DNA of 64,000 nt from Pseudovirgaria hyperparasitica (lineage: Eukaryota): assembly GCA_010093815.1 (NCBI GenBank), contig ML996565.1; one strand, 5' to 3'. Positions 1 to 64,000 of this stretch are shown here, one piece after another. A model generated the notes under the pieces. That model was not told the DNA's origin. It saw only the letters and a list, made by a program, of their open reading frames with translations, and searched no databases. Position 1 is the stretch's first letter. Every line of letters begins with the position of its first letter. Both the position numbers and the translations under genes were made by a program.

Positions 1-304
1 GTTGTTTTTGGTACCCATCGTCTTTGGTTATTTTGGTCTCTAGTAAGACTCTTGTGGGCTCATCTTCCGACTGTACAAATATGCGCGCCTCGTCCTGAGT
101 TCCTGTCAGCACCATGAGGTCACACAGAAAGAGGGCTTTTGCCTTGGCGCAAAACCTGTCGCGCGTCGCGACGACAAGATCAGGACTTACACTCGCTTGT
201 TGGCCAGTACAGAAGCCTGTCCCCCGGTCGAACCAATCGTTATTCTTGAGCTCATAGACCTTGACACGCTTCCGATCGTTTCCTGGTGGAGCGGCCAAAG
301 CCAT
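1..304 (-). CDS. PSY2: Protein phosphatase 4 regulatory subunit 3 (Psy2/SMEK), 5' part; runs off the left edge of the window
   Basis: Not in the ORF track. Manual minus-strand translation from ATG 304 gives MALAAPPGNDRKRVKVYELKNNDWFDRGTGFC, then intron 190-95 (GTAAGT..GCTGAC..CAG), then DEARIFVQSEDEPTRVLLETKITKDDGYQKQ. This matches the N-terminal EVH1-like motif of Psy2/SMEK (RVKVYxL..W.D.GTG.C, YQKQ). Confidence 0.88.
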   Translation of the reverse strand, partial: MALAAPPGNDRKRVKVYELKNNDWFDRGTGFCTGQQASVSPDLVVATRDRFCAKAKALFLCDLMVLTGTQDEARIFVQSEDEPTRVLLETKITKDDGYQKQ

Positions 305-674
305 ATTAATGACGTTGCACACCTCTGCCGCTCTTCCAGGGCGTTTTTACCCTTGAGAGCAGGACAGAGATATGTTTCGATACGAGCGGAAAGTATATAT
401 AACTTTCGGGATAACAGGTAAGGAGTGGTTTTGGGTAAATGTGCTGCTGCGGGAATCGCGCGAGGTATGACGGAGAGATCGACGGAGGATGAGTCGAATG
501 AGGCGCGACACGTCAACAGCGTTCGAGGCGATTCTCCAGCGGCGCAGGCAAAGAGCAAGCGACAGTAACGGGCAACCGTCGACCGAAGAAGAACAAAAGA
601 TGGGAGATGATGCGGATGGAGACAGGTGCGGTGCCGGTGGTGGTCGCGCGTCGTGTTTGCGCGGTAAGGCTTAG

Positions 675-715
675 TAGGTAGGTAGGCAGGCAGGTCGGTA
701 GGTTAGGTAGGGTAG
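675..715. repeat. Degenerate (TAGG/CAGG)n tetranucleotide tract upstream of PSY2
   Basis: taggtaggtaggcaggcaggtcggtaggttaggtagggtag read directly. Confidence 0.7.
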
Positions 716-1152
716 CGATGCGGCTAGTAGGCGATAACGATAACTGGCGTTCCGAAGGCTTCGACGCCTCGAAGACAGTCGAGAAGTGCACGCGACGGCG
801 TCGAAGATGGCGATGGTGGATGGAAAGGCGACGTCGAAATAGTAGACTGGGCGTAGCTTGAAACACTTGTAGACGGATGACAGCGGGGCTGTTGGGCGCG
901 TATGTCGTAGATATTAATTATGCTGGTGCTGGGACTGAACCACCTGGATAGGTGGATTCTCCGGAGAGACCTAAGCACGTGCAAGAACGTGGACGCACCA
1001 TGCCAAGGTTCTGCCTCAGGCAGTATTAAAGCGATCGATCATAAGGCTTCCTTGCCAGCACAGACAACATCAAGCCCCCATCTCATCTTTGGAGGGTTTC
1101 TTTTATTTCTGATCTGCTATAATTGCATGTCTGGCATGCTATGTAGCTCTCC

Positions 1153-4100
1153 TCAATACACTCCAACGATAGATCGGATGGCCATCTTGACGCTCTCCAT
1201 CTTTCTCAGTGCGGCTTTCTCCAGAGTTTTGTCTACCGCAATGGTCAATGCCTCATGCACCGCACTCCCCTCAGCGGCAGTCTTGAATTCTGCCAAAGCC
1301 TGCTTAATCTCACTACCTTTTCGCCCAACCTTCGTTGTCTTTTCTCGCCATTGCAGCAGCACATCTGCCGCGTAAATCACACGAAGAGCAAGGACAAATA
1401 CCTCTGGTTTACTAGTCCAGCCTAGAGGTCCATCATACTCATCTCGTGCCGCCTGGGTGAGCGCACCAAGCCCGTCCATCGTCCATGTAGTCAGGACTGC
1501 CGCAAGGTCTGGGGGAATGGCTTTGGCATCCGCAGCGACCAATACGCGTGACCAGATCGAAGTCTCCCTGGAATCGTCGGCGAAGAGATTTTGCTTCTCT
1601 TTAGCGAAAAGTGTTGAGTCTATTGCTCGTACCTGTGCGTAAGTCTCCAAGAATGGTTTCATAGCAGCCGCCCCATCACGCGAATCAAGACCAAGTAACC
1701 GCCAGAGTGCACCATAGAACAGGTCTGAAGACGTGGAGTACTGTCGCGCCATATACTGAGCCAGTCTCGCGCTCGCGATGAGTGGCACTTGCTTCCTCAC
1801 TTGCATTCTTTGAGGGGAAGCGAGGATACGAGCCGCGACACCCGAAGCGACATCTCGTATCTCGTCATCGTCATCTTTCAGGGCATCATATGTAGCAAAC
1901 ATGAGACTGAGTCGTGCTTTATCGAATCCGTTGCCAGGCTGCGTCCAGATATTCTGTAAACCGTCCAGAGAGCGGACGGCAGCGAAGCGCTCATAGAACG
2001 ACTAAACATTGTCAGGCAATATACCCGGTGCTAGGCTACGGGTGAGCTTACGCAAGTGTCTTTGAGGGAGCAATCAATCCTTCGTCCAAGCTCGACGAAA
2101 TCATTCGCTAATAGCCATCCAAGATCCTGTTGCCGCAAATTGCGATGAGTCTGCAGACGCAGGTCCAGCAAAATTCCCGAGATACTCAACGAGGCCTCTA
2201 GAAAAGATGGTGCCGCTGCGAAAAATGGTTCGGTGTTCGTTGCGATGGATAGTAAAGGAGCTAAGGTAGTCTCAGTAATGGTATTTGATGTTGACAAGAA
2301 CCGCAGTAGACTGTCTGACGTGGTGAGAAGCGTTGCCAGGACTTGTGGGTTAGCTGACAATGTGAACGCATTGATTGCAGTTACAATTTCGAGCAAGACG
2401 CCATCTAGTCTGAGAGAATTATCTTCGAAGATGGTAGCAATACTCTCCAAAATGGCAATTGCCGTCTCTGGCTCTTCCGCATCTGCGATAACCTTTAAGG
2501 CCTTCGGGAGAGATGTGCGAACGGAGCTAGAGTTATATACTATATTGTTACGTATGTAGAACTCGGCAGCTGAACGTCTCAGAAGGGAAGATAGGCAGGA
2601 CTCGCGCTCAGATGCTACAATCGGAGACAGTATGTCTATTTCGATCACTTTAATAAAAGCTTCTTCGATTTCTAGAGACGAGTCATTCCGAAAATTTCTG
2701 CTCCGCCCGTGTGCTTTTGCTGCAAGTAGTAGTAGATTTACATATGCATATCGTGTGACAGGGCAAGAGTTGTGCACATAGAGGTCGTTATTTTGACCTA
2801 GGAGGTCGACATAAAGATTGTTGTCTGGTGAACATCAGATGTGGATGCGAGGATGGACATGGATTGCAAACCTTCAGTATCTGCACACTGGTTCGACATC
2901 ATCACGGCGTATTTGAGAGTCAGCAGTCTTCCATGCAAGTCATTTTGAGAAGTGTAGGCACCGAGTGCGATACTCTCATATGTCATTTGGAGCTCTGTGG
3001 GGTCAAACGTTCGGGCAAGAGTTTTGGCAGCCATATCCCGAATATGCCAGCTTGGACTGCAGATCAGATCGAACATGAGCTTGCGGAATTCGGCGACATA
3101 CGATGCAGGAGGTGGCGCACGTTGCAAGATCTGCAGAGCTGGGAAGACTGCCTCCGTTTGTATGACTGCGGTAGCCGGTGCTTGTGGGTATCCAGCATCT
3201 GGAGAGCTCTCCAGTTTCGGTCGCAGAGAACGCAGTAGAGTATCGAGGAGACCAGGGTATTTTTCGTACGATAGTTTCGAGTACTTGGTTGAAACAAGAC
3301 TTTCGCCTTGGTCATCGTTACCAAGTAAACGGTCTATTAGAGCCCTAAAAAGCATGAGGCCGCAGTTACGGATAGCCCAGCTACTATCAGTTAGTCAACC
3401 CAACGGCTTCAGAGATACACAGCCTCACATAGATGACTCGAATTTGCTGCCGGCCATGGTAAGGATCCTGCCGATGTACGGTTCGGAAGCCTGGCCAAGC
3501 TTCGTATGTGTGAATATGTCTTTCAGGCAATTCAAGGCATGTACCTGAGGCAGATCACTTTCTTCAATATTTGCGTAAAATCCTTCTTCCGAGGCCGCGT
3601 GGTGAAGTTCCTCAATTGCCCGACCAAACAAGGTACCTTCTGGCTCTGCAGTCAAAATTCCGATCATCAGCGCCGGAATACCACCAGAACGTCTGGTAAG
3701 CACAGTGGATCTGCTTTGAATTGCTTGCATAGTTTCCTAGGTAAGACTCAGATTTAGCGTCATCCATAGTTGTTGTACCGATCTTACCTCAAACCACTGT
3801 GAAAGTAGACGAGAGACTTCGGCAACCTTACTTTTGGCACAGCGAGCACAAAATGATGCAAATGTCTGTGCCACCGTCGAGAATGCTCCGCGATGGCGGA
3901 GCTCAGTAAGCTGCGTGAAGCATAACTGGCCTAGTGATTCGAATTGGGAATATGTCAACATGGCTCTTTCCTCGTCCGTTCCCAGTGTCGCATTGGTTGC
4001 GATAGCCCTCAAGAGGAGACTAGGCGTATCAGCATTATACATAGATTACACCGAAAATGCACACCTAGCGTCTTTGAGCGCTCTCCAAGAATAACTGAGA

Positions 4101-6559
4101 ACGTCTTTGGTCGAGAAAGCTTGCTCGCCTTCAAGCTCGGGGGGCAGGTGTCCTTCTGGTGCATCGTTACAGAGAACATGTTGGACAGAGGACCACATCC
4201 TTCTTATACAGTCGAAAATACGGGCATGGAGCCATGCCCAATCGTTCCCAGTTTGAGCACTTGGCTTAGATGCGATCAGTTCCGAATAGAAACCATCTTG
4301 ACTAATGATATAACTAGACAAATGTCAGGTACGCCATCTGCGTGAATCAGTCGCAGTGTAGGAAAGGTCTTACGTAAGACTTGCAAAAATGCCATGCATG
4401 GGATTGCCATTGATTGCGAGAGATGAATTCGTCTCTGCGATACGTATGGTGGATTCAAGTTGCCCAACAAGCAGGCTCACCACACCAAAAGCTCTGCTAC
4501 TGTGTCTATGCCCGTCCTCTAGATCTTGATCCTGAGAGGGACGCCGCTCAACGCAATTTAGCTCATAGAGCCTCGCGACGCCATCGGCATGATCAGCACG
4601 TCCTGTTCGAAGCATAGCTTCATTCGCACGAACGATCAATTTGGTAGAAATACCAGAAGGCTCTGCCAGTGCTGGAACTACTGACTGCTTCATCACTGGA
4701 AGATGCGTATGCTCAGAGCTCAGGAAATGGTACTTTAGAATCATGCTGGCTAAAGTGCGAACATCGTCAAAGGCGTTCAGCATTAGATCGTACAGGTTCC
4801 GCAAGAGGTGATCACTGATGATCGAGATATTGAACGGCCATAAAGTCTGACCTCGAGCTTGCTTAGACAGGCAAGCACAGGGTATCCTCTTGTCTAGACC
4901 GGATCTCAAGGCGATTATAATACATTTCAGAGAGACAAAATGCCGCTGGTAAGGTGATGTCGGTCGAAGGTCCGAGATCCTTGACTGAATTATTGCCTGT
5001 AGAAAGTTTTTGTGCGCGTCAAGTAGTATTCGCTTGGACTCAGATTTCGAGGATTCTGGACTTTCAAGAGCCTGTAATTTCAATGTAGACTTCTCGACGT
5101 CCCGATTCAACGCAGCAGTCGCTGCCCTCAGTCTATCAAACAGTCTTTGAATGAGACCAAGTACCTCAGACCTAGCGTTTGCATCAGTATCGGCGATGAT
5201 GTTTGGCAAGATCTGTTGCAAGACTCGCAGTGATCCCACTGTAAATGGTCGTGCTATGAAAGCAGATGAGGTAAGTAGTGAAAATGCTGATAGCCTGATG
5301 GTCTGCGATATATCCCCAAGAAGGCGCGAAATGAAGGCGTCCGGTATTTCGATGACTTTTCCTTGTATTCGTACCGTCTTGCAATTTCGTGATTCTATTT
5401 GGGTCAGTATAAGCGTTTGCGAGATATGCAAATTCTACCATACTGACCAACATCGACGATGAGACCTATTTCCTTACCCGACTGTAATGCAGCAAATAGA
5501 AGTCCGATCTTGGCGGATGGGTGTAAAGTCTTTTCAGTGTACCACTTGACGGATGTATTACCTTCCATTACATCAACATAGTTTCCGAGATCGAGATCGT
5601 AGAGGAAAGTCAAATAGTCTTCTAAGTCAAAGGAAAATAAAGCCGGGAAAACAAGGTTCTTGTAGCTCTGCAACTCCTCTGAGTGTGCACTAAAACTTTG
5701 GTAGAATGGTATGACCCATGGAGGCGGTTTCTGGTCATCGTACACATCTGGAAGATCGTCCTTTTGCTTTAAGGAGTAAGTCAAGAGACTCGATACGAGT
5801 CTTCCAGCTGTATGCGCAGCATCATTGTTTGGGATACTGTTGAAGAGGAGTTGAAGCAGGTCTCTGAGGAGGGCAGAAATCGAGGAGATCCCCTTTAGTG
5901 TTTGATTCTGAAATAAGCCATATGAGGTCAGGAGCTCTCGTACACTTAAGATACCTTTCTGTAGGAACAATTCCAGGGCCTGTAGGGCTGGCTTCAATTG
6001 AGACCTACTCGTCCGTCCAGTGATGATCTTCAACAATTTTTGTATCACATATTCGTGCACCTCTGTCCTTCTGTCCGGAGGAACATCTTCGCGAAGAGTG
6101 GTGGTGAGGATCACTAAGAGCTGTCTCATTGATCTTGGCTTCACAACATCGGATCGTTCCAAAAAGAAAGACAAGGCCTGGAGCCAGACATCATTCGTCC
6201 AAAGACAGCCTTGTACGTTCTTGATTTTGGATTCGTGGCAAGTCTCCAGGACAGCACAAAGCGGATTACACGCAGCAGTTCGTTGGGATGCCGTCGAGTT
6301 TGGGCCATTCGCAATCTCAAGAAGTTCGGTAATGGCATTAACAAGGATGCTATACCAGGTCAATGTATTGATTTTCGCAAATACAGGTAGAAAACCAACA
6401 TCAGGTTTCAAATGAATGGTCACCTGCAGAGCGTCCTTACATATTCTTCTCGTTCGTATCTTCGCTGCTGTCATCCCCAGCTAAAATTATTGCCGACAGG
6501 TCACTGCCAAGCTGTCTTAGCACAAGGTCGTCGTTTACGATATCACGGGGCGGGCGCAT
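1153..6559 (-). CDS. TRM732: tRNA C32 2'-O-methyltransferase regulator Trm732/THADA (DUF2428, HEAT repeats), about 9 exons; start codon approximate
   Basis: ORF fragments 5404-6474, 4370-5431, 4046-4321, 3737-4042, 3425-3730, 2798-3355, 2031-2777 and 1153-1902 join via short GT-AG introns. They carry DUF2428-type motifs SWRALK, RHRGAF, TRRSGGIP, PQVHALNCLKDIF, WAIRNCGLMLF and LxDDDDEIRD. Confidence 0.9.
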
Positions 6560-6900
6560 ATTTTTATTAGAGTTTCATGGAGAATCTTGCATGATGCAAG
6601 TCAAATTGCTCAGGCGGTCTTGGGTACTAAGCGATAAATCTCGACTAGCCCAATACGTACTAGTTGGAATACTTGAAGAAATGAAACATGGTTAACACTG
6701 TGGACTGCAAATAATCTATTTGAGTTACACAAGGATGAAGCGACAGGACGATGCACGGACTATCAGTGTTTGTAGGTATTCTATTGACAGACAGCAGGTC
6801 GCACAAGCAGGGAAACTGCCGCCTGCAACTATTGACAAACATGAAAACAAGGATTTCTGCATTCATTCACGGTCCTCTCACAAGTATCTGATACCACACC

Positions 6901-8463
6901 ATGGATCCGTCACATATTCACACCTACAAGGAGCAAGAGGACGACTTCAACCTCTTGTTCACTGATACTGCGCTGGGCGAATATGGGACTAATGACGACT
7001 TTATACAACCTGCACAGCCGTCCAGTATACTTGTTCCACAGTCTCGCCACGTTCGAGGCGTTGCTTCGGACCAAGTGGGTATAGATAGGACACAAGCGCC
7101 AGCTTTGCGCAGTCCTTTACAAGAAGTCGTACCATCGGAAGCAAGACAATATGAAGAAGATATACAGTATCGGCTTACGACTGCCGCGGCGAACACCTCG
7201 GTGAGCCCTACACTTTCAAATGGGGACCTGATCAAAAATACGACTGGCACAGATACATCAAATGCACAGACTGGTGAGGTGGACGATGCGATGCGACAAC
7301 TCTTAGACATGTACAATGACCCTGATCCAGAATGGGACAGATTGATCCACGATATCGGTGAGTTGGGTCTCAGGATCAGAACAGGTGCCGATGAAGTGGA
7401 GCCATGGCCAGGCTTTGCGCCATGGGAGCAGACGGATACAAGACCTCTGGATGACTGGCCTCGACTAAGCCAGATGGGAATCTCAATGGAAGAGGCCAGT
7501 CTGATAATGTCCAGTATAGACGATTGGTTTGAGAGTACTCAAGCGACAGTCCTGGCAGATATAAAAAAACGTTTGTCTGTGCAAGATGTCAAGACGTTCG
7601 TCGAAAACGAGGTGATGATCCGCCTAGATGGGTACGGTGAACCGGATTCGAACACAGCGATGTCAAGACTGGGAGTCATGAGGGCTATAGTGCGTTTGTT
7701 CATCTATCGGCATCGTCGAAAGGTACAGGAGCTGAGAGACAGAGGGAAGCTTTCGGAGGAGCCTATGTTCGGGCCTCTACGTCTGGTCGACGAGATCAAT
7801 CAAGACGGACGTGTGGTCTGGTATCAAGACTTGTTTGTTGAGCAGAAGACATGCTACGAGCAATTCTTGGACGATTTGGCACGTCACTATGCTCCATATC
7901 TTGAAGACGGTGTATCCGGCGACCTTGATCTTCGGAGATTAGAGTTGAGGAAGAAGGGATGGCGTACGGTAACTAAGAGCGAAGACGATGGTTCCGATTG
8001 GACGCAGAGGTCTGATAATGGACGAAGAGTGTTCTGTATCTCTCCAGCAAGAGATGCTGCTCGCTGGATTCGTCTAGGAAATCGTCAGTTTGAACAAATC
8101 AGGGACGCATATATTCAGAAGAAGGAGCAAGTTTGGATATTTGTAATGCCTGTAAGTTGAGACCTGTCCGCATGTGTTAACCCAGTCTTACGATGCTAGG
8201 AGGACATGTATCAGGAGGCCAAAGACGTTCCAGGCCGAAGCCATCAAAAAGAGGATAGGTTTGACTTCATCCGCAGCATGAGGTTGAACACATCTCGAAG
8301 CCGTCAAGAGGCTGAGGCGCCCCCGTATCCACCACTCGAGTTGTCGTTAGAACAACTCGCAATGCTCCACGCAGACCGGAGCGAACCATTACTCGAGACA
8401 TGGGATCGTTTGGACGAGCAGTGGAAGAAAGAGGTGATTTGGCAGAAAGATGAGATGGAGTGA
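6901..8463 (+). CDS. Hypothetical protein, about 504 aa, two exons (intron 8152-8199)
   Basis: A 419-aa ORF is followed by a phase-0 GTAAGT..TAG intron that links in frame to the 8206-8463 ORF. No family recognised. Confidence 0.7.
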
Positions 8464-9542
8464 TGTGATGTTGCGTAGCGATATCTCCGCTTCGCTGTGG
8501 CGTCCATCCCAGGTATCTAATTTTGCGCTCTGGGACTCGGAGAGCCATCAGTCAGTTCTTCTGGCTATTAGCTTTATTCCAAGCGCTTGCAAATTATCAT
8601 GTACTTCAAGCGTGGCTCCTTATGTGAGCAGGTACACCCTTGGTGTGCTGATCAGCTGTGACTAGAACCAGATATGAATTTCAATTGAGACTTGAAGTGT
8701 AGTGATAATTTATGCTAAGACCGAATAGGACTAGCCGCGATATTCATAGAGCGTGAAACTCCGAGGTCGTGCTTATCACGTCTCCCTATCGCAACATCGC
8801 CGCATTGAAGGTAATACGTGACATCCGTCGGAGGGAGAAGGATCTGTAATTCTGCTCATTTAACGGTCGACCCAATAAAGTGCAGTCCTCAAACAATAAG
8901 ACTGAAGCCGCAAGAGTTGGAACTTGGTGATGGCATCACAACCACAATGGAATAACATTGTGGGGATGGAGTTGCATTGATGCAGGAAGAGGCGAGACTG
9001 TAAGTCGAGACATGAACAATGCATAGTGGGCAAAATAGCTAGTCTGGATGAGAGACGGACAGTATAGATTTGTCTTGTGATGTGTAACACGACATTCACT
9101 TCACTTATACCACTGGGTATAATAGCGACAGACGTGAGAAAGAGTCACTGAGCTATATCCAACACGACATGTACCCGTCAACCCAATATTCATGAAACCA
9201 TTCACTGTAATGAATACCTACCCGGCCCTTGGTTTCCAGAGCCAGGCTCTAGCAGGCTGCACTCCAGCCCAGACCGTACGTACACAACAAGAACGGACTT
9301 ATTACTTCTGGAAGTGCTATAAGCCCGAGATTCAATTTCCCCCGTAAATCCTTCCATTGATCTTTATCCATTTTTCCTACCTTATACATCCCATAATTCT
9401 TTGAACTCAATCCCAGCGCAAACCGTCTTTCTTCACACTAACAAAGAGCGGTCTTCGCGACAAACACAAGTCTGCCGGTGGGTAGAGGTTTTTCTTAACC
9501 TTATCTGCTCTGGTCTAACGCATCACACAGAATTACCCCAAT

Positions 9543-9576
9543 TACACACACTTACACACACACACACACACACACA

Positions 9577-9627
<51 letters not shown>
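9543..9627. repeat. Compound microsatellite (AC)n(TC)n
   Basis: A perfect AC run is immediately followed by a TC run of about 48 nt, roughly 110 nt upstream of ATG 9738. Confidence 0.98.
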
Positions 9628-9629
<2 letters not shown>

Positions 9630-9737
9630 CCGCGTCTACAACAAACTGCTCTAGACATCACATTCGACTGCCCTTGACAGTCGTAATACACGACAGTCCA
9701 CATTCAACTTCCTCAAAGTACTATCTGACACTCTTCA

Positions 9738-12700
9738 ATGAGACACTCCGACGTCTATACTGGTGGTGGCCGTGGTCATGCGCATCGGGAACCAATTGGT
9801 CCATCCGACACTTACGCTGAAAATATGGGAGAGCAACGCGGAATTGAATCGAACCAGGAAGCAGAGGCATATGCGTCTTCGGAGTCGTTTGGTACATCCG
9901 AACCACGCAGACCACTGCAACGAAGAGATTCAGGCTTCTCCCAAAATCGACGATATGACCCGGCTCGTCATGATCAGGAATCACCCAATGCACAAACTTC
10001 GATTAATGGAAAGATACCATATCATTATCAGCATCGAAATTCTCAACCTTCCCATCATGACTGCGATAGATTGGTGAATTGTCGATCTTCAGCGTCCAAT
10101 GAACTACTGCCTAAGGTTGAAAATGGCGATTTTGCTGAAGGACACTCATCGAGTGTTCAATTCTTCACCCATAAACCTGAGTCCCGTCAATTGAAAGCAG
10201 TAGAGTTGCCAAAATATCAATATGCATCGGAAAGAATGGAAGAAGCGGCTCTTAAAATGGCTCGAGTGCGGAAACAGCGTTTGGAGGAACAGAATAGGAC
10301 TGCCGTTGGAAAAGCCCGAAAATACCTCCACGATGCTCGTCCACTCGGCAGACTTACAAGCCCACAGGGAGTGTCGTACGCTAGGCAGCTCTCCAGTCCA
10401 TCTGCCGTAGCTCCTCCACGGTCCGCTCAGCCTAATCCAGCCTCGCGTACAAGAGAAGATCACACATCTAAGGGGGAACATGTTCATCTACCTCTTGATG
10501 ACAACGGTCTGAGACAGGTGAAACCATCCACCTTCGCCAGACAAGCGCGTATGAATGGCTCACAGGCGCCTCATCTTAAATCTCCTGACTATGAGTCGTC
10601 GTCTTCCGAATCTGTCTGTCCGAAAGTCTCAACCTCAGAGCGCACGGTTGGTATGCATATGCCTCGAAAAAGAAATTTCAGCTCTATAGCTGAAGACGAA
10701 GGCTCTGAAGAGCAAGACGACAGATCGTTGATCAGTGTTCCTGCAACAAGCTTAAGGGCTCCATCCCCTAGAAAACGAGTGGTTGTTGCGGATATGCAGC
10801 ATTGCCGCAATGATTCCCGTGATGCCACACTGTCCTCTGGTGCATCTAAAAGCCAGCAGTTAAGGGAGCAGAACCGACAACATGATAAAAGCGCACGTGA
10901 GCCGCGACAAAGAGGGCAGAGTACCACTAAATGCATTGAAATCGATGAATCCAAGCTTGCGCACTGTCAAACAGGTGCATCGAAAACACAAACCGCTACT
11001 CGACCACCTGCATTGCCACAAGCCATGAAGCCTGGACGAAATGCGGATTCGGCAAAGTCGTACTCCATCGGTCCAATCTCAATTGGTCCTACCAGAAAGA
11101 AAGTCAGAGTCGAAGAGATGCATCATTTGAAGGCTCCCGTGTCGCTTCAGAAACCAACATCTGGTCTCAGTCTGCCTAACAGTGTCCTTAATGACGAGAC
11201 TGTCTCCAAGAAAGTTCGCCCCAGGGAGGAGAAGGAGTCCAAGTCCTCTAGATCTGCCTCGTCAACAATTCGTTATCGTGGTGGTAGCTTGGCTAATGGG
11301 CCCCGAGGGGTTTCAAAAAGCATCGCTACACCAGAGACTCCTTTGAACCGTGCGATGCCAAATTTGGGACGAGCTAGACTGGTACAAAAGTTGATCAGCC
11401 GGAATAAGGGTCCGGACAATAGCAAAGTCGGTCGCTTGGTTGATTCTCCCACCGTTCCTCAGAGTCTTGCTCAGCCGGTATGCCAGTTGATGGAGAAGTC
11501 TTCTAAACCTCAAAATACCGCAGAGAGGGTAGAGGAGACTAGCGATGCTCAGCAATCGCAAGTGCCAATACCAGAGAAGATGGACACGAATATGCGAGAG
11601 CCCGAAGATGTGCCTCATACCACTCGCAATCATCAGCATATTGAAGTCATGTACAAACCCGTAAACGCAAGCTGTCACGTTGGCATGAAGTCTTCCAAGG
11701 CGAATGCAAACTCAAGTAATCCAGAGAAGTCAGAGAGTGTAAATACAACCGAGTCCGAAGTTGGTAAAACACTTGCGGCTATGAATTGCATTGCCATCGA
11801 GCCAGATGCCATCGAGTCTTCGAATTCTTGTCCCGATCCTGAACAAAGTGTCAGCTGTCAAAGACCAGCTCCGAAAGCAGACCTGGACGTATTATCTACA
11901 TCGACTCCAACGGGACCTTCCCTGCCTGCCCCTGCGTCACCCACGAGCGCCAAAGTATTGCCAGCACAAAAGGCTCCAACACAATCCCAAGTAGTACACA
12001 ACCTAGCAACGCTAGCTTGGTCGGAAAGTCCTGCTCCTACAGACGGGGTGGCTACACCGTCGCCAACTGCGAACCCACTGACAACATACTCCCAAAGGCC
12101 AGCACTTGCTCCTATCGCAGTCATGTCGCCCTCTGTGCCAATGTCAACTATATTACCCCACGCACCCGTAGCGAACATATTTCCCTCTCAGGCGTTGACT
12201 GTAGCCCCTTTATATGATCCATTACTAGCGGATGACTCGTCGCTTTTCATTCCAGAACCAAACGAAGTTCCAATGGCAGAGGAGCTACCAAGAGAGTCCA
12301 ATAGCCCCAGAACGAGCTTTACGTTTCCGGAAGATCTGACAATGCTAGAAGAAGGTCACGATATCAAACGTAGCATAGCCGTGAGACATCTAGAAAGAAT
12401 AACAAAGGAAGCAGAAAATAATCAACGGCGACAACGGCGAAATGAAGAGGTTCTGCGGATGGAAGAGATTTTCGAGAAGGCAAAGATAGAGCAAAATAAG
12501 GCCGAGAAGGCAGAAAGCGCAAGACTGGATGGGGAGAGGACCAAACAAGTCCTTCGTGACCAAGCCGCTCAGCACAAGTCTGCGATGTGTAAGGCCGATG
12601 AAGAGATGCGAGAGATCACGAGAAGACATAGAGACGGAGCTGACGAAGCACGTCCCGATGAAGAAGCGATTCCGCCATCATCGACAACCACGATAGCTTC

Positions 12701-14924
12701 GACTGCGCCCGCGGTAAATACATCGCTCGATGCCCCGACGGCACAAACAATGCACACTGTTTCTGGGAAGGGATGTTTAAACGCCGTTCGAAAGCAGCAT
12801 ATGGTTGGCACAGCAATTGGCCCAGACTCCACAGACCCTCAGCCCATGGTCAACGGCAATTCACAGACGACCGACCCCCGTCGAAGAAATTTGACAACCA
12901 CGGTCAATCCAGCATCGAGCGAATGTCACCCAAAGTCGGTCCATGAAATTATTGCTACTATCCAAAAGCAATGTAAGGAGCCAGCTGAACGGCACAGAGA
13001 ATCTGAATCAGTAGAAGAACGTAGGAGGCACCAACGTAACAAGAAGAAAAGATGCGGTGACGATGGTGCTTTTGGAGCAGAGAACAATTGTAAAAGCAAA
13101 GACCAAGAGCGGAGAAATTTTCCAGCGGCTCCTGATGGCCATGGTCTGATTGCTACCAACGGGATGGAGAGAATACTGAAGGATTCTGGAAACGATTATC
13201 TCGCTCACGAGAAATCTTCACATGCCCCTCTTGCCAACACAGACGAAGCGCCACCTCTGCAGAACCTGACCGAAACCTTCAAAGGCTTATCGAAGCAGCA
13301 GATATCCAACGTGAATAGCTTGGCTGGAGGAATCTCAGAAGCTACCCTCAGAAATCGTAAAACTCCATGCGGCAAGCCAGAAGCGCGTATCATGACATCT
13401 GAGCAGGTCCAACGTAGAAAGCAAGAGCGCGAAGCCCGCCTCGCGCTCGATACGCAGAAGGTCATCGCGACTAAGTCAAGATCAAATGAACCAAAGTCTC
13501 TTCTCCAAAGACTCGAGCATGCAGCCGGAACGCCTTCGTCTCCGCCAGTGGCTATTCCCGTGCGCAGCGAGACTGCGAAAGCCAACCCTGAAAGTGGGCA
13601 GCATGCTAGCACTATCATTGATGACCTCAAATCTCTCAGTAGTCACCATCGCGCATTAGTGCAGTGGCGAGATGATGGGATCACTTACAAGGAATGCGCA
13701 GAGCGGTGGGCACAACTAACCTCGAAGCGGCTGAGTGTGAGAACTGTTCGCGATCTTTATAGTAAGATCACTGGCACCTATAAGCAACGAAAAGGATCCA
13801 GAGGGCGTGAAAGAGTGAGACCTGTTGAATCTCAAACCCACAAAGGGACTCAAAAAGTCCTCAGTTTCCAGGTAACAAAGGAACGAGCGACAAATACTTC
13901 CAACAGTCAGCAAAGTGAGCGATCGCATACGCCCACGAGCGCTGATAGTAGTGGTGACTACCTGCATTACCTTCTCGAGGATGGCGATGAAGATTGTGAA
14001 CCGCAGGTTGAGTCATTGCTAAACATGGATCCTGGTATCGTCGATAGTGCGGGAAGCAGCAAGCGTCCAACAACAGGTGGCAAAACCATGAGCAACTTGG
14101 CTTATCAGGCCTACATGGCTTCTCTTGAAGCAGACGCCGACGTTGATTCGGCATCCGACGTCGAAACCATGCCCGAAAGCTCTGGTGATGAAGAGTGTAT
14201 TGTGCGTGAATCATCGCCAATAATCGACCGTGACACATGCCACTTCGTATACCAAGTAAAGCGCAAGTTTTGGGCCAATGGTGAAAACGAGGATGACGCC
14301 GAATGGTATATAGTTACCAAGAAGGACAAGTACGAAGACGTGCGCCAAGCGAATATTGCGGCAATGGCAGAGCCCGCAATCGAGCGGTTTGGGCATGCTT
14401 ACGGTCTCGATGTGATATCGCATAGTAGTGTTATTGACATGAAGACACACATGACTACTATAACCTGGCAGACACCCTGGGGCCATACCAAAGTCATGGT
14501 CGATCGATATTTGCGCACGCAGCGTAATGGAATTAAGCCTTGCACCAAGATGCATTGGCTACCGCGTCAGATGTACATTGTCAAAATCATGACAAAGACA
14601 ATGAAGAGCGAAGATGACCCTGATGACCCGGAAAACTTGCTGATCAGTGAGGAAGAAGCGACGGTCGATGACCCGCGAGTCTTCACGATACTAGATCAAG
14701 CGAACAGGGAGGCAGCCAAAAGGGTCGTAGACCTGACGACGAATGGAGAGAGTAGGCGTATTGACGATATCCAGAAGCGGGAGCAGGTAAAGAAGAGATG
14801 GGAAGCAGCGGTAGACGGCATGATAGAAGATGGCAGGAGTTTGGATGAAGAGTTTCGTGTAGGTGAGGAGACGGAGTGCCGGGTATGGGTTGAAGTGAGA
14901 GATGTGGAAGGACCGAGAAACTGA
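9738..14924 (+). CDS. Large intronless hypothetical protein (1728 aa): mostly low-complexity, with coiled coils, a possible Myb/HTH-like segment and a globular C-terminal region
   Basis: Uninterrupted 5.2-kb ORF, S/P/E/R-rich. The helical segment LVQWRDDGITYKECAERWAQLTSKRLSVRTVRDLYSKI resembles small fungal HTH/Myb-like modules (inference). Confidence 0.85.
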   Translation: MRHSDVYTGGGRGHAHREPIGPSDTYAENMGEQRGIESNQEAEAYASSESFGTSEPRRPLQRRDSGFSQNRRYDPARHDQESPNAQTSINGKIPYHYQHRNSQPSHHDCDRLVNCRSSASNELLPKVENGDFAEGHSSSVQFFTHKPESRQLKAVELPKYQYASERMEEAALKMARVRKQRLEEQNRTAVGKARKYLHDARPLGRLTSPQGVSYARQLSSPSAVAPPRSAQPNPASRTREDHTSKGEHVHLPLDDNGLRQVKPSTFARQARMNGSQAPHLKSPDYESSSSESVCPKVSTSERTVGMHMPRKRNFSSIAEDEGSEEQDDRSLISVPATSLRAPSPRKRVVVADMQHCRNDSRDATLSSGASKSQQLREQNRQHDKSAREPRQRGQSTTKCIEIDESKLAHCQTGASKTQTATRPPALPQAMKPGRNADSAKSYSIGPISIGPTRKKVRVEEMHHLKAPVSLQKPTSGLSLPNSVLNDETVSKKVRPREEKESKSSRSASSTIRYRGGSLANGPRGVSKSIATPETPLNRAMPNLGRARLVQKLISRNKGPDNSKVGRLVDSPTVPQSLAQPVCQLMEKSSKPQNTAERVEETSDAQQSQVPIPEKMDTNMREPEDVPHTTRNHQHIEVMYKPVNASCHVGMKSSKANANSSNPEKSESVNTTESEVGKTLAAMNCIAIEPDAIESSNSCPDPEQSVSCQRPAPKADLDVLSTSTPTGPSLPAPASPTSAKVLPAQKAPTQSQVVHNLATLAWSESPAPTDGVATPSPTANPLTTYSQRPALAPIAVMSPSVPMSTILPHAPVANIFPSQALTVAPLYDPLLADDSSLFIPEPNEVPMAEELPRESNSPRTSFTFPEDLTMLEEGHDIKRSIAVRHLERITKEAENNQRRQRRNEEVLRMEEIFEKAKIEQNKAEKAESARLDGERTKQVLRDQAAQHKSAMCKADEEMREITRRHRDGADEARPDEEAIPPSSTTTIASTAPAVNTSLDAPTAQTMHTVSGKGCLNAVRKQHMVGTAIGPDSTDPQPMVNGNSQTTDPRRRNLTTTVNPASSECHPKSVHEIIATIQKQCKEPAERHRESESVEERRRHQRNKKKRCGDDGAFGAENNCKSKDQERRNFPAAPDGHGLIATNGMERILKDSGNDYLAHEKSSHAPLANTDEAPPLQNLTETFKGLSKQQISNVNSLAGGISEATLRNRKTPCGKPEARIMTSEQVQRRKQEREARLALDTQKVIATKSRSNEPKSLLQRLEHAAGTPSSPPVAIPVRSETAKANPESGQHASTIIDDLKSLSSHHRALVQWRDDGITYKECAERWAQLTSKRLSVRTVRDLYSKITGTYKQRKGSRGRERVRPVESQTHKGTQKVLSFQVTKERATNTSNSQQSERSHTPTSADSSGDYLHYLLEDGDEDCEPQVESLLNMDPGIVDSAGSSKRPTTGGKTMSNLAYQAYMASLEADADVDSASDVETMPESSGDEECIVRESSPIIDRDTCHFVYQVKRKFWANGENEDDAEWYIVTKKDKYEDVRQANIAAMAEPAIERFGHAYGLDVISHSSVIDMKTHMTTITWQTPWGHTKVMVDRYLRTQRNGIKPCTKMHWLPRQMYIVKIMTKTMKSEDDPDDPENLLISEEEATVDDPRVFTILDQANREAAKRVVDLTTNGESRRIDDIQKREQVKKRWEAAVDGMIEDGRSLDEEFRVGEETECRVWVEVRDVEGPRN

Positions 14925-15949
14925 GATGATTAGATAGCGTTTGTGTATATATTAGAAGTACCCTTTGACAATTTGGGTATCTGCTGCACTTCATCAACGC
15001 GAATTTTCAATGATGCATTTTTCTGTATCTGGAGTTATTCCTGTTGTGGTGGTTTTCATGGCAATGCTGGAATTCATCGCTGTGGTGCCGTTTCATACGG
15101 GTATAGATGAAAAAGAGGGGTTGATGCACTGAGCCGCTGTAATTATGGTTGTTCAGTGCTTTGGTTCGTCGATCTATGGTGTCTTTTGAGACAGCTTTTG
15201 CTTTACTTGCTCTCTAGTCCCCCTTTTCGGATCATAGGCTTTGAGCCTTGTATAGTATAAATTTTCTCATCATATTCTAGTTGTCCAATCCTCATAGTAC
15301 ATGCTAATCGACATCTACAGTCATTATTAAACCAAGAAATCGTGACAGACGGCAGCGTACGAAACAATGTCACTACGAAGCACCGCTAGCTGAGCCTGAG
15401 TGGTACGTTTCCTGGAAAAAACTAACCTATGTATGGACCTTGATACGTGAACCAGTTTCGAAGGTTAATAATCTCTTTTGTTTGATCTTAGATTAACTAA
15501 CCCGTGTAGGCCGATGTTATCACGTCCTCCTCCCGACCGTTTACGTATACGAAGGGCACCAGTTCGATTCCCACTCACGATATTCCTTTCTGAACAAAGA
15601 ATAACCAACTCAGTTCCTGGCGCCCCAAAGGGTCAGGTCAATGGTTCTGAGCAGAGTTTTCCCGCCACAGCGCGGTCTTTTTGCACCTTTTCTCCACGCG
15701 CTCGACGAGGTTTCTGTTGGAGGTGAAGATAACATTTTCCTCTTTTGTTAGAAACATGAGAGCTCAGTACTGTTTTAACCTTTTTTGATGCTAATTTGAC
15801 CTAATCTGATACATTCACAGCGAATGCTACACTTCTGCACCGGCTGCAAATGCAAATTCATTCTCAATACCTGCTGTATAGACTGCAAGCTTACCGGCAA
15901 GAGCATTAACCTAGAAAACTTGGAGCTACTGAGTGGAGTTTTCGCCATG

Positions 15950-18300
15950 AATCATACCCTATTTCTGCTTCTTGGAGTCAAGAGAAGCTTGTGGGCAAAG
16001 ACTGACTGCGCAGCAGAGATGAGACGCGATCCTCTAGCTTTTCGGCCTCCTTCACGTCCACAACACGAGCCCTACGAGTGCCAGACTACTGCACACATCC
16101 TCAACAAGCGCGCTAAATTAACACGTTCACGAGTGCCTTCTTCAGTTGCAGGGTCGTAAAGTAGTCCAAAGTGAACTGCAGCTCTGACCACGACCAGTGT
16201 TGCGATTCTAATGCTGGCAATGAAGATCTCTGATCAAGTCATACAGATTGTAAGAGCATTTATGAAGACCAATACATGTCTAACAGTGTTAAAAGTACTT
16301 CATGCACCCTCTGTATTGCTAAATTGGAATGTACCAAATGAGGGCGCATGCGCTACCAATAAAGACGTAGGAAGACTTTTATGGCGAGAGCAAATCGTCG
16401 AGTAGGCCAATCGCGGTGTTGCTGTTCCAGTCTTCTATGGAGCCGCCGCATTGAGATACAGGATATCATTTCATATGATAGACGAAATGGCAGTCTTCCA
16501 TCGGGGCAATAGCTGTAGTGACCTCGCAGAAATGGCACGTTTTGGTTCTGACAAAGGGTACCTTCAGTATGCCCGCAGCTATGAACTCGTCGTAAGATCA
16601 GCGAATGGTCCCTGTATCATCGGAACTTATGGAACTTGTACTGTTGAGCTTAGCTATTTTCAAGAACCCTCTCAGAACAATCGCATCTGATTTAGTACCT
16701 TGTGCATCCGACGCCCACGGTCGACGGAGACAGATGTCAAGCTTATAGATGCTACTGCCGCTATGCAAAAACTTCGGGGGATTGATATCTTAATGCTGGG
16801 TCAGATGCATATGCTCAATCACTGATGATGAGTTCGGTAACATGTGGATACAATAAATGCTTAGATATATCGGTAGCTATTTCGATGTCAGGAAGCCTGA
16901 GCTTTAGTAAATTGATAAGCCCACCATATAGACAGCTCTTGTTAGATGGGGAAGTCTCTATGTGTCTGTCTATGGGTGGTGGGAATTACTACATCTTAGG
17001 CGAAGCAGAAAATAATCGATTATATCTAGACTTCTAAATAGATCGATATTAAATGAGTCTTAAACCTCTTATAAAATCAGATTTACATCTACTAAGTTTT
17101 TAGTAATATATCCATTTATAACCATTAGACCTAGTATTATAGTTAGACTTAGATAACTTTATTATAATATTAGCTATAATATTAGAAGAACCTACTATAT
17201 AGTATTTATTCTAAGCTTATCTAAATAGACTTATAATATATATAATTCTAGCTTATATTAATATAGAATCTATTATATATAATAGTTTATAAAGCTTTTA
17301 GATTATAAGAATTATCTTCTAGTAATTCTTCTCTAGTAAATATCTTCTAGTAGTTATTTTTAAAATAAATATTATACTAGTAGATAACTAAAGATAAGTC
17401 TAGAAGTCTTTATAAGTCTACTTTAGTCTAATATTATACTAGAGTATATTAACTATTAGAAATTATTTATTTATCTTATACTTAGTAATATAAATAAGAG
17501 TTAAGTATCTAGTACTATAATTCTTCTATATATATCTTCTAGCTATAAAAAGAACTTTAATTTATTAGATATCTCTAGCTATTCTTAGATAAAGACCTAG
17601 AGACTTAAGTATTAGTAAAGAGTATTATCTAGATTGAAACGAATGGATATATCTAAGGTAAAATTTAAATATATCTAGTAACTGGGAAGTCTAAATATGT
17701 ATCGAAGATATGCTTCATCTTTAATAGGATAGGTACAAGGAAGCTGGTAAGCTGGTCCTCACATCTTGTGACATGGCATGATACCATTCAACGACAAGGT
17801 CCAGAGGACTGATGAAGTATTTCTCTGAGCTATAAATGTCTCCTTGGCTAGTAGTTCTCTTGTAATCTCAGAGCCTGGCGCTTTTCTTAGCCTTGATATG
17901 CTGAAATGTACGAATTGAACGCGGCTCGACTTTGTAAGACCTGAGCTTCTATGAGTCCTATCACTGGAAGTCAGATACCCCAAGTCTGTAGTACTATACC
18001 ACTTGTTTCATACACTTGGTGAATCCTTTTCCACTTATACACTTCTCTAGGCCCTATAATGCGCCACTGCACAGACGTGATTGACCCGTACTCATTCCTC
18101 CATGCTCGTGTGTGAAATCTTTCTCAACATCCGCCCATTGCGATGTTCTTCGCATGCTAAACTTGTTATCGGTCTCTTGTGTTATGGCTTCGCAGTCCTT
18201 CGTCCGATGAAGTAGGTGTAGTCATAATGAGTCGTCAACTTCGTCTCCATACGGCTCGCACATATTCAGAAATGAATCGCATGACTAGATCAGGTAAAGC
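15950..18300 (-). pseudogene. Probable degraded gene or element relic of unknown identity surrounding the RIP core; boundaries approximate
   Basis: Minus-strand frames read as protein-like stretches broken mostly by TAA/TAG, e.g. IEDWNSNTAIGLLDDLLSP*KSSYVFIGSACALIWYIPI*QYRG and YFISPLDLVVEWYHAMSQD. Such stops are expected from CAA/CAG C-to-T mutation. No transposase or RT motif recognised. Confidence 0.35.
17030..17710. repeat. AT-rich island with a repeat-induced point mutation (RIP) signature
   Basis: Abrupt AT enrichment with very abundant TpA. No CpA, TpG or CpG was seen between about 17126 and 17634. Confidence 0.88.
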
Positions 18301-20108
18301 GCACTGAGTAGTTCATCTGCTCCGAGTTTGCCTGCTTGACGGTGATAGCCGACATCAATCACTCATCGAAGGTGTGGTAGAGGACACTACTTGAGTAGTC
18401 AGGTATCTCGTGGAAGTTCCTTTGATGGAAGCACTTATCGGTGTCACACTGTGGTCAGGGAATGCATAATAGCGTATGCATTCCCGTCTAGAAAGGGCAA
18501 GTTGAATGGTGTAACTCCGTCATACATCGGCTAAACACAGTCGGTATAATTATATATTTCTGAAGAGCTTCGACCGGCATGTAAGACGCCATAAAGGTTA
18601 TAGACCCTTATCCAATTAGGGCTAGCGTCATATATGCAACGTTCAGGGATGTACAAGAATGGGCGAGCGGCTGTTGGTCGGCTCGCCTCTTACCGCACCG
18701 CAGGACACTTTACCTGGAATAGTATACGGAGATGTGCCGCTAAAGCTTACAGATACATATACATTACAAGGCTACCATGCTTAGCGCCGTCTATTATAAT
18801 TCTTTTGGCATCTCGAAAGTGTCCTCTCCATTCACCAGTCCTTTTCGACGGGCGTCCAAAAGTTTTCCCGTGCAGAAAACATTCCACTTGACTCCGTGAA
18901 GCGAGCTCCTGAGCTTCCTGGTCTTCCCTGACGTATCACTGAGCCTCTTGATTTGTGTCTGGGGAGATGAGGAGGCTGCTGTGCCGCACACTAACTTAAC
19001 ACCTCAGGCTGGATCCCGCGGACTCAAAGCTAACCACACCAAGGCATTGCAGGGGTACATAGAGGCTTGGGAGCCGTTGAATTTGCCGCCACCAAGTGCA
19101 AAAGTGATTCTCGTCTGAAATATAGGGCGGCGATAGATCATGGTGTGTATTGTGGCGCATTGGAATATTTAGTCGGCCTTGTACCCTTGCGGACTCGGTC
19201 CCCTCGGAACAAGCTCCGGAAAACGATTTCCTTCCCAGTTCCCCAATCTTTTTTGCACTTAGCATCGTCGAACACATTCTCATCGGAATTCTGAAACAGG
19301 CTAGACGTTACTATCGACTACTGATGCTTGGGCTATGACCTGAGCTCCGGGAAACGTGCTATTGTCAACCTACAGATTCTCCTTTCTCGTGGACAGGGAC
19401 CGTGAGAAGGTGAGAGATGGGGCTACTTTCGAAGAGAGATGCATGTCCCCAATGCCAGCAACGCTATGTGCTAGAATGCTATCATGTCTACTGATACCTC
19501 TAGTTCCATCTCAGAGCGCAAGCTGTGCCTGGCACCTAGCACCCTAGCTAAGCGCCATATTCACACCAGCCCTAGACTATGACCCGGAAATGGCTCCTTT
19601 AGCGTCGTTGACCATCAAGAGTAGCGTCTTAAAGTCCTGGGTAAAGGCTGGTCCTGCGCAATCCCTCTTCTTTCTTCAACACGCCGCACGACTGAAATTT
19701 TGGAGAATCCCCAACGCAACATTATCGTCTCTATCGCCAAAATCGACAGTTCAACGCTAAAGAATCACAATACGAGCTGATTTCAGCCTTTGTCGTAGCA
19801 TTTATCCACCGACCACCTTCTACCAGGCATCAGATATTTAAACGCACACGACTCACCATCCTTCACGAGATCAACGCTCACTGTAGAGGAGTGCTCACAC
19901 CATTTGGAGAGACACATGTAGGGCGACTCTCGGATTAGCCGGATACTTCATCAGAAGAACCATTCTGGTGGCCTCCACGACAAAGCGAAATTCAGAGCTC
20001 CCACCTCCAGAAGACTACATGCTTGCTGGACTGTAATTGTCTGCGTAAGCCATAGAACGTTCACTAAGTTACCCATACTGTTCGGCTACTCTATTTGTAT
20101 CAAAGAAG

Positions 20109-21830
20109 ATGGGGGGTCCTGTCATCTCCCGAATGAACGCCACACGTTCGAGGAAGCCTCGCTGGACTATTACGCGCCATGACAGTCGAACCACCAGCAG
20201 ATACATATCAAAGTACAGCTGTCTCGAGAAAGTCTCAGAAGGCCTCAGACAGGCCTTGCAACACGACGTACAATCGTTACAGAGTCTCTGTCTCACTTCT
20301 AAAGGTTGCCGCAACCTCGTGCAACCGATTCTTTACGCTCAAGGCTTGGAGACCTCATATGCCTTGAAGGACTCTCCTCAAGACTGGAGCGCAATTCTTC
20401 TTACGAGAACGCTACTCACGAACCCTCCTCTTGCGCAAAGAATCACGTCGTTGTCATTAATGACCCTTTCTTGCGGGTCCGACTTGGGCAAGGCTAAGAT
20501 AATCTGGAATGCACGAAGGAAACGGTGGGCGCCTGTGGGAAGGAAACTCTTAACCTTCTTCACCCATGAGGAACAGACGAAGCTTTTTGATGTTCTTGGG
20601 AATATCTCCGATATCCTCCTGGAATACAAGGCTATCCGACCCAAAGGCAGCTTGTCCCTCGAGCTTCGGGAAGCTATCTTCCCTGCACTGTTGTATCTGT
20701 GCCCGAATCTGAAGGATATACGTATCGGTAGCGTATTAGGTCCTTCGCAGCCCGATCCGATACTTATAGCGATTCGCCACTCTGGCCACAGCATACCTCT
20801 CCTGAGGAAGCTTACAACAGTGACATTATATCGGTGGCCTGACATAACAAATGTATACCAGCGTGAAACGAAGCAACAACTACTATATACATGGGACCTC
20901 CGAGATCTGCTACAAAGCCAGTCACTAACCCACCTGCACCTCGACTGGATCCATTCGCGGCCATTTCGTGGTCTCGACCTCGCCGTGAAATCGAACCTAC
21001 TGCACCTTGCAATCCGAGGCTTAGTAGCAACCAAAGACCTGGTCAAGCTCCTCGAATGCTGTCCCAGACTCCAACATTTTGAGTATGTAGTCATGATGGA
21101 CCATCCAGGACAGGAATGGGATTCCCGTGGCTTAGTCCCGGCTCTTTCAGAAGTTTCGCAGACACTTAAGTCACTCGCTCTCATACTACCACCACCTACA
21201 ACGCCCGAACCTGGGTGTATACCCGATCGACACCAGTACTATGTTACCGCAGATATGGTCAAGGACGACCATCAAGGCGAAGAGATCTGTAGCCTCGCCC
21301 CGTTCTCTCGGTTGACTAGTCTTACGATCGATATCCAAGAGCTAGCAATGATGGCAGCGCGGACAAAGAATGGTCTTATCCTTTCTTGTCTGCCGCCGAA
21401 CATTGAGGAGATCAAGTTGATATCAGGGGTGTCTATACTTGGTGCTTGTGACATATGCCAGTATGAATCTGTACTCTGCGCGACATGCGAGGAAGACAGC
21501 ATCCTCAGTCACCTAGTAGAAGAGCTTTTAGACGAGGGCCTGGCGCACCATGTTCCCAGACTTAGCAAAATTTACGTGCCAAAGCGCATTGATCTCAGGC
21601 CCAATACGGAACTTCAACGGCCTAGTCCACTGTTACCATTTCGTATGTCAGCATCGATCGAAATAGTTCAGGATCAAAGCGACACGAAGGTGTGGGAGCC
21701 AATGCAAATAGTTCTTTCCGACGCGGATATACGGACCGAGACAGAGGACTACCAGAATAACATGCACCATGTGCAGGATGGTGGATTCGAGCCACCATCT
21801 GAAGATTCGGATGAGGAAGATGATGGTTGA
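20109..21830 (+). CDS. F-box-like / leucine-rich-repeat (RNI-like) protein; true start uncertain
   Basis: 573-aa ORF with an F-box-like C-terminal half (LQSLCLTSKGCRNLVQPILY). It is followed by LRR-type units (CPNLKDIRI, LRKLTTVTL, SLTHLHL, CPRLQHFEY, TLKSLAL, FSRLTSLTI, LPPNIEEIKL) and an acidic tail. Confidence 0.7.
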   Translation: MGGPVISRMNATRSRKPRWTITRHDSRTTSRYISKYSCLEKVSEGLRQALQHDVQSLQSLCLTSKGCRNLVQPILYAQGLETSYALKDSPQDWSAILLTRTLLTNPPLAQRITSLSLMTLSCGSDLGKAKIIWNARRKRWAPVGRKLLTFFTHEEQTKLFDVLGNISDILLEYKAIRPKGSLSLELREAIFPALLYLCPNLKDIRIGSVLGPSQPDPILIAIRHSGHSIPLLRKLTTVTLYRWPDITNVYQRETKQQLLYTWDLRDLLQSQSLTHLHLDWIHSRPFRGLDLAVKSNLLHLAIRGLVATKDLVKLLECCPRLQHFEYVVMMDHPGQEWDSRGLVPALSEVSQTLKSLALILPPPTTPEPGCIPDRHQYYVTADMVKDDHQGEEICSLAPFSRLTSLTIDIQELAMMAARTKNGLILSCLPPNIEEIKLISGVSILGACDICQYESVLCATCEEDSILSHLVEELLDEGLAHHVPRLSKIYVPKRIDLRPNTELQRPSPLLPFRMSASIEIVQDQSDTKVWEPMQIVLSDADIRTETEDYQNNMHHVQDGGFEPPSEDSDEEDDG

Positions 21831-22656
21831 AGATCTCATACTATAACCACTACCAAATTTCGATTATAAGACGGTATGAAAACTGCTCTTCCATGGAAAT
21901 CAACCGTGTAGCTATACAAGGCACACGCGAACCACGACGATCATACATATGGCAATGACTCTGTAAACCGAACAGTGCCGAGCTAGACAAGAATCGAATA
22001 AGGATATCCAACGGGCTGACCAGGTTGGGCAGAATATTCACCGTCAGGTACTACTGCTAAAGCAAGCTTGCAAAGACAAGATGTCCATCCTTTCCAATGG
22101 GTGAAGGCTGGGCAATACACAGTCTAGCTACGAAGCATAGTGGTCCTGTCGAATATGTATCAGATAAGCCATATGATTATGTATATTTTTGATGATGCGT
22201 CCGCCAGACACGATAGAATAACGTTGTAGAGAGATTATGAAGAAAAACTACGTGTCGGAAAAAAGCTACGTGTATGTAGATAAAATTTCTCCAGAAACAG
22301 GGAATGTCAATTTATTCGCATCCGGCAACCGCAGACGTATTCTTGAGACAATAAAAGCAGACTTCCGCTTTAGGACTAGTTCGGCACGCAACGGCGTACG
22401 GTACCGACGAATGTTTCTGAGCTCAACATTTCTTCCTTTCTTTCAAACTTGCGACCCTGTAAATCTCGTCACAGACAACATGTACAAGCCATGACCAAAC
22501 CCACTCTCTAACCTTCAATCTCTAACCTCTTGAACTGGCCTCTACGAACGCAAGCTTCTGCACGACTCCGATCCAACCTCTTCCTCGAGCCCTCCAAGCT
22601 CCCTCGCGATCTATGATCTGAACGCACATTCCGAACTGCGAACCCTGAAGGCAACA

Positions 22657-23457
22657 ATGCCCGCCGCAGTATATTACCTGCCCGACGCCCCCTCCTCCAT
22701 CCTCCCTAACATTCAAGCCACCCTCCGCGCCCTACACGCTCGTCTCCATCATTCGCGCTTCACCCTGGAACACCGCCTTTTCCGCTCCACGCCCGGCCCT
22801 TCCACCGCGCCGGCGCTGCTACACATCCTCACCCTTGCACATCGTTCGCATACCCACCTCTATGCGCATCCCTCGGACTCTAGCAATACTAGCGGCAATA
22901 GAAACAGCAGCGACAGTGGAGGTGGACACAACAATAGGGCCAGCGGTAACATCATTGCTATCCCCACTACGCACGCAAACGAGTACCGCGATTTACTCGT
23001 CGGCAAGATGAGCGGGCTATGGGCGCCGCGGTCCGCGCTCAGCGTGGCGGGCGGTGAGGTATGGAGTCTTGGCAGCGCGGATGCAGATGGCGATGTGGAT
23101 GCGGCCGCGTATGTGATGCGCATTGGGGAGGTGCGGACGCTGGGTACGAATGCGCAGCCGCGGGGCGTGATTATTGTTGTGGAAGAGGGCATCGGGATTG
23201 AGGGTGACGAAGATGAAGAGGACGAAGCCTGGGATATAGATGTGCAAGGAGGAGGTCCGGGTGGTGAGGAGGAGGAGGAGATGGGGAAAAAGGTAGAGGT
23301 TGCGGCGGCGGCAAGTTTGATGGGACTCCGCGAGGTGTGGGAGAAGATTGGCGTGAAGGGGGCGAAGGAGACGGTGGGGAGGTTTGCAAGAGGAGAGAGG
23401 AGGCGGGAGGAAGCCGAGGTGAGGATGTGGTGCGAGGTACTAAAGCTGAGAAACTGA
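22657..23457 (+). CDS. MED20: Mediator of RNA polymerase II transcription subunit 20 (Med20/Srb2)
   Basis: Motif order MPxxVYYLP..RFTLEHRLFRSTP..LWAPRSALSVAGGEVW..MRIGEVR..PRGVIIVVE..acidic stretch..WCEVLKL resembles filamentous-fungal Med20. Confidence 0.7.
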   Translation: MPAAVYYLPDAPSSILPNIQATLRALHARLHHSRFTLEHRLFRSTPGPSTAPALLHILTLAHRSHTHLYAHPSDSSNTSGNRNSSDSGGGHNNRASGNIIAIPTTHANEYRDLLVGKMSGLWAPRSALSVAGGEVWSLGSADADGDVDAAAYVMRIGEVRTLGTNAQPRGVIIVVEEGIGIEGDEDEEDEAWDIDVQGGGPGGEEEEEMGKKVEVAAAASLMGLREVWEKIGVKGAKETVGRFARGERRREEAEVRMWCEVLKLRN

Positions 23458-23573
23458 TACGGGATGGATGGAAAAAGGAACCTGGAAAAGTTTAGCTATG
23501 ATACCCACTAACAAAAGCACTTCTTCGACACAACACGGATAGCGAGTCCTACTATACAATATATACACACCCC

Positions 23574-24688
23574 CTACGGTAACTGCTCCTCGGTCGTAAT
23601 ATTCCTTTGCCCTTTGATACGTATCGCTTTACTCTGCTTCTTCGCCGCACTATAACTCGTTATGAACGGCTTCGCAGCATGTGCCTCACGAATACTCTCT
23701 TCACTGACTTCATCTAGACAAAACCTCCCCATCCTCCCATGCCGAAACCACTGCAACCACCTCACCGCCGCGCCCTCAAACATCGGCTCCCCCTGCTTCT
23801 TAAGCATGCCCAGATTCTTCGATACCCCTAGTAGTAGCTCCATGATATCATTTGTCGGCCCGCAGAAGCGCTTATACGCATTGTGTTTACCGTGCTTATT
23901 GATTTGGTATAGCAGGTAGTCGGCGACTTGGACTGGATGAATCACGGTATCCTTCACACAGCCGCACAGGGCCAGCTTCAGCATCGCGTCCGGGTCTGGA
24001 ATGTACGGCACAAACACCCCCGGACTATCTTTTACATACACACCGCCGGGATCGCGCCAGTTGCCCGTAGCCTGTGCGATGCGCACGTATGACGGCATGC
24101 TGCGCGTCACGCCGGGCTGGTCGCCTGTCCGTGCGGCTTTCTTACGATTGACGCCGATGTGACGGAGCGAGTTGAGGAGCGTTGATTTTCCGACATTGGG
24201 CATGCCGACGATGAGGACTTGCAGGCCGGTGAGCGACGAAGCGGTGGGAATCTGGCTCTTGAGGTATTTGAGGATGCCGCTGACGTGGAACTTGTTTGTG
24301 CAGTCGGAGAAGAAGACCGTGGTGGAGGGGCTATAGGCGTTGCGGAGGAGTTTTTCGCGCTGAACATGTGGTATGTCAATTGGTTGTTGTCGCCTGTAGA
24401 TGATGGCATAGAATCTAGTCTTACATTTGCATCCTCGATCGAGGCGGAATTTCCGACGTCGCGCTTCGTGTAGACAAGTACGCGCGGGCGGCCTTCGAGG
24501 CACTGCTCAAAGAGTGGATTTATGCTCGTCAGAGGCACACGGTAGTCGCGACATTCTATCACGAGATCGATGGTGGAGATTGTCTTGCGGATGCTCTGGA
24601 TGGCGGTCTTATGGTGGCCGATAAAGTAGGACTTTGGGAGGTTCTGGAGGGTCGGGAATATAGCGCGCGGGACGAAGGATGTGGCCAT
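23574..24688 (-). CDS. MTG1: Mitochondrial ribosome-assembly GTPase Mtg1 (circularly permuted RbgA/YlqF family); intron 24424-24360
   Basis: Motifs YFIGHH, DLVIECRDYRVPLTSINP, G4 TKRD placed before G1 GMPNVGKS, G2 PGVTR and G3 DSPG. The two ORFs join through a GTAAGA..CAG intron. Confidence 0.93.
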
Positions 24689-25159
24689 GGCAAATTGTAT
24701 GGCGGAGTATCATGGTTTCTGGTTACCGCGACAGGAAGCCTGAGTGTGACATGGTCTGAAGGTGTGATGTCAACGATTTCAGTGATTGTTGGGGTCATAA
24801 GAAAGATTCAGTCAGTTCATCGGCATCGGCGTCTAGAAAGGGATGATATCGTGGCGTGTGGCGCATGTCAAGGTGTGGCGAGTGTGTCTCCAACCGCGAC
24901 GTCATTGGTGCTAGAGACGCTACAGCCGCTGTCTGATCCTGTTCGACCACTCAACATCGAAAGGTTGGCCACATGCAACAATGCCCTACATCATCCGGAA
25001 CAGAGAGTCAAAAGCTTCTTCACCCAGAAGTAGACTCGGCGAATATCCGCTCAGGAACAAAGATCGGTATCCTCCCCTATTCTCAACACACCTCGGGCTC
25101 TCAATCATCAGGCCATTGACATCCGGGGCCCCTCCAGACATTTCATCAGATTGAAAAAC

Positions 25160-27096
25160 ATGCCTGAGAAATGGACAGCGAAAGTTGCGGCATCATTCCG
25201 GCTCAACGGTGCATTGCGGCCGTTCAGATTGCTGCAGCAAGATCTGCAAAATCTGCCGAAGCGTTATGTATCTGATTGGACTATCTTCAATCAAATGATC
25301 TTCGCTAGTGCCGTCTATGTCTTTTTCACGAATCTGTTACCAGGCATCACATTTGCCAGCGATCTGTATAATTTGACCGGCGAGAATTGGGGCACCATCG
25401 AGGTGGTGCTCTCTACAGGGCTGTGTGGTATCATTTTCTCGGTGTTAGTCAAATTCCATCTCGCACGCCGAACACTCTGCTAGGGAGATGATTCAAAGGC
25501 TCACCCTTGTAGCTTTTCCATCCAACCCCTTACTATTCTCGGTGTCACGGGACCCTTCTCCATCCTCGCTGAGAATATCTACTCATTATGCATAAATTCG
25601 TTCCATGTAGGTCATCACGACTCCAATACGCATGATGATAGTACTGACTATTCTTAGATCCCCTTCCTTCCATTCATGGCATGGTCCTTAATTCATTCAG
25701 CATGGATGCATTACCTTCTGGCCATCTTCAACGCTCACGATTGGACCATGCGTTATGTCACTACTTTTTCCACCGAGATCTTTTCGCTATTGAACAGCAT
25801 CATCTACTTCCACAAAGCTATACAGGAACTTGAACGTGCGCATGCCAATTTGTCTTTCGCGGCATTCTTATATGCCATTATTGGAGCTGTCGGGACTTGC
25901 CTGTTAGCCGTTTTCCTGTCAACCGCCTTGGCCTGGAAGCCGCTGTTTCACCGCTACATCCGAATGGGTCTCGCCGAGTATGCGGCTGCTATCAGTATCA
26001 TATTCTTTATTGGCATGCCTTATATCGGCGAGTTGGCCAGTCTAGACCGAGACACACTTCCCGTGAGCAAGTCCTTCCGACCTACTAGCCCTGAACGGTC
26101 CGTCTTTTTTGTAAAATTCTGGGAGCTCGAGGCGTCCTGGATTCTTGCAGCTATCATACCTGGATTGATCATCACGACTTTATTCTTCTTCGACCACGAA
26201 GTCAGTAGCATTATATGCACCGTCCGAAGATATGGCACTCGTAAACCAGGAGGCTTCGCCTGGGACGTAGCTCTCCTGGGAACTACTACTGCCATGTGTG
26301 GTATCCTTGGAATCCCACCTGCGAATGGCCTTCTTCCACAAGCACCTCTGCACTCAGAGAGTCTCATGCATGATGAACATGAGCAGATAACGCTTACAGG
26401 TGGCGATGGAGAAGCGAAGACCGAGCTTCACAGCTCTCAGCGCGTCTATGAACAGCGATGGAGTCATTTCCTCCACGCTGCTGGGATCATGCTCTTCGTC
26501 AGCCCACCATTTATGCATATTCTGGGCCTCACCCCAACAAGCGTGCTGGCTGGCTTGTTCTTGTTCATGGGGGAGCAAAGTTTAGCGGTAAAGTAAGTAA
26601 CCTCGGCGTCCACTCAACTATGTTTATTGTTGACATGCACAGCCCTATATTGTTTCGAACCTTCTACATGCTCACACCGCCATCCGAGCTACCACGACTG
26701 CCACAGAGCGTTTCATCATACATACCTATTCATGTGTATACACTCACCCAGATCATAGTTACGACCGGGATTTTTATTCTTACGCTGACTATAGCTGGCC
26801 CAGCGTTCCCGATCATCATTATTCTACTTGTGCCAATTCGACTTTGCGCGATGAACCGACTGTGGAGTCGAGATGTCCTCCGCTACGTAGATGCGTGGGC
26901 TTGTCGCGATGGTAATCCCGAAGACGACGAGGACACAAAGAGTGACTCAACAGTGAACCCTGCAGATGCTGCTAGTTCTGGAATTGAACTCACAGATGTT
27001 GAGAGGGGCGCTGACGAGGTCTTGACACAACGGCATACTAGAGAAGCTCGAGAGCACAGCGCGAAGGTGGAGCTGGAACATGACAAAACTATATGA
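25160..27096 (+). CDS. SLC4/Bor1-family bicarbonate/borate transporter, 4 exons
   Basis: Motifs RYVSDW, FFTNLLPGITF, QPLTILGVTGP, FSTEIF, LFFFDHEVS, GIPPANGLLPQAPLHSESL and VYEQRWS across spliced ORFs. Confidence 0.9.
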
Positions 27097-28560
27097 ATGC
27101 CGCTGTTCAGTTACGATGTCGGCTTTCCTACTTGCTTTTCTCGTACTGGTTGACCACTTGGATCAAAGGAAAGCAATTACTTGGTCATTCTAGAACTGTC
27201 TCTATCTGGCTAGGATTTGCCCCCGCTTTCTATCCTAGTTTCAGCCCATAAACAAAACCAATGTTTAGATCATATCGACCGGGCCGTCCCTTATGAACGA
27301 TTTTATAGGCTGGCAGGAGACTTAGCAGAGAGCTATTATGACAAAACACGCGACGATCTTTGCGCGATAACAGCCGTACTAAGGATTGCTTATTAAACAA
27401 GGTATGCATCGCGACCGGAATCACGCATACGAGCCCTCCACTACGCCACACCGGTACCTCGCCAAAGGAAGCGGCATAAGTTCCCCGCAAGAGGCTGAAG
27501 TTTTGTTGTGTTCTAGACGACACTGGAATGACACTCGTATCATGCATCGTATGTCTATACGGAGTGTCTGGGGGCTGTCACTGTCCTTACTTTAGGGACT
27601 CACCTACAATAGTCCAGAATCACAGCTCAGGACTCAGGAGTGTCTCCTATAGTTTACAGACGTCAGGAATCGTCAATTTCCGACAGGAATAGACTCCTAG
27701 ATATCTGGTCCTGAACACGCTCCGGCTTCTTCGAGAGTATATGAAGTCAACATGCATGATCTGTAGGAGATATACCGAACCCGGAGTCCGACAGCACCTC
27801 CTAGGACGCAAAAAACCAGTTTCGACAAGAATTAATTCAGAGTGATATGTAATCACATTTTACTCTTGCTCTTGCAACTGTCTTTGAGGCGAGAGCGATA
27901 ACTAGGACCGCATATGCATCCTGGAGACGGTTGTGTAACATTCTCGACATTCGCAGTGGCGGGAGCGAATGAGGCGGGATGGATGCAGACGGGGAGGCAA
28001 GGTGTACAGCAAACGTCAGCCAGGAGCAAGACATGGCCACTAGCGAAATCCGGGGACGCAGGTATCCTCTCCGTCGACCCACTTTCTTCGGACAAAGATT
28101 CTTGGCCTCATTACTTGTTATGCAAGCCATCTTGCAACTAAGACCTGTCCCTGCTACTTATTGATCTTCATTGCACTACCTATGGCTGTGCTGCATAGAG
28201 CGTGTATGTGGATGTATATGTGCATTGCATGTACAGCCAAAGCATCTGCGAACGTAATAACACACACACGGTACCAGGGCACCAACCTGATTAGCAATTA
28301 ACGACACGCAAGTCTGTATATTCCGCGATCTCATCTACCCCCACAAGTGGTCTGCCACCTTGCCCTGAAACTAAATGTCCGATATGTGGGTTGTGGTCGT
28401 ACGAATGCGCTTCATGCGGCAAGATGTCGCTATAGCTCGTACAGCTCCATATATTCTACGATCGCGGCATTATTTGAAGACGTCGACATCTTCCCATCAG
28501 ATCACTACAACTTGATCAGATTCATTCGCTATCTGAGACATATCGGTCTTGAGCATCAAA

Positions 28561-29951
28561 ATGTACTCGTCCTATTCGGTCACGGTCGTGGGCTGCAGCA
28601 TAGCCTTTCCCTTCTTTGCCATCATTGCTGTCGGTTTTCGATTATATGGACGTCGACTGCAACATGTTCCGTGGTTGTCTGACGACTATCTTGTCGTTTC
28701 CGCCTTGGTAGGTGACCATTATAAGCTTGACGTCAGGCGACTGATAATGGCACAGATGTTCGGCATTGCTTTGTGTCTTATCAGCTTGAACGCCGCATTC
28801 AATGCCTCCCTAGGTCAAGACTTGACAGAGATAACGCCGGACCAATATGTGGCTTTCAATAAGGTAGATTTAAGGTGTTCGAGATGCCCCAGCTCTTTGC
28901 TAAATTCAATAAGCATATATATGCCTTAGTCCTTACTGCCTACACTTCCTTCGGACTAGTGAAACTCTCAGTCCTCTCATTATACAAGCGAATCTTCGCT
29001 GTGCCAAAATTCCTTCGAGCAGCAAACATCCTCTTCTGTATAATTTCTCTCTGGATAATCGTAACGATCTTCGTACGTGTATCCAACTGATCCTTTCTTT
29101 CTGTCTACTCACATCCGCAAAGCTAGCAATTTTCTCCGCCTGGCCCATATCCAACTTCTGGTCCCTTGGTGCCGATTATGCATTTGACCATCCACGATTT
29201 CTCTTCATCAACACCATCCTCGACACTTTTTTCGATGTCATCGTTCTGTCTCTCCCTTTTCCCATAATATGGGGCCTCCAGATGAGTAAGAGTAGGAAGC
29301 TACAAGTCACAGCGATTTTCTCTTTGGGTTTCTTGTATTTCTCCCCTCGCCCTCCTTTTCCCCTCATTTCGCTATACATGACCTAATACTTCATATAGCT
29401 GTGTCGTCTCCGCTGGCTTACGAATCTATTTCGGTTGGCGTCTTAGTGGCACTGGTGCAAGTACCCAAAACCAAGTCTCCAGTGACAACTTTTCTTGTAC
29501 GTATGACACACAACATACAAGTCCTTCCGTAATACAAGCAGAGAAAAGCTGACCATAATACGCAGACATCGTCATCAACAACGTGATATGGTGCGAAATG
29601 GAAGCCTGCTGCTCCGTCATCGCCGCGTGCCTGCCATGCATGCGGCCTTTTATGAAACCCCTAAAACTCGACTCTTTCAGCCATCTTGTCTCACGACTCC
29701 GTTCCTGGTCGTCGCATTCTCAGAACTCCCGTGGGACCTCCCGCAAACACAGCTCCGGGTCGGATTCTTCCGGGGACGAAGTGCAGCTGACGCCGGTGGG
29801 CAGTGTGCGGAATTTGATTGTCATCAGCAAGGAGACGCAGACAGATCCGGAGAATGTACCAAGCCAAGGCGTGCAGGTTACGCAGCAGTATGCGGTACAG
29901 TATAATCCGAAGTTTCCACAAGAGCATTTCACTGGAGATCACGCTGTCTGA
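28561..29951 (+). CDS. PTH11-like 7TM (fungal rhodopsin-domain) integral membrane protein without CFEM, 6 exons
   Basis: Motifs VGFRLYGR..DDYLVV, VKLSVLSLYKRIF, DVIVLSLPFPIIWGLQM..RKL..IFSLGF and W..E....VIAACLP.MRP, plus a Ser-rich tail. Five introns join these in frame. Confidence 0.9.
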
Positions 29952-31672
29952 CAGTAGTTGATGGGTGGGTGGGAGGCGCGTTGATGTTGACAAGATAAGA
30001 TGAGGAGATGTTACTATGGTGGCGAACGATTGGAATGATGGGATGATATCGGAAGAGCTCTGATGACGTCCGCCGTTCATTGTCGTGAAGGATTATGTCT
30101 TAAGGATTATATAGTCCTTTTTTGTATATTGATGTCCTTGGCCGTTATCACGGCTTTTCTATGTATAATATATGACTCTTATGTTGCAGTGCCTATCGAT
30201 CCATGGTCAATTTCTGCTACACCAAGCTGTTTACTAATTACTGCATCCATTATCACAATAGCCTCGTATCCTCATTTTACAACGATTACCTTTCTTGAAC
30301 TGGCTGAACTGGTATTCATTTTCGAAATAAGTACGTACATATTTCTACAGGTCTACGACTAGACATCTGTTTCTCGAGTCTGTTCTGAGTGTTCCCTATA
30401 CATAATTTTCTGCTCTCTACTAGTCCAAGTATCATTTATCATGACCTTCTGATTGATATATATACATATATCATAATCCAAGACCTGGACTAGTGTCTAT
30501 TTAGTCATCTGTCACTCTTTGACCGCCTGCTAGATGCACCACTAATATATTACAGAAAGAACTGCTCCTACTACAGATTAGCACACTAGCTTGTGCGTGC
30601 GTAGCTTATGACGTCCTCGTGTATAGAATTGCGACTTACATTGACATGATATATTTACGTGTAGATATGAATATACGCAGCTACACATGCATGCACCTAC
30701 ATCCGCTGTGGTTCTGGCGCTACATGAGTGTTGTTCTGTTACGTGATGACTGACTGCGTGGTCAAATAGAAAGTTCGCAAAATCATGGGGCGTGGACAGA
30801 ATGAGACATGTGGTGCTTTGGAGGATAAATTAACATAGAAGTTTGAATATTGTTATGCCATGAACGAGGCCAGGCTATAGATGACATGCGGGCACAACAA
30901 CCCCTTGAACTCTTCGCGTTCTCATCTCGCGAACGCTCAGAATTGTAGAGTTGTAAGTTTCCAGGATACGTACCATCGAACATCCTAAATCTGGTTTCTT
31001 CGCAGCCTAATAGATCATTATCAGAACTGGCTGCTTACCTTCCAGACACGCACATACACACAGCCCGCGGCTCATAGCGCGCCACTCTGCACTACAGACT
31101 GCGCGGCGCTCCAGCTCCGTGCCCAATGCACCAACATCCGGCACACGAGTGAAATACATGATATACCCATCCCCTCCACTATCCTTAAGCATGGATTCGT
31201 GCACAAGTATGCCGAGAAGGCGTTGATGGTGAATGATCTGGCATGCGCGAACTGTATAATAATCCGGTGTGCAGTCATGTAACAGGAGCGAAAAGAGAGT
31301 GTAGCGCGATATAGATCGCGCGATTTGCTATGTAGGTTGGAGACGTGGATTGTGACACGCAGCAAAATGGGCCGGCGCCAGATGAGTGTGGTGGTGCGGT
31401 GAGGGCGCCACGAACAGGTCTTCTGAAGTTATGAGTTGGTAAAACAAACTTGTTTGAGGTTCGAGCGATGGTACTGTGTTGGATGATTAGTACTCCTCAA
31501 AACCGAGGTTGAACATTGCTTGTACGTGCTCGCCGAGGTCTGCCAATGTCCAGTGTGAAAAGGGGTGCGTAAAAGGGAAGCTACCGTACCTCAAACAGAC
31601 TCAACAATAGCAAGCGTTGGGTCAATGGATACGACTGACAGCACAATCGCTACACTGTACTCGGCGAAGACT

Positions 31673-34526
31673 TCACGCTCTCCAGTGTTGAACAAGACCA
31701 TGCAGACGGTCAATCACAACTGGCATCATGGCGCCCTGACTGTCCAAGATCAACGCCTCGAAATGTCTGATAGCCTCTTCTTCGCTCAAGTCAAGCATCA
31801 TCCGCTCTTGCACCTTCCACACAGCCTTATCCGGCTCGATCCTGATATCGGGCACATTGGCCTCCCTCATTAGAGCAAAAAGATTAAGAATGAGGTTCGC
31901 TGATTTTCGCAGCGTTGTATACGCTGTATAGCAATGTTCGCGGAACTGTCGGTATTGTTGAGATTGCGGACCTCCCATGCCATCGATCATCTCTTTCGAC
32001 AATTTCATCAGTGGGGCGAATGGTTTTGGATCACGGCCAAGAATGTAGCCGAAATCGGCATGGAAGAAGTGACCATCTGGGGTAAGCAGAAGATTTTCGA
32101 GATGGCGATCACCGACACCAAGAAGGTATGTGATAACACAGTAGCCAGCGCATGATTTGACGTAGGTGTCCATTGCTTCTCTACGAACGCCATGTGGGGC
32201 CGTTTCGTCTGGGTTGTTTGCGCGGAGATAGTTGAGAAGAGAACCCTTATACTTCGCACTTGCACCAGCTATGGATGACGAAGGAATAAACTGCAGGGCG
32301 CCAGCGAAAGCGCCCGTCGCAAGGATGCGGTACGGTGTGAGCTTGAGATCAAGATTCTCTTTCTGGAGGAGTCGGTCCATAAGTGTGATGATTTGCATGA
32401 CGAGTTGATCTTGTCTTAGATCATCTCCAGTTTTGAAAATGATGGGATATTTTGCTCCGGTGGTAGTCCGAAGAGTAATTTGTAAAGGTAACATGGAAGA
32501 CTTGAAAACGCTGCATTCCTCTGGAAAGCAGCCATTTATGGATATCGAGGGATCCAGAGGCAATGGTATAGGAGGATCGATGTGAAGAAGCTCATTCTTC
32601 GGATCTGCTAGGAACTTCTTTAAGCGCTCGATCTTACCAGGGCGGTCTTCACGAGAGGTCTTGATCTCGCGCGAAGCTTTGGTGAGAATCGTGATGAATT
32701 CTGCTTGTCGCAAAAGCGTTTTCCGTCTTTGCGGGCCATCCGGTGTATTGTTCAGCGAAGTCATGAAGTCGAACTCAACCTTAGCAAACAACTTGCGGTG
32801 TTCGGGACCTTGTTCCGCGCTGTAGTCATCACATTCAACCATGAGATACCAGTGCAAGTAATTACCCAGCATAAGGTTATTTGCTGCTCGAGTGACTAAA
32901 AACTGGGCCAGTGATGAGTCGTTCTCAGGACTGTCTTCGGTGTCACAGGCGATGGTCTCATATTTCAGGGCTTGAACAAGTTGTAGAAGATACACAAGCA
33001 ACTCATCATCATCTGACTTCTTTAGTCGGTCAACAGCGTAAGCGCGAACGGCAGGGTTCGTGAAGGATGGACCCAAGAGCTCAAGAGCGTCGTCCACAGC
33101 AATCTCAGTCCATTTTGGTAGCATTTGTACTGCTTGTCGAGCTTCGTTTTGATCGTTCCAGGCGACGGATTTCACAAACTTTGTCAAGGCCCTCTTGTCA
33201 CGAGTGAGATGATGACGGAACTTCCACACCAGATCTTTCTCATCTGAGATCAACTCGTGCGTCGGACCGTAAGCCATGATCACATTGAGCTCGTCACGGA
33301 TCTTCGCGTTTGGTTTTAGATCGCGATCTAGCGCTCCTGTCCGGTGACTTCGTATCAATCTTCTGTGCTTGCTCTCAGCTGGATTGTCCCTCATACCGAC
33401 TTCTGGGTCATAGATGCGAATAAGGCGCCCAGAGTCGCCATCGCCAAAGGCCTCCCCATCTACGTTGATGCCAGGCCCAAACGAAACCTCTGGAGGTGGC
33501 TTTAAACGAACTTCAGAGTTACTCCCACCGCTATGGAGCATACTAGATATTGGAGGCGCTGGATACTCCGTGTCCGTGAATACAATAGGGTGATCGAAAC
33601 GTGGGAACTCTATGTGCAGGTAGAACTGTTCCTCGTCATTCTGGTCGTTGTTCGTGGTATCAGCGTGCTGCAGCCGATCCGTATGACTGCCGTTCGAATC
33701 ATGTTGCCGTCTTGGAGTATCAGTCAGGATGCTCCGCTCAAGTCTCTCAATCTTCCTGAAAACCATTTGATCCAGCCATTTTGACTCCGGAATTTCACCC
33801 ATCTCATGCTTTTTCACTAGCGCTTCCAGCCTCACCATCTCCGCAACACGCTCATCCACTGTCTCCACCTTGGTCTTCTCGCCTCTCCGCCCCCGCACGG
33901 GAGGTAGTATCCATGGTGTACTTGTCTCCGACAGGCCATCAGCTGCTCTATGACGATGCAGGCGACATCGTTGCCGACCTTTCTGTAGAGTGTTGTCTTT
34001 GTCGAATAGAGGGACTGTCGTACCACCAAATGGTATTGCATGAAATTGCGAATCATTTGCGCCGATAGGGGATAGGTCCCAGACGGTGATAGCGAGCTGG
34101 GCATTTAGAGGGAGACTCGAATAGGGCATGGGCAAACTTAGCCATTCGTTCCATATTCGAGCAGTCTTAAAGTGTTTGTATGCGGTTTGAACAGGCACGG
34201 TCAGAGGTTTGCTGTCGGCCCAGATTTGAGCTGTAACATAGAGCTCGAAATGAGGACTATACATCGTGAGTACTTTGGATGTTGCCCAAGTCTGTATGAG
34301 GACTGACTTGGTATTCGATCCGAGATGTCGAAGTTCAGCATTCTTGAGTAGTATAGAGTAGGGTATGGGTTTCTGATGGCCGTCCAAAGTATTGCTGCAC
34401 TGGTCAGCGAACACTGATCGGGCGCAAAGCCGGCGGGGCAGCTCGTTTGACACGGCCAAATACGGACATTCTCACATTTACGGGCAGATCCAAGACAGAA
34501 GAGGTGGCGAAGGAGAATGGCTCCAT
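31673..34526 (-). CDS. VPS34: Class III phosphatidylinositol 3-kinase Vps34
   Basis: C2 domain (WNEWLSLP), helical domain (VRAYAV..LLQLVQAL) and kinase motifs FKTGDDLRQDQL, GVGDRHLEN and HADFG. The real start MEPFSFATSS is at 34526, followed by two short introns. Confidence 0.97.
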
Positions 34527-34712
34527 GCGGTAGCCCTTTTGGCCCGCCATCTGAGAAGATTTTGAGGAAGTAGATAATAGCTATGAGGGTATACTGTACA
34601 GGCTGGCTGGGCGTCTTCAAGCTAAGCCCTAAAGGGTAGGTCCAGGCCTACCAGGTGGCATGCAGGTCATCAGTTATTTGAGCCTAGCGCAACACGAACA
34701 TGCCCCCATGGG

Positions 34713-34718
34713 ACGCGT
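34713..34718. promoter_or_regulatory. MCB-type element ACGCGT in the VPS34/NSE4 divergent promoter
   Basis: Exact ACGCGT within the palindrome GGACGCGTCC. A hexamer alone is weak evidence. Confidence 0.35.
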
Positions 34719-35052
34719 CCAAACAATCGCGACAACCCACCTAACATTTCATCTGGCAACATCCCCCTGTTCAGCATCTCAATCTTTGCGCACGTCCACA
34801 CTCGTTCTCATCCTGTCGTCGCGGCAATCAGATGGTCTCGACAAGGTTTCATTACGCGCCGAAGTCCTCAGCAGTTGAACACTAATAGACTCATAATCTA
34901 CGAACACGCGCCGCTCCAGAAGCCATACTCGTTCTGTCGCGATACATAGCGGATATACTCATCAGAGAGAAGCCTTAGCTTTGCTGAATCTGGAAAGCGC
35001 AATAGGTGGCTCGTCTGTCGCAAGTCGCATCTTTCGTCGTGAAGCTGTCGAC

Positions 35053-36551
35053 ATGGCCCGACTGAATACAGCCGTTCCAAGCTCCTCGCGAGCGTCATCA
35101 TTATACCCAACGACTCCAGTTCCAGAGGACACAGACAGCGAGCGACGCGTATTCAGCCCACCCACCGGCTCGGACAAAGAAAATCAAAGCTTCGCCGATC
35201 CAGACGAAGACGAAACAAGGTCGAGAGGGAAGCGCAAGGCTGTGGCCGGTTCGTCACGCCGTCCTCGCGACATGCCACAAGAATCACGGCCATCTCTGAC
35301 TGAAAGAAATGACACGCCTATAGCGAGCAGAGTCCCGGAAGAGCTGCTATTCTACGACCCTGATCAGAATGCAAGGAAGAGGCAAAAGCTCCGCAAAGAG
35401 ATGCGAGAGAATGAGCGTGCCTTGAAACGTAAGTAGTCGCTGCCATGTAAGATAGAGCATATGTTGATTATTCGACTAGATCAAAAGGAGACACTCATCC
35501 AACCAGGGGGCGAAGTTGAACTTCTGCGACGCCTCGAGCACGCAGACTACTTGATGAATAAAGTGCGACAAACTGCCGATGCAACAATCGACTCGCAATT
35601 TCTCGTGGACGCTGGAGACATTGCATTAAAAAAAGCAACAGCTATCGTGAACGGCGACAAAGCTACGACGATAGACACGGACGAATTTGTCTCTAAGTGC
35701 AAGATATTTATGCGCAATGCTGGCTTTGAATCTGATAACGAGGCGTCGGCAAGCACGCAGCGCAGGCGGCAGCGTCCCAGGGAGCACGACGATGTCGACG
35801 AAGATGATGACCGCGAGCGCGAGGACCTCAATTGGGCTCATCTTGGACACTTTGCTTGCTTTCCAGCGAACTCAAGGCCTCCCCTCCCTGGCTTTCTTCT
35901 TGGACCTTTGTCGGTTCAGAAGAGGATTCGACAAGTAACGCAAAGACAACCTCGCCAGCAGAGGAGGAATGTTACAGAAGTCCGACCAGAGCAACTTCAA
36001 GCGTCCGATCTGGAGAAAGCAGAGACAGCCAACGTAACGGCAATGTGCCAGCAGATCAGCAAGATCCTGAACAAACATATCGACGAAAAGTCTGATCAAC
36101 TCGAGGAAGTATGGGGAGACGCCACAAGCGAAGAGCAAGATGAGCTGCTACGCAAACATCGCTTAGCTTTGACGGAAGAATCGGAAACGACTGAAGGCGG
36201 TCAACCGGCCATGTCCTTATTCGACTGCGTCATCAACCCAAAGTCTTTTGGACAGACTGTGGAAAATTTGTTCTATGTATCTTTCTTGATTAAGGAGAGC
36301 GATGTTCAGATTGAGTACGATACGGATGGCTTGCCTGTGCTAAGTGAGTCTGAACACTGTGATAGTGTGCAAGAATGATGAACTAACATCTTAATGCAGT
36401 ACCACGAAAAGAGAAGCTCTCCGAAGAAGAGCGAGCGAAGGGACAGCGTTCCAAGCGACAAGCTATCATCAGCATTGATTACGCCACATGGAAACAATTA
36501 ATTACAGCTCTCGATATCAAAAAGCCTCTCATTCCTCATCGAGAAGAGTAA
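35053..36551 (+). CDS. NSE4: Smc5/6 complex kleisin subunit Nse4, 3 exons
   Basis: Motifs YDPDQ, VRQTADATIDS and SLFDCVINPKSFGQTVENLFYVSFLIKE. The last exon reads RQAIISIDYATWKQLITALDIKKPLIPHREE*. Confidence 0.93.
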
Positions 36552-37939
36552 CCACAGGCGCCCCCGTTGCCAATGATTAATCATGTCTAGGTCACGAATG
36601 CTCTGTCTTGAAGTTACATTTCAGCATTTCTGTCTTTACAGCTCGGTATCACCAGCCATTATACCCATTTCGGCTTGTCATTTCGAGTGCATTTATTGTA
36701 TATATTCGGAGTTTCTTTGGGAGTGAGTCTTCAGAGGATACCTTAGACTGTGGAGCTTTGGCTTTGCGCTATACGTTACTGGGCAAGGGCTATATTATGC
36801 CTTTCGGGACAATAAACTCTGTACCTAATTAGAGCAATCGGTCCAGGAACCGTGAGATTCCTCTCTAATCGATAATCACTCGAACCGAACATCGTGAGCA
36901 CTGGATCACGACTGTCTAAAGATATACCCGACCGTTGCTTAGCGTACCCGATATTTCTGCAGTGGTACTGAGACTTACTAAGTGACACTTTGCAATTGCA
37001 ATATGCGTTCTGAACGGCTATAGTTTCTGTCTGTAGCTCATGGTGTACTAATATGATCATTATACACATCAATTTGATGGATGAGATCAAACCAGATCTG
37101 GGTTGGTTCAATGCTACACTTATAGCGAATCGTACACAAAGTACCCGCTAAAAGAGTCTTGAAAATCATCTAGATATGGGATCGGGCCTTGATATTTACA
37201 CACTCAGGGCACTTTGCACAAATGTCGATGTTGAAGGACATGTTTTTATTGACAGATGCTTACGAGCGCGGACTGGAACTAAAATAGCGTAGGTGGGCAA
37301 GTAACGCAATCTGGCCGGCGGCGTTGTCGCAAGAAGCGCCCAGGAATGATGAAGATCGAGGATCGGGCCTTCTTGTGAAGAACAACTAAGGAATTCCTCG
37401 CCCCTGCCGACGAACGGCTGACTACTGATCCCGCACGCACGAGGGTTCGTGTGTTTGTTGTGGGTTTTATATCTGGTTGCCGCCGTTTCACCAATCCGCA
37501 ATTCTTTGTTGTGAAGTCTCTTTGAGGTCCTTCCAAAGCCCTTTGACGCGTCGTAGGATTGCGCTAACGATCACCGCGAGCGACCACTGAGACTGCGCGT
37601 CTGGAACTCTCAGTATTCTTATACCTTCCTGTTACTTTCCCCGCTTCAACATCCCGGATCACGATCAGCATTCAGATACAACAGGTCTATTGACCATAGA
37701 GCCACTCCTTAGGTTCCTTCTTTACCATCTCAATCCCGCGCTACTGTCGACTGCAGCGGGCTGTACGCGCCTCGCCAATCTCCGTTACCCTAATAAGCAG
37801 AACTCTAGAACACACGTCATTTACCCCCTTCCGACGCAGCTTCAATCGCTTCGGACACCTCCTGTTCACGACCAAGACGCTCGATTCATTGTCTGAAAAC
37901 ACATATGGAGTGCTAAGGTGTCTATGAGAGTGCGACACG

Positions 37940-40900
37940 ATGGCGTCGACCGCTAATCAGGGCCCGATCGCCCACAACAACGATCCATTCGTATCAAATC
38001 CGACAGACACCCATAGGCATCGCTACGCTGCATTCGATGCTAGCTCATTTTCCCTCTATACGAACGGGTCGACCTCACAGGCGAAACGCGCCTTGGAGGC
38101 ACATCTGGCTGAAACTGAGAGGAGACTTCAAGAAACATCACAACTTGGTACCGTGCTGGTACAGCAACGGAAGGAACTTGGTGACAGATTGAAAGAGGTA
38201 GAGCAGCAAGCAGATGAGAATGAGATTGGACCCGAGCTACGCAAGAAGCTTGTTGAACTTGAACGCGAGTGCAATGAAGTTAGCAAAGATACCGCTCGAA
38301 CTTTTGTGCCCAAGTCCAGAGTTCCAAGTGGCGAGACGGATGCACATACTGGGGGTGCCACTGTATTTTCCAACGACGCCACCCCATCCCCTTCGAAAAT
38401 AACGGCACCATCGTCACGAAAGCAACGGAATCAGCATGCCAGTCGGGTTCATGATATCAAGCTTGCGACTGAGATAAGTAGTTCGCTACTACAGCAGCTC
38501 AGGGAGTTGCAGGCTGTTCTTGCAGAGAAAGATGACACTCTCCGGACCATCGATACAGAGAAGTCCAAGCTTGAGGTTGAAGTTGAAGGTCTCAACCAAC
38601 GACTACGGGCCATGGATGAAAGCGAACAACGATACAAGGACGAAAACTGGAGTCTTGAGACACAGGTGCATGACTACATCACGACTTCGAAAGAATCTGC
38701 CGATCGCGAACAAAGGCTCTCCCTGACACTGAATTCAATCAAATCAGAGAAATCATCTCTGGAGCGAGAATTAGAAGAATTGAAACAAGCTCATTCCAAA
38801 CTTTTTGACGACCAGCATTCGTCGCGGAAACAACACGAATCGGAGTTGACAACTCTGCGACGCAATGTGTCAGTCGGCGAGTCTGAGCGCCTTGCTTTAC
38901 AGCGCAAGATTGAGGAGCTGACGAGTCAAAATCAAGAACTTGCGCGAGCAGTCTCGTATAGGCTAAGAGCAGACGAACAAGCAGCTGGCAGAGATTCAAC
39001 ATCCGAGACGGAGGATGTGGATGTAGAACACACTACACCTGATCATTCCCCGCCTCCGTCCCCAAGCAAAGCCACTCCTCGGCACGGCCAGCTGGAACAT
39101 GAGACTTTGAAGAGCTCCCTATCACACGCCCACCGCATGATCCAACAGCTCAAGAACAATATTCATCGGGAGAAGACCGAGAAAATGGAACTGAAGCGTT
39201 TATTACAAGGCACGCGAGATGAACTTGACCAGAGGACGGCGACCGACAGTGCCAGCAAAAGACGAAAAGGCAAAGACGCTGAGGTGTTCAAGAAACCCGC
39301 CCGTCCCGATCGCCTGGGTGTACAAAGAAATAGCAGAGAGGAGATCTACGTCGATGAGCCAGATTGGGAAGATCACGATGGTCAAGATTCGCCAACCCGA
39401 CGAAGAGTCTCCAAGACTATGGCTGGAACATATCCATCCACTGACACAGGTACTGACGCCTTCGAGACAGCCACTGAAACGTCGGATGAGTTCGAGACAG
39501 CCAACGAACTCGAAGGCGCGGCTACCGAAACTGATGCCTTTCACACTGGAGCGGAGACTCTTGATGGAGACAGTAGCGATGATTTGACCGAGACAGAGGG
39601 CACGACTACCGCAGGTACTGTACGCCATAAAAGACCTGGCGCCGCTCCTCTTACATCTGGACGCCCTGGCGATAGGAGCTCATACATGAGCACAGCTTCG
39701 ACATCCGCAGATGAACCTGACCAATATTCAGAAGTCAAGACTCCTGTCCAATCCACTCAACCCAAATACCGGCTTAAGATAAATCGCCGTGGTTCGCGAA
39801 AAACCACACCGAACAGGTCCAGTGATGACGCAGTCAACAGCCCTGCGAGTTTCAAAGATTCTCCTGCCAGCTTTATCAGTACTGGCAGTCAACAGGGTGC
39901 ACCCGCTGGACAAAGCCTGTTTGCTGAACTAGGGGACCTGAGCGCCGAGGAAAGTGAAGACGACGATGTCCTAGGTCCAGATGCAACCCCAAGCCGCTCC
40001 ACAATCATTTCCCCAGAATCTTCTCAGGAGAATTTGAGAAAGTCCGTAGTTGAGACAAGCCGGTCCGCCAGCGTGGCGCCAAAAGTGGCTATGGTGGACT
40101 CTGCGATGATGACCGACTCTGGGGAGACTGAAAGGGGTGGTATCATATCCAACGCTACTAGTGCTGTAGGCGCAGCTATTGCTGGGGGAGTCGGGTTCGC
40201 TCTAGGACGAGGCTCTGAAAACAAGACTGAGGATGCATCTCGCGTGATGGAGCCCATAATGGCAGATCAAGAAGAGATAGTTGTGCTAGACATGGAGCCC
40301 ACCGCTTTGAGGATCTCCTCGATCAGTTCTCAGAGTTCTAAGCCATTGGCTCCAGTTGTGCATCCTAATGCAGCTCTACAACACACAATCTCAAACGTTC
40401 GATCCCTCCAGACCGAGCCTATCGAGGCGCCAAAGACACAACCATCTCCACTAGGGATATCTCAGGTATCAGCAGGTCAGCAAATCGAGCCTACAGCCAC
40501 TAAATCTGTTCCACTCGGAATGTCATCTATACAACCATATCATGAATCTGCTCCATCGCAGCAGAGCGAGAGGTTCCTACCACCAAGTCCTGTGAATCAC
40601 AATGCGCCGCAAACAGACGGTATTGAAGAATCCCGGTCCATGGCTATTTCTTCAGTTCACACCATGTCAGAAGTGCAACCAAGAGCGAATCCAGCCGTTG
40701 AACTACCAGCTGCCAGCCAGAACAGTGCAAACGTGGGCCCTGTTGCAGTTCCCATCGAATTCATCGACAAGCCATCTTTATCCTTTTCGACTATTGCTTC
40801 ACAGCACGTTGAACCTGTCAATTCTACTCGGTCATCTAAGGTCATTAGCGGCGGGGCTACTACTACTTCAGTTGTGGGCGTTGGTACTGCTGGGGCCCTG

Positions 40901-42862
40901 TTAGGTGCTGCAGCTACTTCTGAAAAGGCTACCGAATCTGAATCCGAGCCATCGGCTGAACCCAAGTCAGCAGGTGGATATCTGGGCTCGATGCTTAGAT
41001 GGCGCACATCTCAACGAGATCCGGAGGCTGCCGGAGACATGACAAAAGAGTCACTGCAACAGGATGACGCTTCACCCAGAGTAGACTACGAGGAGATCCC
41101 CTCACATGACCGTGAACCATTCAAGGTTCGGAACGTCAATGCGGGTTCCAAGGGTCAAAGTGGAAACAGCGATCCTCTGCCAAGCTCCAAAATTCAATCT
41201 ATCATCATGTCGGACGAGGAGACGCAGACGTCCCTTTCTGCTCAGGAGATCGACAAGATGCTAAAGGTTAAGCAAATGCCTCCATCAGTCATCGTACCAA
41301 GTCCGCCATCGAAGACTCTCACGACACATGTACGATCAAACAGCTCCAGCCCCCGAAAGTCTTACCCACCAACCAGTCTCGTGGTTGACACTGGTAAGAC
41401 ACAACCACGGAGACCAGGCAGCGCGGGCAGTCTGCGGAGCCGGGCCGCCACACCCCCTCCACTACCACCGGACCATAAAGAGGTCATCGCCGCGGCGCGC
41501 ACTTCTATTGCAGGTGCGTCAATGGGACCACCTACGATGCCAGCATCGGCGTACAAGAAAGAGCAGGTTCGGCCTCGTACACCCAATGTTCAAATGGGGA
41601 TTCCAAGCACTGTCACTTCCCCCTCTCGCTCAGGAACTACACCCCGTGCGAGAGCACCGACAATTCGAAGCGAGCTTTCCGTCCCAAGCACCCGTCGTTC
41701 ATCGATCTCTTCGTTTGCCTCGGAAATCGACCAACGATTCAATATTCCCCGCGCGACCCTCGGTGACCACTTTGACCCGAATACTACCGACCCCCGCATG
41801 ATTCAAGCAATCACTCAGACTATGATTGGTGAGTATTTATGGAAGTATACTCGAAAAGCTGGTAGAGGCGAAATGTCAGAGAAGCGGCATAGGCGTTTCT
41901 TTTGGGTGCATCCATACACACGTACTCTATACTGGAGCGAACAAGATCCTTCTACAGCTGGAAGGGCTCAGCTAAAGGCCAAGAGTGTCGCGATTGAGGC
42001 GGTACAGGTTGTGACGGATGACAATCCGATGCCTCCAGGCCTTCATCGGAAAAGCATAATCGTCATTACTCCTGGCAGAAGTGTTAAATTTACAGCTACG
42101 ACGGGCCAGAGGCATGAGACGTGGTTCAATGCACTTTCGTACCTTTTGCTGCGTACGAACGCCGAACGTGCGGATGAAGACGACAACATCACAGCTGAGG
42201 ACATCAATGAGTTCAACCCAGGCTATACGCGTAGTCCATCTCGACAAACAGGTCGATCGCGAGTGTCGATGGCTTCTTCGCATACAAATGGAAACCGGAA
42301 CCTGTCACCATCTCGAGCTCAGTACCCTACCTTGACTTCGAGGGGTGCGCCTGGCACCCAAAGAGTAACGAGTGCTCAGAGTGGCTCACAGGTCCCCCAG
42401 AATTCAGTGTCGAGTCGCTTCAGCAGTATCAGTGGCATATTCAGGCCTGGTTCTGGAATGCGAGGATCATTTGCCGGGCGGCGAAGTCGAAGCAGTGTGC
42501 GAGATTCATCTCTGTACGATGCAACTACAGTTCATGACTCAGCGGAGGATCTGCGACAGGTTATAGAGCAACAAGAACGGGATGCGGATAGGCTAGAGAA
42601 TGTGAGGGCGTGTTGCGATGGTAAGTACTGCATCTGAGGGTCACATCAGATGTTATTTGTTTTCAAGTACTAAATCAGGACCAAAGGTAAACACGACGTA
42701 GGCTCACTCTCTCGGAACGGGCGGCACTCCAGTGCTCAGGGCAGACATACTTCTTTCAGCTCTATGACACGAAGTATGCGCGGCCGCTCTGCTCAGCCTG
42801 ACTCGAGCCTTAGTAATCATCCTGAGAACGGGGAGGCGAGCGGGCATCACCACCACCATTAA
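37940..42862 (+). CDS. apsA: Cortical dynein anchor / nuclear migration protein ApsA (Num1/Mcp5 family); intron 42621-42686
   Basis: N-terminal coiled coil (HRMIQQLKNNIHREKTEK) and C-terminal PH domain (QAITQTMIGEYLWKYTRK..HRRFFWVHPYTRTLYWS). The spliced end reads RLENVRACCDG|KHDVGSLS. Confidence 0.93.
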
Positions 42863-45616
42863 GGACCTATCTCGAACCTATAATTTCCTATGCGTAATCT
42901 CTTTTGTAGAGCGATATATCAATATCCTTAGCCGGTTTAAGCTATAGCCCCTATCTACTCTTTCTCGTCTCTGTCTGAGCGGATGAAGTCTCCTTTGAAT
43001 GTTGTACGCCTCCTTGGTACCGCTCTCTAACATTTCCTTGCTTCTGTGCTCTGGCAATGCATTGCATTACTTCTCTTATGTCAGTACGCCTTTCCTATCA
43101 TCTTTCAGTAGCTCAGCGTAGCATCTTATTGGCCTGGTTGGAGCGTTTGTAATATTTTTGCTACGTATCAAAGGGCGAAAGAAGGCTTACGCACGGTGTT
43201 TGGTAGCTGGAGAACATGAGTGTGATGTTTCCCGGTGTGTTGTGTTTGTTATGGAGATACTGTCGATGCGTGATTGTCTCGTGAACGGTGTGTGATATGC
43301 TACATGCTGCGTTCTCCATACTTATGGGGATGTCCTGCGGCTTGCGCTTTAACGTCCGTCCTTACGTTGTATCCCGTAATCGTTTTCAGGTGAAGTCACC
43401 AGCCATGATCCTGTTCATCTTGCCATGCAGTCGACGCGTACTTGAGTTATACGTGGTGGTACGGAGACGACGATCCAAACCTCCCGCCCGCGGGCATTTC
43501 TGATAGTCTTACCTTCGTCGCTTGGCAGTTCGGGCCATTCGGAGATTCCTCGATCTCATCTAGCTAGCATCATTCATCTCGGTCATGATTATCATGCCCT
43601 TTCACTATTATCTACTCTCTTCAATGACTGAAGAACAAAATGCAAGGACACAAAGAGGGTCTGTAGTCGTCTACAACCTGATGACGTCGCTCATTTCAAC
43701 GACTGCACGGAACCCGCTGATGCCATCGAGTTGTAGAGCACTTTCACGTCTGATCTTATATCGATCCACATACTCGGCGGGCATCCTTGAACGATTTTGA
43801 AATATATTATACAGTCCTCATCTCTTGGCAGGGCATACGCGATAAGGCGTATGCTTACTGCTATTTGCGGAGCTGTTTGCGTCACTATAATTCCCAGTGC
43901 AGCATACGAGACATCGGAATGGGTAATCATCCGGCTAAGTGCCAAATGATCTCTCATCAGGCAACACCTATCCTGATGGACCCTACTTACCGTACAGCTA
44001 CAATTGCGGGTACCGATCTCTGCTATCGACATGGACAATGCGCCACAAATCTGTCGCTTACCACCCTGAAAGAATTGGCTTTGCTGAATGAGTATTTGCA
44101 AGGTGTCTCTTAACCAAATCGTACGAACCTTTTCACGGTTGCTGACCTCATATTTCCATGCTTAGCAAGCAAGACTTGCCTTTCCTCAGCTTCAGGCACA
44201 CCGATACATGACTACGTCTCGCACGACAGCTGAGCAGTCTGTTAATCTGCTCGATACTTCAGTGTGTCGCAGCGTCGAGTGCCCTGGACCATATATAGGA
44301 ATCCTTCTTGGCATTTCCAGAAGACTCCTTGTAAATAACGCTGATCCGACGTCACAATATGTTGGACAATAATATGCCAGGCAGGCATATTCGCCTTGTG
44401 GACATCGCAAACTCGTTGGAAACAAATTTGAAGGAATGATCATGATGGTATATCCTCCGCACGGAAACTTTCCTTCTGTGAGCCGCGCGGAACCTTAACG
44501 AACAACGGGACGCATAGTCCAACAGCTCCATGTCCTGCATCCCGCGTGCAGCTGCGGTTCGACTAACAACTGCATACACAGCGTGCTTACCTCCACCGTA
44601 GCCAAGGCGTACTTCTGATAAGCTGTTCGAGGCGGAATAAGCATCGTGACAGCCCAGCGTCTCCTAGAGCGTCCGAGGAGCGATGTATAGCAGTCTATCT
44701 ATATCGATGGAAGTTGTGGTCCTCGAATTGCACACGACACGGATAACCATGGGGCAAGCTGAGAGTTCGACTCTCAGTCCCACTCGTCAAAGTCGTCGAC
44801 CTTATCTGAACCGCGAAGGATGCGTCTGACAACCATCCTCGATCACAGCCCATCAGGATGGAGGATACACAGAGCCCCCACATTATGGCATTTTTCATGA
44901 CCCGGTGAGATGACGATGCAAGGGCAACAGGGCCAAGGATTGTCGGAATGTCGATCATCTGTGGAATCCTAAATAGTAAAGCCCGAGGCCTGCCAAGAGC
45001 GCCCACTGTGCCAACCCCTAGCACGTTGACCTTGTTGGAAGTTCGTGCACCATCGAGTATAATCTTCCAAACATGCGGAAGATCGCAGCCAGTCGACGCC
45101 ACTGAGGTCTTAAGGCTCGCGCACACCATGCTCAAGTTTGACGACCATTCCTGTTATCCACACTATCGCCCAATCATGTCCACTCATGCATTCTGCCTTC
45201 GGTGTGGGATCAATCAAATTGTATCGTTGAAACATTCCATGCTCGGGTGTACCTGAAAAAGAACGAATATCATCTCGCAACCATGGACACTTTGCCCGAG
45301 AGAGTACGTGTGTTATCAGAGGTTGGTACTATATCTACTTTTGGCAGATTTTTGCATATTGAAGGCCTGTCTTATCATTACATGGGTAGTACATCATCCT
45401 TGGTGTTCTTTGTATATCAGTCACGTCTGTCTCCTCCGTTTCGTGTCTCTGTCCAGTCCACTTCCAATCCGCTTTCAATCCATTTCCATTATCCAAATCT
45501 GCCACAGGTCGGCACCTCTCTTGATCAACTCGCTGGCGAAAAATCACACAAACACAAAACCAAATAGCACAACTTTGCTCCAAATCTTTTCTTGTCTCAT
45601 ATCCTCTCGTCAAAAA

Positions 45617-46195
45617 ATGGTCCAGCTTTCAAACCTTCTAGTGGGCTTGACCTTGGCCTCGATGGCTGTCGCCCTTCCTGCCGCAAACATGGACATTGCC
45701 CCGGCGGCTAACTATCGAAGACTTCCACAACCTGAGCACGATGCTGCTTGGGAAGCAACCCTTGTGAAGAAGCATGGCGGTCCAGGCCATCACGACGGCC
45801 CTCCAAAACCAGACCCAAGCTCTTCATGGGGGCACGGGAAGAACGAGAAGCGTCATGGTGGTAGGCCAGAGCACAACAGCCACCCGGGAGCACCTTCGCC
45901 TACAGATGGATACCATCATGGACATCTAAACAAGCGCCACGGAGGTCACGACGGACATTACCCACCTGGTGCCCCTCATCCCACAGGCAGCCCGCACCAT
46001 GAAGGGCAGTACGGAAGAAACTCTTTCATGAAGCGGCACGGACCTCATCACAACGGCCCCTGGCGCCCATCTCCTACCGGGTATGTGGCTCGCCATGAAG
46101 AACACAAGCCCCATCACCCAAAACCGACCGGGGGCTACGAGCCCCACCCAGGTCATGGCGACTGGCATGTGCCCCAACCCAAGCAGAAGGACTAA
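45617..46195 (+). CDS. Secreted His/Gly/Pro-rich Kex2-processed repeat protein (KEP-type peptide precursor), 192 aa
   Basis: ATG in CAAAAAATGG context and a hydrophobic signal peptide MVQLSNLLVGLTLASMAVA-LP. Repeats are separated by KK/KR/KR/KR/R and each starts with His. Confidence 0.85.
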   Translation: MVQLSNLLVGLTLASMAVALPAANMDIAPAANYRRLPQPEHDAAWEATLVKKHGGPGHHDGPPKPDPSSSWGHGKNEKRHGGRPEHNSHPGAPSPTDGYHHGHLNKRHGGHDGHYPPGAPHPTGSPHHEGQYGRNSFMKRHGPHHNGPWRPSPTGYVARHEEHKPHHPKPTGGYEPHPGHGDWHVPQPKQKD

Positions 46196-49100
46196 GACTC
46201 CGGGCCTTTGCCTCATCCAAACTGTCCCTCGCAATTTTCCGGCAACGATGCAAAATGTGTAAAATTCAATCTATACGGCAGCGTCACGCTGCTTGAAATA
46301 TCCTGATAGACTATCTAGGGCATGCATCAAGCGTTGACTGCTGCCACAATCCTTTGAAATGGAGATTCTGTCTCACTTTTACTTTTCTTGGCTGGAGTCC
46401 GTATTGCCTGTATATAGAGTGGAGCTGGATCACATAGGAAGAATTTGTATATGTTTCTCCAACACCCTCCTTCCATTGTTGGCAAGTTGACGTGATATGG
46501 CGGGAGCCCCCGGATGTGAGTGTTGCAGTTAACACTCTCCAATGATGGAACAATGGAATGCCATTCTGAGAGCAGCATGACCACTTTCCCACCACCGCGT
46601 CACCTCATTCATCTCAGCACCTCACAGCGATGCACAACACACACATAACAGCTGTATTTAGACAGACAACCTACCCGCTCCTCAGACCGGCCCCCAACAA
46701 CAACAAGGCACGCAAAACCCAACATACACACCAAACAGACGCCCCCAACCCGCCACCACGGTCTCAGAGATCCCGTCATGCATACGAGCGCCCACGCCCG
46801 CACGCGTACGTATGTGCGGCTCGAGTGGGTCGCTTAGGTCATAGAAGAATCGATCCTGCCTTATGCGCCCGTCAGTGTGGTTCTTTGTTTGCTCTTGCCT
46901 GTTCTTTTACTTCCAACTTGATACACCTGAGGGGGCGTGCAAAGGAATGCAGGTCCGCTGTATAGCGATATTAAGGGGATGGTGTTTGGTAATTAGTATC
47001 GTCGTCGTGTGTGTGGGTTGGCCAAGGACATCTCATCGGGTTACCGAAGTAGGGAAATTTTATGAACCAGGTAGGGGATGATAATGTTTCTGTGGGGCAG
47101 GGCTGGTGAAGCTAGCATGATGAAGTGTCCGTTGTTGGTTGGGGTAGAGCTTTGTCGTTTTGTGTTGATGGGATGAATGATGATTGGGGTCCAGAGGTGT
47201 GGAATGTGTGGGAGTGTGGAATGGGGGCGTCCCGGTGGCGCGTTTCAGGGGCTGCTAGACTGGGATCTGATCAGCTACAGACGGGAGGCCTCGCTCTGGT
47301 GTAAGCAGTAAGCGTATCAGGCTGCGTCGTGTGTGAATGTGGATGTGGATACGGATGTAAACAACCATGGCTGGATGTTTGCAGCTGAAATGATACCTAT
47401 TACCCCCTGCCCTCCAGTGCGCCGAGTGGGAGGAAGATTACGCACCGTACCGCACCGCATCGCGTTGCACTAGCGTTAGTCGGTGCCGGCGCTTGTAATT
47501 AGCTGTCGGACCCACCCGGACGGAACTTATTAGGAGTCCATTTATTGGTGGGACTGGAGTGCTATTGGGCGGGTATATCGTGGCATGCTTGGGCACTTTA
47601 TATCCTAGCTGTTCTACAGACAGATTGATCAGATATTAATGGTGCCGGGTAATTAGCTGAATGTGATATGAGTCCATGAGCAACGTCTTAATATTTAGAC
47701 TTGGTTCGATATGTTCGACCTAGCGTGCCTAGCGAGGCGAGGTCGACTATAGCATTCCAAACGTCATATCTCATAGCTTTGAAGCAATCTAATAAGGACC
47801 GTTGAGGTCGTTGGGCTGGAATGGAATTCATCGAGCATATCTACATTCAGAGAGAGACAAGGGGCTTAGTGTGTACTAACGGATGTTTCGAACAACTGGG
47901 GCCATTGCCTTTCGTTATCATGCTAACAGTGAAGCAGCTCAAGAAGTAGCTTCGGGCTGAGCATTCGAGCAAGGCAATCACACTACACATGAAACTTGGG
48001 AGAGGGATAATTACCAATTTGTCTGTATTGTACACTACGGCGAGCGGTGAAACCACATCCTCCGTGCGGAGGTTCCAAAGTTCAGGACATCGGTCCGGCT
48101 ACTAATATGCAATGAAAACTTTTTCACAGCAGTTTATTACTCGAACTGGCAGAGGGTCCCCACATGCAGACATGCTTTCGCAGTAACTCACGGGCATGAA
48201 TGGACGGGGAAAAGGTAGATGGTATTAACGGGGAAATGTCTGACCCCAAAGATCAGCTCGCTAATTTTACCATAGATAGAACACACTTGGCCGCTTGATT
48301 GCCATCGGAATCGGCCATATCTCATTAACATCATTGCCGACTGGGACACAGCATTATGTACCCAAGCCACGTAGATTATTACTTCACTGATAGTGTGCTC
48401 GTAAAGCCCTTCAAAATGTCGAGCAAGTCGTCTAGAACCCATGTCATATCCTGAGAGCTGAACTCAACCGTGCCTCGCGAACATACCTAAGCGACTTCCG
48501 CACATCAAAGGCAGGGTTCTAAACACATGAGAAGCCTCCCTCAAGAGAACACTACGCAAATCTTTACTTCTAGATCCATCGCCGCCGAACAGAATCCCAT
48601 GGCTCGGGGCTCCGGCCCGCTCAATTACCTATCTATCGTCCCGATCCACCCTGTCTATGCACCACACATTCATTAAGTACGCAGTACTCGGGGATGCGGT
48701 TCTCGCCTGGAAGAATACGCAGTGCAGATATACTGTCCTAGATCGTGATGCATCGCTTGCATCTCAACGTGGTTGAGCCCTGTAGGCGTTCTCGCCAGCT
48801 TGGGCATTATCATTGTACGAGGGGGCAAAATGCTCGGAACCCAAAGTCTGCACATGCGTATACGAGTAATAAGCATTCACAGTCCTGTCAGCAAATACGC
48901 ACATGCAATGAATGCATCATCAACATCGCGATGCACGCCGTGGTACAAATAAACAGGCATGCAAAACCAGACCTCAGCCTCGCCCCTCGGAATCACCCCC
49001 ACTGCAACCTCCCTATCTCATACGAACAACAACTCATCACAAAAACTATATCGATTCCATAGTATCATGGCCCTGCCCAGGAAGCCCCCAGTTCCCACTA

Positions 49101-49863
49101 GCGCACACTAATTTCAGCCTCAAGTCACACAGTGATCGACATCAGCCTGCGATTTGCGTCCGGTTATGCAGTCAGCATACTTTTCTAAATATATATGCTA
49201 GGATATGGTGACGCACGAATGTAGATCGCTAACGTGAGACATATGTTGGAGGAATGTTGTGTCCTAAAGATCTTGTGGAGGAGTAAGAGTTAGTATATTC
49301 TAGTTATGGTTGTCGTGGTGGATGTCTACGTCATGGCTTGTTTTATGGAGCCGTGGTTCAGGGTTTAAGCGTGCAACGCAGTATGGAGGGCACGTGTATC
49401 TTTGGAGAAATCGTGGCTTCTGCGTCTGCTTCTGCTTGTGTTGATCTATCGATCTAGAGATGTGTTTGTGTACAGAGAGTTCTAATGCTGCGATGGCCGG
49501 GGATGACTGAGTCATAGCATCTTTGTGAGATCTTATATCTTAGACAAGATCGAACTCAAAGCGAGGACTGGGCCCATGATGTTACGTCTACATCGTGAAG
49601 GCTTCAGGGCAAAGGCCATAGCGTGGGCAGAACACGCAGGCGCAACGTAGAAGGATACTACCGTTTGTGATGCTCCATATTTCAGGAGATAACGTCGTCT
49701 CAAACCTCGTACTTTCGCGACGGGACATTGTTAATAGTATGCATGATCTTGCAGAGATATGCATGTCAACGTTCGCGACGCCAGACTCCTAATCCCACAT
49801 CCCAAATTTATCCTTGGTATGTTCTCCAGCCCAATAAGGAACCGGGTGTCGTTAACATAGCAA

Positions 49864-51711
49864 CTATGCTCTTGCAGGCCTCTTCAACGGATGAGCTTCT
49901 GTGTTTAACACCCAATCGTCCAAGCTCACCAAATTTGGCTCGCTAAAAATCAGATAGAAATACTTCAATGTCTCTGCCATCCAGAAGCTCTCACATTCAT
50001 TCAATTGCTGCGAGTTCTCGTCTCTGACGTCCTGGATGCCTGCTGCCCCAATATCTGTGGCAGTGTGCTCCTTGACCGCGCTGAACATCTCCCACGCCTC
50101 ATCGGCATATTTCTGGTCACCCGTGATGCGATATAAGATGAAGACGCTCTCAATAGCCTCCGGACGAAGCATATATCGCGCATCCTTGACGGACGAGAAG
50201 CCTGGTGGCAGTTTCTTCTCCGATATGACTTTTTGCGCATTGACTCGGAAGTCCTTGCTGGGTCGCTCGGATGAAGGCGCCAGGCTAAGGATCTCCTTAT
50301 ACCAAGCGTCCTGGTCCCATTCGCATGCCTCGTCGGCTTTGCTGCATGGTACGGCGTGAAAGATCTCGGGCATGATGCCCGTCGGCATGCTCTTGTAAGC
50401 CCATACGCAGCCATCTGTTAGTTGACGCGCGATGCGTATATCCTCCGGGCGTGAGAATAGTTTTGCGGCAATACCGACCATGCCACCGACGAAGCATGTC
50501 AGATGCTGGCCCTCTGGTGTAAGATCAACCGAATTGACGGCGTTGGCGTGTGTGCTACCAGATATAAGGATATCGGCATTAGATGGTGTCATAGGGCGGA
50601 AGAACAGCTGAGCTTTGGCAACTTCAATGGCAGTTTCATACATCGACTGATATTGAGGTGTAAGACCACTCAGTAGCATGTGCTGTTTAGGGAAGTACTC
50701 ATACAGCGAGTCGGCCATTGCACCGAGGGTGAATGTTCGATCTACAGTAAATATTTCTCTCTGGCTATTGACGCTTAGCGGCCACATACCGGGGAGCTTC
50801 GTACTGTTCTGGTTCTTCTCTAATACGTCCGTAATCCGTTGAATTGCATCATAATAACGTAGGTCGCCTGTAAGCTGGGACAGACGTGTGAATTCGAGAC
50901 TGAGTGATCCCAACTCTGCAGTGACGACGTTCATACTCGCCTCGTGAATTGCCTCAGGATTGAAGGCTGAACTGGCAGTATTTAGCATCCGATTTTAGTC
51001 TAAGATATATAAATCTTACGTCTGCCAATGAAATCTGGACATTGGAAGCCTATTCGGTGTATCGAAAGCCGCGTAGAGCATTTCGCCCAATTCAACAGCC
51101 TTTTTAAGCAATATCGGATGCTTCCCATTGGACAGATCGTGAGCACTCAGCAAGCCGCCCAAGTGTCGTATCGTCGTCTCGAATACATTGATAGTATTTT
51201 GCTTCGACGTTGTATAATCAATATTCTTCAGTGCAACAACACCGTGCACAAACTCCTTCTCCATGCCCATAATCAGTAGCGTATCCAGGTTGTCAACCAA
51301 TGTTGCGGCCCAGCCGCCATACTTGTTGTTGTACGATCCTGTGACTGGAGCCACTTCATCCTGTAGCCATGCATGCTTCTTATAACCTCTCCAGGCTTTC
51401 ATGAAAGTGTCTTTCACGTCTTTCTGTCGAGCGAGACGCTTTTTCTTTGATTCTGTAGTCTCCTCTTGAAAATCGAATTGAATCTTGGGTATCTCAATGG
51501 GTGCACCAGTAGGAAGGGAAACGTAGGAAGACAGAGGGTATTTCTCGGGGATGTCTTTCCAAGAAACGTGGGTCGCGGTTGGGTTGGTAGATGTTTCGTC
51601 GAGATTCGACGGGCCCAAGAAGTCGTTATTGTCAGCGAAACTATATAGGAAGAATACTATGCCGGTCGAAAGCGCGATGAGGGAGATCCATCGTCGTATC
51701 AGAGGATTCAT
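49864..51711 (-). CDS. Class I alpha-1,2-mannosidase (GH47), type II membrane anchor; intron 51019-50972
   Basis: Motifs GGWAATLVD, VFETTIRHLGGLLSA, AELGSLSLEFTRLSQ, GAMADSLYEY, HLTCFVGG, LRPEAIES, ESFWMAETLKY and NTEAHP. Confidence 0.95.
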
Positions 51712-53831
51712 GATATATCAATAGATCAAGTCGAGTATGAAGCGATTATATTGGTATCATTGGGACCGTGAACGCAAGGCTGAGCTGTGCTTGCGATGAC
51801 TCGGAAGAAAATGAGACGCTAGTGATTTCGCTTCATTCAGAAATTAAAGGAATGCGGCAACATGGGAACGACTAGAAGAGGTCTAAAGAAGAAAGAGTAG
51901 GGAATGGTATTTATAAAGAACTTTGTTGAGAGAATCCTGACGGACGGGAACATCTATTTGAGGATCGTCAGGAGCCTAACGCCAGCTAAGCTTGAGTGGG
52001 GCACACCCGCGCGCAAGATTCATCCCCGCCAAGCCCCACGCCGCATTCATTCCCCACAAGAACTATTTAAAGATTGACATCTATTAGCGTAACGGCGTGA
52101 AGGTTAGAAGACATGATGCTATATCATCATCCCAAGTGGCGTATGTTCGAAGAATCTGAGGCAGATTTCTAGAATTGAGCATGACACTGGACAAATATGT
52201 CGAAATTTGGCTGTCAGATAAGGAGCCATATAGAACTAACGTGTTCACTCTTGGCCCTTGTTTCATAGAAGTCTCCACTAGCTTTGGAGTAAGGGGTTCA
52301 ATTATACAGCCCTACTGCGGTCGTGTTTAAAATGGTTAGTGTAGACAACTTATTTGGTATGAATAGAAGTTAACCTCATACTTCCGCACCGCAACTCAAA
52401 TCAGACTGAACCCCGATTCAGACTGCCATGCAGTTAATAGAGTCGAGTAATCTCATACTCAGACAGTAACAGACCGCCGTCACCAAGTCTATAGGAGATA
52501 TAGCGCGGGGACAGAACTATCTATTAGATAACTCGTCCCTGGTGTGAATTTAGTAGGTATGAAAGTTTTTTCGCTAAAGCATTGACCATTTATCAATGTG
52601 AGGTAAGCGTATTGAATGGTGTAGGAACTACATGCTTATGAGGTTTTCGTAGTCTACTATACGCAGTTGGACCCGAACCTTTCTCCAGATCAGTGTAGTA
52701 GTCTTCCATAGCTTCATATAGTACACCCTGGGTTTGTAGTTGCCGTTATAGACATGCGTAAACAGGTTTTGATAGCAGATATGGAAACACTATATAGCAC
52801 ATCTATAGCACATGGGCAAAGAAAACGAGCAGTCCTCTAATATCCTTAATGGTCGCATGAAAGCTGAAACAAAGAATACAAGAGAAGGACTTTGAACACT
52901 TCGGCTCCGATTAGTCACTCACACTGCGTGTCGAAAGTTGTAGTCTGCCGGGACGCCCTACGGAATTTCGAGGTCACTGTTATGCAGTACAACTTCATGA
53001 GCTCCTAAAAAGCAGTCTAGCCACTTTTAACATGATATTGCTATGCCTGATCTCATGATCATGATAGGCGAAACATTCTCAACGGCAGAAACGCCTCATT
53101 CGCTGACGGATCTTACAGCTGACAATGTTTGAACGTCCGGAAATAACTGATGTCCTACCTAGATATTCTTGTGGTGACAGAGAAGCACCCAGAGTGAATC
53201 TAGGACCGACTGTGACCGTAGGAATTAGTCCCATCTCGCTGATTTTGAACACAGCGCAGTGATTCTAGGCCTATCTCTTGCACAGAAAGCGACAATATTC
53301 CAAAGTAACAGCAATTTGTGCATTCCTCGACTCAGCACTCGGATTCACTTCTAGTAAAGCTCTATGTAGTATTGCCTTGGGAGATATGCAAGCGTGAATG
53401 AACGGTCGGGATTCCATAAGATAGACAAGACGACAGCATTCACAGATATTCAGAATGGAAGAATGAATCAATAGGAAAAAAGAACAAGAGATAAAACGCT
53501 TGTAGCCAATGAAATGATTAGTAAGTGAAACAATTAATTATGTTTAGCTCCCTATAGCCTAGAATGACCTCACTGGTCATACGTTGGCGAAGCTAGTCCG
53601 GTTTTAACCAAGCCCAAAGCGCATTCTTCTTTGCCGTAGCTACCGACACTTATCAGTTAGATCCGGTTCTAATGCTTTATAGGACTGGGAACTTGTAGAA
53701 CCTGTTGAAGTACTTCCTCCTAATTAATAAGCCTACCTAGGCCTTGAATACACGTCAATTGCATGCCCCACCATACGAAGAGCGCATGACCGTTGTCGGA
53801 GTAGCTAGTAGAAGATACTTGAGCTACCATC

Positions 53832-55102
53832 ATGAAGACATCACAGCCAAGACTAAGCATAAGAGGAGCTATTGGACTGGGCTACGCGGCAGTATGCGCA
53901 AGTAAGTATCTCGAAGGACTCCTGACCGCCCAATCACTGATGAATCAAGTAGTCGTTACAGGATTGTCATATGCCACCTGGATCCCATTTGAGAATGTGT
54001 CTAGACGGCCTAAAAGCACATACAAGTACATCATGTTTGGTTTAGGCAGAGCGTTCATGCGCAATCTCAGCCGAGAGCACGAAGTGTGAGGGCCTCGAGA
54101 CCATTTCTGTTCGTATCGTAGAAACGCCAAGCTGATATCACGTAGGTGGGCTATGCCTACAACCGACAGTGCCTACGAGACGTGGTGCAAGAAGAATGCT
54201 ATTGTGCCGCGATCGGACGTGCTCCCGGATGGTACAAAGGCGCATTGGCTCGGCTCCAAAGATGCCGATACAGTAATGCTGTTTTTCCCAGGAGGTAAGA
54301 CGTCCGAAGTGCGTAAATACCTGTGTCGCTCATAAATATCTTAGGCGGATACAACCACCCGATGACGACCGAGCATGTCTCCTTTCTGAATGAGCATCTC
54401 ACACAGATCAACGCAAAGGCACCATCTCCAAGCAGACCCATTCTTTCTGTTCTTATCTTATCTTATTCTCTCGCCCCCGAGCACCCGTACCCGCGCCAAC
54501 TCATACAAGCAACGGATATTCTCCATCATACATTGTCGATACTTGAACTACCACCCTCGCGACTGATTCTCTGTGGCGATTCTGCTGGAGGAGGTCTTAT
54601 ATTCTGTTTATTGTCCCATCTCCTGCATCCTCATCCATCGAACTGCGTGCCGCGCCCACCGAAACTGAATGTTCCCTTTAAGGGTGTCGCATTGCTGAGC
54701 CCCTGGGTGAACTTAGCCACGACATCAGATAGCATGAGGCGTAATGCGCGGAAAGACGGGATCGAGGATATCAGTCTGGCGCGCTGGGGAGATGCATTCC
54801 TCGGAGGCAAGGAACGAGATGCATGGAACTGTCCTTCCGTGGCAGAGTCCGGATGGTGGAAGTCACTGAGTGCTATCGCACGTAATGTGTTTATTGTTGT
54901 CGGTGGCGATGAAGTCATGCTAGACGATATTAACGACATGTCAGCAGTGTTGGAATCCGAATGCGGAGACATAATACAGAGCGTGGTGATTCCCGATGAG
55001 TGCCATAACAGTCCGTTGGTCGAGAAGCAGTTTTTGAGATTTGATGATGTGGCTATGGATACGGAATATCAAATGTGGCTAGAACGGTTGCTTTGGACCT
55101 AG
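53832..55102 (+). CDS. Alpha/beta hydrolase of the hormone-sensitive lipase type (Say1/Mug180-like), 4 exons
   Basis: Motifs YSLAPEHPYPRQL, nucleophile GDSAGG, LLSPWV, GGDEVMLDD and catalytic His in ECH. The oxyanion loop is spliced as FPGGGY. Confidence 0.85.
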
Positions 55103-55590
55103 TTAACGTTACTGTTGATTTTATCAAGGTTATCACAGCTGTTGACGAGTCGAAAAAGGAAAAAGTATGCGACATTCATGCGAGATCTCTTGGGCTCCTT
55201 GAACAAAGACACCATAGCTACGTCGGAACGATGCTTCTCACATGTAGATCGACAAGGATCAGAACGTGCTCATTGCTCTTGTTGAATATCTTCGGACAAC
55301 AGTGATACATGAGTCATTTCGGTCACGAAGCTATGTGAAGTTCGTAAATTCCGGGTGACCTTCGAATCACCGGGTGGACATACTATTACGCGGCGTGCGT
55401 CAGAGCCGTGTATCAGTCCTGGGCCTGCGTCGGGGACTGCATTCTGTATCTGCTTCGTGGCTTTCGTCCATGGCGTGATGCTGTAGATACAAGACGTCTA
55501 TTTGAGCTCTTTCTAAGGGATATTTTATTGACGTATTTAGTCGGCAACAGTGCTTTGTTTCGGTGTTGTAATCTTGCACTTGAAGCAACA

Positions 55591-57682
55591 TCACTTGTTC
55601 TCGAAGTATTCCTCGATACGTTCAATCAGATCGGCTTTTTTGCCGTCTATTGGGATGTGCTTGCTGCTAGCCCATTCTTTCAATATTGGCACAGTGAGCT
55701 ATAGGTGTATGAGTCAATGTCGAAACAGTTTCGGGGTCAAACCTACCTTTGATATACTCTTCTCTGCATACCGCTTCTTCATATCATTATCAGTCATAGA
55801 CCCACTGTCAGTTTTGACAGCCTTTAGTCTCTTAGTGGGTGCACTATCTGGATCTTCGCTGCCTCGCTTAATACCTTTAACTGGAGGTCTCAGGCTAGAT
55901 AGCTTTTGAGCAGTTTGCTCCAGCTCATTCCCCCATGTAACCACATATGAACCAGCACGCTTGTCAATCTGCCTGTATTTCGGAATCGTCTTATCCTCAG
56001 CCTTATCTGGAACATCCTCATCGAGAGCAATAGCCTGCAAGATGCGGTAGAACCACTGCAGCGATGGATTAGGATACTTAATGGGATCATAGACTGCCTT
56101 TGGAAGTTGAAGCTGCTGTATTACAATTCTCATCATATCAGTAAGAGTGTCTGTTGTGCGAGTTAAAATGATCTCTGGCTTCTGTCGGATGTCGTCCGCA
56201 AAAGGAAGTTGGACGATCCATAAGCCTGGAGGGATGACCTGATCACCATCGTCACCGAGTTTCTCTTCACCGGGCACAAGAGCGGCAAGCGTAGGCGTCG
56301 CATTTCTGCGAGGAATAAACCATGCCAGGCCAATCTTGTCGTCCTGGAGAAGCTTCTGTTGCAGAGCAGAGAAGACTCGGGTCGAGCCAATGAAATCTGT
56401 CTCGGACGGATATATAAAGTACGCAGGACGAGTGTTTGCCCAGACGGGCAGAAGAGACGCTGGCTTGAAGCCGATGATGCGTAGAGTTGGATCGCCAAAG
56501 CTGCGGATCTGGGTGATTTCTTCTGGTGTAAACGAGATCGTCTCACCGCCAAACTTATAGGCTTTCCTGACCTCACTCTTCTCGACCGTTTTAGCCGTAT
56601 CTTCAGCCAGCTGTGTCGTGGAGCTGATGGCGAGCTGAGGCTTCTCCCCACCAACCCACACGTAGCATGTACGCACTGGCTCCTGTCTTTTCACGAGGAT
56701 GTAGCCTTTGACTCCGATTTTGAGCCCAGGGGCTATCTCAAGGGGTAAGCTGAAAGCAGCACGTCGGGGAGCAGCTTTCGAATTGACAGAAGACAACAGT
56801 GACTGTAGAAGAGAAATACCGTCTCCACTTGAAGAGACTTTTGCTGCCGTAGATACTGGTGCAGGCGCGTCTGGTTCGCCTGTCGATGAGCGGTAAACGA
56901 TATCCTGAGTTTGTCAGTGAAGACAATGAGGACGGAATATTTTGCTCACATCATAGAAGCGAGATCGATCAAAACCATGTCCAGGCTTTGCTATGGGAAA
57001 AAGCTCGATGACAACTCCTAGATCGTAAAGATCCTTGGCTCTGACAGCCGCTGCTGACTTTGAGTCTTTATCATTTTCGTGTGGGTCGTCATTATCTGAT
57101 ACAAGGAAAAGTCTCCTGGATGAGAAGTTGGGTGCTTTGGTCGTAAAAATTTGATTTGCGCAGAACAATACGTTTGCCATAGAGACAGCGTCGGTTGTGG
57201 GCCGTAGTAATTTCGACGATTCAAAGTCGTCCTCAACCAAATTCCTTAGTCTTTTGACGTCCTCAGCGGACGGTACATCGAGGTCGGATACCAGGTAACA
57301 GTTAGGGTAGCTCATGCCCGTACCTGAACCATCTTCGCCCCCGTGCAATTTCGACTTCTCAGTACCAAACAACAGTATTCCCATCATGTCGTTTGGATTT
57401 GATATGATTCGTTGCTGCATTAATTGATATGCGCATTTGAGGGCAGCGGAAGTCGGCGAGTCTCGGTCGGCTTTCTTGCCATCTGTAGGGGTAGGTTTCT
57501 GAAGCATGGTCTTGCTCACATCTATGGCGAAGAGAACAGCATCTTTTACAGTCTTATAGCCCTGCTTATTGTCAGCTGCGTGTCTTAAGGCAGCATGATA
57601 GGCGACTTACAGACTCGTCGACTTCTTCCTCTTCCTCTTGTGCCTCATCGGCGTTGCGGCGCCATGATTCCCCTTCCGACAT
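55591..57682 (-). CDS. KU70: NHEJ DNA end-binding subunit Ku70, 4 exons
   Basis: Exon 1 [17 protein letters not shown]; vWA domain ([18 protein letters not shown]); Ku core ([30 protein letters not shown]); C-terminal SAP exon [26 protein letters not shown]. Confidence 0.96.
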
Positions 57683-57897
57683 TGCGCAGAGTCAGGAAAT
57701 CAGAAGCCTAGTCTCATAGACAGTCTATTAGGTCCCGGAGACAATAATATATGGAAATGATGCATCAACGTCGAGTGTTGCAGGACAGGCGCATTTACAT
57801 ATCTGAACATGGTGGGGCGCGAACTTTAGGCAAACGCGTCGAAGCAACCCCGGATTTCAGACTTGGAGTACGCGAACTCACGTGCACAGAAATCTTT

Positions 57898-57917
57898 AAT
57901 AATACGCCACTGATTGG
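57898..57917 (-). promoter_or_regulatory. CCAAT box fitting the bipartite CBC:HapX motif CSAAT-N12-RWT, upstream of ferrochelatase
   Basis: The minus strand reads CCAAT-cagtggcgtatt-ATT with strong flanks (CAGCCAATCA), 200 nt upstream of the ferrochelatase ATG. Confidence 0.55.
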
Positions 57918-58117
57918 CTGTTCCCGAGGTCAAAGCACTGGAAATGATGACGATCTCTTCGCAGCTAAACGCTACCAGTTGTCTAGCCAGATATCACGAC
58001 ACGATTTCTACTCATTTCCGCCCCCTCGATGTATGCATTCTGAGCTGATTCCTTTTCAATCGAAACCTGCGCTTTCTGTTGTCTCGTCGCGCATTACGTT
58101 CGGTCACCGTGGGCATC

Positions 58118-59458
<1,341 letters not shown>

Positions 59459-60144
59459 TATCCAATTAGAAATATAGATATTGTATTATAGCTTTACATA
59501 ATTTCCCTACACGTAATACCACAAAGTGCGGATATCTTCGAATCGAACAACGGTAGGCCTACGACTGGTAGGCTAGATAAGTAGCATGGATGTAAATGTA
59601 ATAATAACTTTTTTCGGTTCATGCCTTTCTCTCCGATGCATCGAGCTCCTATGATGGTTGATATTTATGGTGAGCGGAGACTAATCCTTTTCGGGCTCAT
59701 CCGTATGCATGCTGTGCCCTGATCCATATGTATCTCTGACGTCAGCTTCCTCGGTAACCAGGCACCGCAAGTCTTGCTGCTTCAGCACTATCAAGCATCT
59801 CTATGGGCCAAGGACCAAATATAGATGATACAAGGACCCGCCGAGCGTCAGCCTCTGAATGAACCGCCTGGTCACTCCATCTGTCGGAACTTGACAAGTC
59901 CGACGCTACCAGCATTATTACCAATCCGGATGTCAAAGTAGTTACGTCGACGACCTACGCCGCCACCAATCAACAAGCTTTCAGCTCGCGCTCACCCTCA
60001 ATTATGGCAGACCTGTTTGCGACTTGTGTAGACTGATCATTGTCCCATGGGCCGAGTCAACGACGATATATCACAATAGCTGTGATTGCGTAGCCTGTCC
60101 AACGAACTTGCCAACGCAGCGCGTACGATCTGACCCTATCAGTC

Positions 60145-62148
60145 ATGCAGAACGACTCCATATTCGAAGCAGAGGCGGACTTGGATAACACGAGACTTCC
60201 ATGGTCCAACGGAAATACAGAGCAGACGACTGACCCTCACAATCAAGGGAGAGATGACACAATTGCTGCAGTAGGAGGATACGATGGCGCACTCGTAGGA
60301 AGAGATGTTAACGAGAATGCGCCGCTTCTAAGAACGGGCTTTGAAGCTAGTGATGACGGCAATAGTCCAGACGACGAAGCCAGCTTCGTAGACTTGGAGT
60401 TTGGCTCTCTTCCATGGTACAAGAAGCCCTCGGTGAGACCCAACAACCGCTCTGGCTTCCAACCAAAGCTAAATCGGATAGATTATATGGCTCCTTCCTT
60501 CTTTCGGCGTCCTTGCCCTGGCCTACGGGGGAACCATAGTCCCCAAGCTCAATTTGATACTGCAGCTGATATGCCGGGATTACATGGCAGATAAAGCCGC
60601 GCGTGACCCGACCTTCACGTATCTTCCTGTAGTGTTCGTGTTCGGAGGAGAAAATCCACAATGTCAACGTCCGGAAGTCTCGGCCGCGGGAGCTCGGTTC
60701 ACGCTCTATATGCAGCTCATATCCGGCTTTCTATCAGCCATCACCAGCCCGAAACTGGGAGCGCTGTCGGATAGATATGGTCGACGGAAGCTAATTGCTT
60801 TATGCAGCACGGGTATGGTCTTCAACGAGTTGATTACGATTGTAGTGGCCAAGTTTCCGGACACGTTCTCCGTCAATTGGATGCTCTTGGGCTTTGCAGT
60901 AGATGGTATTAGTGGATCCTTTACATGTGCTCTGGCACTAATCCACTCATACGCTACGGACTGCACGAAGCCCTCGAAGAGAAGTACTGCTTTTGGCTAT
61001 TTCCATGCATGCTTGTTTGCTGGGTATGTTTCTGCGCTTGAGTGTCATGCTCTATGCTAATCAATCTAGCATCGCTCTTGGTCCCATTCTCGCGGCGTAT
61101 GTTATCAAAGCGACCGGAGATCGAGTGTCGATATTTATAATGGCACTTTCGGTCCATTGTGTCTTCATTTTATTCACTGTATTCATTCTCCCCGAATCAC
61201 TCTCCAAATCAAGGCAGCGAATCGCCCGCGAGAAGTATAGTGTCGAACAAGAACAATATGGCGTGGCCTACGGTATTGCTGCAGATTGGTTCAAGCATCT
61301 GAGAGTTTTCACAAACATGCTACAACCCCTCAGAATCTTATATCCCAGAGGACTGGGTAGCAGTCCACAACTCCGTCGAAACCTCGTGCTGTTGTCTGCC
61401 ATCGATACTATTGTATTTGGTGTTGCGATGAGTATGATGTCCGTCCTGGTCCTTTATATCAACATGAAATTCGGATGGGGCGATGTTGAGGGCAGTAAGT
61501 TCGTGTCTGTGGTCAACATCTTCCGAGTCGCTGCACTCCTCATCATCCTGCCAGCGCTCACATGGTGTTTTCGCGGACGACGGCGTTCACAACAGGCTGA
61601 GACCAAGCACGGTGCAGATACGTTGGACTTGTACATCATCCGACTCGGGGTCCTCTTAGACGGGCTAGGTCTCCTTGGGTACGCCTTAGCACCAACTGGA
61701 GCCGTGTTTGTTCTGTCTGGTATCGTTGCATCGATGGGAGGAGTGGCATCTCCAACCTTGCAATCGGCTCTGACGAAGCATGTTCCCCCGGAGAGGACAG
61801 GGCAGCTACTGGGAGCCACCGGACTACTCCATGCTCTAGTAAGCTACTGCCCATCATTACATTGACCGTCTTCTGATCCCTGTACAGGCGCGTGTAGGAG
61901 GTCCTTTAGTCTTCAATGGGCTATATTCTCTGACTGTTAGGAAGTACGCGCCAGCTACCTTTCTGGCTTTGTCTGGTGTATTTGGTCTTGCATTCTTGGG
62001 AAGTTGGTTTGTGAGACCATACGGTGAATAATCAATCTTCTTATACACTGTGAACGGTACTAATTCATGAATAGTTGTGTTCGAGGAGCCTGATATTGAT
62101 GTACATTCATCACAAGATGCTAGGGCTGCACATAGGCACGGAGATTGA
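60145..62148 (+). CDS. MFS transporter (SLC46/tetracycline-efflux-like), 5 exons, with an N-terminal acidic dileucine signal
   Basis: Motif A GALSDRYGRR, plus SYATD, GPILAAY, SPTLQSALTKHVP and GQLLGA. ENAPLL fits [DE]xxxL[LI]. Four introns join the frames to TGA at 62148. Confidence 0.9.
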
Positions 62149-64000
62149 TCAAGCCGCTATCGAAAGGCTTTAAGAGATCTAGAATAGTGCCTAAATCGGA
62201 CAGTATATAAGGAGTCATCTGTGCACTCCGTCATTCGTCTTACCGTAGTCTCATGATGCATCTATACACCCCTACGGCCATCAAGTTGCTGAGGCTCGAT
62301 ACAGATATGCTTCGCGATCATGGAGGAAGAGTTACTGCTCTTGATACCTCATAGTCTGATCTCCGTCATTCTCTCATCTGTTTGGAACTAGGGCAAATTC
62401 GTGCGAACCAGTAACTGTTCAATCGTTCTTTTCACCTGCACGAGCAACACGTGAGATCAAACAGCGTAAGATGTTGGACTGCCCAGTCTTGCAAGAACAC
62501 TCGCTGTCGGTCTTCCAGGATATCTACAAACTCGGCTCTCACAGGATTCACATCCTGGCGGTCTTCCATCGAAGGTAATACGCGTGTAGAATTAGTACCG
62601 ACGTATTTCAAAGGCTAGACTGTGCTGTCATCAGGCCAGATTACAGATTTGGCCGCGATCAAGGCACATTTTTCTTGGTTAGTACAGACGTATACTCGAC
62701 AATACCAATTTTCAACACCAATGTCGTTCTACGAGCCTGAGATGTCTTAACATGCGAAACCACTCATCATCTCTACAACACGTATGTGCTGTCCATTGTC
62801 GTTGTACTCCACGTATATCATTACACTTGGCTGGAGCTAGCCTATATCTCACTCTTCTCTTACGTGCAAGCGTGTGTATGCTTACGACGACATCGGACCG
62901 ATCGTTGGACTCTGCATTAAATTTCCTGCCCGCAAATTCCTACCATCCCTTTAGCGCCAGCCCGATCGGAGACTCTACAGCAACTCCGCAATCAGAAGAC
63001 TATGATCAAACTCACGCATCATCCATGCCAGACTACTACATCAGCCTTACCTCAAGATGTTGAAAAAGGCAGTATTTTCCAATGAATGCATCTATCTGCC
63101 GCGTTGCCTGTTCCCGTCTGAGCGCACCACCGCAACGAGGCCTCCTCACTTCGCTCAAGTCTCACCGCTGACATCAAAGCTTTACTTCCTGCTCCGTACC
63201 AAATCGCAGCAGTTTGCTTCCTTGACAAAATATGTCGCCGCCCAGATGACCCGTCGGCACCCCGTCGGCAAGGCTTATTAGCATGCTCACCGGTTCCCGC
63301 CGTCTGCGGCTGAAAAGTGCAAATCTTATCAACGAAAGCCTCCTCTATACCGACGACCCCACCGGCGTGCGTGCGTTTTTTATTTTGCACGTACTGTAGA
63401 ACCCCCGGGGCCGCTCGGAGAAAAGAAGTCTTCTAAGCATGTTGGCATGGATTTTAGATGCGATAGCATGCAATGTCCTTTTCTGTTGTGTGTGTTGTGC
63501 GCACGGCAAAACTTGCCTCCGCAGGTCGACGGACAGACATTCATCCCGTCCTTTGTTCTATGTATGGATTGCCATCAAATGCGCCCTTTCTCTCGTATCG
63601 CGCTGCTCTATCGCATCTTTTTCCAACTGGGGTTCGCGTGTTCTTTCTTCCATACGCTCTCCGATGCCTTGTCTCACAATTACTTGGTTCGACGCCAGAA
63701 TTCTAGGGACGCCTTGCTTGACCTCTTCGCGATACTCATGATGGTCGTGGTGCACTGGACGCCCCTCAGAGGGCGTCGCTTGATGACCTTGTGACTTATG
63801 CCCCTGACTTGAGCATTGGGGAAGCTCACGACCAGAGCACGATATGGAGCAATTGACATGCTTTGGTTCGTCACACTTGGCTTGGTGTAATGATATGATG
63901 GGATCGCATGATGTTGCTCAAACTACGGTCGGTCTTCCGTGCCGGTCATGCGCACACACACACACATGAGTTTATTCGGGTGCGTTGCGCCAAATTCGCA

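Follow-up and report, generated by a model that had tools for sequence, protein, structure and literature searches.

A histidine-first precursor gene of the KEP type in a filamentous ascomycete: a candidate source of secreted metal-binding peptides

From the analysis of a 64,000-nt stretch of DNA (the window), whose host is a filamentous ascomycete, it was concluded that the open reading frame at 45617-46195 (+) is an orphan gene of the KEP type, a large known class, in which a conserved His opens each of five units. The gene is real and apparently transcribed. Processing of its product into three or more peptides with an N-terminal His (His-1 peptides) was judged probable, and the released peptides would almost certainly bind metals in vitro, Cu and Zn being likely partners on chemical grounds. 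The chances for and against a biological metal role were taken to be nearly balanced, leaning slightly to the negative. The reading preferred here, adopted tentatively, is that a lineage-restricted KEP-type precursor gives rise to extracellular peptides which bind metals, are capable of redox chemistry and can be switched by pH.

The gene is a single open frame of 192 codons on one exon, and the encoded 192-aa sequence (P0001) is identical to a called protein in NCBI, UniRef and nr, where it forms a cluster of one. The precursor is Cys-free; past residue 19, Pro accounts for 17% of the chain, His for 16% and Gly for 15%. Residues 1-19 (45617-45673) probably constitute a signal peptide cleaved after A-V-A, as judged from hydropathy and the A-x-A rule: the 11-residue hydropathy peak was 2.13 at the N-terminus, with values of -0.17 or lower beyond residue 25. 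The residue following the predicted cleavage site is Leu, and no hydrophobic C-terminal anchor signal was found by hydropathy. The pro-piece (residues 20-35, 45674-45721) ends in NYRR, and the spacer after it (residues 36-50, 45722-45772 with the terminal KK at 51-52) starts with LP-QP and continues with Glu-His.

The array of units follows on the same strand. Unit 1 (45773-45847; 25 aa, PKPD core) stands after KK52 and carries four His, at positions 1, 6, 7 and 21. Unit 2 (45854-45931; 26 aa, PSPT core) stands after KR79 and has six, at 1, 7, 10, 21, 22 and 24, and unit 3 (45938-46030; 31 aa, PHPT core), which starts with H-G-G-H after KR107, also has six, at 1, 4, 7, 14, 20 and 21. Unit 4 (46037-46090; 18 aa, PSPT core), after KR140, holds three His at 1, 4 and 5, and unit 5 (46094-46192; 33 aa, PKPT core), after the monobasic R159, holds seven at 1, 4, 7, 8, 18, 21 and 25. 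KK52 and R159 are non-canonical sites; the four other dibasic sites are canonical and end in R. A His opening a unit was found directly after four of the five dibasic sites, and a second His at position 4-7 accompanied His-1 in 5/5 units. The P-x-P-[T/D] core occurs five times, once in each unit, with Thr or Ser adjoining Pro in every core. His makes up 19% of the unit array (26 per 140 residues), and the units contain Tyr, Trp and HH. Behind the signal-peptide-like start and short pro-region, the five Cys-free units quoted in the initial annotation were recovered letter for letter, and its description of each unit as a basic site followed by His, with 3-7 His and a P-x-P-T/D core, proved right for all five. 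The fifth dibasic site, RR35 in the pro-region (NYRR followed by LPQPEH), had been overlooked.

The arrangement was compared with shuffled sequences. When residues 20-192 were shuffled 200,000 times, His stood after at least four dibasic sites in 31 of the shuffled chains; dibasic pairs by themselves were only mildly enriched (9,897 of 200,000 reached five). Five P-x-P-[T/D] words were obtained in none of 100,000 shuffles of residues 53-192. When the junction was excluded, five of the ten unit pairs were more similar than their shuffles (p<=0.013), and the remaining five gave p values of 0.058-0.76. The units are related yet degenerate and probably arose by duplication; the junctions are then not independent events. 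Among 70 unit-pair comparisons in seven anchor columns, which had been picked for conservation, 35 synonymous differences, 19 identical codons and 16 residue changes were counted. The P1 Arg is encoded by CGT, CGC and CGG, and His-1 by CAT and CAC. Such synonymous turnover beneath retained residues, a stronger argument than the shuffle counts, is suggestive of selection on the protein since the units were duplicated. Outside the junctions, a basic residue was followed by Pro in five of nine cases (p about 0.01), a count that is not independent of the core motif.

Contigs of two runs, X1 (45010-46115) and X2 (45077-46441), span the gene without gap or joint. The gap-free stretch under them (45010-46441, strandless) is a probable transcript that would include a 5' leader and a 3' UTR of roughly 250 nt. 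Contigs of both runs skip GT..AG-type stretches in two neighbouring genes, and because of these spliced joints they were taken to be RNA-derived, so that the gene would be transcribed without an intron. The two runs belong to one sample of one study, possibly the source of the genome itself, and are therefore not independent; their contig depth cannot rank expression. No RNA run was listed as containing the gene in the run search. The initial annotation had named a missing transcript as grounds for abandoning its proposal, and intron-free coverage by transcript-like contigs was found instead. Seven upstream ATGs lie at 45073-45382, inside the stretch under the longer contigs, and the main ATG (context CAAAAAATG) lies downstream of a CT-rich tract. 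Given these ATGs and the tract, the major transcript start is probably nearer to the gene than the contig ends imply.

Upstream of the gene lie Vps34, Nse4 and a Num1/ApsA-like gene, and downstream of it GH47, a hydrolase, Ku70, ferrochelatase and an MFS transporter, the labels being from Pfam and the finer gene names our own reading. Several further features of the window were recorded. At 43600-44180 an X1 contig skips 44079-44128, whose CT..AC ends mark a minus-strand intron, and no convincing spliced protein frame was seen; this transcript is possibly antisense or non-coding, converging on the 3' end of the Num1-like gene and diverging from the precursor gene. Directly downstream of the precursor gene a 998-nt X1 contig (46147-47144) runs past the X2 contig end at 46441 and represents either an isoform with an extended 3' end or another transcript that is unannotated; its region contains imperfect inverted arms, CA-rich and GT-rich. 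Contig joints also confirmed an intron at 42620-42686 in the Num1/ApsA-like gene, close to its 3' end, which lengthens its frame, and a minus-strand intron at 49146-49215, about 49.2 kb, downstream of the GH47 frame. A 1,728-aa frame with strong purine skew (9738-14924) had no Pfam match at E<=0.01, and the same was true of 5404-6474, 6901-8160 and 20109-21830.

The searches for relatives returned the precursor itself. Against 5.8 billion proteins, 1 of 210 candidates of near length passed, which was the precursor, as was the single one of 209 candidates that passed when residues 45-192 were used at E<=10. None of 404 candidates passed in the homologue search among longer proteins, and phmmer against 1.84 billion representatives found the precursor alone; the low complexity of the sequence lowers the sensitivity of all these homologue searches. 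No match to the precursor was obtained in Pfam or, at E<=10, among PDB sequences. In the ESM Atlas the best feature scores were 0.78-0.80, below the lead threshold, with all TM-scores under 0.5, and no usable match was found for residues 48-160. The 80 pattern matches in metagenome contigs yielded no confirmed case. The DNA pattern for KRHG-KRHG-KRH hit at least 119 metagenome stretches, and among the matches listed none was precursor-like by eye; at least three in-frame K-R/S-H words were present in 56 of 119. In viral contigs the pattern of three KRH hit 123 stretches, 63 of them in frame and almost all simple repeats. Within the genome itself the single match was the precursor locus, with no paralogue. 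Paired KRH patterns gave 49 and 46 matches there, at control level, with no paralogue among 20 of each, and the PxPTG-Y pattern gave 106, also at control level, with no paralogue among the loci examined. The proposal that no described family was recognisable thus stood for the sequence, and not for the architecture, which is that of the described KEP class. One metagenome contig, Ga0302322_100227816 (L219), was noted on its own account: its 142-aa frame opens with a signal-peptide-like stretch and carries K-R-H-G in each of three near-identical repeats of 27 aa, and this frame is unrelated to the precursor.

The genome encodes a full-length kexin with catalytic, P and transmembrane parts, as well as two DPP-IV-family matches. 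The cleavage sites were scored with the S. cerevisiae Kex2 matrix (Table 1 of PMC2515848). The scores were 0.21 for NYRR and for FMKR before unit 4, 0.15 for NEKR before unit 2, 0.03 for LNKR before unit 3, and 0 for both LVKK before unit 1 and YVAR before unit 5. Since only the KR sites and RR35 score, good support exists for three His-1 peptides, from units 2, 3 and 4 (or 4 together with 5), and as many as five may be formed. Five His-1 termini had been claimed initially; those at the three KR sites are well supported, but those at KK and AR score nothing in the yeast matrix. KK is a lesser Kex2 site according to PMC6339444. Unit 5 may stay joined to unit 4, giving 52 aa with 10 His, because R159 is monobasic. 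YVAR is an inexact match to the LxxR motif used for fungal effectors. A preference of Kex2 for Leu at P4 is not borne out by the matrix of PMC2515848, which gives Leu only 0.09. In a single-sequence structure model the chain was disordered save for a helix at residues 5-14 (pLDDT 52.6, pTM 0.13), and such predicted disorder would leave the cleavage sites accessible. The secreted Kex2-type polyprotein of the initial annotation agrees with the dibasic layout, the kexin in the genome and the intron-free transcript-like coverage, secretion itself being predicted.

Acidic or small residues are favoured at P1'/P2' of Kex2-cleaved sites (PMC2515848), so the preference of the protease does not account for His at the junctions. 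A leader with KR before His gave secretion at a middling level in Pichia, the cut site being unproven (PMC3777899, Table 2). Kex2 works in the late Golgi (PMC9769878), and the His1 methyltransferase of filamentous fungi resides in the ER and requires a free His1 (PMC10349129). Because the two are thus separated, the His-1 termini should be unmethylated, unlike those of LPMOs. X-Pro dipeptides, a Ste13 signature (PMC6339444), occur after one of the five dibasic sites only, namely RR35 with its LP-QP. At 45734-45766, Ste13 trimming of LP and QP together with a cut at KK52 would yield an 11-aa acidic Glu-His peptide. If the RR35 spacer is trimmed and KK52 is cut, this spacer peptide would be a sixth product with a His-2 motif, of the tighter Cu-binding class.

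The published KEP definitions were applied to the precursor. At least three units of 8-100 aa between KR, KK, RK or RR are asked for by Umemura (PMC7329392) and at least four fragments upon KR/RR cutting by Le Marquer (PMC6339444); the precursor has five dibasic sites, gives five fragments upon KR/RR cutting, and has the probable ER signal peptide of KEPs by hydropathy and the A-x-A rule. A rough ungapped emulation of the repeat filter placed 1 of 10 fragment comparisons below 1e-4, self-identity being at most 19% at any lag. With values so low, the published pipelines might miss the precursor. The KEP catalogue contains 7,878 entries, of which 2,560 are without homologue (PMC7329392). The words metal, copper and zinc were absent from the main text of PMC6339444, PMC7329392 and PMC9769878. 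No paper joining Kex2, histidine, copper and secreted fungal peptides was found, and Kex2 was unmentioned in the metallophore literature searched; few subscription papers were covered in either search.

The computed charge of the units is about -1 at pH 7.4 (+0.7 for unit 4) and +4 to +8 at pH 4.5, and their masses without modification were computed as about 2572, 2766, 3320, 1967 and 3822 Da for units 1 to 5. Proglucagon also frees several His-1 peptides at basic sites and has no known metal role, so the repeated KR before His is in itself no proof of metal binding. Binding in vitro would not prove a role either, because any peptide with 3-7 His binds metals. At micromolar levels the Cu(II) affinity of His-1 peptides is below that of peptides of the His-2 type and of the His-3 type, and their Cu(II) complexes are redox-active (PMC11220758). 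No unit has His at position 2 or 3, so the ATCUN motif (His at position 3) is absent; loss of His1 would, speculatively, expose GGH in unit 3 or EEH in unit 5. The histidine brace is an N-terminal His chelate with a second imidazole in T-shaped geometry (PMC10952591). The units carry the brace residues, His-1 and a later His, but no fold in the model, and no folded brace-family domain (LPMO, CopC, X325) was matched in Pfam or PDB. The analogy with the histidine brace drawn initially was not supported by this comparison: known braces are folded proteins, the precursor is predicted to be disordered, and the Cu(II) affinity of His-1 peptides is comparatively low.

According to Pfam on the window, the precursor gene has neither a metal transporter nor a gene for a metal enzyme beside it, and about 55 kb separate it from the nearest ZIP-family match. 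Elsewhere in the genome an Aspf2/Pra1-family gene lies head-to-head with a ZIP transporter (L306, G000:C20:410242-413842), in the aspf2-zrfC arrangement. With the ZafA consensus taken from the available text of PMC6070888, the aspf2-ZIP intergenic region has a motif with one mismatch, and the best motif at the precursor gene has two mismatches and lies 1.5 kb upstream, which is the background level of the window. Upstream scans for ZafA, Mac1-like, GATA and STRE motifs gave nothing clear, and no clear zinc- or copper-response element was seen; the only TTTGCTC sits in the 5' leader of the precursor gene. Five GCCARG hexamers, which are PacC-like, form a weak cluster at 44307-44997 (strand not assigned). 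Five observed against 0.75 expected was a count with post hoc boundaries; with boundaries fixed at up to 1,300 nt from the ATG, four were found at the precursor gene against 0-3 for 12 other frames of the window. Their density is six in 1,800 nt upstream of the precursor and five in the 1,815 nt between aspf2 and ZIP. The cluster may be due to chance or be part of a divergent transcript.

We proposed the following sequence of events. The signal peptide would direct the precursor into the ER, and late-Golgi kexin would then cleave at RR35, KR79, KR107 and KR140, and perhaps at KK52 and R159, with Kex1 removing the basic tails, as expected from KEP biology. Three to five unstructured peptides of 18-52 aa would be freed, with the N-terminal His free and unmethylated. 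From peptide chemistry, these would bind Cu(II) or Zn(II) through the chelate of N-terminal amine and imidazole and through more imidazoles, the prolines favouring loose multi-His binding. The peptides would act as extracellular, moderate-affinity, redox-capable, pH-switched metal binders, either at the wall or where the fungus touches another organism, serving metal buffering or metal-assisted antagonism and not tight metal capture with dedicated uptake. The charge shift from -1 at pH 7.4 to +4/+8 at pH 4.5 makes pH-switched action outside the cell the most likely mode. Analogues point to the same two roles. The Gly/His-rich shepherin I binds Cu and Zn via shifting sets of imidazoles and is antifungal with Zn (PMC10698721). 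The His-containing tail of a fungal AA14 LPMO (PcoAA14A) binds Cu and inhibits fungal spores, an effect depending on its cationic patch (bioRxiv 2025.11.04.686606). Against this proposal, the peptides are near-neutral at pH 7 and lack the cationic patch of the LPMO tail; moreover, no homologue was found, KK and AR score 0 and LNKR 0.03, no metal gene is adjacent, and no clear zinc- or copper-response element was seen. Six KEP knockouts of Coprinopsis, too, showed no phenotype in axenic culture (PMC9769878).

Five other explanations were weighed. The protein might be secreted whole or partly cut, as a disordered, probably O-glycosylated, His/Pro/Gly-rich wall or matrix protein, in the form of a metal sponge, an adhesive or a cross-linked coat. 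Its low complexity, the Thr/Ser beside Pro in every core and the zero scores of two of the five junctions are consistent with such a protein, and structural constraints block some predicted Kex2 sites (PMC2515848) and Ustilago Rep1 peptides function in attachment (PMC5293756). The four canonical R-ending dibasic sites on a disordered chain, four of the five dibasic sites being followed by His, argue for cutting instead, and neither Cys nor a hydrophobic anchor signal at the C-terminus is present, so we regard this explanation as doubtful. Receptor-read signals or effectors, own or foreign, in which His-1 and P-x-P-T are recognised and metals are incidental, as in the proglucagon family, were considered unlikely. 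A conserved N-terminus and core are what a ligand family would show, and the upstream Ste13-type signature fits as well. Alpha-pheromones of Dothideomycetes have a Cys pair or a PYGxPxG core; the precursor has neither, its units are far more divergent than pheromone repeats, which are near-identical and have XA/XP spacers, and 26 His per 140 residues exceeds the need of an epitope. The characterised KEP peptides are nevertheless mating factors, virulence factors and mutualism modulators (PMC9769878).

In its strong form, the initial annotation implied a ribosomal metallophore which has a true brace and collects Cu, Zn or Ni so that they can be taken up. The constant pairing of His-1 with a His at 4-7 is compatible with it, short synthetic peptides are able to mimic the brace (PMC9202009), fungi possess non-LPMO brace proteins such as X325/Bim1 (PMC10349129, PMC10952591), and the GCCARG density equals that of the aspf2-ZIP region. 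We hold it to be improbable, given the lower Cu(II) affinity of His-1 peptides (PMC11220758), the lack of a fold to pre-organise a brace and of a linked transporter, and the presence of the Aspf2-ZIP pair with its better ZafA motif. That the gene is an orphan, either young or in decay, and that its product does nothing specific was judged highly improbable: neither homologue nor paralogue was found and the junctions are eroded at both ends of the array, but the signal peptide and frame are intact, transcript-like contigs cover the gene, and the codons show synonymous turnover. The smallest chance of all was assigned to a RiPP precursor of the dikaritin type on which a DUF3328 (UstYa) oxidase would act in trans. 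Di-histidine motifs occur in the two widespread KEP types G-3 and G-8, which go with DUF3328 genes (PMC7329392), the genome has 27 UstYa matches, and the units hold Tyr, Trp and HH. On the other side, none of the 27 is near the locus, the nearest on the contig being about 0.8 Mb away, no DUF3328/UstYa gene was seen within about 15 genes and no tailoring gene nearby, the neighbours are housekeeping genes, and the units are long and divergent.

The preferred reading, that of pH-switched metal-binding peptides outside the cell, can be extended, although this extension is itself speculative and more probably wrong than right by some distance. Kex2 cleavage would then be a switch which turns a weak binder in the ER into unmodified, brace-like, redox-active Cu/Zn peptides in the late Golgi; these would be ribosomal metallopeptides made without a tailoring enzyme, and such systems possibly evolved several times. 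If the host parasitises a rust, the peptides could conceivably help it to attack with copper, or to compete for metal, where the two meet under acidic conditions. Fungal KEPs have been catalogued by the thousands, and almost none has an assigned function. The extension predicts that the protease cleavage itself makes the active metal site. If true, metal handling would join the known roles of KEPs, and the histidine brace would gain a natural counterpart among peptides; if false, the gene would be another orphan KEP from a single genome.

Finally, the precursor was compared with the known systems. Like KEPs, it has a probable signal peptide, a short pro-piece and multiple units, each of 8-100 aa, set off by dibasic sites, and no homologue was found for it, as for 2,560 of the 7,878 catalogued KEPs; the units of KEPs are near-identical, whereas those of the precursor are degenerate and all His-first. 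The dikaritins (ustiloxin, phomopsin, asperipin) share this layout, but the short conserved Tyr core of dikaritins is missing from the units. Secretion, predicted for the precursor, and richness in His are shared with the Pra1/Aspf2 zincophores and with the Serendipita DELD proteins, which bind metal. Both of these are folded and are not cut into peptides, the Aspf2-family gene of the genome lies elsewhere, and the precursor locus has no HRXXH-family Pfam match and no adjacent ZIP. The predicted units resemble histidine-brace proteins in a free N-terminal His and further His downstream. LPMO, CopC, X325 and Bim1 are, however, folded proteins whose His1 becomes free when signal peptidase cuts and, in filamentous fungi, is then methylated within the ER (PMC10952591, PMC10349129). 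In the units, by contrast, Kex2 would free His1 at a later stage, on peptides that have no structure and of which one gene yields several. The units, as predicted, resemble shepherin I, histatin 5 and the PcoAA14A tail in being short, unstructured, multi-His and Cu/Zn-binding, and GGH words are common to shepherin and the units, with no evident relationship in sequence. The tail of the LPMO is cationic, as is histatin 5, whereas the units are near-neutral at pH 7, Pro-rich and His-first, and originate from a fungal polyprotein.
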